NCBI GenBank assembly: GCA_048882485.1
Contig: JBHLRP010000005.1
Location: forward strand, 34,601-98,600
DNA from: Candidatus Thorarchaeota archaeon
GTDB lineage: Archaea > Asgardarchaeota > Thorarchaeia > Thorarchaeales > Thorarchaeaceae
Direction: 5' to 3'
DNA length: 64,000 nucleotides
Shown here one piece after another: positions 1-64,000 of the stretch. The notes under the pieces are model-generated. The model was not told where the DNA came from, did no database searches, and worked only from the letters and a program-made list of their open reading frames with translations. The translations under genes and the position numbers were made by a program. Positions within the stretch are counted from its first letter, which is position 1; every line of letters starts with the position of its first letter.

Positions 1-462
1 TTCGAGTTTCTCAATGAAGTAATCCATGAATTTCCTACCTTCTTCAGTGGTCACTATCTTATCGGCCGGCTGCAAAGGACGAAGATCGATTTTGTTCGCT
101 ACGATAACTGTGGGAGGCAGAGGGCCCATATTCTTGAACGCTTCAACCAACCACTTGGAAGCATTGTCAAAGGAGTCTCGATCAACTACTGAATAAACAA
201 GGACGATACCGTTGCATCCATGATAATAGTGGCCTCGGACCTTCTCGAATGTTGGTTGACCTGCCAAGTCCCAGATGATGAATTTCACGACGTTCTCGCC
301 AAATAATACCTTCTTGGTTGCGAGATCAACTCCTATTGTTGCGAGGTGACCCTCAATGAAGTCCTCTCCAAGATAATTGCGTCGTATGGACGTCTTCCCA
401 ACTGCCCCGTCGCCGATTAATACTGCTTTATAGATTAGGCTTCCATTATCTTGGTCTCGCAA
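1..462 (-). CDS. Rab-like small GTPase, 3' end beyond the window start
   Basis: Manual translation from TTG at 462 (GAGGT upstream): MRDQDNGSLIYKAVLIGDGAVGKTS...IGVDLA...KFIIWDLAGQ...YYHGC...ANKIDL. G1, G3 and G4 motifs are present. Absent from the ORF track because it runs off the edge. Confidence 0.92.
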   Translation of the reverse strand, partial: MRDQDNGSLIYKAVLIGDGAVGKTSIRRNYLGEDFIEGHLATIGVDLATKKVLFGENVVKFIIWDLAGQPTFEKVRGHYYHGCNGIVLVYSVVDRDSFDNASKWLVEAFKNMGPLPPTVIVANKIDLRPLQPADKIVTTEEGRKFMDYFIEKLE

Positions 463-601
463 TTACCTCATCTCCATGTTCGTCAACGCGTTATTTTGCC
501 CTGATTAAGTGCTCTTGGGTGCTCCCTAGGAATTGGTGAAAAACCTTTGTTACAGCACACAAGATAAGGTTAGTGTTATTATGCCAAATGCTCCAGAGAG
601 T

Positions 602-1213
602 TTAGATTTTGCTCTCAGTTCCTGTACTACGAACTTCTGCACGTTCAGGAATATTGACCTCTCCGGTTTCACTCATTAGGCTGATCAGCTCGCTGAAAGC
701 ATCCTGAACTCCTTCGCCAGTAAGAGCTGAGGTCTCTCTAAATGCTGTTGGAACTTCCATCCTCTCGCTGTAGAAGTTCGCGAATCTTATCCCCTCCTCT
801 GTGGAAATCATTGAATCGTCATGCTCTGCGGGACGGAGATCAATCTTGTTCGCAATCACAATGGTCGGAGGCAAGCTCCCCATGTATCTGTAGGCTTCAA
901 CAAGCCACTTCGTTGCATTGTCGAATGATTTTCTATTTATCACGGAATAGACAAGAAATATCCCATTGGCTCCCTGATAATAGTGACGACGCACCCTTTC
1001 AAAGGAGGGCTGGCCCGCAAGGTCCCAGATGATAAACTTCACCGTGCCAGTTTCATACTCGATTGACTTCTGAGCGAAGTCGACTCCAATTGTAGGAAGG
1101 TGTCCTTCCATGAAGTCCTCGCCGAGATAGTTTCTCTTGAGACTTGTTTTCCCGACGGCTCCGTCGCCAATGAGGACTGCCTTATACCAGCGTGTCCATC
1201 GGGAATCACTCAT
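602..1213 (-). CDS. Rab-like small GTPase
   Basis: GDGAVGKT (G1), IGVDF, WDLAGQ (G3), YYQGA, NKID (G4), ETSA (G5). ATG at 1213 is preferred over the TTG at 1219. Confidence 0.93.
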   Translation of the reverse strand: MSDSRWTRWYKAVLIGDGAVGKTSLKRNYLGEDFMEGHLPTIGVDFAQKSIEYETGTVKFIIWDLAGQPSFERVRRHYYQGANGIFLVYSVINRKSFDNATKWLVEAYRYMGSLPPTIVIANKIDLRPAEHDDSMISTEEGIRFANFYSERMEVPTAFRETSALTGEGVQDAFSELISLMSETGEVNIPERAEVRSTGTESKI

Positions 1214-1336
1214 TCTCAAACTCTCCTAGGAAATAGATACTATAACAATGACCCAAGTCTCTAGTTCCACACACTACGTATCCACAAAATGCTTTCCTTT
1301 TATGCACATAATTCTTTTCGTAAGAAAGGCGATAAT

Positions 1337-2563
1337 TCACATTTGATTCAAAATAGACGATTTTGCCTCTTTTGGACGCACTTTATCGATTTTTAGTTGC
1401 TCAGCTCTATGAAAATCCGCAAAATTCTTCAATCCTTCTACCAATCTTGCGATTCCCTCATCAGTTTTCCAGAATTCAGATTCCAGATATAGCGACTTCA
1501 ATTCTAGCACACCTTCTTTCCGATGCGCTTTTGCATCGACGCGACCTACAAGATTGCTGCCATCAAGTAGCGGGAGCGTGAAGTAGCCATACTTGCGCTT
1601 GTCAGCCGGCGTGTAGCACTCAAGTGCGTATTCAAAGTCCCAGATCTTCATTGGATAGTGGCGCTCGCGAATGATATTATCAAAAGGACTGAGGAGTTTG
1701 ACTGGTACTTGGTCATTCTCCGCATTAGACGCCATTCTGAGTCGACTAAGGTTCCTTTTGAGTACGAAGTAGCGTTCTTTCAGCATTGGAATCGAGGCCT
1801 CTTCAATAACTCCATCCTGAACCAACTCCTCTAGGTACTCTTCAATAGCCGCGGCTTTGTTCTTCCATAATACTCGAGATGGCATCCTACCCATATAGGT
1901 TCGAATATCTTCTTGACTCCCCAGACCTAGGGATTTCAATGTGGTTATCACGACGAACTCTGCAGCCTCATCATCAGAGAGTGGCTCAGAGTCAATTCCT
2001 GCCGGGAGTACCCTCTCTGTGAGATCATAATACTTCTGGAATCCCTTTCGATAGGGCACCATTAGCCGTCCTGTGTAGAATAGATACTCAAGAGCCCGCT
2101 TCTCGGCTTTCCAGTCCCACCAGCCGTCGGACTTTGTCTTCCTCTCTCCCATTGAGGCGCTGTTGACCACGCCATCCATCTTGACTTTCCTGTAAACCTG
2201 CTCTATGGTCTCTTTATTCTCCGCACTCCATTTCTTGAAAGAGTTCCAGAGGTCATCAGGATAGAACTGCTTCCGCCAAGCAGTAAAGGGATAGGTTTCC
2301 ATGGGCATTAGACATATAGCGTGAGACCACCATTCAAACAGCTTTCCTTCCTTCTGAGCTTTCCAGACATCGCCCTCTTTGTATCTCGGGAGCCTGTTCC
2401 ATGTGATGAGGTTGTGGCTCCGAGTTACAACTGATATGGTGTCAATCTGGATGTTGTGAATGCGATTAGCTACATCCATCATTGACTTGCTTGGCTTATC
2501 AGTTCTGAGACCCTGAATATCCAACGCAAACCTTCTTGCTTCTTCCAATGAAACCTCAATCAT
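1337..2563 (-). CDS. ycaQ: YcaQ/AlkZ-like (HTH_42) interstrand-crosslink DNA glycosylase
   Basis: IQIDTISVV (QxD), LFEWWSHA, WWDWK, YDLTERVLP, LLSPFDN, YALECYTP..KRKYGYF, VGRVDAK. Confidence 0.88.
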   Translation of the reverse strand: MIEVSLEEARRFALDIQGLRTDKPSKSMMDVANRIHNIQIDTISVVTRSHNLITWNRLPRYKEGDVWKAQKEGKLFEWWSHAICLMPMETYPFTAWRKQFYPDDLWNSFKKWSAENKETIEQVYRKVKMDGVVNSASMGERKTKSDGWWDWKAEKRALEYLFYTGRLMVPYRKGFQKYYDLTERVLPAGIDSEPLSDDEAAEFVVITTLKSLGLGSQEDIRTYMGRMPSRVLWKNKAAAIEEYLEELVQDGVIEEASIPMLKERYFVLKRNLSRLRMASNAENDQVPVKLLSPFDNIIRERHYPMKIWDFEYALECYTPADKRKYGYFTLPLLDGSNLVGRVDAKAHRKEGVLELKSLYLESEFWKTDEGIARLVEGLKNFADFHRAEQLKIDKVRPKEAKSSILNQM

Positions 2564-2936
2564 GTCAGACTTCCCACACTATTCCTCCTGATAATATCAT
2601 CTCTCTAAGAAGATGAGAATATCAGATGAAGACAAAACCACTCTCAAATTCGTGCATCAAATGCATCACCATTTTCACCTTCATATCATGGGATAGAGCG
2701 AGTGCTATTGAATAGACTCTCTCAAGACTCTTGAGGATTTCAAGGAGTTATTTGGGCATCTTGGAGGAACCAACCTTACTTGTCTTCATGGCAAATTCAG
2801 AGATTCGTTTCCCGTCATATCAATATAATTGGCCGCTCAGTTAGCACGAGAGGCATCCCCTCCCTCCCCAGCTGATGGGATTGTAGATATTATAAACAAG
2901 CTATCAAGTTGGAATATCAAGTTAATATGTGGGGAA

Positions 2937-3845
2937 ATGATAATGGTGATTATTGACGCTCATTGCCATATATGGGAAAAGAAACACCTAGGGTCATTGT
3001 TTATCAAAGACTTTCAAGGACTCGCAAAAATGCGGGGTTGGGATCTAAAACTGATGATGGATGGAACGGCGGACCGCTTAATTTACGAGATGGATGAGGC
3101 CGGAATCGATCAAGCTGTAGCCTTGGCGTTAGATGCTGAATTTATGACTACGGACGGGGCGACAGCGAAGGAGTACAACGATTACGTCGCCCAGCAGCTC
3201 CGAGCGTATCCCGATCGGTTGATTGGGTTCTGTGGGATTGATCCGCGGAGAGGAAAGGGAGCCATCCGCGAGTTGGAGCGCTGTGTCGGGGATCACGGGT
3301 TACGCGGAGTAAAACTGTGGCCTCTCACCGGGTTCTATCCCGACGACCCTGCATTTTATCCATTTTATGAACGGGTGGAGGAAATGGGCGTCCCTATCCT
3401 GTGCCATATGGGCCGGGGCCCGTCTTCCACGTACTTGAAGTATAATCGCCCGGCGTATGTCGACACCATCGCAGTGGATTTTCCCCACATTCCCATCATC
3501 ATGGCGCACATGGGGATCCCGTGGACGCAGGAAGCCTTCACCGTGGCCGGGAAAAATCCCAATGTCTATGTCGATCTTTCTTCAGTTCAACCTCTGTTCA
3601 AACAAGCTCCTGTGGTGTTTTTCCAAATCCTTAGTGAGGCGAAAATGACGTGCGGGGTGGAAAAGATTCTGTTTGGGAGCGACTGGCCTCTCTTTACACC
3701 ATTGTGTCCCCAACCCGAGTGGGTAGACGCCATCCAAACCATGGCCCTTCCACCGCCCCTTCAAGCAATGGGGGTTCCGGAGTTTACGGAGGCCGAGAAA
3801 CGTCTGATTCTCGGAGGCAACGCCAAAAAAGCCTTGGGGATATAG
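2937..3845 (+). CDS. Amidohydrolase_2 family metal-dependent hydrolase
   Basis: IIDAHCH, GVKL, HMG, MAHMG, VYVDLS, LFGSDWP, ILGGNA. Likely start is ATG 2937 or 2943. Confidence 0.88.
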   Translation: MIMVIIDAHCHIWEKKHLGSLFIKDFQGLAKMRGWDLKLMMDGTADRLIYEMDEAGIDQAVALALDAEFMTTDGATAKEYNDYVAQQLRAYPDRLIGFCGIDPRRGKGAIRELERCVGDHGLRGVKLWPLTGFYPDDPAFYPFYERVEEMGVPILCHMGRGPSSTYLKYNRPAYVDTIAVDFPHIPIIMAHMGIPWTQEAFTVAGKNPNVYVDLSSVQPLFKQAPVVFFQILSEAKMTCGVEKILFGSDWPLFTPLCPQPEWVDAIQTMALPPPLQAMGVPEFTEAEKRLILGGNAKKALGI

Positions 3846-3929
3846 AGCGGGGCACCGATTCCCTACGGTTTATCGCCGTTTTCGCATCGCTTCCATTCCT
3901 CGAGCACGCAGGTTTTTCTCCCACTGTTA

Positions 3930-4050
3930 TAATCTGGATGGAGTGAATTCTTTTCGCAACATCGAGTACTGAACGAATCAGGCGACTGGATTTAAGACCC
4001 TGAATATCGAGGATGAATCTCCTGGCCTGGTCAAGCGTGACCTCAAGCAT
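3930..4050 (-). pseudogene. Truncated 5' fragment of a second ycaQ/alkZ paralog
   Basis: MLEVTLDQARRFILDIQGLKSSRLIRSVLDVAKRIHSIQI aligns with the first ~40 aa of 1337..2563 (MIEVSLEEARRFALDIQGLRTDKPSKSMMDVANRIHNIQI). Similarity stops abruptly after that. Confidence 0.85.
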
Positions 4051-4171
4051 AGCGAGGCATCAATTTTCTGGTCTTAAGGGCATTTCTCTATTGCCAACGA
4101 GTTGATTGTTAGATGGCGGCTCAGCTTATTCTGAATGTCATCATCCTTTGAACTCGCTCTTCATCGCGAAC

Positions 4172-6901
4172 CTAGGACTTTCGATTCTGCGTAAAAATGA
4201 TGATCACGAGAACAACAATGACTCCAACAAGAGCTGCTATTATTCCAATCGAAGCATCGAAGGGGCCTGGTTGTGTCGGTGTTGTGGCTGTGGACTCAAG
4301 AACAGCAACTATGAATGATGCTGAAGCACTGTTTCCTTCGTTGTCAGTAACTGTGACACTCAGGTGATAACCTCCTGGAGCTAGGACAGTTTTGTTTGTC
4401 ACTAGTCCATCCGTGATTTCAAAATTGGTGGTGTCATCGATTGTCCAAGTGGCGATACCGGACAAGTCTGTAGCCATCAATTGATAACTCAATGGGTCTC
4501 CGAACATCAGTACTTTATCTGCTGGAGATTGAATCCAAGTGGGCGCTGTAGTGTCCACAACTCCAACGATATCAGAAACAGAAGTCCATGACCCTGAGTA
4601 GGGTTCCATATACACGGTATAGGCAATAGTTCCAACTGAATCGGGAATCCACGAATACGAGAAGGAATCACCTGATTTTGACATTGAGTGATTTACTCCA
4701 TTGAATTCCAATAGAACCTGTTTGATTCCAGTGATGTGAGTAACATCAATCGAGATAGTCATTGATTCTCCCAGCTCAATGGGACTCGTAGTTTCAGCGA
4801 GATTGGACCAAACTGGTGCACTCTCCAGAATTTCGTATCTGAAACTGCCTGTTGCCCATGGACTCCAAATCCCCATACTATCGCAAGTTCTGATACGCCA
4901 GTAGTATGTAGTTGCATTAACCAATGGTGAGCCGCTGTACTCTAGTGAATTTAATTCGTAGATGAAATCTAGAATCATGTTGTAAGTTGCAGTATCATTT
5001 CCTTCGTACATTTTAGAATCAAACGCACGATATCCACCTTGCCCGTTTTGAAATATCGCTCGTTGCTCTCCACTGACAAAACTATCGAATCTCAACTCTA
5101 CCATGAGATTGTGTGTATTTGAATAAAAGAATAGGTCATCCACATCAATAGCTAATACTCCTCCTATATCACGCACTATATACTCATCCGCAGATAGTAC
5201 TAGCGTTGGAGTCATCCCTGCGTAATTGCTATCCATATCTGTGTGACTAAGTTCTCCCTCTAGTGGAGTTTCGATAAGATAAACTGAGAAATTCTCGTAT
5301 ACGACATCACCAGTCATACCTGCAGGAAAGAGAATCCTGTCAATGATGCCTTCATCGTTAATCATACATCGATTGTATTTGAATTGAAATCTTCCTGAAT
5401 CTCCCAGACTTAGCCCAAATGGAATACTGTTTGTTATAACACCCTCTGAAAACACATCATAGCTTACAATTTCAAGTCTAAGACCGTGAGTTCGGGCACT
5501 AACAGCATCTGCAGTTGAACCGTAATATGCACCACCATCGGGCACAGGATCGGCGCTACCTGCAATTGAGCCACCACTAACTGTATAGTTGCAATTTACT
5601 ATTGTGCCCGATGCACCTGTATGCCGCAATTCAATAATCAGGTTTAAGCTAGATGATGCAACAAATGTGTTTTCTATATCGATTGTCATGAATCCATCTT
5701 TTGTGATTCCAGTAAATTCGGTTCGATTCAACACTTGAATTGGTGTCCCACCATCGTAATTAGCCTCGAAATCAGTCGTTAAGTCACTTGAATCGTCTAC
5801 ACTGATCATATAGATTGCCAAATCATTGTATGTTGTTGTCCCAGACAATTTGTCCATTTCAAATAATAGCTTGTCAACAACCCCAGATTTGGGAATCATT
5901 GATGAAGGCCATTTATATTGAAAACGCAATTCATAGGGGGCGTTGAAAGCATCACCTGGAGGTATTATTCCCGCTCCTCCGGTGTCATGTATAACTGAAA
6001 TCTCACTGTTATTTTTCCGCATCAAGAGTGTATCATCAAAGGCAGAGTTGTTCCATACTTCAAGTTCGAAATTCTTTTGAATATCATCTTGGTTTCCATC
6101 ATTAAATGTCCAACTGAACTCAGGATTTGCACTATTGATGTAGTCAATCTGAGGTGATTCTGAGAAACCATCGATCAATAGATTTGAAGTTGTTGGAACT
6201 GCATATTCAATTGATATATGGGGCATAATATAGTACCCTGAATCACCGAGAGTGATTGCATATTCTTTTGATGAAAACGCTAGATTTGAGGTGTCAGTTG
6301 TATTCTCATTTTCAAAGGCTAGAACTAGTGTAAGAATTCCATCTTGTTCAACCGTTTGAGCAACCTCTTCAGTTATGTCCCATTCATACCAGAAACCAAC
6401 GTCAAACATGTCTGGGCTTGCTGGTGAATCTATAACATCCACAGGGATTAAGTTGTACTCAGGTTGATTATTCCAAGTGATAGCATTCTCTGTCCATGAG
6501 TCGTTTTCAGACACGAAAATCCCTCTAGGATAATCTGCAGAACCAACACCTGAAACAGTGAATAGATTCACTGCTGCTTTTGCAAACTGAAGGTTATTTG
6601 GTAAATGAGTGAGGTTGAACTTCAACCATGAACGAGATATATCTCCACTCGCATTACTGCAATCAAGTAGGTTCGACAATTCATAATTCGTATCTGGAGT
6701 GCTCTCCAATACTGGTGCGTCATCGCTTATCCTGATCACAGTAACCTCGTATCCAGGCGTTGCAGCAAGAGTCGTAGACACACCTGCAATTTCACTCACT
6801 CCAGCGAAATTTGTAGCGATTGGAACTGCCGTAGAAACTATACTAAATGTCAATATGAAAATCAAAGTGATGGTGGTTCTTTTCAATGCAATACTCTCCA
6901 T
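4172..6901 (-). CDS. Large cell-surface protein: signal peptide, DNRLRE-like domain, split Fn3/Ig domain containing two tandem repeats, Ig-like domains, C-terminal TM anchor
   Basis: N-terminal hydrophobic signal; RSWLKFNL...SWTENAITWNNQP; YYWRIRT...WSPW; Thr/Pro linker followed by a TM helix and the basic tail NRKS. Confidence 0.75.
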   Translation of the reverse strand: MESIALKRTTITLIFILTFSIVSTAVPIATNFAGVSEIAGVSTTLAATPGYEVTVIRISDDAPVLESTPDTNYELSNLLDCSNASGDISRSWLKFNLTHLPNNLQFAKAAVNLFTVSGVGSADYPRGIFVSENDSWTENAITWNNQPEYNLIPVDVIDSPASPDMFDVGFWYEWDITEEVAQTVEQDGILTLVLAFENENTTDTSNLAFSSKEYAITLGDSGYYIMPHISIEYAVPTTSNLLIDGFSESPQIDYINSANPEFSWTFNDGNQDDIQKNFELEVWNNSAFDDTLLMRKNNSEISVIHDTGGAGIIPPGDAFNAPYELRFQYKWPSSMIPKSGVVDKLLFEMDKLSGTTTYNDLAIYMISVDDSSDLTTDFEANYDGGTPIQVLNRTEFTGITKDGFMTIDIENTFVASSSLNLIIELRHTGASGTIVNCNYTVSGGSIAGSADPVPDGGAYYGSTADAVSARTHGLRLEIVSYDVFSEGVITNSIPFGLSLGDSGRFQFKYNRCMINDEGIIDRILFPAGMTGDVVYENFSVYLIETPLEGELSHTDMDSNYAGMTPTLVLSADEYIVRDIGGVLAIDVDDLFFYSNTHNLMVELRFDSFVSGEQRAIFQNGQGGYRAFDSKMYEGNDTATYNMILDFIYELNSLEYSGSPLVNATTYYWRIRTCDSMGIWSPWATGSFRYEILESAPVWSNLAETTSPIELGESMTISIDVTHITGIKQVLLEFNGVNHSMSKSGDSFSYSWIPDSVGTIAYTVYMEPYSGSWTSVSDIVGVVDTTAPTWIQSPADKVLMFGDPLSYQLMATDLSGIATWTIDDTTNFEITDGLVTNKTVLAPGGYHLSVTVTDNEGNSASASFIVAVLESTATTPTQPGPFDASIGIIAALVGVIVVLVIIIFTQNRKS

Positions 6902-7094
6902 TGAGCTACTAGGAATTCATCTTACATTTGCAGAATACCTACATCTAGTTTGACCTGATGAATACAGAATGTTCATCCTATCATGCGACCAGACATCGAA
7001 TAAGTATATCATTATTCTTGAAATCTAAGTTACTTAGAAAGTGTTTTCTTTGATTAGAAGAAGACCACATCTCTGCAATTGGGATTCATCGACT

Positions 7095-8225
7095 TCAGAT
7101 AAACTCAAACCCATGTTCAAATTCCGCTTTCAACTGCTTTACAGTCTGTACTTTCATGTTTATCGAGAAGGCGCGAGCCAGCTTGTAGGCGTTCTCAAGT
7201 TCAGTCAGAAAATCTAAGAAGTCGGTCACTGCTTTGGATTTTGGACGAACCTGGCGAGTCTTCTTGACAAACTCGGACAATTGCTTTGTAACGAGAACGA
7301 TGTAATTTGCTACACGATCATAACTGGCAAGCATCAAATCAGAAAACGATACTACTGGACGGTAGTATTTCGGGCGAGACCCTGAAACTTTCACAATCCC
7401 CCTCTTTACAGCGTAGGCAAGAACTTCTGAAATGATGCTTCTAGGAAGGAGTGTTGCTCGTTCTATTTGATCCTGTGTGACACAACCTTCAAGCAGGACG
7501 CAATGAACTACCACCAGCTGGTTGGCTATCGCCTGAGAGAACAATGGATTCAGATAGGTCTTAATCCCCGTGAAGTATTCATTCTTTAGGAGCAAGATGT
7601 TGCCGGTCATATGGTCCTCGCCATCAGGGAGTCCTTCCTCCGTAATCGAGGTGACCTTCTTGAGCTTCAAAAGGAATTCTGACAGAGAACCTTTCTCCAA
7701 AACACTCTCATCCTGAAGACCGAGGTTTTTCAAGGATCCAGAAGACAGAGCCTTCTTGAATGGCTCAACACTGGCACTTCGCATTTGGTGAATCAGATTG
7801 AGATAGAGCCGCATATTTCTGAGATATCTTCTGAAACGTATGATTGTTTCATCCTCGTCATCCCAGGTATTGGATTTCTCAAGAATGGAATCAACTAGAT
7901 TGATGTCAACATCCTGTACGTCCACTCGTCTCTGTAGAAGATCAAGAACAAAGCTACTAGCTGCATCATCATAGGCATAGTAGTTCCTGCGGTTGCCCTT
8001 CTTCTTTACAGCACGTATTGGCAGAAGCAGCTGTATCTTTTGGATAGCAAGTGATACTGTAGCCTGGGAGTAGCCAGTAAGTTCCATTATCCTATCCTGA
8101 CTGACTGGTTCGTTTTCAGAACTAATGGCCATAACGCACCCAAAGAAATTGCGGGGGTAGGGATTTGCGCCATGGACTTCTTCCATGTATCGGATGAAGT
8201 CACGTTTCACTCTCTCAAGCTTCAT
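7095..8225 (-). CDS. Transcriptional regulator with two GbsR/MarR-like wHTH domains
   Basis: EPVSQDRIMELTGYSQATVSLAIQKI and VTQDQIERATLLPRSIISEVL. Likely start is ATG 8225 (MKLERVK). Confidence 0.75.
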   Translation of the reverse strand: MKLERVKRDFIRYMEEVHGANPYPRNFFGCVMAISSENEPVSQDRIMELTGYSQATVSLAIQKIQLLLPIRAVKKKGNRRNYYAYDDAASSFVLDLLQRRVDVQDVDINLVDSILEKSNTWDDEDETIIRFRRYLRNMRLYLNLIHQMRSASVEPFKKALSSGSLKNLGLQDESVLEKGSLSEFLLKLKKVTSITEEGLPDGEDHMTGNILLLKNEYFTGIKTYLNPLFSQAIANQLVVVHCVLLEGCVTQDQIERATLLPRSIISEVLAYAVKRGIVKVSGSRPKYYRPVVSFSDLMLASYDRVANYIVLVTKQLSEFVKKTRQVRPKSKAVTDFLDFLTELENAYKLARAFSINMKVQTVKQLKAEFEHGFEFI

Positions 8226-8248
8226 GTCTACAGTCTCTCGAGATTGCT

Positions 8249-8279
8249 TATTTCGTAAATATTTAAAAGTTACGAAATA
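8249..8279. promoter_or_regulatory. Inverted repeat TATTTCGTAA-N11-TTACGAAATA enclosing a TATA-like box in a divergent promoter
   Basis: Perfect 10-bp arms; the spacer contains TATTTAAA. Confidence 0.7.
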
Positions 8280-8297
8280 TAATATTGTGTGAAGAAA

Positions 8298-9698
8298 ATG
8301 ATTACTACTGAAGAGAGTAAACCATACAAGCGAATCATTACAGGGCAGGAACGTCGATTCCTTTTTGGTCCCAATGCACACATCTCATTGGTACTAAGAC
8401 TCAAAAGCCAGGTGTCAGAACAGGCGCTGGAAGCGGCTGTTGAGAAAATGCTCAAAACCTATCCTCAGTTCGGAGTGCGGATTGAGTGGGATGAAGCTGG
8501 AGTCCATGACTCTACGACTGAGGGAGCTGCAAAGATTCCTGTGAAAGCGTACACACGTGAGTCTGATTGTCACTGGATAGATGTATTGAACCTTGAACAT
8601 GCTATTCCGCTGAGACCCTCCAAAGGTCCGTTGACCCGCTTCATTCTTGTGAAAGGGGACAACACTTCAGAGCTAATAGTATTCTGCCATCATACAATCA
8701 GTGATGGTAGGTCTCTAGAGTTTGCACTTAGAGAGGTGCTTCTACATCTCAACGATCCCAAAAGGAAATCACCGGAGTTTCTAGATGTGCCGCCGCAGAC
8801 TTTGGAAATATTCCCCAAAGGTTCAGAGTGGGGGCGTGTCAAAAGGAGCCTTGTGGGTAGGATCAACAAGAATTGGCAGAGAGAAAAGGTCCTATTTGAT
8901 GAGGAAGATCTGGTGAACATCTGGGAGGCTTCTTGGAAGAACACATCCTATGGCATCGAGATTATCGAGTTTGATGAAACTGAGACAGAACGATTAGTTG
9001 AGGTCTCCAGGGAGAATGATGTTACCCTCAATTCCGCACTTCTGATTGCACTTCTAAAAGCACGAATTGACTCGGTTGGACCCTACGATGGCAAGGCGAA
9101 GGTTGCCACAGCAGTGGATGCCAGAAAGAGACTGCAGATTGACTGCAGTGATGCGGTAGGATTCTACGCAGGCGGCTCTTTCATGGAATTCAAGTATAAG
9201 GAGAGTGCGTCACTATGGGACAATGTGCGCGTCTACCACAAAGCTGTAAGCAAGGATTTGGAAAACAATAATGTCTTTGAGACTGTTGTCAGTCATCATT
9301 ATCTTGACCAAACTCTGGTTGATGCCATGTCAGTTGCTTTCTACGGTGACCAAATCGAACCTCATCAGAGTCGATACTCAAAGCTGTCCGCATATGCGAG
9401 TAAGAAGGACGGAATGGTTACGAAATATCTTGAGAGAATTGGAGGCAGAGCACCTGATATCATCAGCACTAACTTAGGCAAGCTAGGCATTCCTGACAAG
9501 ATATCTGGTATTGAAGTTGAGAGGGCATTCTTCACACCATCAGCTGGCATGAAGATGGAGATTGTCCTCGGCATTGCCACGGTGAGTGGGAAGCTGACTT
9601 TGACCTTGAACTACTATCATGGATATGCTGATAGCGAAGCCATCAAGAAGATACGTGATAGAGCAGAGGAGATTCTGAGAAGTCTGATCGAAAACTGA
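8298..9698 (+). CDS. Condensation-domain / PapA5-like CoA-dependent acyltransferase
   Basis: HHTISDG (HHxxxDG), GPLTRFILV, VTLNSAL, STNLG, ATVSGKLTLTL. Confidence 0.8.
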   Translation: MITTEESKPYKRIITGQERRFLFGPNAHISLVLRLKSQVSEQALEAAVEKMLKTYPQFGVRIEWDEAGVHDSTTEGAAKIPVKAYTRESDCHWIDVLNLEHAIPLRPSKGPLTRFILVKGDNTSELIVFCHHTISDGRSLEFALREVLLHLNDPKRKSPEFLDVPPQTLEIFPKGSEWGRVKRSLVGRINKNWQREKVLFDEEDLVNIWEASWKNTSYGIEIIEFDETETERLVEVSRENDVTLNSALLIALLKARIDSVGPYDGKAKVATAVDARKRLQIDCSDAVGFYAGGSFMEFKYKESASLWDNVRVYHKAVSKDLENNNVFETVVSHHYLDQTLVDAMSVAFYGDQIEPHQSRYSKLSAYASKKDGMVTKYLERIGGRAPDIISTNLGKLGIPDKISGIEVERAFFTPSAGMKMEIVLGIATVSGKLTLTLNYYHGYADSEAIKKIRDRAEEILRSLIEN

Positions 9699-9739
9699 TT
9701 CAGTGATTCAGAGACCAGGTTCACGGACGTCAATGTTTA

Positions 9740-9779
9740 TATGTAGATGTCTACATAGGTATATGTAGAACTCTACATA
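9740..9779. promoter_or_regulatory. Two tandem PadR-type operators TATGTAGA-NN-TCTACATA (9740-9757 and 9762-9779)
   Basis: Two palindromes with perfect 8-bp arms at 22-bp spacing, directly after TTTATA and upstream of the PadR gene. Each contains ATGT-N8-ACAT. Confidence 0.85.
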
Positions 9780-9796
9780 AGTTGGTGACTATATAA

Positions 9797-10375
9797 TTGG
9801 AATTTCCTGGACCTAGAAGAATGGGCCCCCCAAGAAAAAGCATCAGTCGGGTAGAGCTCCTTATCCTGGCTCAGCTGAGACAAGGACCTGCTCACGGGTA
9901 TGCAATTCTATCGGGCCTCAAAGAACAACTTGGAATGCTGTTGAAGAGCGGTACATTGTACCCTGCTCTTCGCAGACTATCCAACAGAGGCTTGATCAAG
10001 GGGAGGAGAGTCCGTCAAGAAGTACGTCCAGACGCCATAGAATATTCCATTACTCCACGAGGAGAAAAGGTCCTTACTCGAGTTCTCCAACACATGGGAG
10101 GAGAAATGCATATGCAGGACAAGTTTTGGAGTTTCCTTGGGGAAGCTGCAAGAGGTGAAACTGCTACTGTTCTTTTTGACCATGCGAAGCGTCACAAGAG
10201 CCCTATAGCATTTGCCGCTCTTAAGAAAGCGGGATGGTCACCAGGACTATTTTCGATGCGAGAAGATTTCCTCAAGGAGTACCGTGACTACCTGAAAAAC
10301 GAATTAGCTTGGGTAACCCAACGTTTAGGGGAACTCGGAAGTGAAGAAGACGAATGGGAGGTGAAAAGCGAATAA
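9797..10375 (+). CDS. PadR family transcriptional regulator
   Basis: ILAQLRQGPAHGYAI...SGTLYPALRRL...YSITPRGE. Confidence 0.9.
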   Translation: MEFPGPRRMGPPRKSISRVELLILAQLRQGPAHGYAILSGLKEQLGMLLKSGTLYPALRRLSNRGLIKGRRVRQEVRPDAIEYSITPRGEKVLTRVLQHMGGEMHMQDKFWSFLGEAARGETATVLFDHAKRHKSPIAFAALKKAGWSPGLFSMREDFLKEYRDYLKNELAWVTQRLGELGSEEDEWEVKSE

Positions 10376-10593
10376 TGTGTGATTCACATCCACGCATGAG
10401 AGGAAGACATGGATTTGGCTTCGGAATGATGCCGGGACTATTTGGATTCATGGATTGCGCTCCAGGCTATGAAAGCAAGGAAACAGCGATCAAACGTCTT
10501 GAAGCATTAAGGTCACATTTAGAGGACAGAATTAGGCAGATAGATGAGAAGATAGCTGAACTGCGGTCTCCTGGTGAAGGCGAAGAGGTCTAG
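10375..10593 (+). CDS. Small Gly-rich / coiled-coil protein (DUF5320-like)
   Basis: TAATG overlap with the PadR stop; RGRHGFGFG followed by LEALRSHLEDRIRQIDEKIAEL. Confidence 0.6.
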   Translation: MCDSHPRMRGRHGFGFGMMPGLFGFMDCAPGYESKETAIKRLEALRSHLEDRIRQIDEKIAELRSPGEGEEV

Positions 10594-10705
10594 ACGACCT
10601 AAACTCGGGACTTCCACTGTGCTGTCGAGGCCCCAACATCGCCTTCTTTAGTATATTGATTTGTTTCCCTTTTATTTCTTCATTAACAACCAACACTCTT
10701 TAAGC

Positions 10706-10743
10706 GGCGAGAGGACACCCACGATTTCCCGCGTCCTCTCGCC
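10706..10743 (-). terminator. Stem-loop just after the DUF3160 stop, between convergent genes
   Basis: GGCGAGAGGAC/GTCCTCTCGCC 11-bp perfect stem, extended by two further pairs (one G-U) on the minus strand. Confidence 0.5.
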
Positions 10744-10759
10744 ATCTTCCTCGCCGTGA

Positions 10760-13018
10760 CTACTCTGATTCCTTAGAGGTGATTGCACTTGCTGCAAGCA
10801 GAGTGACTCCGGAGTCAGTCACAAAACTTGCAGTCCAAGTTGGTAGGTGCGGCACCTCATCCTGTGTAAGCATATCTTGCCAAGCCTCATCTGTAAGTCG
10901 ATCATCCATCGGCCAAGTAAACTCGTAGTATGAGAATACTCCCCCTCTGGTGAGAATGACTTGTCCATCAACTTCAACAGCTACATAGATGACCATAGGT
11001 CTTCCAACTGCCTCTTCAAGCACACTCGAAGTATTAGGGTCGGTGTGAACATCAGCAATGACAGCCATGTCATCGTCAGCATCTGATGTAAGGTAGTCAT
11101 CCTGTGGCAATGCAACAATTGATCCCAATGTCTTTCCACAGCCTTCGATTAGGTAGTATTCTGACTCCGTCAGAGGAGTTCCCTCCAACTCCTTGATAGA
11201 AATTGTCTGGAGATCCAATAGAAGATCGTATAGGGCGTTCAGCTTGTTGTCAATCAAAGTGGACAGAAGGGTCCTAGAATCAAGCCCATCAATCATCATC
11301 TTACATAATGAAGCCAAACGCGCATATACTCGGGGAACAGGCTCTACATATCCCCTAACAGGAGGTGGCATTGCTGTCAATTCCCAAGTATAAGACTGCT
11401 TGGCGTAGAGAATTGTATCATGCCTTAGCTCAGCCCATGAGCCAAGTGCGGTGGATAGCTGCTTATCAACCCAAGCTTCGCTCTGCATGAAGAAAGGATA
11501 GCCTTCACCTGGATCGGATAGAAGAGGTAGAAGAGAATAGAGCCATAGATAGTAAAGGTTGCTTGTCCACTCGGCATCAGTGATGTTGGCGACCATTTCC
11601 CAGAGCACGCTCATCTGTGATTCGTAGTTCTCATAGTCTCTTTCCGGTTCTAGGAGTTCCCATGCTCTCTCCGATCCAAGAGCAGCCATCACATCGAGAC
11701 CCATTGGCATGAGTCTTGGATTCGACATAGTCCCCACATTTTTGTACACGAGTTGTCCGAGAATGTAGCTATCTGGAATGTAGCGTTGTCCCATGAACCT
11801 AAGTCCCATGGTTTGCGTCAGGGTCAAGAAATCCGCAACAGGATGACCCAATATCGCTGGTTCTCGGAACTCTAATGCAGCATCAATGAAGTCCTCCAAC
11901 AGGGCATCATCATCAAGGTCAACAATTGTGACTTCAGAGCCGTAGATGGTCTGGACCAACTCCAAGTACTCAGTTGGCAGCAGATCATCCGCAGACCCAA
12001 CAAAGAAGACTGTAGGCTCATAGATCGCGTCCCACAAGTCATAACCTATGATTCCAGCTGGCAAGGTGGATATCTCATCCATCAGAGCCAATGAGATGAG
12101 AATTGCCTGAGCGGTGTTGTCCATTCCCTTGTCATTGGGGAATTCTGGAAGATCGGGTTGCAGTCGAAATGACACTCTCCCAAACCACATCATTGCCTGG
12201 AAATATCGCTCAAGAGTTTCACTGCGGGTGTAATGACCCCTTGGCACGAATTGAGTGAAGTCTTCTCGATATCCTTGGAACCACTCATCGGTCATTTCAT
12301 TGTGTGCATCAATCAGAGTAAGCACATTGGTGACCTCAGTGCCAATCTCAACTGGGAAGGCTGGAGGAATCACATAATTGCTATCGATGAGCTTCAGAGC
12401 CACTGTAAGGAACATCATGTTTCTTAATGCCGCTTCTTTCCATCTGCCTTCTGGGGCCACAAGGTATTGTCCATAGCTGGAATCCAGCATAGAGGCAGTC
12501 AGGTTGCCAAGAAGGTCCCAGAAGGAATAGACTTCAACCTCCCTAAGAGCTAAGTCGTAGAGTACGTGGAATGCATGCAGGACGGCATCTGAAGAAACGA
12601 AACTAGGAATATCCTCATCATCATTCAATTCCAATATTTCGTGGATCTGTTTGTATTCAATTTGAGTGGCAGCAGCAAATCCGCTCATTTCTATCTTGAG
12701 AAGCAGGTCACTAGGAAGGGTTCCGAATTGGCCAAGATTGACCACATTTGAAAGACCCTGGTAGACTGTGTATTCGGGTGCATTAGGTACAAACGACTCT
12801 TCATGAGGCTCAAAATCAGCAAAGTTGCTGGCCACAATATTATCGATTGTATAGACGGGCATATTCAGATGGGATGGTGGAAATGCGGGATGAAAGGCGC
12901 CACCCAAATACCCTATAGTGCCCACAAGACTTACTGCAAGAAGTGCAGATACAAGTCCTGCAGCAAACATCTTTTGCCTGATATCGCTATCAATAGCTCT
13001 CGCAATGACTTGAAGCAT
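10760..13018 (-). CDS. DUF3160 domain-containing exported protein
   Basis: FVSSDAVLHAFH, DFTQFVPRGHYT, YFQAMMWFGR, WAELRHDTILYAKQ, GYVEP, IADVHTD, GGVFSYYEF, RLTDEAW. Confidence 0.85.
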   Translation of the reverse strand: MLQVIARAIDSDIRQKMFAAGLVSALLAVSLVGTIGYLGGAFHPAFPPSHLNMPVYTIDNIVASNFADFEPHEESFVPNAPEYTVYQGLSNVVNLGQFGTLPSDLLLKIEMSGFAAATQIEYKQIHEILELNDDEDIPSFVSSDAVLHAFHVLYDLALREVEVYSFWDLLGNLTASMLDSSYGQYLVAPEGRWKEAALRNMMFLTVALKLIDSNYVIPPAFPVEIGTEVTNVLTLIDAHNEMTDEWFQGYREDFTQFVPRGHYTRSETLERYFQAMMWFGRVSFRLQPDLPEFPNDKGMDNTAQAILISLALMDEISTLPAGIIGYDLWDAIYEPTVFFVGSADDLLPTEYLELVQTIYGSEVTIVDLDDDALLEDFIDAALEFREPAILGHPVADFLTLTQTMGLRFMGQRYIPDSYILGQLVYKNVGTMSNPRLMPMGLDVMAALGSERAWELLEPERDYENYESQMSVLWEMVANITDAEWTSNLYYLWLYSLLPLLSDPGEGYPFFMQSEAWVDKQLSTALGSWAELRHDTILYAKQSYTWELTAMPPPVRGYVEPVPRVYARLASLCKMMIDGLDSRTLLSTLIDNKLNALYDLLLDLQTISIKELEGTPLTESEYYLIEGCGKTLGSIVALPQDDYLTSDADDDMAVIADVHTDPNTSSVLEEAVGRPMVIYVAVEVDGQVILTRGGVFSYYEFTWPMDDRLTDEAWQDMLTQDEVPHLPTWTASFVTDSGVTLLAASAITSKESE

Positions 13019-13161
13019 GCTATTCTACAATGCTCAAACTTACTTAGTACCATGGAATAGAACACTGCGTCCATACTTTAGAACAGAGTTGTGAATTCGG
13101 TGCTGACAAGGAAGAAGAGATTAATCTGAAGAAAGTGAAGACTCATTGTGCGTGGTAACAA

Positions 13162-13617
13162 TTGTCGGATACAAGTGACGAGACCTCTCTCGACCCAGAA
13201 CTTAGAGGAAACACACTCAGAGTCTACTGGTTGATGCTGTCTCAAAACGAGGCAGTGGGTGTCAGAGAGGTACAGAGGGCGTTGGGCATGTCTAGCCCTT
13301 CAGTGGCAAGTCACCATCTATCGAAGCTTGTTTCATTGGAGCTTGTTGAGAAGCTCCCTGACAACTCTTACGAGGTTAGCCGAGTTGTCAAAGTTGGAGT
13401 CCTCAGAAATTTCATCGGCTTTCGGGGAAGGTTTCTTCCACGCTACATGTTTGTGGCCATCTTCTTCACAATGGCGACCCTAGCTTATCTTGCGATAAGT
13501 TTCCTGAATCCTAGACCGGGACTCTATGACAAGTTCATTGCTCTTGCTATTGGCTCGGTTGGAGCACTCTTTGCATGGTGGGAAACGATTAGGCTATGGA
13601 AACTGAAATTGACATGA
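13162..13617 (+). CDS. Membrane-anchored wHTH transcriptional regulator
   Basis: LRGNTLRVY...GVREVQRALGMSSPSVASHHLSKL followed by two TM helices. Confidence 0.8.
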   Translation: MSDTSDETSLDPELRGNTLRVYWLMLSQNEAVGVREVQRALGMSSPSVASHHLSKLVSLELVEKLPDNSYEVSRVVKVGVLRNFIGFRGRFLPRYMFVAIFFTMATLAYLAISFLNPRPGLYDKFIALAIGSVGALFAWWETIRLWKLKLT

Positions 13618-13638
13618 CTCCAAGCAGTTGTTGAATCG

Positions 13639-14406
13639 TCATCCTTTGGAACTGATCTCAAGTCTTATGGGGCAGTGGTCAGAACCAAAGACCTCGCTTA
13701 GGATGTCACTTCCTACTAATTGAGCTTTGAATTCCTCGTTTATTACGAAATAATCCAGTCGCCATCCAACGTTCTTGGCTCTGGCGTTGTGAAGGTATGA
13801 CCACCAAGTATAGTGACCTCCTTCCTGAGTTTGCTCCCTGAATGTGTCAATGTATCCTTTGGAAAGCATCCGATCAAACCAGGACCTTTCATCATCAGTG
13901 AATCCTGCATGACCACGATTGCTCTTGGGCCTTGCTATGTCTATCTCCTTATGTGAAACATTGAAATCGCCAGTTACGATGACGCCTTTTTCTTTCCGCA
14001 GTTCTTGGGCATATCTAAGCAATCTGGCATTGAAATCCAATTTGAAGTCGAGTCTTTCAAGCATGCGACCTGCATTCGGGAAATATACATTCACAAGGTA
14101 GAACTTGTCATATTCTGCAGTAATGGCACGCCCTTCAGTGTCAAATCCCTTTTTGTCAGTGCCTCTGAAAACAGAGATTGGTGGTTCCTTGGTAAGGATC
14201 ATGGTGCCACTGTATCCCTTCTTCGCTGCGTGATGCCAATGCTGCTCATATTCGCTCAGTGCCAACGGTGCAATGTCATCCATTCCGGATGACGACTTCG
14301 TTTCTTGAAAACAGTGGACATCAGCATTTTCGTTTTGAATGAACTCAAGAAGGCCCTTCTTGAGACATGCCCGAATCCCATTAACATTCCAGGAGATTAT
14401 TTTCAA
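13639..14406 (-). CDS. xth: Exodeoxyribonuclease III / AP endonuclease
   Basis: ISWNVNGIRA, QETK, GYSG, EGR, YFPN, GDFNVSH, YTWWSY, GWRLDY, SDHCP. Confidence 0.95.
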   Translation of the reverse strand: MKIISWNVNGIRACLKKGLLEFIQNENADVHCFQETKSSSGMDDIAPLALSEYEQHWHHAAKKGYSGTMILTKEPPISVFRGTDKKGFDTEGRAITAEYDKFYLVNVYFPNAGRMLERLDFKLDFNARLLRYAQELRKEKGVIVTGDFNVSHKEIDIARPKSNRGHAGFTDDERSWFDRMLSKGYIDTFREQTQEGGHYTWWSYLHNARAKNVGWRLDYFVINEEFKAQLVGSDILSEVFGSDHCPIRLEISSKG

Positions 14407-14446
14407 GATGCTCGTTCATATCAACATTGGAGCCTACAATTCTATC

Positions 14447-15304
14447 TTATGGTTGAGATTCCTTGATTCTCACGTGGATGAACTTTGCCAGTTTGAGATT
14501 TGAATTCAGAGTCATGATGAGGCGAGTGCGAAGGCCCCATCTTGGAACTGTTCTAACGCGGGAGAAATAAGGAAACCAATCAACTACATCAAGTAGCTCA
14601 GACCAGCTTTCAATTTGACTTGGGCTTTTGGCATCGAATTTGTGATCAATCCCAGTAATGCCGTACTTTCTAAAACGCCTATTAATGACCCAATTTCCTC
14701 TGGATGAACTACTGTCGAAGATGATTTCTCCTCCTGGAAATCTCTGAGCGATAGTCCTGAAGAATTGTGAAACATCTTCTTCATCAAAATATGCAAAGAG
14801 TCCTCCTGCGATCATAAGAAGTCCATCAGCATAGTTGAAGCCTATGTCTTCCATCCAGCTGAAATCAAAGATTGACTTTGCTATGTATTTACTTCTTGAA
14901 GTTTCAGGGATTAGTTGACGGCGATAATCTATTGCATCTGGGAGATCAAGATCGAACCAATGCAAGGTTCCATTGTCAACTCTAGAAAAAGTCGTGTCCA
15001 ATCCACAGCCAAGATTCACAATTGTAGCATGAGGCTTGCTTTGAAGAAATGCGGCAATTGTGTCGTCGAAGGTTCTGGCTCTGATAGCAAACGCAAGTCC
15101 CAACAGCTCATCTATGAATTCCTCCAACACATCAAAGTCATCCTGTGAGCCAGTATGTTTTCTCTTCACCTGTTCAATGAGATCTACGGCTTGGTCGTCT
15201 TTCAACAATTCAGGATATAGCTGTGAGTATTTAGCACGTGCCCACAAGGGTCCGACCATTGTAGATTGTAGGGTTGATGCAATCTTATCAGCAGATTCAC
15301 TCAT
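14447..15304 (-). CDS. Class I SAM-dependent methyltransferase (LCM/TcmP-like)
   Basis: PLWARA, RARTFD, VNLGCGLDT, DLDLPD. Confidence 0.85.
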   Translation of the reverse strand: MSESADKIASTLQSTMVGPLWARAKYSQLYPELLKDDQAVDLIEQVKRKHTGSQDDFDVLEEFIDELLGLAFAIRARTFDDTIAAFLQSKPHATIVNLGCGLDTTFSRVDNGTLHWFDLDLPDAIDYRRQLIPETSRSKYIAKSIFDFSWMEDIGFNYADGLLMIAGGLFAYFDEEDVSQFFRTIAQRFPGGEIIFDSSSSRGNWVINRRFRKYGITGIDHKFDAKSPSQIESWSELLDVVDWFPYFSRVRTVPRWGLRTRLIMTLNSNLKLAKFIHVRIKESQP

Positions 15305-15442
15305 GCCATTATCTTCCTTCGAGTATTGCGAGATGGTACAAAGATATTCGTTTTTCGCCTAAAGGAAGGCTGGAGAGCAATGTCACAATTTCAGGCTCGA
15401 AGTTTATATCACTGCTATGTTACTGGTTTGCGAGGGAAAGGT

Positions 15443-16486
15443 ATGGTTCAAGTAATCAGCAAGTGCGGGAATTATTGTGGTACTTGTCCATGGGGCTGTT
15501 ACCAACGTGCAAGACTCTCAGAACAGGGTTGGGAATCTTATCGTGACGATGCAAAGAAGTATGTAGGCTTCACACCTACTGCAAAGCCATGCCAGGCTTG
15601 TCAAACTCCTAATGAAAAGCTCGCCAAGGATGTAGGGGTTCATAATTTTGTTCGCGGCTGTCTTGCAAGGGAATGTGCCACATACAATGGAATTCAGAAC
15701 TGTGCTTATTGCTCAAGATATCCTTGTGACTGGATTGAAGCTCATATAGGCGAGATTACTAGAGAAAGCGTTTCGGAACGGCTAGGTGAGCCTGTCCCCG
15801 ATAAGGCTTACGAGCAATTCATTGAACCATTCCAGGGAAAAGCACACCTAGATGCGATCAGAGCCAGCTTAAGTTCTCAAGAGATCGTGGAGTCAAAGAC
15901 AGTGAAGGTTCCTGTGAAGAAGATCGTTGAATATCCTGAGGACGTGAAGATTCGAGCAATAGAAGTGTCAGACCTCAGAGCAGCCCATAACTTCTTGTCC
16001 ACACTAGCGAATACGAAATTCGGATTGAAGCATCCAGACACTATAGCTGGAGCTGGAATAATCAAAGGTAGACGCGATGTTCTCTTTAGATTGCTTTGGA
16101 CCATTATTCAGAACGGCGAGTTTAGAGATGGCGAGAAGAAACTTGTGATTGACGGTGTCATCTATTCGAAGAACAAGAAAGGACGAGATCCCCTCACTAC
16201 GTTGTTTCGAGCAAACATGTATTTCAGGATGCTGAGAAACCTTGGCTTACGAACTGAGCTAATACAGCTATATGATGATTGGACAACTGATATGGGCTTC
16301 CTACGGTCGGTCGTTCCCAAGACTCATGAACCTGCTTGGGAATTGGTGGCATCATTCACAGAGAAGATTGGAGGGGAGTCCACACTCAAGGCTCTCAAAG
16401 CCTATGCGAATGAATTGACACACGAATATGAAAAGGGTGCATACTCTCGTTTCTCAAAAGCAGATATGCGGTTCTTGATTGCTTGA
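15443..16486 (+). CDS. DUF3795-like Cys-rich domain protein with C-terminal extension
   Basis: CGNYCGTCP, CQAC, CLARECA, CAYCSRYPC. Likely start is ATG 15443. Confidence 0.7.
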   Translation: MVQVISKCGNYCGTCPWGCYQRARLSEQGWESYRDDAKKYVGFTPTAKPCQACQTPNEKLAKDVGVHNFVRGCLARECATYNGIQNCAYCSRYPCDWIEAHIGEITRESVSERLGEPVPDKAYEQFIEPFQGKAHLDAIRASLSSQEIVESKTVKVPVKKIVEYPEDVKIRAIEVSDLRAAHNFLSTLANTKFGLKHPDTIAGAGIIKGRRDVLFRLLWTIIQNGEFRDGEKKLVIDGVIYSKNKKGRDPLTTLFRANMYFRMLRNLGLRTELIQLYDDWTTDMGFLRSVVPKTHEPAWELVASFTEKIGGESTLKALKAYANELTHEYEKGAYSRFSKADMRFLIA

Positions 16487-16501
16487 AGGTTGCGAATGCA
16501 A

Positions 16502-17341
16502 ATGAGTATAGAATTACCTGAAGCTTTGATTCTCGCAAAGCAAATGGAAAAAGAGCTGGTCGGGAAGAAGATAGAATCCTGGAACCTAGATGAACTGGAG
16601 AAGCTTCAGAAGTCCAAAATGGTGAGTAGAAGTTTGAAGAACTTTGACAAGCTAAAAGGGAGAACAATTCAGTCAGTAGTATCGAGGGGGAACGGAATAC
16701 AGGTAAAGTTAGACGATGGCATGAATATGTTCTTTGCACCAGAATACGGAGCTGAGTTTGGATTCCATGAGGATAAGACCAGCCTACCTAAGAAGATTCA
16801 TCTGACACTTACTTTCTTCGACAAGACACTCTTTACTTTGAGACTCAAGGGTTGGGGTCACATCGATGCTGCTTCTAATGAAGAACTAGAAGATAATTAC
16901 GTATATCGGAGAGATTTCTCAGATGTGGTGTCTCCGGATGAGAAACGGTTCACTTCTGACTGGTTCGAGGAGCAACTATCTCAGATTTCAAAGAATATCA
17001 AAATGGTATTGGTAGGCAAAGAAGCCATTCTTGTTGGAATTCAGAACAGCACATTTCAAGACGTAATCTATCAAGCTGGTGTACATCCAAAGAAGAAGGC
17101 ATCTGACCTTAACAGCAGCCAAGTCAAAGCTCTCTATAATGCAATTGTTAGGACAATGGAAGCGAGAATCCATCTTGGTGGCAAGCACCAATTCACAGAC
17201 CTCTATGGGAAGCATGGTCAATACGTTCCATCGATGGGGCCTAATATGAAGGGTGCTAAATGTCTGAAATGCAAGACTACAATCGAGAAACTTGCCCATG
17301 GTGGAGGACATGTGTATCTCTGTCCCAAATGCCAGACATAA
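16502..17341 (+). CDS. Fpg/Nei-fold DNA glycosylase homolog with degenerate catalytic residues
   Basis: ELPEA near the N-terminus, H2TH-like VGIQNS...AGVHP, C-terminal zinc finger CLKC...CPKCQ. Confidence 0.8.
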   Translation: MSIELPEALILAKQMEKELVGKKIESWNLDELEKLQKSKMVSRSLKNFDKLKGRTIQSVVSRGNGIQVKLDDGMNMFFAPEYGAEFGFHEDKTSLPKKIHLTLTFFDKTLFTLRLKGWGHIDAASNEELEDNYVYRRDFSDVVSPDEKRFTSDWFEEQLSQISKNIKMVLVGKEAILVGIQNSTFQDVIYQAGVHPKKKASDLNSSQVKALYNAIVRTMEARIHLGGKHQFTDLYGKHGQYVPSMGPNMKGAKCLKCKTTIEKLAHGGGHVYLCPKCQT

Positions 17342-17368
17342 TGAACTAAATGGAGTGGGGAGAATTTC

Positions 17369-18217
17369 GTGAGAGGAAGATCTATTCTCATTGGATTCAT
17401 TCTCCTGAGTCTGCTATCTTCATCGACTGGAATATCACTAGGTAACAGGAAGCATTCACTGAGCATAGGAGAAAATCATATTCTTTCTCAGGAGAATCCA
17501 GTTAGCAACCCCGGATTCGAATCTGGTTCATTCCTCGCTTGGGACAATGTTGAGAATGTAGAAGAGAATGTAATTCAGACATCACGAGTATACTCTGGAA
17601 CCTACGCACTGCGAATGGACTCTATATATTACATATGGGCCTATGTTGATCAGGTATTCACCACGCCTATTTCAGTATCGGTGGATACTAGATTCCTCGC
17701 GGCAATATTTCCTACTAGAACAGGAATAACTTGTGGTGAATATGGAAGAGCCTCATACATTGTGGCTGTCCATGATACTGAAACAGAAGTCATTAGAGGA
17801 CTGAACTACGTCTGGTCTGGCTACGACTATCCTGGTAGTGACATAGGATCAAATGTGACACGTGCCCATTATCTCCTCTATGATTGGGCGCCTAACGAAT
17901 GGCATATTCTAGATCGTTCAATACTGACTGATTATTCTGCAGTTTTTGGAGCGCCTTCTTCTCCTGACGTTTTGGAAATCACATATCTTAGACTTCAGAA
18001 CCATGCATCAAATGGTGCGCCTAGCACATTCTAAATAGATGATGTGGCAATCTGTCCAGAACCAAGCAATCCTACAACTTCAAACGGAGCTACAACAGAC
18101 GCAACATCAATGGCTGTACCCACGGATGTGGATCTCATTATAGTAGACATCATCACTCTCGAATTTGCTATCATTATTGGTATCACATACAAGTCCAGAA
18201 GGAAATCTCGCCAATAG
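17369..18217 (+). pseudogene. Secreted CBM-like surface protein with a premature TAA at 18032-18034
   Basis: Signal peptide and NPGFESG. After TF* the frame continues IDDVAI, a Thr-rich linker, a hydrophobic segment and KSRRKSRQ, ending at 18217. Confidence 0.7.
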
Positions 18218-18292
18218 TCCCTGCCACCAGAATATATAGAAGTGATTCCTCCTTGGGATTCTCGGAATTTGATTCGCGCGGAGTGGAGGAAA

Positions 18293-18901
18293 ATGAAGAA
18301 AGTAGATCACAAGAAGGTTTTGAAGGAGTTCTACAGTCCATCGTCAAGAAAGCCTTCAGAAGTTGATGTGCCTGAGATGAATTTCCTAATGATTGATGGA
18401 AAAGGTGATCCTAACACAGCGCAGGAGTACAAAGATGCTATAGAAGCATTATACGCCGCTTCCCACACATTGAAGTTCAAGTTGAAGAAAGCTAAAGTCT
18501 TGGATTTCACTGTTATGCCACTTGAAGGACTATGGTGGGTTGAAGGAGAGGAGGGTTTCAAAATAGATTCAAAGGAAGGTTGGTGCTGGACTGCTTTGAT
18601 AATGCAACCTGAACAAGTGTCTAGAACTGATGTTATCGAGGCCATTGCGGAAGTCAAAGAGAAGAAAGATCCTATAGCACTACAGAAGCTCCGGTTTGAG
18701 TCATTTCGGGAAGGCTACTCAGTCCAAATAATGCACATTGGACCATGGTCAGAAGAGAAGCCTACGATTGATGGACTGCATGCCTATGCGGAGGAACAAG
18801 GTTTCAAGCTACGGGGCAAGCACCACGAGATTTACCTAAGCGATCCTCGAAGAACTGCTCCTGAGAAGCTCAAGACTGTGATTCGTCAACCTGTTGCCTA
18901 G
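18293..18901 (+). CDS. GyrI-like small-molecule-binding domain protein
   Basis: FLMIDGKGDPN, MPLEGLWW, MHIGPWSEE, HHEIYLSDPRR, LKTVIRQPV. Confidence 0.9.
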   Translation: MKKVDHKKVLKEFYSPSSRKPSEVDVPEMNFLMIDGKGDPNTAQEYKDAIEALYAASHTLKFKLKKAKVLDFTVMPLEGLWWVEGEEGFKIDSKEGWCWTALIMQPEQVSRTDVIEAIAEVKEKKDPIALQKLRFESFREGYSVQIMHIGPWSEEKPTIDGLHAYAEEQGFKLRGKHHEIYLSDPRRTAPEKLKTVIRQPVA

Positions 18902-18988
18902 TCCTCAATATCGTATTACGAGGATATATGAAATTCAGTGCTGGATAGTTACAGGCTATCGTTCGCCAGACGATAGGGGTGCAGAACC

Positions 18989-19561
18989 GTGCAGTTAACA
19001 GACCGGCAGGCAGCGCTGATAGAAGAATTTGCTTTGAAGAAGTATCGATCACTAGACGATACGCATGGAGCAGACCACTGTGAAAAGACTGCAAGCATTG
19101 CTAGCTATTTAGCTAGAAAGGAGGGAGCAGATGAACTCATTGCAAAGATGGGTGCACTACTCCATCAATTTCATCTTGAGGGAGCAGCTCAAGTCAATGA
19201 GTTCCTCCTTAGCATCGATGTTTCTCCTCATATGAGTGATAGAATCGTTCATTGTGTAAGGTGCATAGAACCAACCACTATCCATACTGCAAGGACTATT
19301 GAGGCGAAAGTTGTCTTTGATGCTGACAAGCTCCAGACACTGGGACCATATGGATTAGTCAGAGAGGTTGTCTATCGGACTCGTACGAAGAACGTAGATT
19401 TCAGAGTTGCATTTCGGGAGGCAGAAGAGCTTCAGAAGCAGGTGGCTGTGCTGCCACAGACTGCAACTGCAAAGGCGCTATATGAGAAGATGAAGGCTCT
19501 CTCCATCTCGATGTTTAATGCCATCCGCGAATGGGATGCTTTGGATTTCGTTAGCCAGTGA
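18989..19561 (+). CDS. HD-domain protein with an HQ variant motif
   Basis: THGADHC, GALLHQ, EAKVVFDADKL..LG. Confidence 0.75.
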   Translation: MQLTDRQAALIEEFALKKYRSLDDTHGADHCEKTASIASYLARKEGADELIAKMGALLHQFHLEGAAQVNEFLLSIDVSPHMSDRIVHCVRCIEPTTIHTARTIEAKVVFDADKLQTLGPYGLVREVVYRTRTKNVDFRVAFREAEELQKQVAVLPQTATAKALYEKMKALSISMFNAIREWDALDFVSQ

Positions 19562-19647
19562 ATTAGAACTGTTCAGCATATTTAGTACTTACGTTCAGCA
19601 AAATATTTAATAAGACATATCACTCCACAGGCATTGGGTGGAGTCAT

Positions 19648-20514
19648 ATTTCCGAAGAGCTAGACCATATTATCGAGGATATCATCACGGGATCAGAAGC
19701 TGATATTGCTGCGGTTCTGAGTGCAATAGCTAGCAAGGTTCGTTTGGCGATTCTTGTAGCTTTGAATAAAGTGCCGAGAGAGTTTAGCGAGCTGATGGAG
19801 ATCTCGGGACTAAGTAAGACTGCATTGGCGCATCATCTCAATAGACTAGTAGAGAATGGACTCATTATCCATGCTAGTCGAGGCTTCTATGAGATAAGCT
19901 CCGATGGTGTTGATTTTCTTAGAAGCATCAGTGCCGCTTACGCCTCTTCGAGAAGACGCCATGACCATGAATCTGCTCGTCGGGTGGACTACATCCAGCG
20001 TGTGCATACCAAGAGGAAAGACAAAATGGACGATCTCGAGGTAAGAATAGAAAAGCTTGAGCCTATGCGAGTAGCCAGGTTTCAGGCAATAAGCAAGTCT
20101 CCAGAGAATGACGCATGGGAAAAACTGCGGACATGGGCTGAACCGCGTGGGCTTCTTGATGATGTCAAGAGGAATCCGGTCTTCGGATTCAATAGTCCGG
20201 ATCCATCACCTGGCAAAAAGGAGTATGGATACGAGTTTTGGATCAAGGTCGGAGAAGATGTAGAATCCAAAGGAGACGTAGAGGTCAAAGAATTCGAAGG
20301 GGGTCTTTATGCTGTCACCACTACACCTCTGAAGGCAGATCCCTATGTCACTGATGAAGGGATTATGATTATCGGTGCATGGAAGAGGTTGGGAGAGTGG
20401 ATAAAGGCCAGCAAATACGAATTCGGAGATCAACAATGCTTTGAGCGAGCACATGAGATTGGTGTATCCGAAGACGACCTGATACTTGATCTCTACTGGT
20501 CAATCAAGGAGTAG
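19648..20514 (+). CDS. ArsR-type wHTH fused to a GyrI-like effector-binding domain
   Basis: SKVRLAILVAL...FSELMEISGLSKTALAHHLNRL; then PMRVA, FGFNSP, GYEFWI, EFEGGLYAV. The frame is open upstream of TTG 19744; possible ATT start at 19648. Confidence 0.8.
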   Translation: MSEELDHIIEDIITGSEADIAAVLSAIASKVRLAILVALNKVPREFSELMEISGLSKTALAHHLNRLVENGLIIHASRGFYEISSDGVDFLRSISAAYASSRRRHDHESARRVDYIQRVHTKRKDKMDDLEVRIEKLEPMRVARFQAISKSPENDAWEKLRTWAEPRGLLDDVKRNPVFGFNSPDPSPGKKEYGYEFWIKVGEDVESKGDVEVKEFEGGLYAVTTTPLKADPYVTDEGIMIIGAWKRLGEWIKASKYEFGDQQCFERAHEIGVSEDDLILDLYWSIKE

Positions 20515-20528
20515 TCAAAACAAACTTG

Positions 20529-20607
20529 GTGTGGAACGCAGACGCGCACACTCAGCTGCGAGCTCAAGGGTGCATGTGCATCTGTGCCCCACACTTTCTT
20601 TTCTTTC
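20529..20607 (+). terminator. Long imperfect hairpin followed by a T-tract
   Basis: GTGTGG...CCACAC outer stem, GCAGACGCGC/GTGCATCTGT inner stem, then TTTCTTTTCTTT, directly after the 20514 stop. Confidence 0.55.
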
Positions 20608-20679
20608 GTTTGCGCTATTTTGTGTTTCCATAGCGAAATCAGTAACGCTCATAGGTCAGGATTACGCACACAGCCCATC

Positions 20680-21486
20680 ATGACTGAAGTAGAGAAAATC
20701 TTTGAGATAATAAACAATAGACGGTCAATGCGCTGGTTTCTCGACAAGCCGGTGACGGATGAGGTTCTTCTCAAAATGCTGGAAGCTGGAATGAGAGCTC
20801 CATTTGCATCCCAGCTGTGTTCTGTCGTCTACACTCGGGACAAGGATAAGATGAAGAAGTTGAAAATGGGGTCATATCCTACAGCTCCGTTGCTCTTAGT
20901 CTTCTTGATTGATGTAAGGCGCCTCGAGAAGATAATGGTCAAACGCAGTCACAACTATGAATACGATGACCTGATGACACTATGGCTTGGTATCCAGGAT
21001 GTCACCTTGGCAGTAGAGAACCTCACACTTGCGGCTGAAGCATTAGGACTTGGATCTGTTCTCCTTGGGAACGCCCCTCTCCGTGCAGATATCATATCCG
21101 AGACTTTCAATATCCCGAACCGTGTGTTTCCTGTTGTGGGCATGAACTTGGGATATCCGGACCCTGCAGAAAAGACAGAGATTCGTCCTCGATTCCCGAT
21201 TCAGTATAGCGCATTTGAGGACTCATATTTGGATCACTCTGAAAGTGACATTGACGAGTGCATGAAAGTGATGGATGAAGGGATGTTGGCCCAGGGGTAC
21301 TATGTCAAAGAAAGAACGAAGGTCAAACTAAAGGAAGGGAAGGATGACATAGGCTTTGATCAGTATTCCTGGTGTGAACACATTTCAAGAAAGATGTGCC
21401 AAGGCAGATGGTCCGTTGATGATCTCTTTACAATTCTCCAACACCACGGCTTCAATCCAACTGATGAGAGAGATCCACAGATTTGA
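20680..21486 (+). CDS. Nitroreductase family protein
   Basis: NRRSMRWFLDKPV, RAPFAS, AAEALGLGSV.LG, PVVGMNLGYP, RPRFP. Confidence 0.9.
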   Translation: MTEVEKIFEIINNRRSMRWFLDKPVTDEVLLKMLEAGMRAPFASQLCSVVYTRDKDKMKKLKMGSYPTAPLLLVFLIDVRRLEKIMVKRSHNYEYDDLMTLWLGIQDVTLAVENLTLAAEALGLGSVLLGNAPLRADIISETFNIPNRVFPVVGMNLGYPDPAEKTEIRPRFPIQYSAFEDSYLDHSESDIDECMKVMDEGMLAQGYYVKERTKVKLKEGKDDIGFDQYSWCEHISRKMCQGRWSVDDLFTILQHHGFNPTDERDPQI

Positions 21487-21502
21487 AGGGATGTAGCGCA
21501 AT

Positions 21503-22480
21503 TTGTCAGAGAATCGTTTGCTCTATCTTTCGCAAGCCGATGTAATCGCCACCGGGCTTACTATGAGTGAAATCGTGGACGCGTTGGAAGTTGCATTTCG
21601 AGAGAAGGGGAAAGGGCTCGTTGAAATGCCGCCAAAGCCTGGGATACATCCCGGAGACGGAAACAATTTCATCCACGCAATGCCTGCATACATCCCATCC
21701 CTAAAATCTGCAGGAGTAAAGTGGGTGAGCGGCTTCCCTGAGAACGAGAAGAGAGGGCTTCCATACATCTCGGGACTATTGATTCTCAATGATTCAGAAA
21801 CTGGCCTGCCAATATCTGTTATGGACTGCATTTGGATAACAGCAATGAGAACAGGAGCTGCTACTGCAGTCTCCGCAAAATATCTTGCTAGAAATGACTC
21901 TTCATCAGTTGGAGTATTGGGATGTGGTGTCCAAGGACGAAGCAATATCGAGGCCTTGGCGGTGGGATTTCCCCTGGAGAAGGTGATAGCCTACGACATA
22001 AACACGAACTCAGCTAGACTCTATGCAAAGGAGATAAGCGATAGGTTTGGCCTTGAAGTTGAAGTGGTCAATAATCCCAAGCAGGCTGTGACAGGATGCG
22101 ACATAATTGTAACAGCTGGACCAATTCTGAAAAAGCCTCATGCGACTATCAAAGCAGGCTGGATGGACGAGGGTGCATTCGCCTCGCTTGTGGACTTTGA
22201 TTCCTATTGGCATCCAGATGCGCTTCGCGAGAGTAGTAAATTCTGCACCGATGACACTGCCCAGCTTAGACACTACCAGGAGATTGGCTACTTCCAGAAC
22301 ATCCCGCCAGTCCATGCAGATCTTGGTGAGCTCGTTGCAGGGGTAAAATCAGGACGGCAAACCCGGAAAGAGAAGAACATGACTGCGAATCTCGGGCTAG
22401 CATTGGATGACATGGCTGTGGCACCGCTGATATACCATCGGGCAATAGAACAGGGCATAGGGACATGGCTGACCCTATAG
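21503..22480 (+). CDS. Ornithine cyclodeaminase / mu-crystallin family (archaeal alanine dehydrogenase-like)
   Basis: MPPK, HAMPA, GVKWVS, ITAMRTGA, GCGVQG, GLALDD. Confidence 0.9.
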   Translation: MSENRLLYLSQADVIATGLTMSEIVDALEVAFREKGKGLVEMPPKPGIHPGDGNNFIHAMPAYIPSLKSAGVKWVSGFPENEKRGLPYISGLLILNDSETGLPISVMDCIWITAMRTGAATAVSAKYLARNDSSSVGVLGCGVQGRSNIEALAVGFPLEKVIAYDINTNSARLYAKEISDRFGLEVEVVNNPKQAVTGCDIIVTAGPILKKPHATIKAGWMDEGAFASLVDFDSYWHPDALRESSKFCTDDTAQLRHYQEIGYFQNIPPVHADLGELVAGVKSGRQTRKEKNMTANLGLALDDMAVAPLIYHRAIEQGIGTWLTL

Positions 22481-22488
22481 CAGGTCTT

Positions 22489-22645
22489 GGTTGATTCATA
22501 GAAGCAGTGTAAAGGGGCAATGAGCCCCTGCCAGAGCCCATTGCCACCAGGTCCCTTGCAAATCCAACCATTTGTTTGCTTTTGAGGAGGTAAGGAAAGG
22601 TTGCATTTCAAAGTTCGTTCATGTTTGTGTCCCAATTTGGGACAT
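22489..22645 (-). ncRNA. Candidate structured small RNA (or 36-aa ORF at 22496-22606)
   Basis: Minus-strand TATA at 22667-22675; 13-bp hairpin with G-U pairs and a GGCA loop (22516-22545); outer helix; anti-SD-like TTACCTCCTC. Confidence 0.35.
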
Positions 22646-22657
22646 CCCAATCTGGGA
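22628..22657. promoter_or_regulatory. Tandem palindromes TGTCCCAATTTGGGACA and TCCCAATCTGGGA
   Basis: Same CCCAATTTGGG core as 23295-23305 upstream of the AbrB-like gene. Confidence 0.6.
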
Positions 22658-22697
22658 AGCACCTTCTATTTAAAACTTTGGGTGAGCATTTGAGCTG

Positions 22698-23225
22698 TCA
22701 AAGATAGAAGTCGACTTTCGTAACGCCCTTCATCTTGAGGATTCGCTTCTTCAATGCCTCGGGATCATCAGGAATGGGGGTGAGTATTCTCCACTCTACA
22801 GCATCTTTTTTTATGATGCGTACAATCAGTGCTTCACTGGCATCTAGGAGGGGGATAATTCGAAGCTCCTTCACACCATCTTGTCTACCAAAAGGAATAG
22901 CAATCAAATAGGAATCACGGGTGATCTCTAACATGTTGCGGATTATTCTGCTGGTATGTATTCTGCCTGCTTTGTTCACTTCCAGTGGAACTACATCATC
23001 GCCATCTCTCAAAGCTCCTTCTACTATAGGCGTAGTTGAGTGATCCTCACTGAATACAGATGTCAGTCTAAGTGCCCGATCTGTTGGAGTGATGACCGCA
23101 ATTATTGTTATCGAATCGGTGCTCTTCTCAAGTTGTTCAATATGATTCTCAATACCAAGATACTCTCGGGCAGATTTAGGAATGACAAGTCTGCCTCGGT
23201 CATCAATCCTCAGTATCTCGCGCAT
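22698..23225 (-). CDS. Double AbrB/SpoVT domain regulator with a partial ACT-like C-terminus
   Basis: LRIDDRGRLVIPKSAREYLGI and LEVNKAGRIHTSRIIRNMLEI; C-terminal EW...PEALKKRILKMKGVTKV. Start is 23225 or 23285. Confidence 0.75.
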   Translation of the reverse strand: MREILRIDDRGRLVIPKSAREYLGIENHIEQLEKSTDSITIIAVITPTDRALRLTSVFSEDHSTTPIVEGALRDGDDVVPLEVNKAGRIHTSRIIRNMLEITRDSYLIAIPFGRQDGVKELRIIPLLDASEALIVRIIKKDAVEWRILTPIPDDPEALKKRILKMKGVTKVDFYL

Positions 23226-23294
23226 CTTCAATTTCCTTCGCCTCAAAGCGTCTATAACGAGTGTAAATCGTTGATTCGTTAGCAATGTCTATTG

Positions 23295-23305
23295 CCCAAT
23301 TTGGG
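23295..23305. promoter_or_regulatory. CCCAATTTGGG palindrome upstream of the AbrB-like gene
   Basis: Third copy of the motif; probable autoregulatory site. Confidence 0.5.
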
Positions 23306-23470
23306 AGGAGATAAGCTATCGAATCATTTGGTTTGGGCTTTCTCTTAAGTTTATCGAGGAGATGCATAGAATCCCGCTAACTTCATTTTCCTTCTAGAAC
23401 GATATAAGATGCCGGCAGACTTGCAGACTAGCAAGAAAGAAATGTGACCGTTTGACTCTCAAAATCTGCT

Positions 23471-24217
23471 ATGGTGGAGCTAGTCTTTGGAGATCCCAAT
23501 GCACTTGACATTATAATGGCCGTATCGACTGGTATCTTGGGAGGCATCGTCTTGGCTGTTGCATACAAGTGGGCAGCGCAGGGAGTAGCCAAATGGAAGC
23601 CCCGCAAGATTGTGCACATAAGTATGGGAACTATCATCGCACTGACTGTAATGCATTACACCAATCTCAGTGGGCCATCATTGGCGGCGGGAATATTCCT
23701 GACTATACTTCTCTACGCATGGGCTCACAAGAGCACGCTAATAGAGGAACTTCTACTAGCTGGCAGCAGACAGAGTGATCAAAGAATGGCTACATTTGCG
23801 GCTGGCTTTATGGGGATGATAGCATTTGGATCGGTATTCCTCTTCTTCTTTCAACAACCAGAAATAATCGTTGCATCGATTCTTGCGGTTTCATGGGGTG
23901 ATGCAGCCGGTGAGGTAATTGGAAGACCCTATGGCTGCCGATTCATCAAGAAACGAATTAAAGGCAAATCGTTTGAGGGTTTTCTTGGTGTATTTGCATT
24001 TTCCCTCCTTTCTGTTGTTACTGCAATGTTGATTTTCCCATCAGGAATATCACCGTTGTTAGTCCTACCACAAATAGCAGCAGTAGCATTGGTAATAGCG
24101 GTTATTGAGCTGCTGAGTATTGCCTGGACAGACAACTTCTTGATTCCAATTCTAACTGCAATTTTGATTTGGCAAGTCCTCTTTCCTACCACTGCGTTTT
24201 GGTTCTTGATGGTCTAG
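23471..24217 (+). CDS. CTP-dependent polyprenol/phytol/dolichol kinase family membrane protein
   Basis: RKIVHI, SWGDAAG..IG, KSFEG, ELLS...DNFLIP; multiple TM helices. Confidence 0.85.
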   Translation: MVELVFGDPNALDIIMAVSTGILGGIVLAVAYKWAAQGVAKWKPRKIVHISMGTIIALTVMHYTNLSGPSLAAGIFLTILLYAWAHKSTLIEELLLAGSRQSDQRMATFAAGFMGMIAFGSVFLFFFQQPEIIVASILAVSWGDAAGEVIGRPYGCRFIKKRIKGKSFEGFLGVFAFSLLSVVTAMLIFPSGISPLLVLPQIAAVALVIAVIELLSIAWTDNFLIPILTAILIWQVLFPTTAFWFLMV

Positions 24218-24228
24218 TATCTAATGTA

Positions 24229-25143
24229 CTAGATGGACTCTTCCCATCGACTCAGCCGTTCAATTCCGGAGTCGCCAAGCTCACAGAACAGTTTGAGCTC
24301 ACAGAGAATGCTGTTCCAGCCGATATCATACCCCACAACTGATTCCGGCTGTTGGAACCCGTGATGATGAAGTGTAACAAGTGTGTCACCATTGATTTCC
24401 TCGAAACGGATGTTTACCTTCGTTTCTGGCTCATTCCCATAAACCCAGGAGAATTCAATCTCTTCATCCTGGTACATTTTCGTAAAGACCACTGGACCCA
24501 TGCCCTCTGCCCACCAGGTATATAGTCCGGCATATTGGGGGTCTATTTTAGGGTCATCTGCCCGAATGAATCGTTTCAGCTTTTCTAGATTGGTGAACAC
24601 ATCAAATGGAAGTGACGGGGGTGCTTTGACGTGAACGCCTATTCGAACCTCTTTGGGATCATAGCGTGTAATCCTAAGGGGTCGATAGTCCGAGTAGTCG
24701 AAACGCAGTGCTGGGCTCCCCAATTCCAATACAGCTTTGAAATTGCCTAATAGGATGTTCCAGTGTTCTGGAAGATGGAAATCCAATGCAGAGTCTGGAA
24801 TCGCACCATGTTTTAGCTCAAGATAGGTGCGGCGAGGACTTTCTCGAAATCTCAGGACGAAGAGCGTCTTCGTGCCCATGATATCCCAGCTAAGGAGAAT
24901 TCCCTTCTTCTCAGTAATCTCTTCAATGTCCCATTTGTTCCCAAGCTCAGATGTCGTTGGCGCATTATTGCCTAAAAACGTGATTGAACCACCAGCCCGA
25001 ATGTCGGCAGATATCTCGTTACCAAGCCATTGAAGCATAATGACCGGATCAATGAACTTCTCCCAAACCTCATCCAGCCGCTTATTCAAGTTAATTCGCA
25101 TTCTGATGACAGGAGCCACCTCTTCCCTCGGAGACATTGCCAC
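24229..25143 (-). CDS. Tandem SRPBCC (AHSA1/START-like) domain protein
   Basis: Two repeats with VW..F..P....QW, LLSW/EFSW, T.LEL.H/TLVTLHH, W...L..LK. Confidence 0.8.
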   Translation of the reverse strand: MAMSPREEVAPVIRMRINLNKRLDEVWEKFIDPVIMLQWLGNEISADIRAGGSITFLGNNAPTTSELGNKWDIEEITEKKGILLSWDIMGTKTLFVLRFRESPRRTYLELKHGAIPDSALDFHLPEHWNILLGNFKAVLELGSPALRFDYSDYRPLRITRYDPKEVRIGVHVKAPPSLPFDVFTNLEKLKRFIRADDPKIDPQYAGLYTWWAEGMGPVVFTKMYQDEEIEFSWVYGNEPETKVNIRFEEINGDTLVTLHHHGFQQPESVVGYDIGWNSILCELKLFCELGDSGIERLSRWEESI

Positions 25144-25298
25144 AGTTCCTCAACCTCGCAGTCTGGCCTAATGCATTCTGCCCTTATTTGCCTGACGCTG
25201 ATGTATTGCCATATTATAAAGCCAGAAATCATGAGCCGCTACAAAGGTTAATGTGCACTTATTTTTCTTTTCAATCACTCACACTTGAGGGATTTGTA

Positions 25299-27566
25299 AT
25301 GCGCCGTGCATCACTTCTAACTTGTCTTCTTATGGTTCTGATATCTTTGGGTTCTTTCAGTCCAATGCGGAGTATTGCTAGCAAGCCAACTGATGTTCAT
25401 ACTGTTGCTGATACAGATCTCAATCGAGTAGAATGGAAAACGAACCATTTTCCGAATCCGGGATTTGAGATGTGGCAGAACCCGTATTCTCCTGATCGTA
25501 TCTCCAACTGGAGGACAACTGAACGATTTACGTGGTATGCATCAGCACCTTGGCCTGTAAACGAGAGTGCGCGTTCAATTGGGCTACAATCTCGTGCGGA
25601 AGATATCTTCCATCCCGGCGATGCAATACTCACTAGGTCTAGTTGGCTCTACTGGGACAATCCTTCGAATTGTACCCTGAAATTTGACTGGTATCTTGAC
25701 GAGATGGCAGTGCCAACTAACCAGGACTCTTTCAGAATTAGGGTGCAGCTCGGCGCTCCGGGCACAAGATATCTCTACTACTATCTTGGGTCTCAAGACA
25801 ACAATGTGGTGAATGGTTCTCAATCGGGATATTTCGCACTTCAAGGATCCATGGATACATGGAATGTCTTTCACCGAAATCTGACTCAGGACTTCTATGA
25901 AGTGTTTGCGATTTATCCAACGCAATTTCAGCAATTCAGATTTCAATTATTGACAGAGTCAAGCTCCTATTCACGCGCGTTCATCGACGACATATGGCTT
26001 ACGAATACAACCACTGTGATAGGTGGAAGTATAGGAAATGGAAACCTCGAAACCAACGCTGACTGGTATTACTACACGCCCTATGAAGCCGCGATAATAT
26101 CACAGAGTTCAACCAGAGTAGAAGGTGACTGGAGCCTGAACATGACTGGTATGTCGAACGGAAATGAGAGTCGTGCAGAAGCAACTTACTATCCCGATAT
26201 CAGAACCTCCAGCCTTAACAAAGACAGACTTCGTTTCCAATGGATGATCGATGATTTCGAGCATGCATCAGACGATACCTATGCATATCTATTCGTTCAA
26301 GCTGAGAATAGTTCTCAAGAGTCATTCTATATTTACTATGTCCTCTGCCGGGGAGCTGGCCCATTGTCGTTTGGATTCTCGGGAGCTAACATTGTTGACG
26401 CAACAGGATTCAACACAACAGGGCAATGGAATCTGTTTGATAGGAGCATCTGGGACGATGTCAATGCGTTCAATCAGACGGAGGATCTCGCCATTAGGGA
26501 AATTGAGCTTAGAATCTATCTTAGAGAAGCAGGTGCTCGTTTGAGCGTCCTATTTGATGATATTGCGCTAGTTTCCTCAGCATTGAATGGCATGAGCTAC
26601 GAGGACCAAGGTGATATCGGGGACCGGATTTGGTCATGGAATATTGACTCAGTTCCTGACCCTAAACTCACAGTGACAAGCGACGCTCATACTGGTTCCA
26701 AGGCAGCAAACTTGACAATTACCAACGGCGATACTTATGATGGGCAGCAATCCTTCGACTATCGACCTATTAACAACGAAACCGACACATGGCTCGACTT
26801 GTATTGGCGACTAGACACCTTTACTGACATAGGAGATGATCTCCTTCTCCTTGAGGTATACTTTGATTCCGGTGTGGGATTCGCATATTTACTTGCGAAT
26901 GCATCGAACGTTCCCACTGGAAATGGGTTTGATAAGCTCTTCATTGTGCCAGAGGTGAACACTGTCGGAGTGTGGCATAATCTGCAGAGGAATCTCTTCG
27001 ATGATTATAAGGCAGCCGTTGGAACTGAGCCTAGTACAGGAATTAGCGAGGTCTATCTATATGCTGAGTGCGACAATGCAGGGGGGCATGTCGAGGTAAT
27101 CTTTGATGATGTATATCTCTACAATGATCCTGCGCCAGACATCCTTGAAATATATCAAATTCCGGTATCAGTAGATGCAACTGATGATGTTATGGTCGTC
27201 GCCGAAGTGATTGACCCAAGTCTAGATGCAGTCACTCTGTATTATCGTGTAGACAGCGGCACCTGGATGGAACTTGAGATGATCTATGTATCAGGCCTCG
27301 GACATAGGGCAATCATTCCAGCCCAGACTGAGGGATCTGAAGTAGAGTACTATGTCAATGCCGCTGATGCGTTTGGACAAAGTACTGAGTCATCCACAGC
27401 TTCATATGATGTATTGACGATTCCCACCACGTCTTCGACAACAACGCCGGAGCCCGAGCCCCCTGACATGACGGTTCTATTTGTGGCTGCAGTTGGTGGA
27501 GCGATAATTATAGGAATCCTCTTGGCCTATTTCCTCGTTGCCAAGCCAAAACAACAAGTCGAGTAG
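25299..27566 (+). CDS. Surface protein with three tandem CBM-like beta-sandwich domains, an Ig-like domain and a C-terminal TM anchor
   Basis: Signal peptide MRRASLL; three repeats ending W..RN/RS..DD and F(I)DD; Thr/Pro linker followed by a TM helix. Confidence 0.75.
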   Translation: MRRASLLTCLLMVLISLGSFSPMRSIASKPTDVHTVADTDLNRVEWKTNHFPNPGFEMWQNPYSPDRISNWRTTERFTWYASAPWPVNESARSIGLQSRAEDIFHPGDAILTRSSWLYWDNPSNCTLKFDWYLDEMAVPTNQDSFRIRVQLGAPGTRYLYYYLGSQDNNVVNGSQSGYFALQGSMDTWNVFHRNLTQDFYEVFAIYPTQFQQFRFQLLTESSSYSRAFIDDIWLTNTTTVIGGSIGNGNLETNADWYYYTPYEAAIISQSSTRVEGDWSLNMTGMSNGNESRAEATYYPDIRTSSLNKDRLRFQWMIDDFEHASDDTYAYLFVQAENSSQESFYIYYVLCRGAGPLSFGFSGANIVDATGFNTTGQWNLFDRSIWDDVNAFNQTEDLAIREIELRIYLREAGARLSVLFDDIALVSSALNGMSYEDQGDIGDRIWSWNIDSVPDPKLTVTSDAHTGSKAANLTITNGDTYDGQQSFDYRPINNETDTWLDLYWRLDTFTDIGDDLLLLEVYFDSGVGFAYLLANASNVPTGNGFDKLFIVPEVNTVGVWHNLQRNLFDDYKAAVGTEPSTGISEVYLYAECDNAGGHVEVIFDDVYLYNDPAPDILEIYQIPVSVDATDDVMVVAEVIDPSLDAVTLYYRVDSGTWMELEMIYVSGLGHRAIIPAQTEGSEVEYYVNAADAFGQSTESSTASYDVLTIPTTSSTTTPEPEPPDMTVLFVAAVGGAIIIGILLAYFLVAKPKQQVE

Positions 27567-27729
27567 AAGATAGCCTAGTCTATCATGTCTGGGCTTCTAC
27601 TACCTCCACCTAACTATTTTATTGTCTAGGTGCATGCATGTACTAGGACTCTGAGCCGGATTAGGGCGACCGCTGCAATTCTCCTTGTGGAAATCAAGGC
27701 TCTGCGTGATTCCCATGAAGTGGATGAAC

Positions 27730-29583
27730 ATGGAACCAGGAAAAGACAACACTACCCCGATGCCTGATTTCGAGATATATCGAGTCATCTTTGGCAAATT
27801 GCCTCAGGGTGTGGTCGTTGTCAAGAATGACAAGGTTAAGTATGCTAACTTGGCTCTATCAGATATTTCGGGTGTTCCTCTTGATGAGATTTACTCATGG
27901 GGCATGGATGACATCCTTGGTGTCTTGGCAGGTGAAGATCCTGAAGCTGTCAAGAAACTCTACCAAGATACAGCCAAGGGAAATACTACTGAAGGATTGC
28001 TTCATCTAAGCTTCGTACACCCGAATGGAGAAACGCGGCATATAGAGGTCATACCCACGATAGTTTCGATTGGAAGGGAGAATATCTACCAAGCCATCAT
28101 CACTGATGTGACAGCAAGAGTCCGGGCTGAAACGGCGCTTAGAGAGAATGAAGAACGCTTCAGACAGACCTTTGATGCAATTCCAGATCCCGCCTATGTA
28201 TGGGAGAGAAATAAGGATGGCACAATTGCATTACAGATGGTCAATCAAGCTATGATGCAATTCTCAAATGGCCTAGCAGAGGAATATCTTGGACGGCCAC
28301 CTGAAGATCTCTTTCCTGACAACTCCGAGATGTCATCAATGATCAGGACAACAATGAATGAAGGAGGAAAATCACGCGCTGAAATCGTCTTCAAGATTTC
28401 CTCAATTCCTGCTCATGCAGAGGCGCGACGCTTGATTGTTGATTACACAAGACCGGCTGACAATCTTGTAGTTATGATAACCACAGATGTGACAGATATC
28501 CTCAAGGCGCAGGATGCGATTCGAGAAAGCGAGGAACGATTCCGAAGTATGGCCGAAACCATTCAGGATGGAGTCACAATAATGGAGGGTGGTCCAGTTG
28601 CATATGTCAATGATAGAGCCTGTGAGATATTTGGATACCCTTGTGATGAGTTCATGAAGTTGACCACACTTGATTTAGCCGCACCTGAAGAACGAGAGAG
28701 AGTAGGTGCGATTGTGGCAGAATCTATGACGACAGGTGAGTATCCAGATCAGCTCGACTTCTGGACTGCAAGAAAGGATGGCACTCGACGCTATGTTAGC
28801 AATCGGTTTGCTTCAACTACAAGAGATGATGGAACCCATATTCAGTTTGTTATAACCACTGATATCACTGAACGAATGGAAGCGTACGATGCAGCGATGG
28901 AGTCAAGTGCACGTGCAGAGCTATTCAACGACCTTATGGCACACGATCTAAACAACATCCACCAAGGGATCATGTCTAGTCTTGAGCTACTCATGATGAG
29001 TGGCAATCTTTCACAGAAATCGTTGGATCAGGTAGAGGTTGCATTGGAGCAAGTTAAACGTGGCAGTGAGATTATTGCCAGCGTCAGGAAATATTCGAGA
29101 GTTGTTGAGGCACCCCTAAAATTGTCAGAGTTCGACATTAGTCCCCTACTCCTAACAGCTGAGGTTATGGTGAGCAGCGCATTCCCCGAGAAGAACATCA
29201 ACGTGACCTCGAACTTCAGGAAAGGTGAATTCAAGGTATTTGCAGATGATTTCCTGGTTGATGCATTCTTCAATTTGCTTCACAATGCAGCAAAGCACGA
29301 CCCTAGAAATGAAGTAAATGTAGACGTGAAAGCCAGCATCAATGAAGACTCAAATTCCATCGAAATAATGTTTGAAGACTTTGGGCCAGGTATTAAGGAC
29401 AGCAAGAAGGCTACCCTATTCTCAAGGCTAACTGAGGAAGGCGAGGTGGCAGCTGGAATCGGTCTGACATTGGTCCAAAGGATTGTAAAGCGATATGGGG
29501 GAGAAATTGGTGTTGAGGACCGCGTGAAAGGTGACTTCTCTAGAGGTGCATGCTTCATCATTAGACTTCCATTAGCTTCTTAG
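27730..29583 (+). CDS. Multi-PAS sensor histidine kinase
   Basis: Three PAS domains ending TDVT/TDIT; H-box MAHDLNN, N-box NLLHNAAKH, DFGPGI, GIGL, GACF. Confidence 0.92.
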   Translation: MEPGKDNTTPMPDFEIYRVIFGKLPQGVVVVKNDKVKYANLALSDISGVPLDEIYSWGMDDILGVLAGEDPEAVKKLYQDTAKGNTTEGLLHLSFVHPNGETRHIEVIPTIVSIGRENIYQAIITDVTARVRAETALRENEERFRQTFDAIPDPAYVWERNKDGTIALQMVNQAMMQFSNGLAEEYLGRPPEDLFPDNSEMSSMIRTTMNEGGKSRAEIVFKISSIPAHAEARRLIVDYTRPADNLVVMITTDVTDILKAQDAIRESEERFRSMAETIQDGVTIMEGGPVAYVNDRACEIFGYPCDEFMKLTTLDLAAPEERERVGAIVAESMTTGEYPDQLDFWTARKDGTRRYVSNRFASTTRDDGTHIQFVITTDITERMEAYDAAMESSARAELFNDLMAHDLNNIHQGIMSSLELLMMSGNLSQKSLDQVEVALEQVKRGSEIIASVRKYSRVVEAPLKLSEFDISPLLLTAEVMVSSAFPEKNINVTSNFRKGEFKVFADDFLVDAFFNLLHNAAKHDPRNEVNVDVKASINEDSNSIEIMFEDFGPGIKDSKKATLFSRLTEEGEVAAGIGLTLVQRIVKRYGGEIGVEDRVKGDFSRGACFIIRLPLAS

Positions 29584-29650
29584 CTTACAAAAGGAAAAAG
29601 AGGTAATCCTTTAAAGTGACTCAGCCCTGAGATAGGTTACACAAAGGAGG

Positions 29651-30358
29651 TTGGTTCCTATTCCTTCAAATAATTCTGCAATAGCCAAGGCAAAGCAGGA
29701 TTTCGATAGAATCAAGCAACTACAGAAGATCATTGAAAAAGAGTCTTGCCTACTCATCTATTCATATCTGATGTTGTTCGGTCGAACAACGCCAGCGAAG
29801 CTCCGAGAAGTCACTGGATTAAGCAAAGCAACCATGTTTAGGAATTTAGCCTTGCTCCATGATGCTGGGATATTAGCAAAAGAAGAAGTGGCAGTTTCTG
29901 ATAGACGATACGGTCTTCACTACTATATTGCGAAGAATCTCCTAGATGTAGCTAGACAGCTTTATACGAAGAGGGTTGGGGAATATGGAGCAAAACGAGA
30001 CGGTCAAAAAGTTCTCAGACGGTGGGTCGTGGCCTTGGAAACGTTGCCCCTCACACTCAATCGTTTCACAACAGAATTAATGCTGAAAATGGCACAGTCT
30101 CCATCCGAAGCAGACTCAGATGAGTGCGTTGTCATCACTAAGATGATCGCATTTCGAGTGGGGGATATTAGAGATGCACCAAAGATTTTCGACAGGATCA
30201 GAGAACTTGTTAGTGCATTTGAAGAACAAGGGACCAAACGTCGTAACTGGAAGAAGCCTCTTAGTCAGCCTGCAACCATGATAGTGAATCTGGTGGCAAT
30301 GGGTGGAGAGATTCCAGCGAACTCGTGTGCGATTGTGTCAGATAGAATTGAGTGCTAG
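29651..30358 (+). CDS. wHTH transcriptional regulator
   Basis: TPAKLREVTGLSKATMFRNLALLHDAGIL. Confidence 0.75.
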   Translation: MVPIPSNNSAIAKAKQDFDRIKQLQKIIEKESCLLIYSYLMLFGRTTPAKLREVTGLSKATMFRNLALLHDAGILAKEEVAVSDRRYGLHYYIAKNLLDVARQLYTKRVGEYGAKRDGQKVLRRWVVALETLPLTLNRFTTELMLKMAQSPSEADSDECVVITKMIAFRVGDIRDAPKIFDRIRELVSAFEEQGTKRRNWKKPLSQPATMIVNLVAMGGEIPANSCAIVSDRIEC

Positions 30359-30546
30359 CTCAATGACTTCAAGAGAAACGCTAATTCGACTCAGGAAGAA
30401 TTTTGCATGATGATTTGCTTGCTTGGATTCCAAACCCCCCAATCTTCGACATTCCACTCGTGCTCTATGACATCATACATGCAAGATCCCGTGGTTTTAT
30501 TCCAATAAGACCAGTCTTGATCTCTCTTGGGCTGAAGTTGCCTCCA

Positions 30547-32121
30547 TCAACCTCGTTTCATGAAGACAACCATGACAGCAATGATTCCAATGATAAGTAT
30601 GGACGCTCCTAATATCGGGAGCGGGAATGGGACCTCCAAGACGGATACATCAACAATCACTGTGTCATTCGTCTTCTGTCCGATATCATTTTCAATCTCC
30701 AATGTATATTCGTGTTCACCAGGCTCAAGGACTCCTAGATTGAAGGATAGCAGAGCGGGTCTCCAAAATCTGTCATAGAGGAAAGCGCCTGAATCCAGTT
30801 GGTCGGTGCTATTGCTGAAAGTGAAGTTTCCCTCCACTGTCTTTCTAGGTCTGTAATTGTAGAACGTCTGCCATTGAAGAACCACTTCTTCTTCTGGTTC
30901 AAAATGAAGCTGCGTGGGACTTAGCAGGATTGGAGCATATCGAAAGCGTTCTATTCTGTATACTCCATATCTATACAGCTCATTGGTTCTAAATGTAAAC
31001 TGCCAGGCAATATCTCCTTCTTCAGTGACCTCAATTAGATGAGCGCCGTGCTCATAGCCTGGTCGTGATGCTGCACCAAACACTCCTAGTCGGTTTCCAT
31101 TGGGCAGTCTATCAGCATCTCCCCAAAGGAACGACCAATGTATGTCAGTCCCTCTCCACACCCAAGTCAAATGCGCTTCCATTGTGACCTCATCAATAGT
31201 AATCTCAATCATTCGTGACTTGTGGCTTCCTTCAAAATTCTGATTGTGATGGTCATTGTCAAAGAGGATGAATGTATTGTCATCTACCCTCTCCAGAGAA
31301 TGTGGATGGAAGAACAAGTGATCAACTTCGACACCCAATGAATCGTACATTGTGAAATTTCCATATTCACCCAAACCCCAGATGACTTCTCCGGTCTTAT
31401 GATCAATCTTGTAGAATGTATTCACGTTCCTTGGATTATAGTAGATCATATCCTCATCTGCATCGTAGAATAGAGTGTTGGAATGAGTGATGTCCTGATA
31501 GCCGCCAAAAAGGTCTCCGTAGGGACACCCCATGTCAGGTCTTATGAACTCACTAACATCTAGCGACCAGACTAAATTGCCATTGAGGTCATATTCATGT
31601 ATTAGGTCGAAAAGATATGTTGCGTTATCAATCACTATCTGGTTGTATTTGAAGGTGAATACAGTATCGTTGTTTGGATTGTACTCATACTCGTGATGTC
31701 CATAACAATTGAGGTATCTTGTCGTGCCAGTGTAGAGGTTTACAAGAGCTACGTTGAAAGGGTATCCAACTAGAAGCGTCGTGGGACTTACGAAATCCAT
31801 TGACAGGTCTGCCAGTTCGTAGACACTGCTGTTTGTCAGAATGCGCTCATAGTGAACATTTCCATCCATGTCGCAGATTATTAAGGTCTGGTTGTTCTGA
31901 CGATTTTCTATATCTCGTTCCCTCAGTACAAATGCGTTATAGCCCTCGAAAGCTGCTTGAGTCTTTGTCACTTCAACTTCTCCACGCATGATTTCTGCCA
32001 TATGAAAGGATGGAGATTGCAGTACCTCAGCCATAGCTGGAGTTGCTGGTTGGATGAGAATGATCAGCAAGAGAACGAGCAGTAACCGTCGATGCCAGAG
32101 CAGCCTCTCTTTGCTAGACAT
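30547..32121 (-). CDS. Aryl-sulfate sulfotransferase (ASST)-like beta-propeller, surface anchored
   Basis: HHEY, DITHSNT, HPHS, LFDND, WGDADRLPNGN, YRIER; signal peptide and C-terminal TM helix. Confidence 0.8.
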   Translation of the reverse strand: MSSKERLLWHRRLLLVLLLIILIQPATPAMAEVLQSPSFHMAEIMRGEVEVTKTQAAFEGYNAFVLRERDIENRQNNQTLIICDMDGNVHYERILTNSSVYELADLSMDFVSPTTLLVGYPFNVALVNLYTGTTRYLNCYGHHEYEYNPNNDTVFTFKYNQIVIDNATYLFDLIHEYDLNGNLVWSLDVSEFIRPDMGCPYGDLFGGYQDITHSNTLFYDADEDMIYYNPRNVNTFYKIDHKTGEVIWGLGEYGNFTMYDSLGVEVDHLFFHPHSLERVDDNTFILFDNDHHNQNFEGSHKSRMIEITIDEVTMEAHLTWVWRGTDIHWSFLWGDADRLPNGNRLGVFGAASRPGYEHGAHLIEVTEEGDIAWQFTFRTNELYRYGVYRIERFRYAPILLSPTQLHFEPEEEVVLQWQTFYNYRPRKTVEGNFTFSNSTDQLDSGAFLYDRFWRPALLSFNLGVLEPGEHEYTLEIENDIGQKTNDTVIVDVSVLEVPFPLPILGASILIIGIIAVMVVFMKRG

Positions 32122-32270
32122 TGCGCTATCCAACCTGAATGCGAATCTACCTGTTCTTCGGGCTATACAGCTGGGAGTCAATGGGTACTATTAGATTTCC
32201 GGTTTTCCCGAATATATGGCCACATCCGAGCAACTAAAAGGCATAGCTTGAGGAGCACAGTTTGTTAAAA

Positions 32271-33236
32271 ATGGCAATTGAGAAACGTAGGCTCGGAAAG
32301 ACAGACCTTGAAGTCTCTCCAATTGGATTGGGAGCTATGCAGTTTGCGGGAGGTAGCGGCTTCTTCAGATTCTACCTCACTCGTATTGCTCCTGATTGCA
32401 TAGACGAGATAGTGCAGCTTGCCCTCGACAATGGGATCAACTGGATTGATACGGCTGAGGTTTACGGCGGAGGTGCCTCTGAGAGGGCTGTGGCTCATGG
32501 TCTTGCCTCGGTCGGGAAATCTCCAGGAGATGTGATTGTCACAACCAAATGGATGCCAGTACTGAAGAGTGCTAGTAGCATCCGAAAGGCGGCTGAGAAG
32601 AGCACCAATCGACTCACCCCGTATCCAATTGACCTTTATCTAGTCCATCAGCCATTCTCAAGGTCCTCAATCAAAACACAGATGAATGCGATGGCGGATC
32701 TTGTTGACGCTGGGCTGGTGCAGGCTGTAGGAGTTAGCAATTTTTCGAATGTGAAGATGTTTTCTGCTCACGAGGCTCTGGCTGAAAGAGGGATTCATCT
32801 TGCTACAAATCAGGTACAGTTCAGTCTGCTACATAGAAATATCGAACATAATGGAGTACTTGAGGCTGCTCGAGACTTGGATGTGACAATTACCGCGTAC
32901 ACTCCACTTGGCATGGGAGTCCTTACAGGGAGACTGCACAGCAATCCGGAGTTGTTTAGCAGCATGCCTCGGTTTCGGCGTTCAAGGCTTAGAGGGAAGA
33001 TCAAAGAGAGTAAACCGCTAGTTGATGAGCTTGAGGCAATTGCTCGAGAGCATGAAGCTACTGCTGCTCAAGTAGCCTTAAGTTGGACAATCAACTATCA
33101 TGGGGACAAGGTCGTGGCTATTCCAGGAGCCAGTAAGCCCTACCAAGCAGAGCAAAATGCTGGTGCCATGCGCGTTTCGCTCACATCTGAACAGATGGAG
33201 TCACTTTCAACTCTATCATCTGAACTGGCTGGATGA
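32271..33236 (+). CDS. Aldo/keto reductase
   Basis: VSPIGLGAMQ, IDTAEVYG, IDLYLVHQP, VGVSNF, AYTPLGMG, AIPGA. Confidence 0.93.
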   Translation: MAIEKRRLGKTDLEVSPIGLGAMQFAGGSGFFRFYLTRIAPDCIDEIVQLALDNGINWIDTAEVYGGGASERAVAHGLASVGKSPGDVIVTTKWMPVLKSASSIRKAAEKSTNRLTPYPIDLYLVHQPFSRSSIKTQMNAMADLVDAGLVQAVGVSNFSNVKMFSAHEALAERGIHLATNQVQFSLLHRNIEHNGVLEAARDLDVTITAYTPLGMGVLTGRLHSNPELFSSMPRFRRSRLRGKIKESKPLVDELEAIAREHEATAAQVALSWTINYHGDKVVAIPGASKPYQAEQNAGAMRVSLTSEQMESLSTLSSELAG

Positions 33237-33272
33237 CAACATCAGGTGGCGATGCCTACTGATTAATGCAAA

Positions 33273-34040
33273 CTATGGATCCCAGTCATACTTGATGAAT
33301 TGATATGGAGCATACTCATCAGGATCCAGTTCCTCCATTATCTCCCCAAATGGCATAGTTGTCGTTGCTCCCTCAGTGTAGGAAACTAACATCACATCGA
33401 CTATTGGAATCTGATGCAATGGATCATACTTTGATTCAGGGAATCTCACAGTGCCCTCACCAATCTCCAGCTTGACAAGCTCTGTTCTATTTTGCTGCCT
33501 CATAAGCAAGGGCTTCATACCGACACCAAGCCCTCTCTCGTCCAAAATGGACTTTACTAGAAAATGAGGTCCCTGTGGAGACCGCTCCTCCATAACGTCA
33601 GTAAGTGTCACTTCAATCTCTACAATGGGGGCTCCTCGTCTGACACAAACTCCCTTTGCGTTGCTGCCTGCTCTCTCAACTGTGATGGAATCTGCAATCT
33701 TTTTCGGGTATCCATAGATCTCTCTTCCCCCAATCATTGCAATATCATTATTCACTGGCATTGATATACAGTAACTCCCTGTTTCTCCTTTATACTGCAC
33801 TGGTAGGAAGACTGCAGCTTCATTATAGGGCGGGCAGAAGTTCGGCTCGTGGAATTCAGCCACATAGGTTGATGCCATAAGGATTGGTCCTGGCTCAAGC
33901 GGTGGCGGGATGACCTGTCTGATTGCGTCTTCAGTCGTCGTGAACATGGCAATAATCATGGTGGCATTGGTGAGCACATAGCCCTCAGCAAACTTCTTGG
34001 AACGTTCTTCTATTTCTTCCATTGTTCTTGTGAGTTTCAT
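33273..34040 (-). CDS. Acetoacetate decarboxylase family protein
   Basis: IPPPLEP, YNEA, GGREIYGYPKK (Schiff-base Lys motif). Confidence 0.88.
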   Translation of the reverse strand: MKLTRTMEEIEERSKKFAEGYVLTNATMIIAMFTTTEDAIRQVIPPPLEPGPILMASTYVAEFHEPNFCPPYNEAAVFLPVQYKGETGSYCISMPVNNDIAMIGGREIYGYPKKIADSITVERAGSNAKGVCVRRGAPIVEIEVTLTDVMEERSPQGPHFLVKSILDERGLGVGMKPLLMRQQNRTELVKLEIGEGTVRFPESKYDPLHQIPIVDVMLVSYTEGATTTMPFGEIMEELDPDEYAPYQFIKYDWDP

Positions 34041-34122
34041 CCAACAATCTCCTCAGCTGCCATAAAACAAGCTTGGGGCGATGAGCTTAGCACTGAAGTA
34101 TAAGTCTAGCGAATCTGAGACC

Positions 34123-34518
34123 CTAGAGCATCTGTGCAACCATTGGAGAGAAGAATGGTATGAGCCAGAAAAGCCAGACAAATTTCGAGAAGCGATGAAA
34201 CATGGCAGCTGAAATCTCATCCCCGCGTGTCAACACTCTGATTGCCCAGACCGCATGAACCAGCATTAGGATGATTGCCGCAAGTCCAGTGACTGAATGA
34301 AAAATCGCATCAAGAGGGTCCAAGACCGTGCCTCCTGTGTCTAGGTTCAAAGCCATGATGGTTGTTCCCGTAGTGTCACAAAGAACACCAATACAGAACA
34401 TCACCACAAAGACAGGTTTGAGATCCCCAGTAATCTGCTCGCCCCAAACAGCAATTGAGTAAGTGATTAGGGCTGCTCCTATGAAGTAACTTCCATACGT
34501 GTAAACGATTTGCGCCAT
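34123..34518 (-). CDS. HsmA-like (TIGR03987) membrane protein
   Basis: ALITYSIAVWGE, CDTTGTTIM, HSVTG..AI.LMLVHAVWA, FHRFS.FVW.FWLIP. True start is ATG 34518. Confidence 0.8.
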   Translation of the reverse strand: MAQIVYTYGSYFIGAALITYSIAVWGEQITGDLKPVFVVMFCIGVLCDTTGTTIMALNLDTGGTVLDPLDAIFHSVTGLAAIILMLVHAVWAIRVLTRGDEISAAMFHRFSKFVWLFWLIPFFSPMVAQML

Positions 34519-34621
34519 GTTCGAATCCCCTTGTTTGATTCGATTGCTCGAATCGTTCCTGCTTTCAAGTCTTTCGTCTGTCCATTCGGGAAATCGGGGA
34601 ATCTTTTCCTCCGTCCACTCG

Positions 34622-35053
34622 TCATGTTGCTTTCTTCGGACTTTTCTTGATGTGTAACAGCTTCCTGATATCCTCAAAGTCGCTGAATGGTGGCACCTTG
34701 ATGTGCAACCATTTTCCATCATGATACTGCTTTGTGTTCTCAAAGAGATCCACAATTTCCGGGCTGAATTCATCCTTCGAGTCCTCGAATTTCTCGACCT
34801 CTTTCTTTCCAAAGATTATCAGAACTGTGAGTTCTTCCTTCTTTGGATAGAAGGTGATTAGAGTCTTGCCGCTTCTGCGGTATCGGATAGTGGCTTCAAG
34901 CTCATCATTCTCCCTCACAGGTTCAAATTCGTAGTTCTTTCTGAGGTATTTGGTGACGATCTTCCACATCCTCCCACCCTGACTGCCAAGTAACTTCATC
35001 ATCTCATTGTTTGAAGGTGCATTATTCGAGCTTTCTGCATCTCCTCCAGTCAT
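34622..35053 (-). CDS. DUF3788 family protein
   Basis: RYRRSGKTLITFYP, VLIIFGKKE, YHDGKWL, DIRKLLHIKK.P. Confidence 0.8.
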   Translation of the reverse strand: MTGGDAESSNNAPSNNEMMKLLGSQGGRMWKIVTKYLRKNYEFEPVRENDELEATIRYRRSGKTLITFYPKKEELTVLIIFGKKEVEKFEDSKDEFSPEIVDLFENTKQYHDGKWLHIKVPPFSDFEDIRKLLHIKKSPKKAT

Positions 35054-35240
35054 GAAAATCACCATGTGTCATTGAATTCGCTCTGTATTCAATCTGTCGA
35101 GCCTCAAACGTTCTCAATGGGAAGGGTGTTCTAGGGACGATTCTTCAATAATAAAGCGATATCAGCAACTACAACTTCTGCGACAGTGATTATCAACATT
35201 GCATGAGGCACAAGGGGATTTCACTTATGAACGAATAATT

Positions 35241-35275
35241 GAGGAAAAGGAAGAGGGAGAAGGAGGATAAAAAAG
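35241..35275 (-). terminator. Polypyrimidine / oligo-T tract after the 35290 stop
   Basis: Minus strand reads CTTTTTTATCCTCCTTCTCCCTCTTCCTTTTCCTC. Confidence 0.4.
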
Positions 35276-35289
35276 TCCTTGCTCCCCAG

Positions 35290-36114
35290 TCATCTCCGTC
35301 TAAGGAAAACGATTGCCAACACAATTACAGCTACAGCCGCTCCGCCTCCAATGACAATCAGTTCCCAAGGTAGGGGTGGTGAAGTTGGGATTGGAGTTGT
35401 GGGTGAAGTTGGAGTTGATGATGACGGCTCAGGATATGGAACAACAACTATGTTGTCGAGTGCATATCCGGCTTCAGCAGTGAATGTGAACAGGTCGCTT
35501 GTTGTGTGAGTCGTATCCGTGACTGTGATTCCCAAAGTGTCGTTAAAATGCACCTCAAAGTTGCCATCATAATCTCGGGTGATATTGATATGCCACCATC
35601 CAGTAACGTCTTCCACATCATAGTCTCCTATTACAGATAACAACGGATTGTCTGAGGGTCTACGGTACAGTAGGAATGCGCTGCTATAACCCTCATAAGA
35701 ACCCACAACAGTGATGATACCATACTCGAATGGAAAATCTAGATCCTCAGGAACCAATACGGGACTTCCAGATACAAATGCAATATAGCTACGTCTAGTT
35801 GCAGTGTCTACACAATGGACATCAAAAGCCCATGAGCCATAAGCAACGATACTTGTCCGCCATGCTTCATTCCAGTATGGACCATAAGCACGCATTGTTT
35901 TGTCATCAGCTGTGATGTTCCCAGGGATCTTCGTCCATGGAGGGAGAGCCGGACGGAATCCTTGGACACTCCATCCACTTTCAGTGATGTTTCCATGATC
36001 AAAGTCATCTGACCATGCTTCCTCCAATGTCGCATTTGATGTTGCTGTGCATAACGAGATACAAAGAGCAAACATTGCAAAACCTGCAATTAGATGCATC
36101 TTTCTTGTTTTCAT
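35290..36114 (-). CDS. Secreted lectin/jelly-roll-like protein with a Pro/Thr linker and C-terminal TM anchor
   Basis: Signal peptide, WSDDFD, YGSWAFD, WWHINITRD, LDNIVV, PTSPTTP, TM helix, RRR. Confidence 0.7.
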   Translation of the reverse strand: MKTRKMHLIAGFAMFALCISLCTATSNATLEEAWSDDFDHGNITESGWSVQGFRPALPPWTKIPGNITADDKTMRAYGPYWNEAWRTSIVAYGSWAFDVHCVDTATRRSYIAFVSGSPVLVPEDLDFPFEYGIITVVGSYEGYSSAFLLYRRPSDNPLLSVIGDYDVEDVTGWWHINITRDYDGNFEVHFNDTLGITVTDTTHTTSDLFTFTAEAGYALDNIVVVPYPEPSSSTPTSPTTPIPTSPPLPWELIVIGGGAAVAVIVLAIVFLRRR

Positions 36115-36219
36115 TAAATTATCCACCCATCCTTTGCTTACGTGACAAAGAACTGAACTTCATGTATGTTTGGTACTCGTTATCTCTGAGGGTCTTCTCA
36201 TCGGGATGTCTACAGAAGA

Positions 36220-37404
36220 TCACGATGCATACTCCCCGTTTGACATAATCTTCCAGAGCTTGGCCATTCTTCGAAATTGCACCAATGCAATTGCACTTGT
36301 CACAAGAATCATTCCACAACCTGCAAGGAACCACACAGACTCCCTAGCTACAAACTCCTCGTGTGTTAACTCTTCGAATACAGGTTCCCAGGCGTTGTTC
36401 TCCACGGTTTTGCGATTTGATTCTTCGAGGGAGGTGCCATAGTCGTTGTTGTTGCACGTGTTGTTTTCCACTGTGTTGAAATATGATTCTTTAAGGAGAA
36501 TGTCATAGTCGTTGTTGTTGCATGTGTTGTTCTCCACTGTGTTGTAATCTGATCCATCCAGGGAGATGCCAATACTGTTGTTGTGTACGCTGTTGCTTGA
36601 AATCGTGTTGCTATTGCTTTGCGTCAAGAATATCCCCTCCTGAGAATTGCTGTTCGCAGTGTTTTCTGCTATGATGTTGTTGCTACCACGGTGGAGTCCT
36701 AGCCCATAGTCGCTGTTGTTGAAAGCGATATTGCCTGACATAATATTGCCAGTACCATCATCTATGCCTATCCCGTCATCGTCGTTATTGTTGGCGATGT
36801 TTCCTGCGATGATATTGTTGTGGCCTTCCAGAGTTATTCCTTGTCCATTGTCATTGAGGAGGTTCGCTACGATTGCGTTGTTATTACCGGTGACCACCCG
36901 GATCCCATTCATGGAGTTGTTGGAGCAGATGTTGTTCGCCAATTTGCCATTTGTGACATTCTCTAGAAAGATTCCAGCTCCATCAATCTTGCTAGACCAC
37001 CCCCTGGCTCCAGTAAGATTGCAGTTGCGTATAGTGAAGCTGACTCGCGTATTCCTGATGCTAATGCAATTACCAGCGGCACCGCCAAAGGCAATTTCCA
37101 ATCCTTCAATTATGTACGGATTAGCAGGAGAACCATCACCAGGCCATCCCTCTAGCAGAGCTGTAGCTGCAAAGTTGGCATCTCCATCAATCTCCATGAC
37201 ATCGTGTGGGATGCTTTGTATTGGCAGAGGAGGCAAGTATGGTGGTGGTTGCATCCAATAATACGCTAGACCGGCTGCTGTCAAGATGAATGTTAGACTC
37301 GCAGCTATCAAGATCGTTCTTGGCTTCAAATACGGATTCAGACCCTTCTTGGACTTTGGAGTAATCGGGCATATTCTTGATCTGATTTCTACTTCTGATT
37401 CCAC
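36220..37404 (-). CDS. Parallel beta-helix (NosD-like) repeat protein with N- and C-terminal TM segments
   Basis: GWPGDGSPANPYIIEGL; many N.I..N...NN..GI repeats. Confidence 0.8.
   Translation of the reverse strand: MESEVEIRSRICPITPKSKKGLNPYLKPRTILIAASLTFILTAAGLAYYWMQPPPYLPPLPIQSIPHDVMEIDGDANFAATALLEGWPGDGSPANPYIIEGLEIAFGGAAGNCISIRNTRVSFTIRNCNLTGARGWSSKIDGAGIFLENVTNGKLANNICSNNSMNGIRVVTGNNNAIVANLLNDNGQGITLEGHNNIIAGNIANNNDDDGIGIDDGTGNIMSGNIAFNNSDYGLGLHRGSNNIIAENTANSNSQEGIFLTQSNSNTISSNSVHNNSIGISLDGSDYNTVENNTCNNNDYDILLKESYFNTVENNTCNNNDYGTSLEESNRKTVENNAWEPVFEELTHEEFVARESVWFLAGCGMILVTSAIALVQFRRMAKLWKIMSNGEYAS
36438..36544. repeat. 41-bp direct repeat (2 mismatches, 66-bp period) encoding duplicated beta-helix turns
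   Basis: catagtcgttgttgttgca(c/t)gtgttgtt(t/c)tccactgtgttg at 36438-36478 and 36504-36544. Confidence 0.85.
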
Positions 37405-37871
37405 CTCAGTCGCCTTCCAATTATATCAACTAGGTACACGCCGAGTTCTGTTGGAGGCCTGTCATCTGGAAGAGGGACCTCCCACTCCTCAGCCAGTGTT
37501 CGTAGAGTCTTTAGGCATTGGTCCTCCGTTCCGCATGTGCCACAATCACGCTCGTGCTCATACCAGATTTGAAGACCAATCTTTGGAGAGTAGAAGATGT
37601 ATGTGTTTGTATCGTAGGCAGCACAGTATCCTTTGGCAATGCCATATCGTGTGCTGAGTCGCTCTATCTTTACTCGATTGACCGATGCTGTATGCTGAAG
37701 GAGTTTGAGGATTCGTTCCTCAGCTGTCTTCTGGGCCATAGTGACAAATGGTCTTGATACCTTCAGATCCTTGGCGATTTCTGAGGGTCTTTCCCTCTGA
37801 CGGCGTCTGAGCCAGATAAGGCCCTGTTGCTTGGTGGGATATCGAAGGTAGCTGAACATTTCTTGACCCAT
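37389..37871 (-). CDS. HTH protein with a C-terminal His/Cys cluster
   Basis: PSEIAKDLKVSRPFVT; HERDCGTC...C. Confidence 0.65.
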   Translation of the reverse strand: MGQEMFSYLRYPTKQQGLIWLRRRQRERPSEIAKDLKVSRPFVTMAQKTAEERILKLLQHTASVNRVKIERLSTRYGIAKGYCAAYDTNTYIFYSPKIGLQIWYEHERDCGTCGTEDQCLKTLRTLAEEWEVPLPDDRPPTELGVYLVDIIGRRLRWNQK

Positions 37872-37968
37872 CCGAGTTAATGCGAATACCTTAACAGAAT
37901 TAACCTAAACACTTGAACTACTCGTTAATAAATCATTCGGATTCCCAAGTAAAGGACTGTGAAGACTT

Positions 37969-38676
37969 CTAGCCAATTGGCGAAAGGCGTGTTACCTCTT
38001 CTGAATTGTATAGGTGTGAAACTCCATCTCTATCGATAGAGATGCAGATCCCTCCTTGATAGGGCTCTCTATCTTGATTTCCTATGGTTCGCCCCAACAG
38101 AATTCGCTTGATTGACATCAGAGCTAGATCATGAGTCACATGAATGTGCATGACCAACTCGTTCTCATTCCTTAGCCTCTCAATCGTTGCTTCCAACAGC
38201 CTACCTCTATACGACTCAAAAGACTCAATTATATTGCCAAATTCCCCATCGGCCCAGCTGTTCACGAATTGAGTCACATTCTTCCCATCAGGCTGGAGAT
38301 TATCCCATACTGCTTCGTCATCAAACTCAGGCATCACTAGTATAGGAATGGCCTCAAACTCAACAATGTCTGCTCCGTTCTCTCTGAGCCCCATGGCAAG
38401 CTCCTCGGCTGTTTCATAGCACCTTGGAACGAAGCTGAAGAAGATTCGAATAGGTCTGTTAACAGGTAGCCTCTTTCCCATTTCATATGACATCTGCTTG
38501 CCTATCTCTGTAAGTCCCGTACTAAACTGGACTGAGTGGTCTGGAATCTCCTCACGATGAGAGTGACGCAGGAATAGCATGACACTCTCATCTGGGGGCC
38601 TTTGACCAATCCAATTCACTAGTCTTCTTGCACTTGCTAGCCAGTCGATGCTTTGCCAATCCGACAAATCCGTCAA
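37969..38676 (-). CDS. Histidine phosphatase superfamily protein
   Basis: LFLRHSHR, LTEIG, SFVPRCYETA, VTHD. Confidence 0.85.
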   Translation of the reverse strand: MTDLSDWQSIDWLASARRLVNWIGQRPPDESVMLFLRHSHREEIPDHSVQFSTGLTEIGKQMSYEMGKRLPVNRPIRIFFSFVPRCYETAEELAMGLRENGADIVEFEAIPILVMPEFDDEAVWDNLQPDGKNVTQFVNSWADGEFGNIIESFESYRGRLLEATIERLRNENELVMHIHVTHDLALMSIKRILLGRTIGNQDREPYQGGICISIDRDGVSHLYNSEEVTRLSPIG

Positions 38677-38746
38677 TGTTTCTACTCCGTTAGCTGCAGG
38701 TCCCCCACTTCGTAGTGATTTACTCTTCGGTATGTCTTTCGCCTTC

Positions 38747-39445
38747 CTAGCAAGTCAAGGCGTCAGATAGTTTCCTAGCCGCCTTCACAGTATTTGCTGC
38801 TTCCTTTGGCGTCGGTGGAATACCATCAAAGCCTGTCTTCTCAATGAACTCCTTTGTGCCCTTAATCAAGTCATCCGCTGATACTGCCGCGATTTTCTCT
38901 ATAGTATCAAATCCGGAATCATGATACAACCTTGCTCTAACTGTCTTGACTGCGCCTAAACGAGTTAGGTTTGAGAGTTTCGCAAGTTCAAGTATCTCTG
39001 CAGTTTCTATGCCCGTTCTCTCAGAGAGTTCTCTCCTCATGGAATCGGTTTTGGCAGCTTCAAGCATATCTTCGACGGTTTCTATACCTACTTCCGAAAG
39101 CCTCCGAATTGCCTCTTGGTTCACATCCTTGAAGTTTCTCATCTTGAAAGGCTTTCTTTTCTTTGCAGTATGCTTTTCCCGTATAGTTTGAGAATATTTG
39201 ACCATCTCATCATGTTCGATAAACTGGAAGTAATATTGTAGTGTCCACATGACCTTGGCAACGTTTTTACTGCCGAGAATGGATGAAGCAAACAGATCCA
39301 AGTCCATTTGCGATGAATCCCGAGCTGTCTTTCCACTTTCTGCGAGGAATGCCTCAAAACTATGCGCATTCTTGACACAGGAACTAATGGTTCGTTCTGT
39401 TTTGCGCTTCTTTTTCATGAATAAAATAAAACCCTCATCATCCAT
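38747..39445 (-). CDS. DUF4332 (helix-hairpin-helix) domain protein with an N-terminal helical domain
   Basis: RLSEVGIETVEDML, RRELSERTGI, SNLTRLGAVKTVRARLYHDSG. Confidence 0.8.
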   Translation of the reverse strand: MDDEGFILFMKKKRKTERTISSCVKNAHSFEAFLAESGKTARDSSQMDLDLFASSILGSKNVAKVMWTLQYYFQFIEHDEMVKYSQTIREKHTAKKRKPFKMRNFKDVNQEAIRRLSEVGIETVEDMLEAAKTDSMRRELSERTGIETAEILELAKLSNLTRLGAVKTVRARLYHDSGFDTIEKIAAVSADDLIKGTKEFIEKTGFDGIPPTPKEAANTVKAARKLSDALTC

Positions 39446-39572
39446 CACTGAAGACCTCGGCTATCTTGGTAATAGGCGCAACTGAATAAAAGCAATGGCT
39501 CCACCGCCATTGGAAGGAACAGACTTTCACAGTGATAGTGCTCGTACTGACGTTGCACTATCTAGTATTCTT

Positions 39573-42500
39573 CTAAAGCTTCGCAAGTTCTTCTTCTCTT
39601 AGCCGCTTCTTGAACAGCTTCATTACAACGGTAAGTGGGAGCTCATCTCTGAACTCAACCCACTTTGGTATTGCATAGGGTTTCACCTTTCCCTTCAGGA
39701 ACTCTATGATGTCTTGTTCAGAGACCTTTCCTCTATGCTCGGGTTTCAGCTGGATGAATGCCTTTACTCTTTCACTCCCCGGTCTTTCGGCATCAGGAAT
39801 GCCAATCACACCTGCGACATCAACCGCTTCGTGTTCGTTGAGAATGTCATCAATGACCCTGCTATACACCTTGTTGCCTGAAACATTGATCATGTCCTTG
39901 ATTCTGTCTACGATTTTGAAGTATCCATCCCCGTCCATTTCAACAACGTCGCCCATTGGCAGCCAAGCGCCGTCCTTCAGTCCACTGCCTGGCGTCGGCC
40001 AATAACCCCGCATGATCTGGGGTCCGCGTATCCATATCTCACCACGATGACTGATAGGAAGCTCCTCTCCAGTATCAGGATCGACTATTTTTATCTCAGT
40101 TTCAGGAATTGGAACTCCGACTCCTCTCTTTGTTTCCGCCATGAAACCTGTGACCTTAGAAAGAGCTGAGATGTTTATTGTGACAACGCCGGATGTTTCG
40201 GTTGCGCCATATCCTTCGCCCATAGGCACACCTGCCTTCTTCTCGAATTCCTCAGCGAGGTCTGCGGGAAGAGCTGCCGCTCCCGAGAAATAGAAGATCT
40301 GCCCCTTGATCATGTCCATCTTTGAGAATAGCATATAGTGAGTTGGAACTGCAAATACCACAAATGGCCGATGCTGGTTGATTACTTCAACAATCTTTGG
40401 AATATCTCTCGAGTCCATCAGGTGCATTTTGAGTCCCCAAGAGATGCAGGAGTGCAAAGCCCAGTGGCCGTATGCATGGAAGATTGGCACACATATCAAT
40501 CCAGCACTCTTCCCGATGATTCCTTCCTTTAGCGGATCCATCATCCAATGCATAGTCTGCCTCACGTTGGTAGTTATGTTGTAGTGAGTCAGCATCGTTC
40601 CCTTGGGTTGACCTGTGGTGCCCCCTGTAAAAGGCAGAAGTGCAATGTCTTCCTTTGGATTAATCTCAACAGTTTCAGTATGTGGTTCATGATTCTGGAT
40701 TAAGTCATCCATGAGGTGATAGTTCTCATCATCAATATCTTCCATTGCAGGATACTGATAATCGGGGAATAGCTTCGTTGGTGTGTAGATGACTGTCTTC
40801 ACTTTGGTATCAGGTTTAACCTCATTGACACGCTCGATTCGCCTGTAGGAGCAGACCACAATCTTCGCTTTGCTTTCACTGAGCTCGTATCTCAGGTCGT
40901 CAGCCTTGTGTAGAATACTGAGAGGTACATGAATGGCACCAATCTTCATGGCGGCATAGTCTGCGATAATGAATTCTGGACATGATGGGAGAACAGTTGC
41001 AACGCAATCACCCTTCTTCACACCCAATGCCACAAACGCTGATGCAAGTCTATCAACCCTATCCTTCAATTCGGGATAGGTCATTTCCTCATCGGCGTAT
41101 TCACACGCAATCACGTCCGGGAATTCCGCTGCAGTGTCTTCAAGAAACTTATACACATTTACCTCAGGATAAGGAGCCATAGAGTGCTCGAGCTTGAATG
41201 GGCCTATCTGGTAGTTTTCGAGCCATGGCTTATCTCCAACCACTTCATTGGTTCGCAACTCAGCAGCTTTCTTCTTGGTGCCAGTGGAAGCTACGTGAGT
41301 TCTATGTCTGATCAATTCTGGGGTTTCGCCCGTATCTGCATGGACTGTATCTATAAGCCATTCCAGCCCAAGTTCCTGAAGCTTCTCAATCGTCGGTCTG
41401 CCTTGCTCATCCCACCCGCGGTATTTGTAGTACGCATCAAGAAGAACATCCAGGTCCACAACATGTCCCTCTGCGGGGCCTTCAGGTAATGGGTCTTCCA
41501 GCAACCGTGGTGGTAATGTGTCATCAGCTCGTGTGAAGCCTTCTCTCAGAATATAAGCTCGCTCTAAATTGTAGATTCTCTCACCTGTCTTACGGAACTC
41601 CTCTGGCGTGATTTCTAGGCCCATCAAAGCGGACATCAGTCCAGCCCAATCCTCGGCAGTGAGAACCATACCCATGAATTTACACCCACCGATCGCATCA
41701 AAATTCCCAAGTGCGTCCTCAAAGTTCTTCACAACTAACGCGGTTTCAGGAATCTCTTGTAGGGGGTCTCCGATATCTGCGTCCTCCACAATCATGAATG
41801 GCATTGCAAGGAAAGCTGGGCCTTCGATATATGCTGTGATGTGATCGCCACCACGGTTAGCCACCGCATAAGCGAGACCAGTTACTTTGGCAGCACGGCT
41901 ATCATATCCAGGCAGCTCAAGTCCCTTGACATGCATGGCGAAATGCTCTGATCCTTGACCAAGTTTCTCCGCCATTCGCTTTGTGCCTTCAGCCAAGACG
42001 TCACCGATGCCTTCGCGCTTTCCAATCTTATGAATAACGTCGACAACCAGCTGAGCGTTCCCCCAGGAGAAGTCCAATCCATCCACATCTTCGTTCTTCA
42101 GAATGCCCCGCTGGTAGCATTCCATTGCAAATCCGATAGTATTCCCTGCAGATACCACGTCAATACCGTACTCATTGCAAAGGAAGTGAGCAAGTGTGAT
42201 CGCCTCTAGGTTGTCCACACCACACATTGTTCCAAGAGATGCTAGTGATTCGTATTCTGGTCCTTCTCCTCTGCTCTTGAACGGACCAGCCTTGATCTCT
42301 GCTATCCGTCCGCAATGAATGGGACATGCGAAGCAGGGCTTTCGCTTCACCAATATGTTGTCGTTAATTGCAGTCCCATTGATTTGCTCCGCGTTCTCAA
42401 AGACTCCTGTCTGCCAATTCCGTGTTGGAATACCACCCTTGACATTCACCAAGTCTACCATCGTAGCTGTTCCATAGACCTCGAGAGTCATCTTCAAAAT

Positions 42501-43205
42501 GCTCTGGTTCACCCAGTCGAATCTCTGTTTGGCTTCTGCCTTGTATACTTCAGGTTCAGCAATAGGAATAGTCATGGTTCCCTTGGACGCAATTGCCTTG
42601 AGATTCTTTGAACCCATTACTGCACCCACACCACAGCGACCTGCTGCACGCCCCCAATTCTCCTCATCGCAATCATTCATGATGGCTGCATATTTGACCA
42701 AGTTCTCCCCAGCAATACCGATGCACGCGACGTTGAACTTCTCGCCATGCTTCTCTCGAAGTATCCTAGTGGTTTCTGAAGTGTTCTTCCCCCATATCTC
42801 TGAGGCGTCCACAAGTTCAGCTTTCCCGTCTTCTGTCAGCAAATAGACTGGCTTTGGAGATTTACCCTCAAATATCACCCCATCAAATCCGGAGCGCTTG
42901 AAATCTCTCCCCCAGAACCCGGCGGAGTTGGCATGTCCCCATCCATTGGTGAGTGGTGCCTTTGTCACTACACTATAGCGACCTGTGCTGGGCGATGTTG
43001 TTCCTGTCAAGGGGCCTGTCATGAGGATTAGCTTGTTTTCTGGTCCCATGGGATCAATGCCTGGTTCTGTTTCTTCAAAGAGTATCTTTGTTGCCAGTCC
43101 AGCACCGCCGAGATATTTCCTCAATGTATCCTCGTCAGGGAATTCCTCTGTTATTGTGGATGTTGTCAAGTTAATGCGCAGGATTTTGCCCATGTAGCCA
43201 AACAT
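39573..43205 (-). CDS. aor: Fusion of a tungsten-type aldehyde:ferredoxin oxidoreductase (N-terminal) and a long-chain acyl-CoA synthetase / AMP-binding enzyme (C-terminal)
   Basis: AOR: GKILRINLT, YLGGAGLA, KAPLT, AGRCGVGAVMGSKNLKAI, CFACPIHC, GPEYE, VKGLELPGYD, YYKYRGWD. Synthetase: KPWL, FTGGTTGQPKG, GEGYGATE, GD...DGYFKIVDRIKD, LPLT..MK. One uninterrupted ORF. Confidence 0.93.
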   Translation of the reverse strand: MFGYMGKILRINLTTSTITEEFPDEDTLRKYLGGAGLATKILFEETEPGIDPMGPENKLILMTGPLTGTTSPSTGRYSVVTKAPLTNGWGHANSAGFWGRDFKRSGFDGVIFEGKSPKPVYLLTEDGKAELVDASEIWGKNTSETTRILREKHGEKFNVACIGIAGENLVKYAAIMNDCDEENWGRAAGRCGVGAVMGSKNLKAIASKGTMTIPIAEPEVYKAEAKQRFDWVNQSILKMTLEVYGTATMVDLVNVKGGIPTRNWQTGVFENAEQINGTAINDNILVKRKPCFACPIHCGRIAEIKAGPFKSRGEGPEYESLASLGTMCGVDNLEAITLAHFLCNEYGIDVVSAGNTIGFAMECYQRGILKNEDVDGLDFSWGNAQLVVDVIHKIGKREGIGDVLAEGTKRMAEKLGQGSEHFAMHVKGLELPGYDSRAAKVTGLAYAVANRGGDHITAYIEGPAFLAMPFMIVEDADIGDPLQEIPETALVVKNFEDALGNFDAIGGCKFMGMVLTAEDWAGLMSALMGLEITPEEFRKTGERIYNLERAYILREGFTRADDTLPPRLLEDPLPEGPAEGHVVDLDVLLDAYYKYRGWDEQGRPTIEKLQELGLEWLIDTVHADTGETPELIRHRTHVASTGTKKKAAELRTNEVVGDKPWLENYQIGPFKLEHSMAPYPEVNVYKFLEDTAAEFPDVIACEYADEEMTYPELKDRVDRLASAFVALGVKKGDCVATVLPSCPEFIIADYAAMKIGAIHVPLSILHKADDLRYELSESKAKIVVCSYRRIERVNEVKPDTKVKTVIYTPTKLFPDYQYPAMEDIDDENYHLMDDLIQNHEPHTETVEINPKEDIALLPFTGGTTGQPKGTMLTHYNITTNVRQTMHWMMDPLKEGIIGKSAGLICVPIFHAYGHWALHSCISWGLKMHLMDSRDIPKIVEVINQHRPFVVFAVPTHYMLFSKMDMIKGQIFYFSGAAALPADLAEEFEKKAGVPMGEGYGATETSGVVTINISALSKVTGFMAETKRGVGVPIPETEIKIVDPDTGEELPISHRGEIWIRGPQIMRGYWPTPGSGLKDGAWLPMGDVVEMDGDGYFKIVDRIKDMINVSGNKVYSRVIDDILNEHEAVDVAGVIGIPDAERPGSERVKAFIQLKPEHRGKVSEQDIIEFLKGKVKPYAIPKWVEFRDELPLTVVMKLFKKRLREEELAKL

Positions 43206-43245
43206 GATTGGATTGACCCCTACTTATGAAGCGGGCCTTGTACGG

Positions 43246-43253
43246 TTTTATAA
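43246..43253. promoter_or_regulatory. Shared TATA box (TTTTATAA) of the divergent aor-fusion / moaD promoter
   Basis: Only ~80 bp separate the two starts; the TTATAA core is palindromic. Confidence 0.5.
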
Positions 43254-43284
43254 GCCTGATGTTTGGAAGACTCAGAGTGGAGCT

Positions 43285-43569
43285 ATGATGAAAGTCACTG
43301 TGAAGTTCTATATAACACTTCGAGACCTCACAGGGAAGAAAGAACCAATCAATGTCGAACTGGATAAGGGTGCAACCATTTCAAACCTTCTTGATGAACT
43401 CTATTTGGATTCAGGAATTAAGGAAGCAATGATCGCAGAGGATCAGAAGGTGAAGCCGGATATTACAATACTAATCAATGGCAGGGAGATCAAATTCCTG
43501 AATGGAATTGAAACGAAATTGAGCTCTGGAGATGAGATATCGATTTTTCCACTGGTAGCAGGCGGCTGA
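43285..43569 (+). CDS. moaD: MoaD/ThiS/SAMP ubiquitin-like sulfur carrier
   Basis: MKVTVKFY..LRDLTG, ILINGRE, GDEISIFPLVAGG with C-terminal GG. Confidence 0.92.
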   Translation: MMKVTVKFYITLRDLTGKKEPINVELDKGATISNLLDELYLDSGIKEAMIAEDQKVKPDITILINGREIKFLNGIETKLSSGDEISIFPLVAGG

Positions 43570-43634
43570 ACCATGTGAAGCTCAATTTATCAATCAGTTT
43601 TCCATAGCCTGTTGGCGTAGTAGAAAACAAGGGA

Positions 43635-44090
43635 GTGATTGAAATTCCGAAATTGTTCTCAGATGAATGGTTAGATTTGTACAAAGATGCAATCAATGCC
43701 AACGAGGCCTACGAGAAGGCTGCGTCTTGGTGGACTGGCGATTTTATCTTCATAATCAAAGCAAGTGGAAATTTGGATCATGATGTCATGGCCTATATCG
43801 GACTGACCCATGGAAAATGTACTGGTGTCAAATCCATTGCAGGGGAGGATGAATATGAGATTGTCAAGCCGGGCGAATCCGCGAGCGGTGACAAACTCGC
43901 TGTGGAATACACCTATGAAGCTGACTATGAAACCTGGGTGGATATTCTGAAAGGCGAACTGGATCCCATCCGCGGCCTTCTAAGTGGAAAGGCGAAGATC
44001 GTGGGTGAAATGGCAAAGGTTCTCAAGGCAACCGATGCAGCAAAGGAGCTAGTGCGAACTGCAGGAATGGTTGACACTGAATACTTCTAG
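43635..44090 (+). CDS. SCP2 sterol/lipid carrier domain protein
   Basis: LFSDEW....DAINANEAY..AA..W.GDF, HGKC, W..IL.GELDPI.GLLSGK.KI.GEM. Confidence 0.85.
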   Translation: MIEIPKLFSDEWLDLYKDAINANEAYEKAASWWTGDFIFIIKASGNLDHDVMAYIGLTHGKCTGVKSIAGEDEYEIVKPGESASGDKLAVEYTYEADYETWVDILKGELDPIRGLLSGKAKIVGEMAKVLKATDAAKELVRTAGMVDTEYF

Positions 44091-44109
44091 CTAAGCAAGG
44101 TGATGCGTT

Positions 44110-44520
44110 GTGGATGAATCAGCACAGGAAACCCTATTCCTGACATTTAAGACTGTGATTGAAGATGTGATTGCTGACAAGCGAAAGAATCCCAAGAACA
44201 CGAAGACGCTAGATGAGTTTCAGGCCAGAATTAACATTGGTTTGCATGTGGAAGAGGATTTCATTCTCTGGGTGAACTTGATTGCTGATGCTGGAAAATA
44301 CGAACTCAACAATGGAGCCTTAGAAGAGTTCGATTTAGAGCTTATTGCTGATCCGGAGGACCTCATGTATTTCACAAATGGACAGTATTCCACAATTAAG
44401 ATGATGACTTCAAAGAATAGGTTCGGTAATAGACGGTTGCGTTACAAGGGCGGTACTACTGGTCGCAACATGGGAAAGCTTCTGAAGCTTCCAAGGATTC
44501 TCGTCTTGGATAAGAAATAG
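44110..44520 (+). CDS. Divergent SCP2-like protein
   Basis: DLELIADPEDLMYFTNG, RLRYKG...NMGKLLKL resembles the SCP2 C-terminal half. Confidence 0.55.
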   Translation: MDESAQETLFLTFKTVIEDVIADKRKNPKNTKTLDEFQARINIGLHVEEDFILWVNLIADAGKYELNNGALEEFDLELIADPEDLMYFTNGQYSTIKMMTSKNRFGNRRLRYKGGTTGRNMGKLLKLPRILVLDKK

Positions 44521-44613
44521 AAGATTGGAATGAAGACTCATTCTGAATGGCTTTATGCTTCGATAACAAGACCTTTGACATGAACCTGCAATTTGCCAGC
44601 CTAGGGGCAGATT

Positions 44614-45267
44614 ATGACAAAGAAGAAGACATTCTGGCTTCAAGCCTACAAGGAGGTTGTGGAGAACAGAAAGCAGGGACCTGACTTCAAACTGATTGAA
44701 TATCTAGATATTGTCCCCAAGGGTCCTGTTCTCGACCTAGGTATGGGTCGTGGTCGTCATGCGCTCTTCTTTGCCAAACTGGGGAGAGCAGTTGAGGGTG
44801 TCGATACATCGAAGTTTTCGAAAGGGCTACCTGAAATAATCGAAGCTGAGGGCCTTGATTTTGTATATCACAAAATGGACCTAAGAGATTTTGAATTCCC
44901 AACTCGGAAATATGCGCTAATTGTAGCGGCAAAGATTCTGCAATTGTTCCGGAAATCTGACATAGAGAAGATTGCTGACAAGATGCTGGCGGCCTTGAAA
45001 CCTAAGGGTGTCATCTATGTCTATACATTCTCCGTCGAGGATCTTCAATTCATCCGAAGCTGGGATGAACTTGAGGAAGTTGAGAAGAACACCTTCTATC
45101 ATGCTAATTACAAACTTCATTTCCACTTCTTCTCAAAGGAAGAGATTCTATCGCTCTTTCCAAAACTGAAACTGCAATATTACACTGAGGGATTGAGATT
45201 CCACTCTACACAACGCCGGTCAAGACTGAATGGCGTTATCCAATATATTGGACAAAGAGTAAGATGA
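44614..45267 (+). CDS. Class I SAM methyltransferase (TehB-like)
   Basis: VLDLGMGRGRHALFFA, EGVD, LKPKG. Confidence 0.85.
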   Translation: MTKKKTFWLQAYKEVVENRKQGPDFKLIEYLDIVPKGPVLDLGMGRGRHALFFAKLGRAVEGVDTSKFSKGLPEIIEAEGLDFVYHKMDLRDFEFPTRKYALIVAAKILQLFRKSDIEKIADKMLAALKPKGVIYVYTFSVEDLQFIRSWDELEEVEKNTFYHANYKLHFHFFSKEEILSLFPKLKLQYYTEGLRFHSTQRRSRLNGVIQYIGQRVR

Positions 45268-45546
45268 AGGGAGAGTCGACTTGTCTCGAGTGAGGCTGGT
45301 TTCTTTGCTTTGAATTATCTGAAGAGCAGGGAGAGGTATAGCTTCTAATTGATTCGAGTTCAATAACACAACCTAAATGAGTGAAGAATATTACAGAATG
45401 TAATTATTCTAGCTATAAAGGCTACATAAAGGTTCATTCAATATGCTATGGAGTTTCAAGATGTTGCTTTTTGAAAAGCTAAGCTAATTAGCCTTTGTGT
45501 GTTCTTTTTCCATAGGTTCCTTTCGTATCAAGAGGTGTAGTCTCAA

Positions 45547-45804
45547 TTGAGTGGTGTCGAAGAAAAAGAAAGGGTGATTTCAATCAAGTGTTGTATCCCC
45601 CGAAAAATGTCTTCATGCACAGATGACGAGCTGCGACTCAGTATTGTCACCTTGAAGAATGCGATTATGAACATCACTGTTTGTATGAATAGAATCGAGC
45701 GCGAACTCAAAAAGAGAGGTACTTCAATAAGTGTGTTTAAAGCCATAAGAGAGAAGCCAATTCCCGAAATAATTGAGCTAGCCGCTTTTGGGGGTCAGAT
45801 GTGA
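45547..45804 (+). CDS. Small hypothetical protein
   Basis: GAGGTG upstream of a TTG start; coiled-coil-like segment. Confidence 0.45.
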   Translation: MSGVEEKERVISIKCCIPRKMSSCTDDELRLSIVTLKNAIMNITVCMNRIERELKKRGTSISVFKAIREKPIPEIIELAAFGGQM

Positions 45805-46082
45805 AATACTAAGTCCTCATCTTGCTAGTTGCGGGGAGCGGTCTAAAATAGAAGCGCTACTATTGGGTCATTTGATAAAGCGGAATGTCAGCTCTTATGA
45901 GTCAGCCGCCCGGAATGAAATGGCGTTCTTCATATCCTGGGAATAGTCCGAGGTAATAGACAAGTCCACATTTCTGTTTGAATCGATTTGCGGGCACATG
46001 ATATCTGTTTTCAGAAGATAGAAATGCACCTTTAGATGCAACTCTCCTACTCTATAGGCTGATGAAACAACGTGAGTAGAAG

Positions 46083-47063
46083 ATGACGCTGAAGCACAGG
46101 ATCATTAACGCCATATTGCTCCGCGTAGGATATCCAAGAATCAAAGGTATTATTGCAAAACAGAAGTCGGTCTGTAAAATCCCCACTGCATTGACTTCAA
46201 CACCAAACTCACCCACAAGATTTGAGATTCCCCTTGAAGCCATTAAGATGATGAAAGAACGTGAAGACTTCGAGATGAAACAGACCTTTCCAATGAGAAG
46301 AATGCTGTCGATAATGAGGAATATCAACAAGACAATCGATACACTACCCGATAATCCTGCTGCATCATCCAATGGGACTTCCGGTGACTTCATCGACACC
46401 TTGAAGGAATTTGCCTACTCCCAAGGTGTGGGCATCATTCATTTCACCAAGTTGCCCAGAGACCTGATCTTCCAAGAGTTTGGTGTGCTATATGATAATG
46501 CAATAATCTTGGCAATGGAAATGAGCCAGGAGAAAATTGACCAAGCCCCCAGTCAGGCCACATTCAAGATGGTCTTCGATACCTATGATGACCTTGGAAT
46601 TGCAGCAAACAGAATCGCGGCTTTCTTGCGGGAACATGGGTACGCAGCTCAGGCCGATCACCCATTGGGCGGAACAGTTCTATATCCACCGCTTGCCCAA
46701 AGAGCAGGGATTGGCTTTGTGGGGAAGCATGGCCTCCTTATCACTCCCAAATTTGGCTCAAGAGTTAGACTCGCAGCTGTGTACACGAGTATTCAGAATT
46801 TGCCTGATATGAAGGAAAACAATCACAATTGGATCGCGGATTACTGCAAGATCTGCGGCCTTTGCATAAAGCAATGTCCACCTGGGGCGATTCTTGAAGA
46901 AACTATTATGCGTGACACTGGTATCAATACTGATATCGTTCAGAGGGACTGCTTCGAATATTTCGTGGTGAATTATGGATGTTCGGTATGCATCAAGGTC
47001 TGTCCGTTCTCCAAGGGCATTGATGCTTATGAACGGTTGAAGCAAGTGGTTGAGAAACAGTAA
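46083..47063 (+). CDS. Reductive dehalogenase / epoxyqueuosine reductase-like cobalamin-2x[4Fe-4S] protein
   Basis: NAIILAMEM, AGIGFVGKHGLLITPKFGSRVRLAAV, CKICGLCIKQCP, C...CSVCIKVCP. Confidence 0.8.
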   Translation: MTLKHRIINAILLRVGYPRIKGIIAKQKSVCKIPTALTSTPNSPTRFEIPLEAIKMMKEREDFEMKQTFPMRRMLSIMRNINKTIDTLPDNPAASSNGTSGDFIDTLKEFAYSQGVGIIHFTKLPRDLIFQEFGVLYDNAIILAMEMSQEKIDQAPSQATFKMVFDTYDDLGIAANRIAAFLREHGYAAQADHPLGGTVLYPPLAQRAGIGFVGKHGLLITPKFGSRVRLAAVYTSIQNLPDMKENNHNWIADYCKICGLCIKQCPPGAILEETIMRDTGINTDIVQRDCFEYFVVNYGCSVCIKVCPFSKGIDAYERLKQVVEKQ

Positions 47064-47083
47064 TTCTAGTGGAAGTCCACCCG

Positions 47084-48226
47084 TCAATTATCACCTAAGT
47101 ATTCATGTGCTTTCTTAAGCTGGTCAATGATTTCAATGGCCTGGGGACACTTCTCAAGACACTCACCACATTCTTCGCAAGCAGAAGCATTTGCCCCTTT
47201 GGCCCATGGTGTTTTTCCAATCAATGAGTAGAGACGCCTTGCTTGCTGTCTATGTCCATATATCTCGTAATTCTGGAGTGCTTCGAATATTAGACTGATA
47301 TTCACTTCATTTGGACAAGGTTCACAGTATTTACACTGGGTGCAGACGAGGTCACAGAGTTCTTTGAATTTCCTGGCGATGCTCTCAATTGACTCCTCTT
47401 CCTTCTGCATCAGTTTATCATAATCTTCTCTAGATGCAAGACGAAGGTTATCTTCAAGCATAGAATCAGAACCCATTCCTGAAAGTGCAACAGAAACGTT
47501 GGGATTGCTGTAAACGAATTTCAATGCCAGGTCTACGTAGTTCTTTCTGCCTGGTGAAAGCCATTCCTTCATCTCTTCCGGCAAATCCTCTCCAGCTAGT
47601 CTTCCTCCGCCTACTGGACCCATAATCGCAACGGCGAGCCCCTTTTTCCCGGCATAGTTGATCATCTCATGATTGACTTGGTCAACGATATTGTATTGAA
47701 CAAGCATTAGCTCAAAGTGTCCTGAGTCTATGATCTCTTTGAGGACCTCAGGTTTGTCATGAAACGAGAATGCGAAGTGTCGAAATTTCCCCTCTTCCTT
47801 AGCCATCATTGCTCTGTCTATGAGATCCATGCCCAATACTTTCTCCTCGAAGGTCTTCTTGTTCAAGGAGTGGAATAGATAGTAATCCAGATACTCGACA
47901 TCCAAGCGTCTTAGCTGTTCGTCAAGATACTTCTCGAAGTGCTCAGGCTTTGAAAATTCATCAGGTCCCACCGGGCATTTCGTTGCCAATGTCACTCTCT
48001 CTCGATATCCATCCTTTAGAGCCAACCCTACGACAACCTCGCTCTCCCCACCATGATAAGGCCAAGCGGTATCTATGTAGTTGATGCCATTGTCAATTCC
48101 TTTTCGGATTAGCTGGATTGCTTCAACTCTCTTGATTTTGCCATCCTCATCAGTGGGAAGGCGCATTGCTCCAAATCCCAGCACTGATACCTTTGTTCCT
48201 GTATTGCCCAAAGCCCTGTACTTCAT
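47084..48226 (-). CDS. Aldo/keto reductase with a C-terminal 4Fe-4S dicluster
   Basis: GFGAMRLP, IDTAWPYHGGESE, CTQCKYCEPCP, CEECGECLEKCP. Confidence 0.92.
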   Translation of the reverse strand: MKYRALGNTGTKVSVLGFGAMRLPTDEDGKIKRVEAIQLIRKGIDNGINYIDTAWPYHGGESEVVVGLALKDGYRERVTLATKCPVGPDEFSKPEHFEKYLDEQLRRLDVEYLDYYLFHSLNKKTFEEKVLGMDLIDRAMMAKEEGKFRHFAFSFHDKPEVLKEIIDSGHFELMLVQYNIVDQVNHEMINYAGKKGLAVAIMGPVGGGRLAGEDLPEEMKEWLSPGRKNYVDLALKFVYSNPNVSVALSGMGSDSMLEDNLRLASREDYDKLMQKEEESIESIARKFKELCDLVCTQCKYCEPCPNEVNISLIFEALQNYEIYGHRQQARRLYSLIGKTPWAKGANASACEECGECLEKCPQAIEIIDQLKKAHEYLGDN

Positions 48227-48301
48227 GCCATTTCAACTCGTGAAGGTATCCTGCAGGTTACATCGCCTCTGTTAAATACAGGGGTTAAAGTTGAATGGTT
48301 G

Positions 48302-50326
48302 ATGGCGTTGACTTCAGACACACGAAACAGTAATGCAGAAGCCAAAGCTAGAGAGATTCTCTCAAAGATGACATTGAGAGAGAAGTTCCAGATGCTGACA
48401 AGTCCGAGTTATCGACGTATATATTCAACCAGACCAATCAGGCGGCTTGGAGTCCCTTCTTTCAGAATGACAGATGGACCGCTTGGAATTGCATTTCATT
48501 CAGGTGGTTTCAAACGCTGCACAAGATTCCCCGCAACGATTTCAGTTGCGGCAACATGGAATAGGTCGATGGTAAATGAAATGGGCATAGCCATAGCAGA
48601 TGAGATTCGTGCTATCAATCGACACTTGCTGCTAGCCCCTGGCATCAACATCGCCCGAACACCCCTGAACGGGAGAACTTTCGAATACTTCAGCGAAGAC
48701 CCCTATCTAACAAAAGAACTAGCTATTCCGCTCGTGAAAGGGATGCAGAGCAATGGTGTTGGCGCCTGCATAAAACACTACGCAGCGAATAATCAGGAGA
48801 TTGACAGAAGATCATGCAACTCGGTAGTAGATGAAAGAGCCCTGCACGAAATATACCTTCGAGCTTTTCACGAGGTTGTCATAGAAGGTGACGCATGGTC
48901 AGTCATGGGAAGCTACAACAAAGTGAATGGTGTATATGCGTGTGAGAATTCGTATCTCATTCGTGAGGTCCTAATGAATAGATGGGGATTCAAGGGATTC
49001 GTAGTGACCGATTGGTTTGCTACACGTCAGTATGAAACTGCTGAAGGATGCATCAATGCGGGCTTGTCATTGGAGATGCCTGTTCCCTCCAAGTACAAAC
49101 AGAAGACATTGTTGAAGGCATTCAAAGAGGGTGAATTCTCAGAAGACACTCTAGATGATTTGGTGTTTCGCGTGTTGCGAGTGATGCACTTGACAGGTGC
49201 ATTCAAAGAAAATGATGTAATGCCAAAGGGGTCGAGAAACACAAGGGAGCACCAGAATCTATCTCGGAGAATTGCAGAAGAAGGGATGGTTCTCCTGAAG
49301 AATGAAGGTCAAATACTACCCTTGAACCTTGAAGACATTGATACAATTGCACTGATTGGGCCGAACCTGAAGAAGAGATTCGGTAGGATACTCTACGGAG
49401 GGTCGTCCGCAGTCTGGCCTCCGTATGAGATCTCTCCCTTGAAAGGCCTGCAGGAGAAACTCAAGGGCAAAACCAGAATCGTGAAGGATATATCAAGTGC
49501 AGACGCTGCGATTATCTTTGTTGGGTTGAATCATAACAAAGGCCAGGACTCTGAATCACATGACCGCGCAGAGCTTGGGCTCCCTGAAAAGCAGGTTCAA
49601 CTGATAAATGAAACAGCTAAAGACAATCCAAATACAATCGTTGTTATTGTTGCAGGCAGCCCCATCACAATGAACGACTGGCTGGAAAATGTGCCTGCAA
49701 TCCTTGATGCATGGTATTCAGGAATGGAAGGAGGAAGAGCAATTGCCAACATACTCTTTGGAGATGCGTATCCGTCAGGTAAACTTCCAATTACTTTTCC
49801 AAAGAAGCTGACCGACTCACCAGCCCATAGCACAGGCGACCCAAGAAATTACCCCGGCGATGAAGAAAAGAATGTATACTATGACGAAGGAATTTTCGTG
49901 GGATATCGGTGGTTTGATGAAAAGGATATTGAGCCGCTATTTCCATTTGGCTATGGTCTGAGCTATACTTCATTCGAGTTTGGAGATGTTCGTCCTCAAA
50001 TTGACAAATTCTCAGGAGTAACCGATTCAATTAGCGTTGAAGTGGATTTGGAAAACGTTGGAGAGAAGAATGGAGCTGAGGTCATTCAGATCTATTGTCG
50101 TGATATAGAGAGTTCTGTTGAGAGGCCGCCCCAAGAGCTGGTAGGTTTTGAAAAAGTGGTTTTGCAGCCGGGCGAGAAAAAGTCAGTACCTGTTTTGATA
50201 AAGCCAAAAGATCTGATGTTTTACGATGTCAATAGGCATGATTGGCATCTGGAACCAGGAGAATTCGAGCTAAGAATTGGAAACTCAAGTAGAGATCTAT
50301 TCTCCAATCTAAAGATAAGCTGCTGA
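48302..50326 (+). CDS. Glycoside hydrolase family 3 (beta-glucosidase-like), no signal peptide
   Basis: TDGPLG, APGINIARTPLNGRTFEYFSEDP, IKHY, VVTDW, VLLKN, PSGKLP, FPFGYGLSYT, Fn3-like C-terminus. Confidence 0.93.
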   Translation: MALTSDTRNSNAEAKAREILSKMTLREKFQMLTSPSYRRIYSTRPIRRLGVPSFRMTDGPLGIAFHSGGFKRCTRFPATISVAATWNRSMVNEMGIAIADEIRAINRHLLLAPGINIARTPLNGRTFEYFSEDPYLTKELAIPLVKGMQSNGVGACIKHYAANNQEIDRRSCNSVVDERALHEIYLRAFHEVVIEGDAWSVMGSYNKVNGVYACENSYLIREVLMNRWGFKGFVVTDWFATRQYETAEGCINAGLSLEMPVPSKYKQKTLLKAFKEGEFSEDTLDDLVFRVLRVMHLTGAFKENDVMPKGSRNTREHQNLSRRIAEEGMVLLKNEGQILPLNLEDIDTIALIGPNLKKRFGRILYGGSSAVWPPYEISPLKGLQEKLKGKTRIVKDISSADAAIIFVGLNHNKGQDSESHDRAELGLPEKQVQLINETAKDNPNTIVVIVAGSPITMNDWLENVPAILDAWYSGMEGGRAIANILFGDAYPSGKLPITFPKKLTDSPAHSTGDPRNYPGDEEKNVYYDEGIFVGYRWFDEKDIEPLFPFGYGLSYTSFEFGDVRPQIDKFSGVTDSISVEVDLENVGEKNGAEVIQIYCRDIESSVERPPQELVGFEKVVLQPGEKKSVPVLIKPKDLMFYDVNRHDWHLEPGEFELRIGNSSRDLFSNLKISC

Positions 50327-50367
50327 CATATAGCTTGAGAGATCAACGCCTTACCCTGGTCTTGGCT

Positions 50368-51870
50368 CTAAGTCCTGAACTGCTTTCCTTCTCTCTTGCA
50401 CAATATCTGGACTACGTTCCTGCCTGTGTAGATGCTCCCTGGCACACCTCCGCCTGGCAGAACCCAGTGGCCCGCCATATAGAAGTTCTCTAAACCTGGG
50501 AGTGTTCGAGGAATTAGCTCGGTCAATGTGTTCCTTGTCAATAGCCATCCCATAGGAGAACCCTTGTCGTTTAGTGTATACCTCCAAGAGGTGTAGGGTG
50601 TTGCAACATCTATCATCTCAACCTGAGAAGTTATCCCTGGATAATGAACTTCGAGGCGTTTGATTATCTCTTGTGCAATCTGGTTCTTGACAGCTTTGTA
50701 TTCATCATGATTTTTCCGGAGATTGTACCAGTACTCCCAATCAGTTTCAAGCATGATTTGGATGACTGTCTTACCTTCTGGAGCAAATGCATCGCTATAG
50801 TTCATGACTCTCAACGGCAGACAAGTAATTGAGCGACCGGCATATTCGAGTGGTTCCTTCAATACATAAACAGTAAACGGCGCTTCTTGCTCGAATTCCC
50901 TGTTTACACCCAGTGACACTGCTACCATTGGGTCATAGGGCTTCCATGTGTCGTAGCATTTCTGGATCTTATCATCGACATACTTGCCGCCCAGCATGTC
51001 GAAGATTGTGCTTCTGCCATCAGCTGCAGACACGACAATATCTGCTCTGTGCTCAGTTCCATCCGCAAGAACTACACCAACGGCTACATCATCTTCAACC
51101 AAGATTTTCTCGACTTTTGATCGATATTGAATCTCTCCGCCAAGCGACTCGTACTTCTTTACAATAGCTTCAATGAATTCGTGGCAACCTCCTTTGAAGA
51201 GACCTAGGAATCCGCCAGCTACAGTGGCCATAATCATTATCACAAACCAGAACGAGATGTCAGGAGCAAATAGGTTCCTGATTAGCGTCTTCATAAACGG
51301 GTCTTTGTAATATTCAGAATACCCAGCCGCAGTCTTGGACCACTTGCCCATGAAGTACTTCATGAAGCCGCGCATATTCCACATGTCTTTCAGTGAATCA
51401 AAGCGTCCTCTCAACTCCGGAGGAGCTGTGCTCATACCCAAGTCCGTCAACAGAGGCGAGTCCTTCATCCACCTCACCTCTTTAATGAACGCATGAATCT
51501 CATCGGCATCTTCGGTAGAGAGGTCAATGAGGTTTCGCTCGAGTTTCTCTAGGTCCATTGTGAATTCAGCGACCTTTGATCCAGTTTCATCCACAAACCG
51601 CATATACCTAGTCATGTCCGCTATCTCATACGACCCGACTGCACCAATCTCTTCGTACACATCGTATATTGACGTTCCTGGCTTGTGGCAGATTAAGAAA
51701 TGAATTCCGCCATCTATCAGATACTCTCCCCTTCTCCAAACAGCAGCAACCCCGCCTGGCTTTGAGTGATACTCAAAGATTCTACTCTCATAGCCATTTT
51801 TCTGTGCATAGCAGCCCGTGGAGAGTCCTCCCAAGCCCGCTCCTATAATTATCATTGTTTTCTTGCCCAT
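50368..51870 (-). CDS. FAD-dependent oxidoreductase, phytoene desaturase (CrtI)-like
   Basis: IIGAGLGGL, GG..W.RG.Y..DGG.H, DVATP, LYM/FYMAGHW..PGGG. Confidence 0.88.
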   Translation of the reverse strand: MGKKTMIIIGAGLGGLSTGCYAQKNGYESRIFEYHSKPGGVAAVWRRGEYLIDGGIHFLICHKPGTSIYDVYEEIGAVGSYEIADMTRYMRFVDETGSKVAEFTMDLEKLERNLIDLSTEDADEIHAFIKEVRWMKDSPLLTDLGMSTAPPELRGRFDSLKDMWNMRGFMKYFMGKWSKTAAGYSEYYKDPFMKTLIRNLFAPDISFWFVIMIMATVAGGFLGLFKGGCHEFIEAIVKKYESLGGEIQYRSKVEKILVEDDVAVGVVLADGTEHRADIVVSAADGRSTIFDMLGGKYVDDKIQKCYDTWKPYDPMVAVSLGVNREFEQEAPFTVYVLKEPLEYAGRSITCLPLRVMNYSDAFAPEGKTVIQIMLETDWEYWYNLRKNHDEYKAVKNQIAQEIIKRLEVHYPGITSQVEMIDVATPYTSWRYTLNDKGSPMGWLLTRNTLTELIPRTLPGLENFYMAGHWVLPGGGVPGSIYTGRNVVQILCKREGKQFRT

Positions 51871-51876
51871 TTCTCC

Positions 51877-52368
51877 TCACCCCATTTTTTCACTGGCAAG
51901 ATATTCCAGCACCTTCTCTAGAGCCTCATTCCAAACTCCAATTCCTCTAATTTCAGCATTCACAGCTCTCTTCAGTGCGGCGTCTCTCTTCTTATTCCTA
52001 GCTAAGAGATCTCTCATGCTGGCGATGAAATTTCGGTTCACTGCGATAAGCTGTTGAAGCATTGACATGCCCAAGTTTGTCGAGGATGCGACCCGGTACC
52101 GATAGCCAGTTTTTCGAGACCCGGTTTTCTCAACAACACCATAGGTTTCAAGAACTTTGAGTGCGCGATTGACAGAAGGGATCGAAGTAGGGTATTTCGA
52201 CTCAGGGAAGAGTTCTCCCAGTCGTGCTGAGATTCCTTTCTGTGTCCACTCTTGAGGTTCAAGTAGCATTAGCCCCTCAATCCAGCCGCAATACTCGGGA
52301 TACCCATATTGGTCGTACATAGTTCCTATAGTGGTTAAGAATATTCTACGTAACTTGTGACTTGCCAA
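51877..52368 (-). CDS. GbsR/MarR-like transcriptional regulator
   Basis: TTG start at 52368 with GAGGCG upstream; YGYPEYCGWIEGLMLLEP..WTQ..I, SIPSVNRALKVLE.YG. Confidence 0.7.
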   Translation of the reverse strand: MASHKLRRIFLTTIGTMYDQYGYPEYCGWIEGLMLLEPQEWTQKGISARLGELFPESKYPTSIPSVNRALKVLETYGVVEKTGSRKTGYRYRVASSTNLGMSMLQQLIAVNRNFIASMRDLLARNKKRDAALKRAVNAEIRGIGVWNEALEKVLEYLASEKMG

Positions 52369-52411
52369 TTGCTGCGCCTCACAAGAAATATGACAAAGGA
52401 AGAATTTAAGT

Positions 52412-52429
52412 ATTTCAGTATTCTGAAAT
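52412..52429. promoter_or_regulatory. Palindrome ATTTCAG-TATT-CTGAAAT, likely operator of the adjacent regulator
   Basis: Perfect 7-bp arms beside a TATA-like element upstream of 52368. Confidence 0.55.
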
Positions 52430-52537
52430 TTTGAAATTAATAGGATTAGACAAGTCGAAGGCCATGTCTTGCTTTCAGAGATGAACTTTAAGGCAAATTG
52501 CACCTCTGCACCTTGAGGGAGATTCAATTTGCAGACC

Positions 52538-53311
52538 ATGACTGATAGTATAAGAAATTCAGGCGTTCTTGAGATTCGAGATAGACTGTCATTCATTTCT
52601 GGAGGGAGGGCATTGGATGTGGGAACTCAGCAAGGCCGTTTTATTACTGTCATGATGAAATTCATGGAAAGCTATGAATCATTCGTTGGCATTGATATAT
52701 CAGAGGCGGTTTTGGAGAAAGCTAGAGAGGCCATCACTAAGGATTTTGTTGAGTTCAAACTCATGAATGCCGAGGTACTTAATTTCGAAGATGAATACTT
52801 TGATACGGTATCCATATCCCACTCTCTTCATCATCTCGATAGTATAGACAACGTTCTTGGGGAGATGCTGCGTGTGCTAAAACCAGGTGGACATCTGATT
52901 CTTCAGGAGATATTCTCTGATGATGATCAGAACGATGCACAGCAAACTGAGATTCTCACACATCACTTGGATGCAAGAATGGACAGAATCGAGGGGACTC
53001 CTCATTTTGATACACTTACACGACGACAGATTAAGGATATTGTAAACGGACTGGGAATGAGCACCGTTGAAGTGTTCGAAACGGCATGGGGACTTAGTTG
53101 TCTAGATTGTGACAAGGCTGAGCAATGCGAAGATCCCAAGAGCGAATACAACATGAAACACGGTCGAGAGGAAATTGAAGATATTCTGAAAAGGGCGAAG
53201 GATCAACCAGGGACTGATGGCATTCAACAAGAAGCTGAGCTCCTACATGAAAGGTTGGAAAGAACCGGCTATCAATCCGCTTCGCTACTGTTCTTCATCT
53301 GTAGGAAATAA
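52538..53311 (+). CDS. Class I SAM methyltransferase
   Basis: ALDVGTQQG, GIDIS, FDTV, LHH, RVLKPGG; CLDC...C insert. Confidence 0.85.
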   Translation: MTDSIRNSGVLEIRDRLSFISGGRALDVGTQQGRFITVMMKFMESYESFVGIDISEAVLEKAREAITKDFVEFKLMNAEVLNFEDEYFDTVSISHSLHHLDSIDNVLGEMLRVLKPGGHLILQEIFSDDDQNDAQQTEILTHHLDARMDRIEGTPHFDTLTRRQIKDIVNGLGMSTVEVFETAWGLSCLDCDKAEQCEDPKSEYNMKHGREEIEDILKRAKDQPGTDGIQQEAELLHERLERTGYQSASLLFFICRK

Positions 53312-53319
53312 TTCAATAT

Positions 53320-53679
53320 TCAGCTCTTGATCCGTCCATCTTCTATTCTCTCAAGAGTAAGGAGTGCGTTGATGTAATCATCCATAGTCTGGGTTCTCTC
53401 TTTCAAAGTCAAACTTGAATCAAGAATCCGCTTTCTCAACATACTCAAGTACCGATTCTCAAGCCTCTCGATATAGGTTGACGATCCCATCTTTGTCACT
53501 TTGATTCTTGGTTGACTCTGTATGTATTCGATTAGTCTGACCCAGCTTTCCGCAGTTACTGGATTGAGGCCAATCCTTTGGAACTCGGATTTTGGAAAAG
53601 GTTCAGGCTGCGCCTCGATGAACCTGAAGATCGACTCTACTCGTTCGGCCAATGTTCGTCGACGCCTCTTTTTGGACAT
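53320..53679 (-). CDS. Small wHTH-like DNA-binding protein
   Basis: Start ATG 53679; RRTLAERVESIF..I......KSEF..IGLNP.TAE.W..LI. Confidence 0.65.
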   Translation of the reverse strand: MSKKRRRRTLAERVESIFRFIEAQPEPFPKSEFQRIGLNPVTAESWVRLIEYIQSQPRIKVTKMGSSTYIERLENRYLSMLRKRILDSSLTLKERTQTMDDYINALLTLERIEDGRIKS

Positions 53680-53697
53680 AATACAATAATGTATTAT
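53678..53697. promoter_or_regulatory. Palindrome ATAATACA-ATAA-TGTATTAT overlapping the wHTH start codon
   Basis: Perfect 8-bp arms in the divergent wHTH/eutA region. Confidence 0.55.
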
Positions 53698-53794
53698 ATA
53701 ATATATAAACATATCTTTTATATGCAAGTCGAATTCCATCAATATCAGAACTTCAATTGGATGGACCACCTTGATTGAAGATGCTGTTGGAAAC

Positions 53795-55810
53795 ATGCAG
53801 TCTCATGTCATTAGTATCACTAGAGGCTTCTTCGAAGAACATTTCCCTGATGATGCAGAAGCCATGAGTAAGGCATTCGCTGAAAAATACGAATCGCTAG
53901 TAGAGCAGCAAGAAAGAGAAGACGCCACTGAAGTAGAAGGAATGCGTAACCTCATTGTTTCCTTCAGGCCTGCGTTATCCTATGTCCTGCAACAATGTGA
54001 AGAATTTGACATGCTCTTGACTATGATGTTGTATTCGTTCAAGGCTTCATGGGAAGGAGCACACCGAAGAAGGTCGAAGCCTCCTCCCAAGAAAGGACCA
54101 GTCATGCCAGGCAGCGATCAGTCAGTGAACCTCGAATTCTACTGCACAGTATGCGAACAAGTTATTGATGTGCCTTATGAGAAGAAGATGGAGATTCTCA
54201 ATTCTGAGGAAGAAGTTGAGCTTCCAACCCATTGTGGTCAGTCAGTTAAGATCAGAATCTCTAGGAAGGGAGAAGAGTCAAAGGTGGAAGAGGCTGAACA
54301 AGAGGAGTCAATCGAACCCATCGAATTGCTGATGGGTCATGTGCCAGCTGATAACGTTGAGTACATGAAGGTTCTTAGTGTCGGGATTGATATAGGTTCA
54401 TCCACATCGCATCTCATTTTCTCTCGACTTACACTCAAACGGGAAACAAGCCTGTTCAATATCACGAATCGTTTCAACCTCGTCAATCGAGAGATCATCT
54501 ACGAGAGTTCCATTATCTTCACGCCACTCATCGACCGATACAATATCGATGTCGAGGCTGTGATCGAGTTTTGTGAGGAGGAGTACAAGAAAGCCGAAAT
54601 AACTCCGGAGATGGTTGAAACAGGTGCAGTTTTAGTTACAGGAGAGACTGCTAAGAAGGAAAATGCTGCAGAGATTGTTAATCGTCTATCCTCCGAATCT
54701 GGCAAATTTGTTAGTGCAGCCGCTGGTCCAAATCTTGAATCCCTTCTAAGTGCCATGGGAAGTGGGATTGTTGATCAATCACTCTTCAGCCAGAAATCAC
54801 ATTTGCATGTTGACATTGGTGGAGGAACTAGCAACCTTGCTATTGTATCCCGTGGTCTGGTTCTAGGCACAAGTTGCATCAATGTTGGAGGCCGTTTGCT
54901 TGGGATTGATAAAAACCTCAAGATTTGGCGAATAGATGGCCCCGCACAATTCCTCATGAATGAACTAGGTATGCAGTATCAAATTGGCGACACCATTGCT
55001 GAAGAAGATGCAAGGAGTATTGCTGGAGAGTTTGCAGAAGCACTGTTTGAAGTAATGCAAGGTCCTGCGGAGAGCAAAATTGCTAGGGAACTGATGATGA
55101 CGGATGATTTGGATTTCTCAATCCCGATAGATGCCTACTCCTTCTCAGGTGGGGTTTCTGAGATGTTCTACGGCAACGATGAAACCTTCGATGATATCGG
55201 TGTGATGCTAGCAGAAGAAATCAAGGCCTTAGTCGAAGACAAAGGCTTGTCAGTGGTTGAGCCTGACAATAAGATTCGAGCCACAGTCATTGGCGCTGGA
55301 GCCTTTTCTCTCTCGGTGTCGGGCTCAACTACTTTCTTCGGTGAGGGCATTGAGCTACCACTCGTTAACATACCTGTGCTCCCTGTAGGTTTAGGAAATG
55401 AGGAATTCTCTCCCGAAAGGCTGGTCAAGGAAATCCGTAGATCATTCACCACTTTTGACATGATTGAGGGAGAGGATATTGTCGCCTTATACTTCAAAGA
55501 CCGAGTCATATCTAGAGTATATACAGGCGATGGGTGGCTTCCACCATTTGCAGAGTCAATAGAAGAGGCTATGTCAAATTCTGTTTCAAAGAGGAGACCT
55601 GTCATTTTGATATTTGGATACGATGTAGCCAAGAGACTGGGTCTCGCGATAAGGGATGAAACTTCTATCAAGACTAACATTCTGGTTCTAGATGAGCTGC
55701 TGCTGGAAGCAGGTGATTGGATAGATATTGGCGCACCCCTCAAAGACACAGAAGCTTTTCCTGTCACTGTGAAGAGTCTTGTGTTCAATAAGAGCAAGAA
55801 GTATTCCTAG
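53795..55810 (+). CDS. eutA: EutA ethanolamine ammonia-lyase reactivating factor with a ~190-aa N-terminal extension
   Basis: LSVGIDIGSSTSHLIFSRL, IFTPL, GAVLVTGETAKKENA, FVSAAAGPNLES, DIGGGTSN, NVGGRL, FSGGV, IRATVIGAG, GDWIDIG.P, PVTVKSLVF. Confidence 0.9.
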   Translation: MQSHVISITRGFFEEHFPDDAEAMSKAFAEKYESLVEQQEREDATEVEGMRNLIVSFRPALSYVLQQCEEFDMLLTMMLYSFKASWEGAHRRRSKPPPKKGPVMPGSDQSVNLEFYCTVCEQVIDVPYEKKMEILNSEEEVELPTHCGQSVKIRISRKGEESKVEEAEQEESIEPIELLMGHVPADNVEYMKVLSVGIDIGSSTSHLIFSRLTLKRETSLFNITNRFNLVNREIIYESSIIFTPLIDRYNIDVEAVIEFCEEEYKKAEITPEMVETGAVLVTGETAKKENAAEIVNRLSSESGKFVSAAAGPNLESLLSAMGSGIVDQSLFSQKSHLHVDIGGGTSNLAIVSRGLVLGTSCINVGGRLLGIDKNLKIWRIDGPAQFLMNELGMQYQIGDTIAEEDARSIAGEFAEALFEVMQGPAESKIARELMMTDDLDFSIPIDAYSFSGGVSEMFYGNDETFDDIGVMLAEEIKALVEDKGLSVVEPDNKIRATVIGAGAFSLSVSGSTTFFGEGIELPLVNIPVLPVGLGNEEFSPERLVKEIRRSFTTFDMIEGEDIVALYFKDRVISRVYTGDGWLPPFAESIEEAMSNSVSKRRPVILIFGYDVAKRLGLAIRDETSIKTNILVLDELLLEAGDWIDIGAPLKDTEAFPVTVKSLVFNKSKKYS

Positions 55811-55831
55811 AAAGAGATTGCGTCACACGCT

Positions 55832-56128
55832 CTAATCTCTCACACCTAAGATTACCAAATCCTCCAGTGCTTGAATGCCTCTCATTTGATTTGCTTCCAT
55901 AGATATGAACTGGTTCTCTTCGAGTTCGACCTTCTTCTCCCCAGAGGTGATGATCGCTTTTCCCTTTAGTACTAAGAAGAACGCAGAGTGATTCGCCATG
56001 TGGGGAGGGATTTGTGCTCCCTCTCCAAGGGATATTCGCAAGATTGAATATCCGTCTCTCTCCGCCAATGCGACTTTATTCGGACCCTTCGGGAAGACCA
56101 GATTCTCAAAAACATTGCCGCTTGTCAT
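55832..56128 (-). CDS. Cupin domain protein
   Basis: IPPH, VLKGKA, ALED. Confidence 0.8.
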   Translation of the reverse strand: MTSGNVFENLVFPKGPNKVALAERDGYSILRISLGEGAQIPPHMANHSAFFLVLKGKAIITSGEKKVELEENQFISMEANQMRGIQALEDLVILGVRD

Positions 56129-56189
56129 TGGTGTTCACGAGGTTGTTGTCCACTGCTTCAGCATATAAACAATAGTTAATAACCAATCT

Positions 56190-56729
56190 TCAGATCCAGC
56201 ATCTGACGCGTTTCTTGAATTCTCGATACTCATCCCCAAATTCCTCTTCCAGAATGGTCTCTTCCCTCTTTATGAAGAATCTGAAGACAATGTAGGTGAG
56301 AACAAGGAGGAATGAAGTTACCAGGCTACTCAAAACTACCGCCAATCCGAAAAGCGCCACGAGGCATCCCAGATATAAGGGATTCCGCGAGAATCTGTAA
56401 GGCCCCACAAGGACTAGTGCTTCAGGCCTCTGCATAGGCTCTCGATTTCGTAGACTTATTCTTCCTACGTAAAGCAGAGAGTAATTTGCCCATATTATCA
56501 AGAGCATGCCTATAGGAATGAACAGGAGTCCTATGAGATTGTAGGGTTGCGGAATTATGTCGGCCGGAAATGTGAATATGTCAATGAGGATTTGTATATC
56601 GACATTGAAGATAAGGAATGGGGCAAGAATGACATAGGCGAAGATGGTTGATAATATGATTATCCACAATCCTTGAAGGACTATTCTCGCACGAGGGTGT
56701 CGTTTTTTGAATTCTTCGAACTCAACCAT
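56190..56729 (-). CDS. Isoprenylcysteine carboxyl methyltransferase / PEMT family membrane protein
   Basis: LVLVGPYRFSRNPLYLG, EE..LEEEFGDEY.EFKKRV. Confidence 0.88.
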   Translation of the reverse strand: MVEFEEFKKRHPRARIVLQGLWIIILSTIFAYVILAPFLIFNVDIQILIDIFTFPADIIPQPYNLIGLLFIPIGMLLIIWANYSLLYVGRISLRNREPMQRPEALVLVGPYRFSRNPLYLGCLVALFGLAVVLSSLVTSFLLVLTYIVFRFFIKREETILEEEFGDEYREFKKRVRCWI

Positions 56730-57018
56730 TCAAGCACCGTCAACATATTCATCTTATTTGCTCACTTAACCGCTTTGGATTATTTGATATCGCCGTCATG
56801 ATTTCAATAAGATGATAATCCTGAGTTTGTTCGAATTTGAGGCTCATCTGATATAAGGGGGAGCGAGTATCTTGCAGCAATCTACTTATGGCAGAGGAAA
56901 TCCGCTTCTGAGATAAAAGAGGAATTCAATCAGATGTGGATGAGGGAAAGGAAATACCTGGCTGAGTGAGTCGCTAGAAAATGGTATTTAAGCCAGACAT
57001 GAGACCTGAGAATCTAAT

Positions 57019-58332
57019 TTGAAGATTCTCAACTACTCGAGGCTCAGAGCAAAGGAATTCACTGGGCTGTCCACGTTCCAATTCCTCGCCTTCTTCAGAA
57101 GGTCCATAGTGTATACTTTCTTGTCTATCTATCTGAGGTCCCTGGGTCTCTCGACAACGGAAGTCACATTGATGGCGACTGTGGGAATGATCGGCAATAC
57201 TCTGGCACAGTCATTGCTCTGGGGCAATCTGCTAGACAAGTACCGAAGACCCACCGAGTTCGTTGTCATGGGAGAATTCTTTGCTGGAGTCGCTCACATC
57301 TTCATGGTCCTTGGGTATATGTTCTTTCTCGGATTGAATCAGTTGATTATCGCTGGTTATGTTATAATCTTCAGTCTAGGTGGAATTGAAGTCTTCTGGA
57401 GTATGTCAAACGTCGGATGGTCAGCGCTGATATCCGAATTGACTGAGGATGACGAGAGAAAGCAGCTGATGGGCCAATTCTCAATAATCGGAGGATTTGG
57501 AGGAATTGGTGGTGCCATTCTTGGAGGCCTTCTCTATGACAATGGCGTAGGGTTTGTCAGCGGAATCATCTTCATTATTGCTGCTGTTGTCATGATATTC
57601 TCGAGTTTCATTGTCTACTTCTCAGTCAGATTGGGAAGGGATGATGAGTCACAGGAATCTAATGATGAAGCCTCAGAGAGCTTTTCACTGAGTGATCTTC
57701 CTTCACAACTCCGCATGGGATACCTCATCTTCATAGTTGCCTTGGTATTCATCAATTTTGGAAGGAACTCGATTGCAATCATAACAGCCCTATTTGTCCA
57801 GGACGCAACAGGCTTCAACGCGAGTGGAATAGAAATTGCACTCTACAGCAATGTCAGAAGTATTGCATCTATGATTGCTGGATTGCTGATTGGATCTGTC
57901 GTTGCCAAAGCTGATGATAACAGAGTAATGGTTCTGGGAACAGCGTTTTCCATTGCCGGCATTTCGTGGTTAGTAGTCGCCCCGACCTTTGCCCTGGCTT
58001 TATTGGCATCATTCCTCAGGGGGGCATCGGAGGTCATCATCAACGCTTCAAGCTATTCCATCGTAGCCAGAATGGCGCCTAAAGAGTACCGTGGTAGGCT
58101 GTTTGCATATTATAATGCGACATTCTTCCTTAGTTGGGGAATCGCTGCCACCTTCATCGCCGGACCAATAGCCGACATTCTGATTAGCCAAGGTCTGAGC
58201 AATGCAGACGCATACCGAGGAAGCTTCATAGCAGCAATTGCTTTGATTGCCATAGGAATCATCATCCTTCTTGTTTCATTTAGGTATAACCAAAGGAAGG
58301 GACTCATCGCGCAGAATCAGGATGTTGAATAG
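57019..58332 (+). CDS. MFS transporter
   Basis: About 12 TM helices; WGNLLDKYRR, PKEYRGR. Confidence 0.88.
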   Translation: MKILNYSRLRAKEFTGLSTFQFLAFFRRSIVYTFLSIYLRSLGLSTTEVTLMATVGMIGNTLAQSLLWGNLLDKYRRPTEFVVMGEFFAGVAHIFMVLGYMFFLGLNQLIIAGYVIIFSLGGIEVFWSMSNVGWSALISELTEDDERKQLMGQFSIIGGFGGIGGAILGGLLYDNGVGFVSGIIFIIAAVVMIFSSFIVYFSVRLGRDDESQESNDEASESFSLSDLPSQLRMGYLIFIVALVFINFGRNSIAIITALFVQDATGFNASGIEIALYSNVRSIASMIAGLLIGSVVAKADDNRVMVLGTAFSIAGISWLVVAPTFALALLASFLRGASEVIINASSYSIVARMAPKEYRGRLFAYYNATFFLSWGIAATFIAGPIADILISQGLSNADAYRGSFIAAIALIAIGIIILLVSFRYNQRKGLIAQNQDVE

Positions 58333-59012
58333 TAGTGATTATAGATTTTTAATGGGGATCCTCCCAAGGCATACCAAACACGACAAAGCATAAATTCTGC
58401 AATAATGGGAATTACTCCTCGTTTTCGAAATTCCTCAGCACTAGTTTCAACTCTTTTCTCAAGTAGGACTACTCGACCAAATTTCCTCATGCATTTTGCC
58501 AATCGCAAATCCTCGAAAAGGGGGACTTCAAGCACTTCCATACAGCTTTTCAGTACATCAGTACGAATAAACATTGCATGGTCGCCATAAAACTCACCTG
58601 AGATTCGAAACCACTGATTCAGCATCCATAATCCAAGGTCATAGTATGGTCTATGGGTGTCGTAGGCCACGGCGAACCCCCCACCGACAACTTCAGGGTC
58701 CTCCATAGCGGCTATGATTGCGCGGTCCCATCCCTCAAGAGGAACCGTATCAGAATGCAGCAGCAGGGTTATTGCACCAGTGATATTAGTCATTCCTTGA
58801 AGAAAAGCAAAGCCGCGGCCTCTTCGCCGGGCAACGACCACCATTTCATTGGCTCTCTGGGATTTAATCTGTTGAATAAGGATTGGGTTGTTTAGTACCA
58901 TGATTAGTTGTGTCGGTGCGTCCGCCAGGGATAATGCCCTCCTTATTTCTGGAATTCTATGATTTGATGTATGTATAGGAGTAATCACAGATATCAGAGG
59001 GGATCCTACCAT
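58317..59012 (-). CDS. GT2 glycosyltransferase, TIGR04283-like (arsenosugar/rSAM-associated)
   Basis: ISVITP, RGRG, LLHSDT, GGGF, YGDHAMFIR, PLFEDL, VETSA. Confidence 0.75.
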   Translation of the reverse strand: MVGSPLISVITPIHTSNHRIPEIRRALSLADAPTQLIMVLNNPILIQQIKSQRANEMVVVARRRGRGFAFLQGMTNITGAITLLLHSDTVPLEGWDRAIIAAMEDPEVVGGGFAVAYDTHRPYYDLGLWMLNQWFRISGEFYGDHAMFIRTDVLKSCMEVLEVPLFEDLRLAKCMRKFGRVVLLEKRVETSAEEFRKRGVIPIIAEFMLCRVWYALGGSPLKIYNHYYSTS

Positions 59013-59126
59013 GACGCGCACCGTTAGGATATTCGAAGGTGTTCAGGAATCAAGAATCGATACACATATCACTATCCATGGAAAGGGACTGCGTATTTCC
59101 ATCAGAGAGTTGGAGTGGATAACTCA

Positions 59127-59882
59127 TTGGTTTCTGAAACTGTGCCCGACACCGACGACTTTCGACCCAATAAGTATCAAATCGGTCCTGGAATAGGGCT
59201 TTTGCTAATGGGTATTTTGTACTAAGTTTTTTGGCTTTCACCATTGACCTATGAGTCATTCGTCACAGATCCTCGCTGGTCCCACAACTGGGTCTATTCA
59301 CTAATAATCATAACAATTGGGGCGTCGTTTTATCAAAAGACTGTGACAAGTAGATTAATTGCAATTCTTCAGCGATTGCTTATGCCAATCACCGCGAGTG
59401 GTGCGTTCAATACAACCTTTATGGCCATAGTTGCTTTGCTACTACTCTCACTATGGATTATTGTTACACTGATTGAACGTTCAAATAATGTCCCACTTAT
59501 TGACCACCAGTTCTCACAGCGCACTCGGAATTGGCGAGTCATACATTCGTTGATAGTCTGTTGGATTCTGATGGCACATATGGGACTAGTATTCTTCATA
59601 GGTCGACTACCATTTGAGGCTCAACTTGACACCATTGGAACAGGTCTGGGACAAAGCTTGGGCTTCTTACTTAATCTTCCAATTGAGCGATATGATCTCA
59701 TCTCTTATGTCTTTGATATCGACCTGACAGTTCTTGCGATCCTATTTGGATACGAGCAATTCAAAGGGGGATATAATCCAAGGAACAAGCCATGGCCACG
59801 AATCAGTTTCTGGTTTCTCTGAATCACCGTTATACTCAGTCTAGCATTGCTTCCTATAAACCTCGAAGGCATAGTCCCCTGA
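59127..59882 (+). pseudogene. Membrane protein interrupted by two in-frame stops (TAA 59223-59225 and TGA 59820-59822)
   Basis: Same frame reads MVSE...GLLLMGILY*VFWLSPLTYES...SFWFL*ITVILSLALLPINLEGIVP*; both stops fall inside TM segments. Confidence 0.7.
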
Positions 59883-59904
59883 AATTCTCATATCTTGCCA
59901 TCAA

Positions 59905-60609
59905 CTAGGAGAACAAGATTTCCAGCAGCATTTGGTCCATCCGAAGATATCTCAGAGAGTGCAGTGTGGCTCCCGCTCGCGATTTATGTAGCATATAGAA
60001 TTCCTGAAGATTGCTTTTGGTGTCTATATCCTGCCATTCAGGTAGCACACACACTTCATTGGTTTCTGCTTCTATCCGTGTCAAGGTCTCTTGAAATACT
60101 GCATCTGTACTCCAAGATATGTTTCTAAAGGAGTCGGGAATGAAAGAATCCTTGGAGAACCCAATCAAGTAATACCCTCCATCAGTCGCTGGTCCAATTA
60201 CAGCCTTGTGCGTCTTGAGATTAGACACAGCTTTTTGCAGAATCTCAGCAGGTAGATCTGGGCAATCACTTGCGAGAGCAATCACCTGATTATACTTCTG
60301 GTTAAACATGGCAATGAAGCCATTATGGAGCCGTTCTCCAAGATTCGCACCCTTTTGTGGAAAATACCTAAGCGAAGGACCAAGCCACTGTGCAAGCTTC
60401 ACATGTGATTCAGGAGGATGCACTGCAATATGAAACGGAACGTCGAGATCTTGCACCGTTGCAAGCGTGTCCAGAATGAACGCTCGATATAGGCCAGTTG
60501 CGGCTGTTTCTCCTAAAGACTTTGCCAATCGTACTTTAACCTTGCCTGCCTGAGGATGCTTCACCATAATGAATATCCCTGGACGAAATGTGTTCACAAC
60601 GTTCCCCAT
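59905..60609 (-). CDS. TIGR04282-like (DUF2064) nucleotidyl/glycosyltransferase
   Basis: KHPQAGKVKVRL, QKGANLGERL, SDCPDL, IGPATDGGYYLIG, ISWST, DIDT. Confidence 0.88.
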   Translation of the reverse strand: MGNVVNTFRPGIFIMVKHPQAGKVKVRLAKSLGETAATGLYRAFILDTLATVQDLDVPFHIAVHPPESHVKLAQWLGPSLRYFPQKGANLGERLHNGFIAMFNQKYNQVIALASDCPDLPAEILQKAVSNLKTHKAVIGPATDGGYYLIGFSKDSFIPDSFRNISWSTDAVFQETLTRIEAETNEVCVLPEWQDIDTKSNLQEFYMLHKSRAGATLHSLRYLRMDQMLLEILFS

Positions 60610-60635
60610 ATCCACATCCTTTCCTGTTTTGATTG

Positions 60636-61595
60636 TTACTCAATGGCGCCATCACAAGATGAACCATATCCTGCGGTGCAGCCATAGCAATGAGGTCCGG
60701 TAACAATCTCACGAGTTAGGTGAGAAATAGGATCAAATTGGCCGACATGTTGTGGCGTTTTGGCAACAGGGACTTTGAGCGCGAAATTGAAATCGCAATC
60801 GTAGGTCCGTCCATCCCATCCAATACAAACTTGATGCCTGCACATCAGTCTATCTAATGTAGCTGGATTGAAGGAATCTTCAAGTAGCTGCTGGTACTGA
60901 GAGGCTTGATTCTCTATTTCCAACATCTGTTTGAACCTTCCAATCGGCATGTTCGTGATAGTGAGCAGACGGTTGAAACTGATGTTATATTCTGTCGACA
61001 GTACTTCTTTATAGGTGCCCTCAAGCTCGGATTGCTCTGGAGGTAGAAATGGACCTTCCGGATTGAAGACCAGGTTCATAATTAGCCCTTGATCTATACC
61101 ATAGCCCAGTCCATTTAATTCTCTTAGGACTTGAATGCTCTTCCTGAATACACCCCTACCACGTACATTGTCCACATCTTGCTCCAAATAGCATGGCAAG
61201 GATGCAGCTAATCGAATCTGAAGGTTTCTGTACATCTTCATGTATCTTTTCAGGGCAGGATGCAATAATACCGTTAGGTTGGTTCGCACTTGGACATTAT
61301 AATCCCTCTCAACCAAAGCTTGCAGAAATCGTGGCAAAAAGGAGTTTAGCTCAGGAGCCCCGCCTGTGATATCGACAAGCTCTGGATGAATTTCCTCAGC
61401 GACTATGAGTGCTTCTTCCATTGTCTTCCAGCTCATGATGTCATTGCTCCAAGGGGTGGCTTGTACGTGGCAATGATTGCAGAGATGATTGCACCGATTT
61501 CCCACGTTCACCTGTAGTGTTTCATGAGTCAAGCCGGTTAGTTTGAACCCTGTTTCATTTAGAGTCCGTTGACTGAATTTCATCATCTGCGGCAT
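60636..61595 (-). CDS. arsS: ArsS-like radical SAM / Cys-rich protein (TIGR04167)
   Basis: TLQVNVG.RCNHLCNHCHV, DITGGAPELN, ASLPCY, ITNMPIGRF, LMCR, YDCDFN, HCYGCTAG.GSSC. Confidence 0.9.
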   Translation of the reverse strand: MPQMMKFSQRTLNETGFKLTGLTHETLQVNVGNRCNHLCNHCHVQATPWSNDIMSWKTMEEALIVAEEIHPELVDITGGAPELNSFLPRFLQALVERDYNVQVRTNLTVLLHPALKRYMKMYRNLQIRLAASLPCYLEQDVDNVRGRGVFRKSIQVLRELNGLGYGIDQGLIMNLVFNPEGPFLPPEQSELEGTYKEVLSTEYNISFNRLLTITNMPIGRFKQMLEIENQASQYQQLLEDSFNPATLDRLMCRHQVCIGWDGRTYDCDFNFALKVPVAKTPQHVGQFDPISHLTREIVTGPHCYGCTAGYGSSCDGAIE

Positions 61596-61883
61596 CCTGA
61601 ATAGACTGTTGTGCTAACCTGGATTTCGCTCATATAGATGTAGAGATTCAGGATGGAATTCATCGGTGAAGATTTTCATTTAGTCCGAGCTAAACTCCAA
61701 TCTCAGACTTCTACCCTTCCTAGAAGAGTTAGAGCTTTAGTGACTTGGCTTTCCAAATGGAATCTATCTGAAGTTCCGCCTCTTGAGCCTAATACGGCCT
61801 CTCTATACGAAGCTCTATAAGCTACCTCCGGCTAATTAGCAATTCGTTTGATTCGCTGGAGACACTAGAGGGAGTGCTTTCAG

Positions 61884-63383
61884 ATGAAGCCACTTGGTAC
61901 GATCACAAAGTACTATCCGTTCATTGATGAGGAGTCCAAGTCCACTTTGAATTCCCTCTTGGAGAAATCAAGTAGCTACTTTGATTTTGTTCAGCGTTTG
62001 TGTGAATCAGTTATAGCTAATGAAGCTCCTGTCAATCTGGCCTATATCGCGGCTGTACAGGCATGGTGGTGTAGATTGGATAAGGCTATGGTGGGCATAC
62101 GTGAGAAATACAATGATTCGCGTCGCATAAAGTCGTGGGGATTTGCTCACGCTTCTTTTGAGATTGATCAAGCCCGCTATCATGATTCTGTTGTTGAAGC
62201 CATTGAGCAAATGATGAGTAACTCTCCCGAAGATTGGATTCTGACAGAACTTCACCTTCTTCATGCGCATTATCACTGGCCCATGTTCGGTGACATTCCA
62301 AGTCTTCTGGAACCTGTCGAAAAGGGGAGGAAATTGATAGCTGCAAACCCTCTTCTGGAATGCTTTGAAGCTCAAGCCTGTTTCTATGAAGGATGGGCGA
62401 AGAGAGTCGAGGGTGACATAAAGGAAGCAATTGCAATCTATCAAAAGGGGATTGAGCTCGCTCAGGCGTACGACGAATTTCTACACCTGTACCTGAACCT
62501 GGGCGGTAAAGGGGACGCTCAGAAGAATGTCAATATTCAGGATGCACTAGCATCCTTTGATGCGTCCTATGTAGTAGCTCAGGACCTAGGAGTGCCCTAT
62601 CTAGAGGCTGAAGTCTTGCATGACACAGCCCTAGTGTTTGAGACCGCAGGGGAGTACGACCTGGCAATCTCAAGTCTTCTCGAAGCCTGGAAAACATATG
62701 GATTGGATAATGGCACTTCTTTTCCTTTATTGCAGCTATCAAGAGTCTATGCTAGATTAGGGGATGGTCAACAAGCTCTTGAAACTGTGCAATCCTATAT
62801 GGACTCTATAGGACACCAAGAAACTATTGGTGGTTATCTTGTGAGAGCCCTAGCTCTGGCACAGCTAGATAGAGTGGCAGAGGCGGAAAGTGACCTGATC
62901 AAAGTATATCCCCTCGTTATGCAGAGGGGCTTGGATCGCATTCTGGGCAGGTATTATCTCGCATCTGGACTTGTTGAGCAAGCAAGGGGTGATTACCTAG
63001 CTGCTTCAGATTTCCTTGAGAAAGGTCTAGAAATCTTCGAGCAAGTTGGCGACGTTCATGGAGAGAAGAGTCGTGCTCTCCTGGGATTAGCCAGAGCGGA
63101 GATAGTGCTCGTCAAGAAAGCAACGAATGGTGAGAAGAGTATTACTCCAGGCACATGGCTCTGCAGGGCTGAGAAACATGCAGTAGATCGGAACCTCCCC
63201 GGCATTAGAATGGAGGTTGCCTTCCTCATGTCGGAATTCTATCAAAGCCACGGGCAAATCAAAGACGCTATCGGGACTCTTGAGGGTGCGCTTGATATCA
63301 CAGACTCATTGGGAGTAAGAACTCTAAGGACAAGGATTTCTGAAAGAATTGCCGAGCTGAGGAGTCTACCAAAGGAAATATGA
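61884..63383 (+). CDS. Tetratricopeptide repeat protein
   Basis: MKPLGTITKYYPF N-terminus; repeated TPR-like helices (A...Y.KG.ELA, G.YD.A, GDY.AA..FLEKGLEI). Confidence 0.75.
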   Translation: MKPLGTITKYYPFIDEESKSTLNSLLEKSSSYFDFVQRLCESVIANEAPVNLAYIAAVQAWWCRLDKAMVGIREKYNDSRRIKSWGFAHASFEIDQARYHDSVVEAIEQMMSNSPEDWILTELHLLHAHYHWPMFGDIPSLLEPVEKGRKLIAANPLLECFEAQACFYEGWAKRVEGDIKEAIAIYQKGIELAQAYDEFLHLYLNLGGKGDAQKNVNIQDALASFDASYVVAQDLGVPYLEAEVLHDTALVFETAGEYDLAISSLLEAWKTYGLDNGTSFPLLQLSRVYARLGDGQQALETVQSYMDSIGHQETIGGYLVRALALAQLDRVAEAESDLIKVYPLVMQRGLDRILGRYYLASGLVEQARGDYLAASDFLEKGLEIFEQVGDVHGEKSRALLGLARAEIVLVKKATNGEKSITPGTWLCRAEKHAVDRNLPGIRMEVAFLMSEFYQSHGQIKDAIGTLEGALDITDSLGVRTLRTRISERIAELRSLPKEI

Positions 63384-63457
63384 GGAATATTGATACATGC
63401 AATATTTATTATTATAAGATAATAGCATATACTAGTATCATCTTTGGAGGCTTTGCC

Positions 63458-63619
63458 ATGTCGAATTCTCAAGTCTGCAAATTCAGATTCAAGAATGGAT
63501 CAAAATCTCTCCGCTTGAATATTCGGTACTATCCGGTGGATTCAAAGGGGCCAGAAGAGATATTGGCCAATTTCGTCGGCATTCTTAGATACGCACTAGG
63601 TGTGTCTTTGAGTGATTGA
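63458..63619 (+). CDS. Small hypothetical protein
   Basis: GGAGG upstream of an ATG (MSNSQV...). Confidence 0.3.
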   Translation: MSNSQVCKFRFKNGSKSLRLNIRYYPVDSKGPEEILANFVGILRYALGVSLSD

Positions 63620-63738
63620 GTAGACCTTGATTCCAATTCTCTGTCCGCTGCTGCCATTAACCTCGCTTTACATTTTCATCTTATCGACCAGATTTATTAT
63701 GGTGCAATGTTGCTTCTCGATTCTAGGGAATATCCGAG

Positions 63739-64000
63739 ATGGAACGCAAAGAAGAGGAGATGAATGGGATTCTCGTAGCTTTCGATGAGCGTTTGCCACT
63801 AAGGTCGAGATTTGCCTTTGGGCTATCTCAAGCTTCCATAAACATTCTTCAAGTCATTGCGTTAGGGTCAGCAATCACGTTCTTTTACAATGTTAAGCTA
63901 GGACTGAGCGAAGAATTGGTCTCGCTTGCTTGGCTCCTATTTGCGGCATGGAACGCTGTTAATGATCCACTTTTCGGGATTCTTCAAGAGAGGATCGATA
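63739..64000 (+). CDS. GPH family (MFS_2) sugar/cation symporter, partial
   Basis: Manual translation: MERKEE...RFAFGLSQ...TFFYNVKLGL...AWNAVNDPLFG; runs off the window end. Confidence 0.8.
   Translation, partial: MERKEEEMNGILVAFDERLPLRSRFAFGLSQASINILQVIALGSAITFFYNVKLGLSEELVSLAWLLFAAWNAVNDPLFGILQERID

Follow-up and report, generated by a model that had tools for sequence, protein, structure and literature searches.

Proteins in which successive enzymes of aldehyde metabolism are fused include AdhE (ALDH-ADH) and CAR (A-T-R), in both of which the reactive aldehyde or the activated acyl group is prevented from escaping by diffusion (PMC12041015). The archaeal gene described here, which joins an aldehyde:ferredoxin oxidoreductase (AOR) to a FadD-like acyl-CoA ligase (ANL), resembles both in this linkage of consecutive steps (PMC12041015), but neither of them contains a pterin/Fe-S AOR. 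AdhE moreover uses a CoA-acylating NAD-dependent ALDH and spends no ATP, while CAR relies on a phosphopantetheine carrier and an NADPH reductase. A second related system is AorABC of Aromatoleum aromaticum, which occurs with AorD and AorE, has MoaD-like maturation genes in its operon and is followed in its pathway by a CoA ligase (PMC6365974). Unlike the protein described here, AorABC consists of three subunits including an FAD subunit, uses NAD as acceptor, has a ligase that is neither adjacent nor fused, and has no SCP2 partner.

The fused gene lies in a stretch of 64,000 nucleotides of a Candidatus Thorarchaeota contig, hereafter the window (Table 1). As stated in the preliminary description, AOR and ANL are encoded in one reading frame, in which four Pfam domains were detected: AFOR_N (residues 6-210; 8e-78), AFOR_C (237-614; 5e-140), AMP-binding (688-1069; 7e-89) and AMP-binding_C (1118-1193; 2e-11). 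The linker is shorter than the roughly 40 residues given there, varies in sequence across fused orthologues, and occupies the same position as the AOR stop, the 20-40 nt spacer and the ANL start of split forms. Full-length orthologues from the same family are free of stop codons and 79-96% identical. Because the frame is uninterrupted in 17 loci from 16 genomes of this family and in six independent metagenome contigs, neither misassembly nor a frameshift can account for the fusion; the gene is real, both halves are intact and the AOR-ANL architecture is confirmed.

Table 1 Features of the fused gene and the divergently encoded genes, in positions of the window.
Feature	Position	Strand	Details
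Fused gene AOR-linker-ANL	39573..43205	-	Single uninterrupted ORF, ATG start, 1210 aa + stop
AOR domain, residues 1-622	41340..43205	-	W/Mo bis-pyranopterin + [4Fe-4S] aldehyde:ferredoxin oxidoreductase
Inter-domain linker, residues ~623-654	41244..41339	-	~32 aa
ANL (FadD-like acyl-CoA ligase) domain, residues 655-1210	39576..41243	-	AMP-binding + AMP-binding_C
Divergent intergenic region, 79 bp	43206..43284	.	One palindromic TATA-like element, TTTTATAA, at 43246-43253, read from sequence
MoaD/SAMP1-type small sulfur carrier, C-terminal GG	43285..43569	+	TIGR01687 73.6 bits, NF041918 67.8
SCP2a, Thermus TT1886-family SCP2 fold	43635..44090	+	AF2 pLDDT 91; Foldseek top 2CX7
SCP2b, second small protein, probably SCP2-like	44110..44520	+	AF2 pLDDT 69; Foldseek top matches SCP2 proteins

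By sequence, the AOR half belongs to the AOR proper, with 555 bits to Pyrococcus furiosus AOR (1AOR), the closest solved structure, compared to 233 bits to BamB; other close members are 9MQX, 9G7J and Aromatoleum AorB (8C0Z). It aligns with 1AOR over the full length and retains the three-domain AOR fold signature, the second pterin motif, the four [4Fe-4S] cysteines (Cys288, Cys291, Cys295 and Cys494 of the P. furiosus enzyme), Glu313, Tyr312 and His448. The cysteines of the CxxCxxxC motif, the fourth cysteine in D-A-I-G-G-C-K-F and the equivalents of Glu313, Tyr312 and His448 do not vary among 45 orthologues, both fused and split. Apart from its covalent bond to a ligase, the AOR half differs from 1AOR in the exchanges of Asp338 for Asn (invariant in the fusion's clade), Lys450 for Thr and Glu332, a ligand of the inter-subunit iron, for Leu, and it falls into a distinct clade in which an ANL gene nearly always comes next.

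In the ANL half, motifs A3, A5, A7 and A8 and the A10 lysine (Lys1196) are invariant in the same 45 orthologues. The iron-sulphur cysteines and ligase motifs named earlier are all present. Both Pfam domains are shared with FadD-1 of A. fulgidus (3G7S), feruloyl-CoA synthetase (8WEV) and the Thermus LC-FACS (1ULT), as are motifs A3-A10 including the catalytic lysine with FadD-type synthetases in general. Unlike these, the ANL half has Met instead of Gly before the A10 lysine and an N-terminus joined to AOR, and the score to any solved ligase is only ~200 bits (8WEV and 3G7S). The best NCBIfam model was PRK06187, a long-chain-fatty-acid--CoA ligase (370 bits; cut-off 476), and since none of the NCBIfam long-chain ligase cut-offs was reached, the chain length of the substrate is not fixed by this comparison. 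Feruloyl-CoA and 4-coumarate-CoA ligases scored equal to FadD.

A MoaD gene and two SCP2-like genes had been proposed on the opposite strand, and all three were recovered. The likely true start of the MoaD-type gene lies 79 bp from the AOR start; in the longer ORF, homology begins only at residue ~28. Its scores compare with model cut-offs of 49.5 bits (TIGR01687) and 60 bits (NF041918). The element TTTTATAA between the divergent genes may represent a promoter. SCP2a belongs to the family of Thermus thermophilus TT1886 (1WFR, 2CX7), as indicated by the family profile (E 8e-25), the best Foldseek match (2CX7, E 1e-11) and TM values of 0.74-0.89. Its conserved motifs, W33-x-G35 and G-L-x-H59-G-x-C62, correspond to W-E-G and D-L-W-H-G-x-C in TT1886, which is a structure-only entry without assigned function. 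All 18 SCP2a family members examined match Pfam SCP2, and the cysteine is conserved in 55 of 55 aligned members, in TT1886 and in a haloarchaeal homologue. SCP2b itself gave no Pfam match, four of ten members of its family match Pfam SCP2 weakly, and its top Foldseek matches are all SCP2 proteins (E 4e-4 to 1e-3); the protein is probably SCP2-like.

Present in at least 16 Thorarchaeial genomes, the fusion is a lineage-wide gene that is not confined to the source genome. A literature search found no paper describing the architecture. Public databases already list the gene under a generic AOR name. In other Asgard archaea and in a clade including Deltaproteobacteria-labelled metagenome-assembled genomes, AOR and ANL are encoded separately, with 24-106 nt between them. 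This split operon is widespread, and many other anaerobes have the two genes as neighbours beside a lipid-carrier gene. The two are fused or directly adjacent in ~110 of 400 Asgard genomes. In 80 loci collected with AOR as the only seed, the gene immediately downstream is ANL in 52 of 53 bacterial-like and 22 of 22 Asgard-like cases; where flanks were complete, an SCP2a-like gene was found within 3 kb in 19 of 24 and 11 of 12 loci, respectively. The fused form occurs in one Thorarchaeial clade and one f11 lineage, with same-strand neighbours elsewhere. The tree requires at least two fusion events, and monophyly of the fused forms was rejected by an AU test (delta lnL 510, p 5e-152). Following Rosetta-stone logic, fusion in these two lineages and adjacency elsewhere support a joint function.

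As to the synteny raised in the preliminary description, SCP2a accompanies AOR/ANL in 20 of 21 Asgard loci and in three gene orders, the MoaD-type gene in 11 and SCP2b in 10. A distant paralogous cluster has the order SCP2a-ANL-SCP2b-FeADH-AOR. When Asgard loci were seeded on SCP2a, roughly one in two lacked AOR/ANL in the vicinity. In genomes of the Lokiarchaeia type, SCP2a is part of a housekeeping block into which AOR-ANL was apparently inserted, which weakens the linkage there. Further neighbours are Fe-ADH (7 of 21 Asgard loci and 13 metagenome loci), a GMC oxidoreductase directly upstream (12 loci), acyl-CoA dehydrogenase (10 loci) and thiolase (four loci); these would provide the reaction that precedes the AOR/ANL chemistry and those that follow it. 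As no alcohol dehydrogenase or beta-oxidation gene adjoins the fused gene in the window, the aldehyde source is not given by the neighbours here; the genome encodes six acyl-CoA dehydrogenases.

Plasmids pHM100 of Haloferax mediterranei and pHBOR02 of Halogeometricum carry the same module in an aerobic form, with an NAD-dependent ALDH in place of AOR. Both have the order alkylsulfatase-MFS-ALDH-ZnADH-SCP2a homologue (30% identity), followed in pHM100 by FadD, ACAD and 3HCDH and in pHBOR02 directly by 3HCDH; the clusters are mutually syntenic and are treated as a single observation. Haloarchaea gave two further, weaker hits, which lack the cluster. Shared with the fusion locus are the order alcohol, aldehyde, acid, acyl-CoA and beta-oxidation and the SCP2a homologue after the dehydrogenases, which in pHM100 also precedes the ligase, whereas nothing is fused and MoaD is absent. 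The same logic underlies alkJ-alkH-alkK in alkane degradation by Pseudomonas.

The AOR/ANL pairing, the linkage to SCP2, ADH and beta-oxidation genes and the haloarchaeal plasmids together favour the route from aldehyde via acid to acyl-CoA on hydrophobic substrates that had been proposed from the window, and we regard it as the probable function. At its W (or Mo) bis-pyranopterin centre, the AOR domain would oxidise a long-chain or isoprenoid aldehyde to the free acid and pass two electrons via the [4Fe-4S] cluster to ferredoxin. The ligase domain on its flexible linker could then adenylate the acid and convert it to acyl-CoA for beta-oxidation, possibly with some channelling between the halves. 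The two SCP2-fold proteins may bind the hydrophobic substrate or intermediate, and the MoaD-type protein may aid maturation of the pterin cofactor. The whole enzyme would thereby link two successive reactions by which poorly soluble alcohols and aldehydes are degraded anaerobically. The earlier idea of a ligase that has to draw the reaction forward is not supported, as redox potentials make aldehyde oxidation by ferredoxin exergonic already. Activating an aldehyde-derived acid with ATP also costs more than using a CoA-acylating aldehyde dehydrogenase, which speaks against the proposal.

The gene content, in which Fe-ADH occurs with AOR and ANL, suits either direction equally. The ligase might run backwards (acyl-CoA + AMP + PPi to acid + ATP + CoA), AOR might reduce the locally released acid with reduced ferredoxin, and ADH might form the alcohol, in a fermentative electron sink like the acetogens' AOR route to ethanol. 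AORs do reduce acids, AMP-forming ligases are reversible in some syntrophs, a high local acid concentration in a fusion would aid the unfavourable reduction, and Asgard archaea need sinks for reduced ferredoxin. We nevertheless consider this unlikely, since the acyl-CoA dehydrogenase and thiolase neighbours and the haloarchaeal alkylsulfatase and beta-oxidation genes point to catabolism towards acyl-CoA, NAD-ALDH in the aerobic analogue is normally unidirectional, and ligase reversal requires PPi conservation, which is rare.

The same chemistry and direction may instead serve aromatic or branched aldehydes that arise from amino acids or from amines, such as phenylacetaldehyde, indoleacetaldehyde or isovaleraldehyde. 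P. furiosus AOR, the closest solved relative of the AOR half, prefers amino-acid-derived aldehydes, a class-III aminotransferase near six of 21 loci hints at such substrates, and the equal ligase scores of the ANL half would fit them. The order of AOR and CoA ligase is also that of anaerobic phenylalanine degradation in Aromatoleum (PMC6365974). No 2-oxoacid decarboxylase is linked, however, and the SCP2 proteins, the adjoining genes for Fe-ADH and GMC (AlkJ-type) enzymes and the analogue in haloarchaea are a better match to aliphatic chains, which renders this substrate range rather improbable.

Very doubtful is a CAR-like reduction, in which ANL would convert an acid into acyl-AMP, acyl-CoA or a thioester with the conserved SCP2a cysteine and AOR would reduce this activated form to the aldehyde with ferredoxin. 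An adenylating domain and a reductase are combined as in CAR, the cysteine is conserved throughout the family, and BamB demonstrates that the AOR family can bind CoA thioesters. On the other hand, Pfam detected neither a PP-binding carrier domain nor an NAD(P)H reductase domain. The AOR half keeps the Glu and His that ordinary AORs use in oxidising aldehydes, and it resembles 1AOR much more than BamB. The cysteine also occurs where NAD-ALDH replaces AOR and is therefore not tied to tungsten chemistry. Finally, an odd AOR-ETF chimera at the same locus in the related assembly G320 indicates that rearrangements or misassemblies can occur there, but an assembly, frameshift or annotation error or a decaying gene is in practice refuted by the recurrent open frame, the strong conservation of both halves with invariant catalytic residues, and the second, independent fusion.

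The fused gene carries four Pfam domains in one uninterrupted frame with intact catalytic residues, which bears out the one-ORF AOR-ANL architecture claimed in the preliminary description. Residues 1-614 of the fused protein aligned with residues 1-601 of the Pyrococcus furiosus AOR 1AOR (555 bits), and invariance of residues was judged across 45 aligned orthologues, fused or split. All 45 sequences share the [4Fe-4S] ligands (Cys288, Cys291, Cys295 and Cys494 in P. furiosus numbering; here C291, C294, C298 and C508) as well as Glu313 and His448 (E319 and H455), and the equivalent of Tyr312 is kept. The second pterin-binding D-x-x-G-L-(C/D) motif is intact (D503-A-I-G-G-C508). In contrast to 1AOR, the first motif reads N344-E-Y-G-I-D349, with Asn in place of Asp338 in all 45 aligned sequences, Lys450 is replaced by Thr, and Glu332, a ligand of the inter-subunit iron, is lost. 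By sequence, the AOR half falls within AOR proper, and tungsten content and ferredoxin-coupled aldehyde oxidation are predicted for it. A BamB-like class II benzoyl-CoA reductase was excluded, as BamB (4Z3W) scored 233 bits compared to 555 bits for 1AOR. No Bam-type partner genes were found among the neighbours of the fused gene.

The ANL half aligned over its full length with the FadD-type ligases 3G7S and 8WEV (~200 bits). Its motifs are all invariant or nearly so in the 45 orthologues, namely the A3 P-loop (T860-G-G-T-T-G-x-P-K-G), A5 (G-Y-G-A-T-E), D1086 (A7), the A8 hinge (D1100-R-x-K) and K1196 (A10). None of the curated long-chain-fatty-acid--CoA ligase models was reached; the best, PRK06187, stayed at 370 bits where 476 are required, and the score fell further below the cut-off in all models after it, so that the ANL half is placed only at the superfamily or FadD-like level.

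Features of the fused gene, its neighbours and a related chimeric locus. Nucleotide positions are those of the window unless a locus is named; residues refer to the fused protein.
Feature	Position	Strand	Remarks
Fused AOR-ANL gene	39573..43205	minus	single ORF, 1210 aa, no interruption
AFOR_N	residues 6-210		Pfam, 261 bits (cut-off ~30)
AFOR_C	residues 237-614		Pfam, 468 bits (cut-off 27)
AMP-binding	residues 688-1069		Pfam
AMP-binding_C	residues 1118-1193		Pfam
SCP2a	43635-44090	opposite to fused gene	SCP2 fold
SCP2b	44110-44520	opposite to fused gene	small gene, weaker SCP2 evidence
Aldo/keto reductase + 2x[4Fe-4S] domain, 326-aa protein with C-terminal ferredoxin domain, second aldo/keto reductase, acetoacetate-decarboxylase-family gene	46083-47063, 47084-48226, 32262-33236, 33273-34040	(+), (-), (+), (-)	
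AOR-ETF chimera	L055:3745-6627	minus	CP070761.1, Thorarchaeota bin27 chromosome (G320:C1)
Ferredoxin-domain ETF-alpha	L055:2543-3742	minus	next gene after AOR-ETF chimera

A search among 5.8 billion proteins recovered ~45 clusters with all four domains, which share 79-91% identity (NCBI name Thorarchaeota) or 62-64% (one named Hodarchaeota). Six-frame searches of 400 genomes of the phylum found residues 1-1210 in one open frame at 17 loci, spread over 16 genomes of family f1, to which the window's genome belongs, and an open fused frame in two genomes of family f11 as well. Orthologue-level matches (E <= 1e-195, counted by hand) occur in roughly 110 of the 400 genomes: 40/86 in f1, 18/22 in f11, 52/135 in f22 and one in f32. 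In the other orthologue-bearing genomes, AOR and ANL are separate, adjacent genes on the same strand. There, the AOR ends with ...I-D-Q-I-Y-stop, followed by a spacer of 20-40 nt and a ligase start shortly before a conserved K-P-W-L; the spacer occupies the place of the ~32-residue linker, variable in sequence, of the fused forms. The fusion recurs across many genomes and contigs, which rules out an artefact of assembly or frameshift. Homologues are likewise not always separate, the fused form being present in many genomes and metagenome contigs.

We inferred a maximum likelihood tree from the concatenated AOR and ANL halves, rooted with a distant paralogous pair. All 16 Thorarchaeial fusions group in a single clade (SH-aLRT 100) with split forms as sister, and the f11 fusion sits inside the split f11 pairs (support 99). 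A single fused clade was rejected by the AU test (delta lnL 510, p 5e-152). Together with the nested f11 fusion, this implies that the fusion arose at least twice. The best 150 representatives (>= 444 bits) out of 1.84 billion proteins included no further, more distant AOR-ANL fusion.

A MoaD/SAMP1-type gene lies on the opposite strand and probably starts at 43285, which leaves 79 bp to the AOR start; this agrees with the earlier placement of MoaD and two SCP2-like genes about 80 bp away. The encoded protein passes TIGR01687 (73.6 bits, cut-off 49.5) and NF041918 (67.8 bits, cut-off 60) and has a Gly-Gly C-terminus (...V-A-G-G). For AorD/E in Aromatoleum a role in cofactor maturation has been proposed (PMC6365974). 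The 79-bp divergent spacer contains a single copy of a palindromic TATA-like element, TTTTATAA (43246-43253), ~32 nt upstream of the MoaD start and 41 nt upstream of that of AOR; the element could serve both divergent transcripts.

SCP2a alone does not reach the Pfam SCP2 gathering score (19.7 vs 21.3 bits). All 18 aligned members of its family match Pfam SCP2 at E <= 0.1 (best 4e-8), and its AlphaFold2 model (pLDDT 91) retrieved SCP2 proteins or domains as the top 29 Foldseek matches at E <= 1e-3. The best of these was TT1886, an SCP2-like protein of Thermus thermophilus (2CX7; E 1e-11, TM 0.74-0.89), which the SCP2a family profile also matched (1WFR, E 8e-25). For SCP2b, no Pfam match was obtained for the protein itself, and 4 of 10 relatives matched SCP2 weakly. 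Its model (pLDDT 69) found SCP2 proteins as best Foldseek matches throughout (E 4e-4 to 1e-3, TM 0.46-0.60). A comparison with the SCP2a family profile using hhalign was without significance, and a recent paralogy of the two genes was therefore set aside.

The linkage of the cassette, i.e. the AOR-ANL pair in fused or split form, to these small genes was evident in three Asgard families: SCP2a adjoins AOR/ANL in 20/21 loci, the MoaD-type gene is adjacent in 11/21 and SCP2b in 10/21. SCP2a occurs in three arrangements, divergent and upstream of the fused gene (fused Thorarchaeia), co-directional as SCP2b-SCP2a-AOR-ANL (split Thorarchaeia) and downstream of AOR-ANL (f22). According to Pfam, an Fe-dependent alcohol dehydrogenase (Fe-ADH) is encoded near seven and a class-III aminotransferase near six of the 21 loci. 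Moreover, a distant paralogous cluster (AOR 36-38%, ANL 34-36% identical) again joins SCP2a, ANL, SCP2b, Fe-ADH and AOR. No ferredoxin or other redox partner adjoins the fused gene in a conserved manner in the window and the 21 loci, and none of the four window genes for aldo/keto reductases, a ferredoxin-domain protein and an acetoacetate-decarboxylase-family protein is kept beside the fusion in other genomes.

A caveat to this linkage is that about half of 80 SCP2a-seeded loci lack AOR/ANL within 7 kb. These are Lokiarchaeia-type genomes, in which SCP2a is part of a housekeeping block (PheRS, cytidylyltransferase, DUF1512, HAD, PPDK). In genus g70, the gene order suggests that an AOR-ANL pair was inserted into this block. 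In the Promethearchaeota-labelled loci L078-L126, the order is PheRS-beta, PheRS-alpha, cytidylyltransferase, an unknown gene, DUF1512 and SCP2a, followed by (CBS protein, Zn-ribbon protein), HAD hydrolase, PPDK and Trp/Tyr-tRNA synthetase. The same Lokiarchaeia-type block occurs on a contig labelled 'Candidatus Nanopelagicaceae bacterium' (L095, DATKTW010000026.1), which is probably mis-binned. On a Haladaptatus plasmid (L214), SCP2a adjoins a HAD-IIA hydrolase. Submitter names also conflict among close relatives of the window's genome (91-96% identity), which are called Thorarchaeota, Hermodarchaeota or Promethearchaeota.

Outside Asgard archaea, the closest AOR (61% identity) falls in a cluster labelled Deltaproteobacteria MAGs by NCBI. 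For an unbiased test, we collected 80 metagenome loci seeded on this AOR alone, 56 of them bacterial-like and 24 Asgard-like. ANL lies directly downstream of AOR in 52/53 bacterial-like and 22/22 Asgard-like loci, with gaps of 24-106 nt (one of 250; mode 26) and 51-120 nt, respectively. Fused loci numbered none of 56 and 6 of 24, and an SCP2a-like gene was present within 3 kb in 19/24 and 11/12 loci with full flanks. Across the 80 loci, a GMC flavoprotein oxidoreductase is encoded immediately upstream in 12, and Fe-ADH, acyl-CoA dehydrogenase and thiolase genes occur in 13, 10 and 4. The GMC oxidoreductase family includes AlkJ, the alkanol dehydrogenase of Pseudomonas.

The best plasmid matches of SCP2a were on pHM100 of Haloferax mediterranei and pHBOR02 of Halogeometricum borinquense. 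The annotation of each lists an alkylsulfatase, an MFS transporter, an aldehyde dehydrogenase, a Zn alcohol dehydrogenase and SCP2. On pHM100, SCP2 is followed by a long-chain fatty acid-CoA ligase, an acyl-CoA dehydrogenase and a 3-hydroxyacyl-CoA dehydrogenase; on pHBOR02, a 3-hydroxyacyl-CoA dehydrogenase comes directly after it. This cluster is an aerobic version of the same module, with an NAD-ALDH where the cassette has AOR. Since the two plasmids are mutually syntenic, they amount to a single observation; the cluster was missing from two other, weaker haloarchaeal SCP2a matches.

The most economical reading of these data is a route from alcohol or aldehyde via acid and acyl-CoA to beta-oxidation. 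Where encoded, the Fe-ADH or GMC enzyme would convert a hydrophobic alcohol to the aldehyde; no aldehyde-producing gene is encoded near the fused gene in the window. The AOR domain would oxidise the aldehyde to the acid and reduce ferredoxin, the tethered ligase domain would convert the acid to acyl-CoA, and acyl-CoA would enter beta-oxidation. The SCP2 proteins may solubilise the substrate or pass it on, and the MoaD-type protein may act in cofactor maturation. The window's genome encodes six acyl-CoA dehydrogenases and 11 AOR paralogues. Aldehyde oxidation with ferredoxin as acceptor is already exergonic according to established potentials, so that the ligase, contrary to the earlier proposal, need not pull the AOR reaction forward; the benefit of the fusion is more probably proximity and stoichiometry. 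With this gene content, the same enzymes could possibly work in the reverse, alcohol-forming direction, and amino-acid-derived substrates are another possibility. A CAR-like reduction of the activated acid fits poorly, as the fused protein has no carrier or reductase domain: of the adenylation, phosphopantetheine carrier and NADPH reductase domains of a carboxylic acid reductase (CAR), Pfam detected the adenylation type only, with no match to PP-binding or reductase domains, which excludes a CAR.

The SCP2a family carries a W-x-G motif and a G-L-x-H-G-x-C hairpin, whose Cys is kept in 55/55 aligned sequences, including relatives of 24-30% identity, and is likewise present in TT1886 and the haloarchaeal homologue. 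To our knowledge, neither the Cys nor W-x-G is a general SCP2 feature. It may be speculated, as a very improbable option, that SCP2a is more than a passive lipid binder and that its Cys carries the reactive, hydrophobic aldehyde (as thiohemiacetal) or the acyl group (as thioester) between alcohol dehydrogenase, AOR and ligase. If so, SCP2a would be a cofactor-free protein carrier in aldehyde metabolism, and the fusion one among several builds of a three-part substrate-handover machine. The linkage of SCP2a also gives TT1886, a Thermus protein represented by structure only, a first functional context.

The characterised AORs known to us all stand alone or are complexed with electron-transfer subunits, and what they act on in the cell is mostly guesswork. 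Through its fusion to an acyl-CoA ligase, which happened at least twice, one AOR clade gains a defined metabolic position. The operon shared with genes for an SCP2-fold protein and for alcohol dehydrogenases is conserved and points to the same position, which would be the ferredoxin-linked, oxygen-independent equivalent of the alkJ-alkH-alkK steps by which alcohols and aldehydes enter beta-oxidation. A route of this kind, open to testing, could allow anaerobes that are abundant in sediments, both Asgard archaea and the clade including the Deltaproteobacteria-labelled MAGs, to use fatty or isoprenoid alcohols and aldehydes. Wax esters, ether lipids, alkyl sulfates and phytol are sources of such compounds.

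A tie to alkyl-CoM reductase and thus to alkane oxidation was rejected: among the 400 Asgard genomes, just three (families f17 and f19) gave an MCR/ACR alpha match, none of them has the cassette, and MCR/ACR alpha is absent from the window's genome (90.5% complete). A paper on an alkane-oxidising archaeon cites the proposal that AOR acts in the conversion of alkyl-CoM to acyl-CoA, and fadD and alcohol dehydrogenase genes were noted there for fatty acid or alcohol use (PMC10811742). The enzymes of the cassette are candidates for the steps from aldehyde to acyl-CoA left open for such archaea (PMC10811742). A full-text literature search found no description of an AOR-ANL fusion or an AOR-SCP2 link, and public databases label the fused protein only 'AOR C-terminal domain-containing protein'. 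What is new is the covalent and operonic combination of two known enzymes, plus a new accessory protein.

A chimera of AOR and ETF was observed in assembly G320, at a locus orthologous to that of the fused gene and with MoaD-SCP2a-SCP2b upstream. The 960-aa ORF comprises AOR (91% identity), the linker, ~40 ligase residues and an in-frame ETF-beta domain, which is a stand-alone gene in assembly G321. Since it occurs only in G320 among the 86 genomes of the family, the chimera was dropped as another recurrent architecture; either the locus was truly rearranged or it was misassembled. Other AOR fusions include a 3-hexulose-6-phosphate-synthase/OMP-decarboxylase-type domain (P0055-P0085 and P0138, about 830 aa), in sequences named Methanomethylicaceae, Nezhaarchaeales or Thermoprotei, and an Fe-dependent alcohol dehydrogenase (P0110, P0124 and P0234, about 1000 aa).
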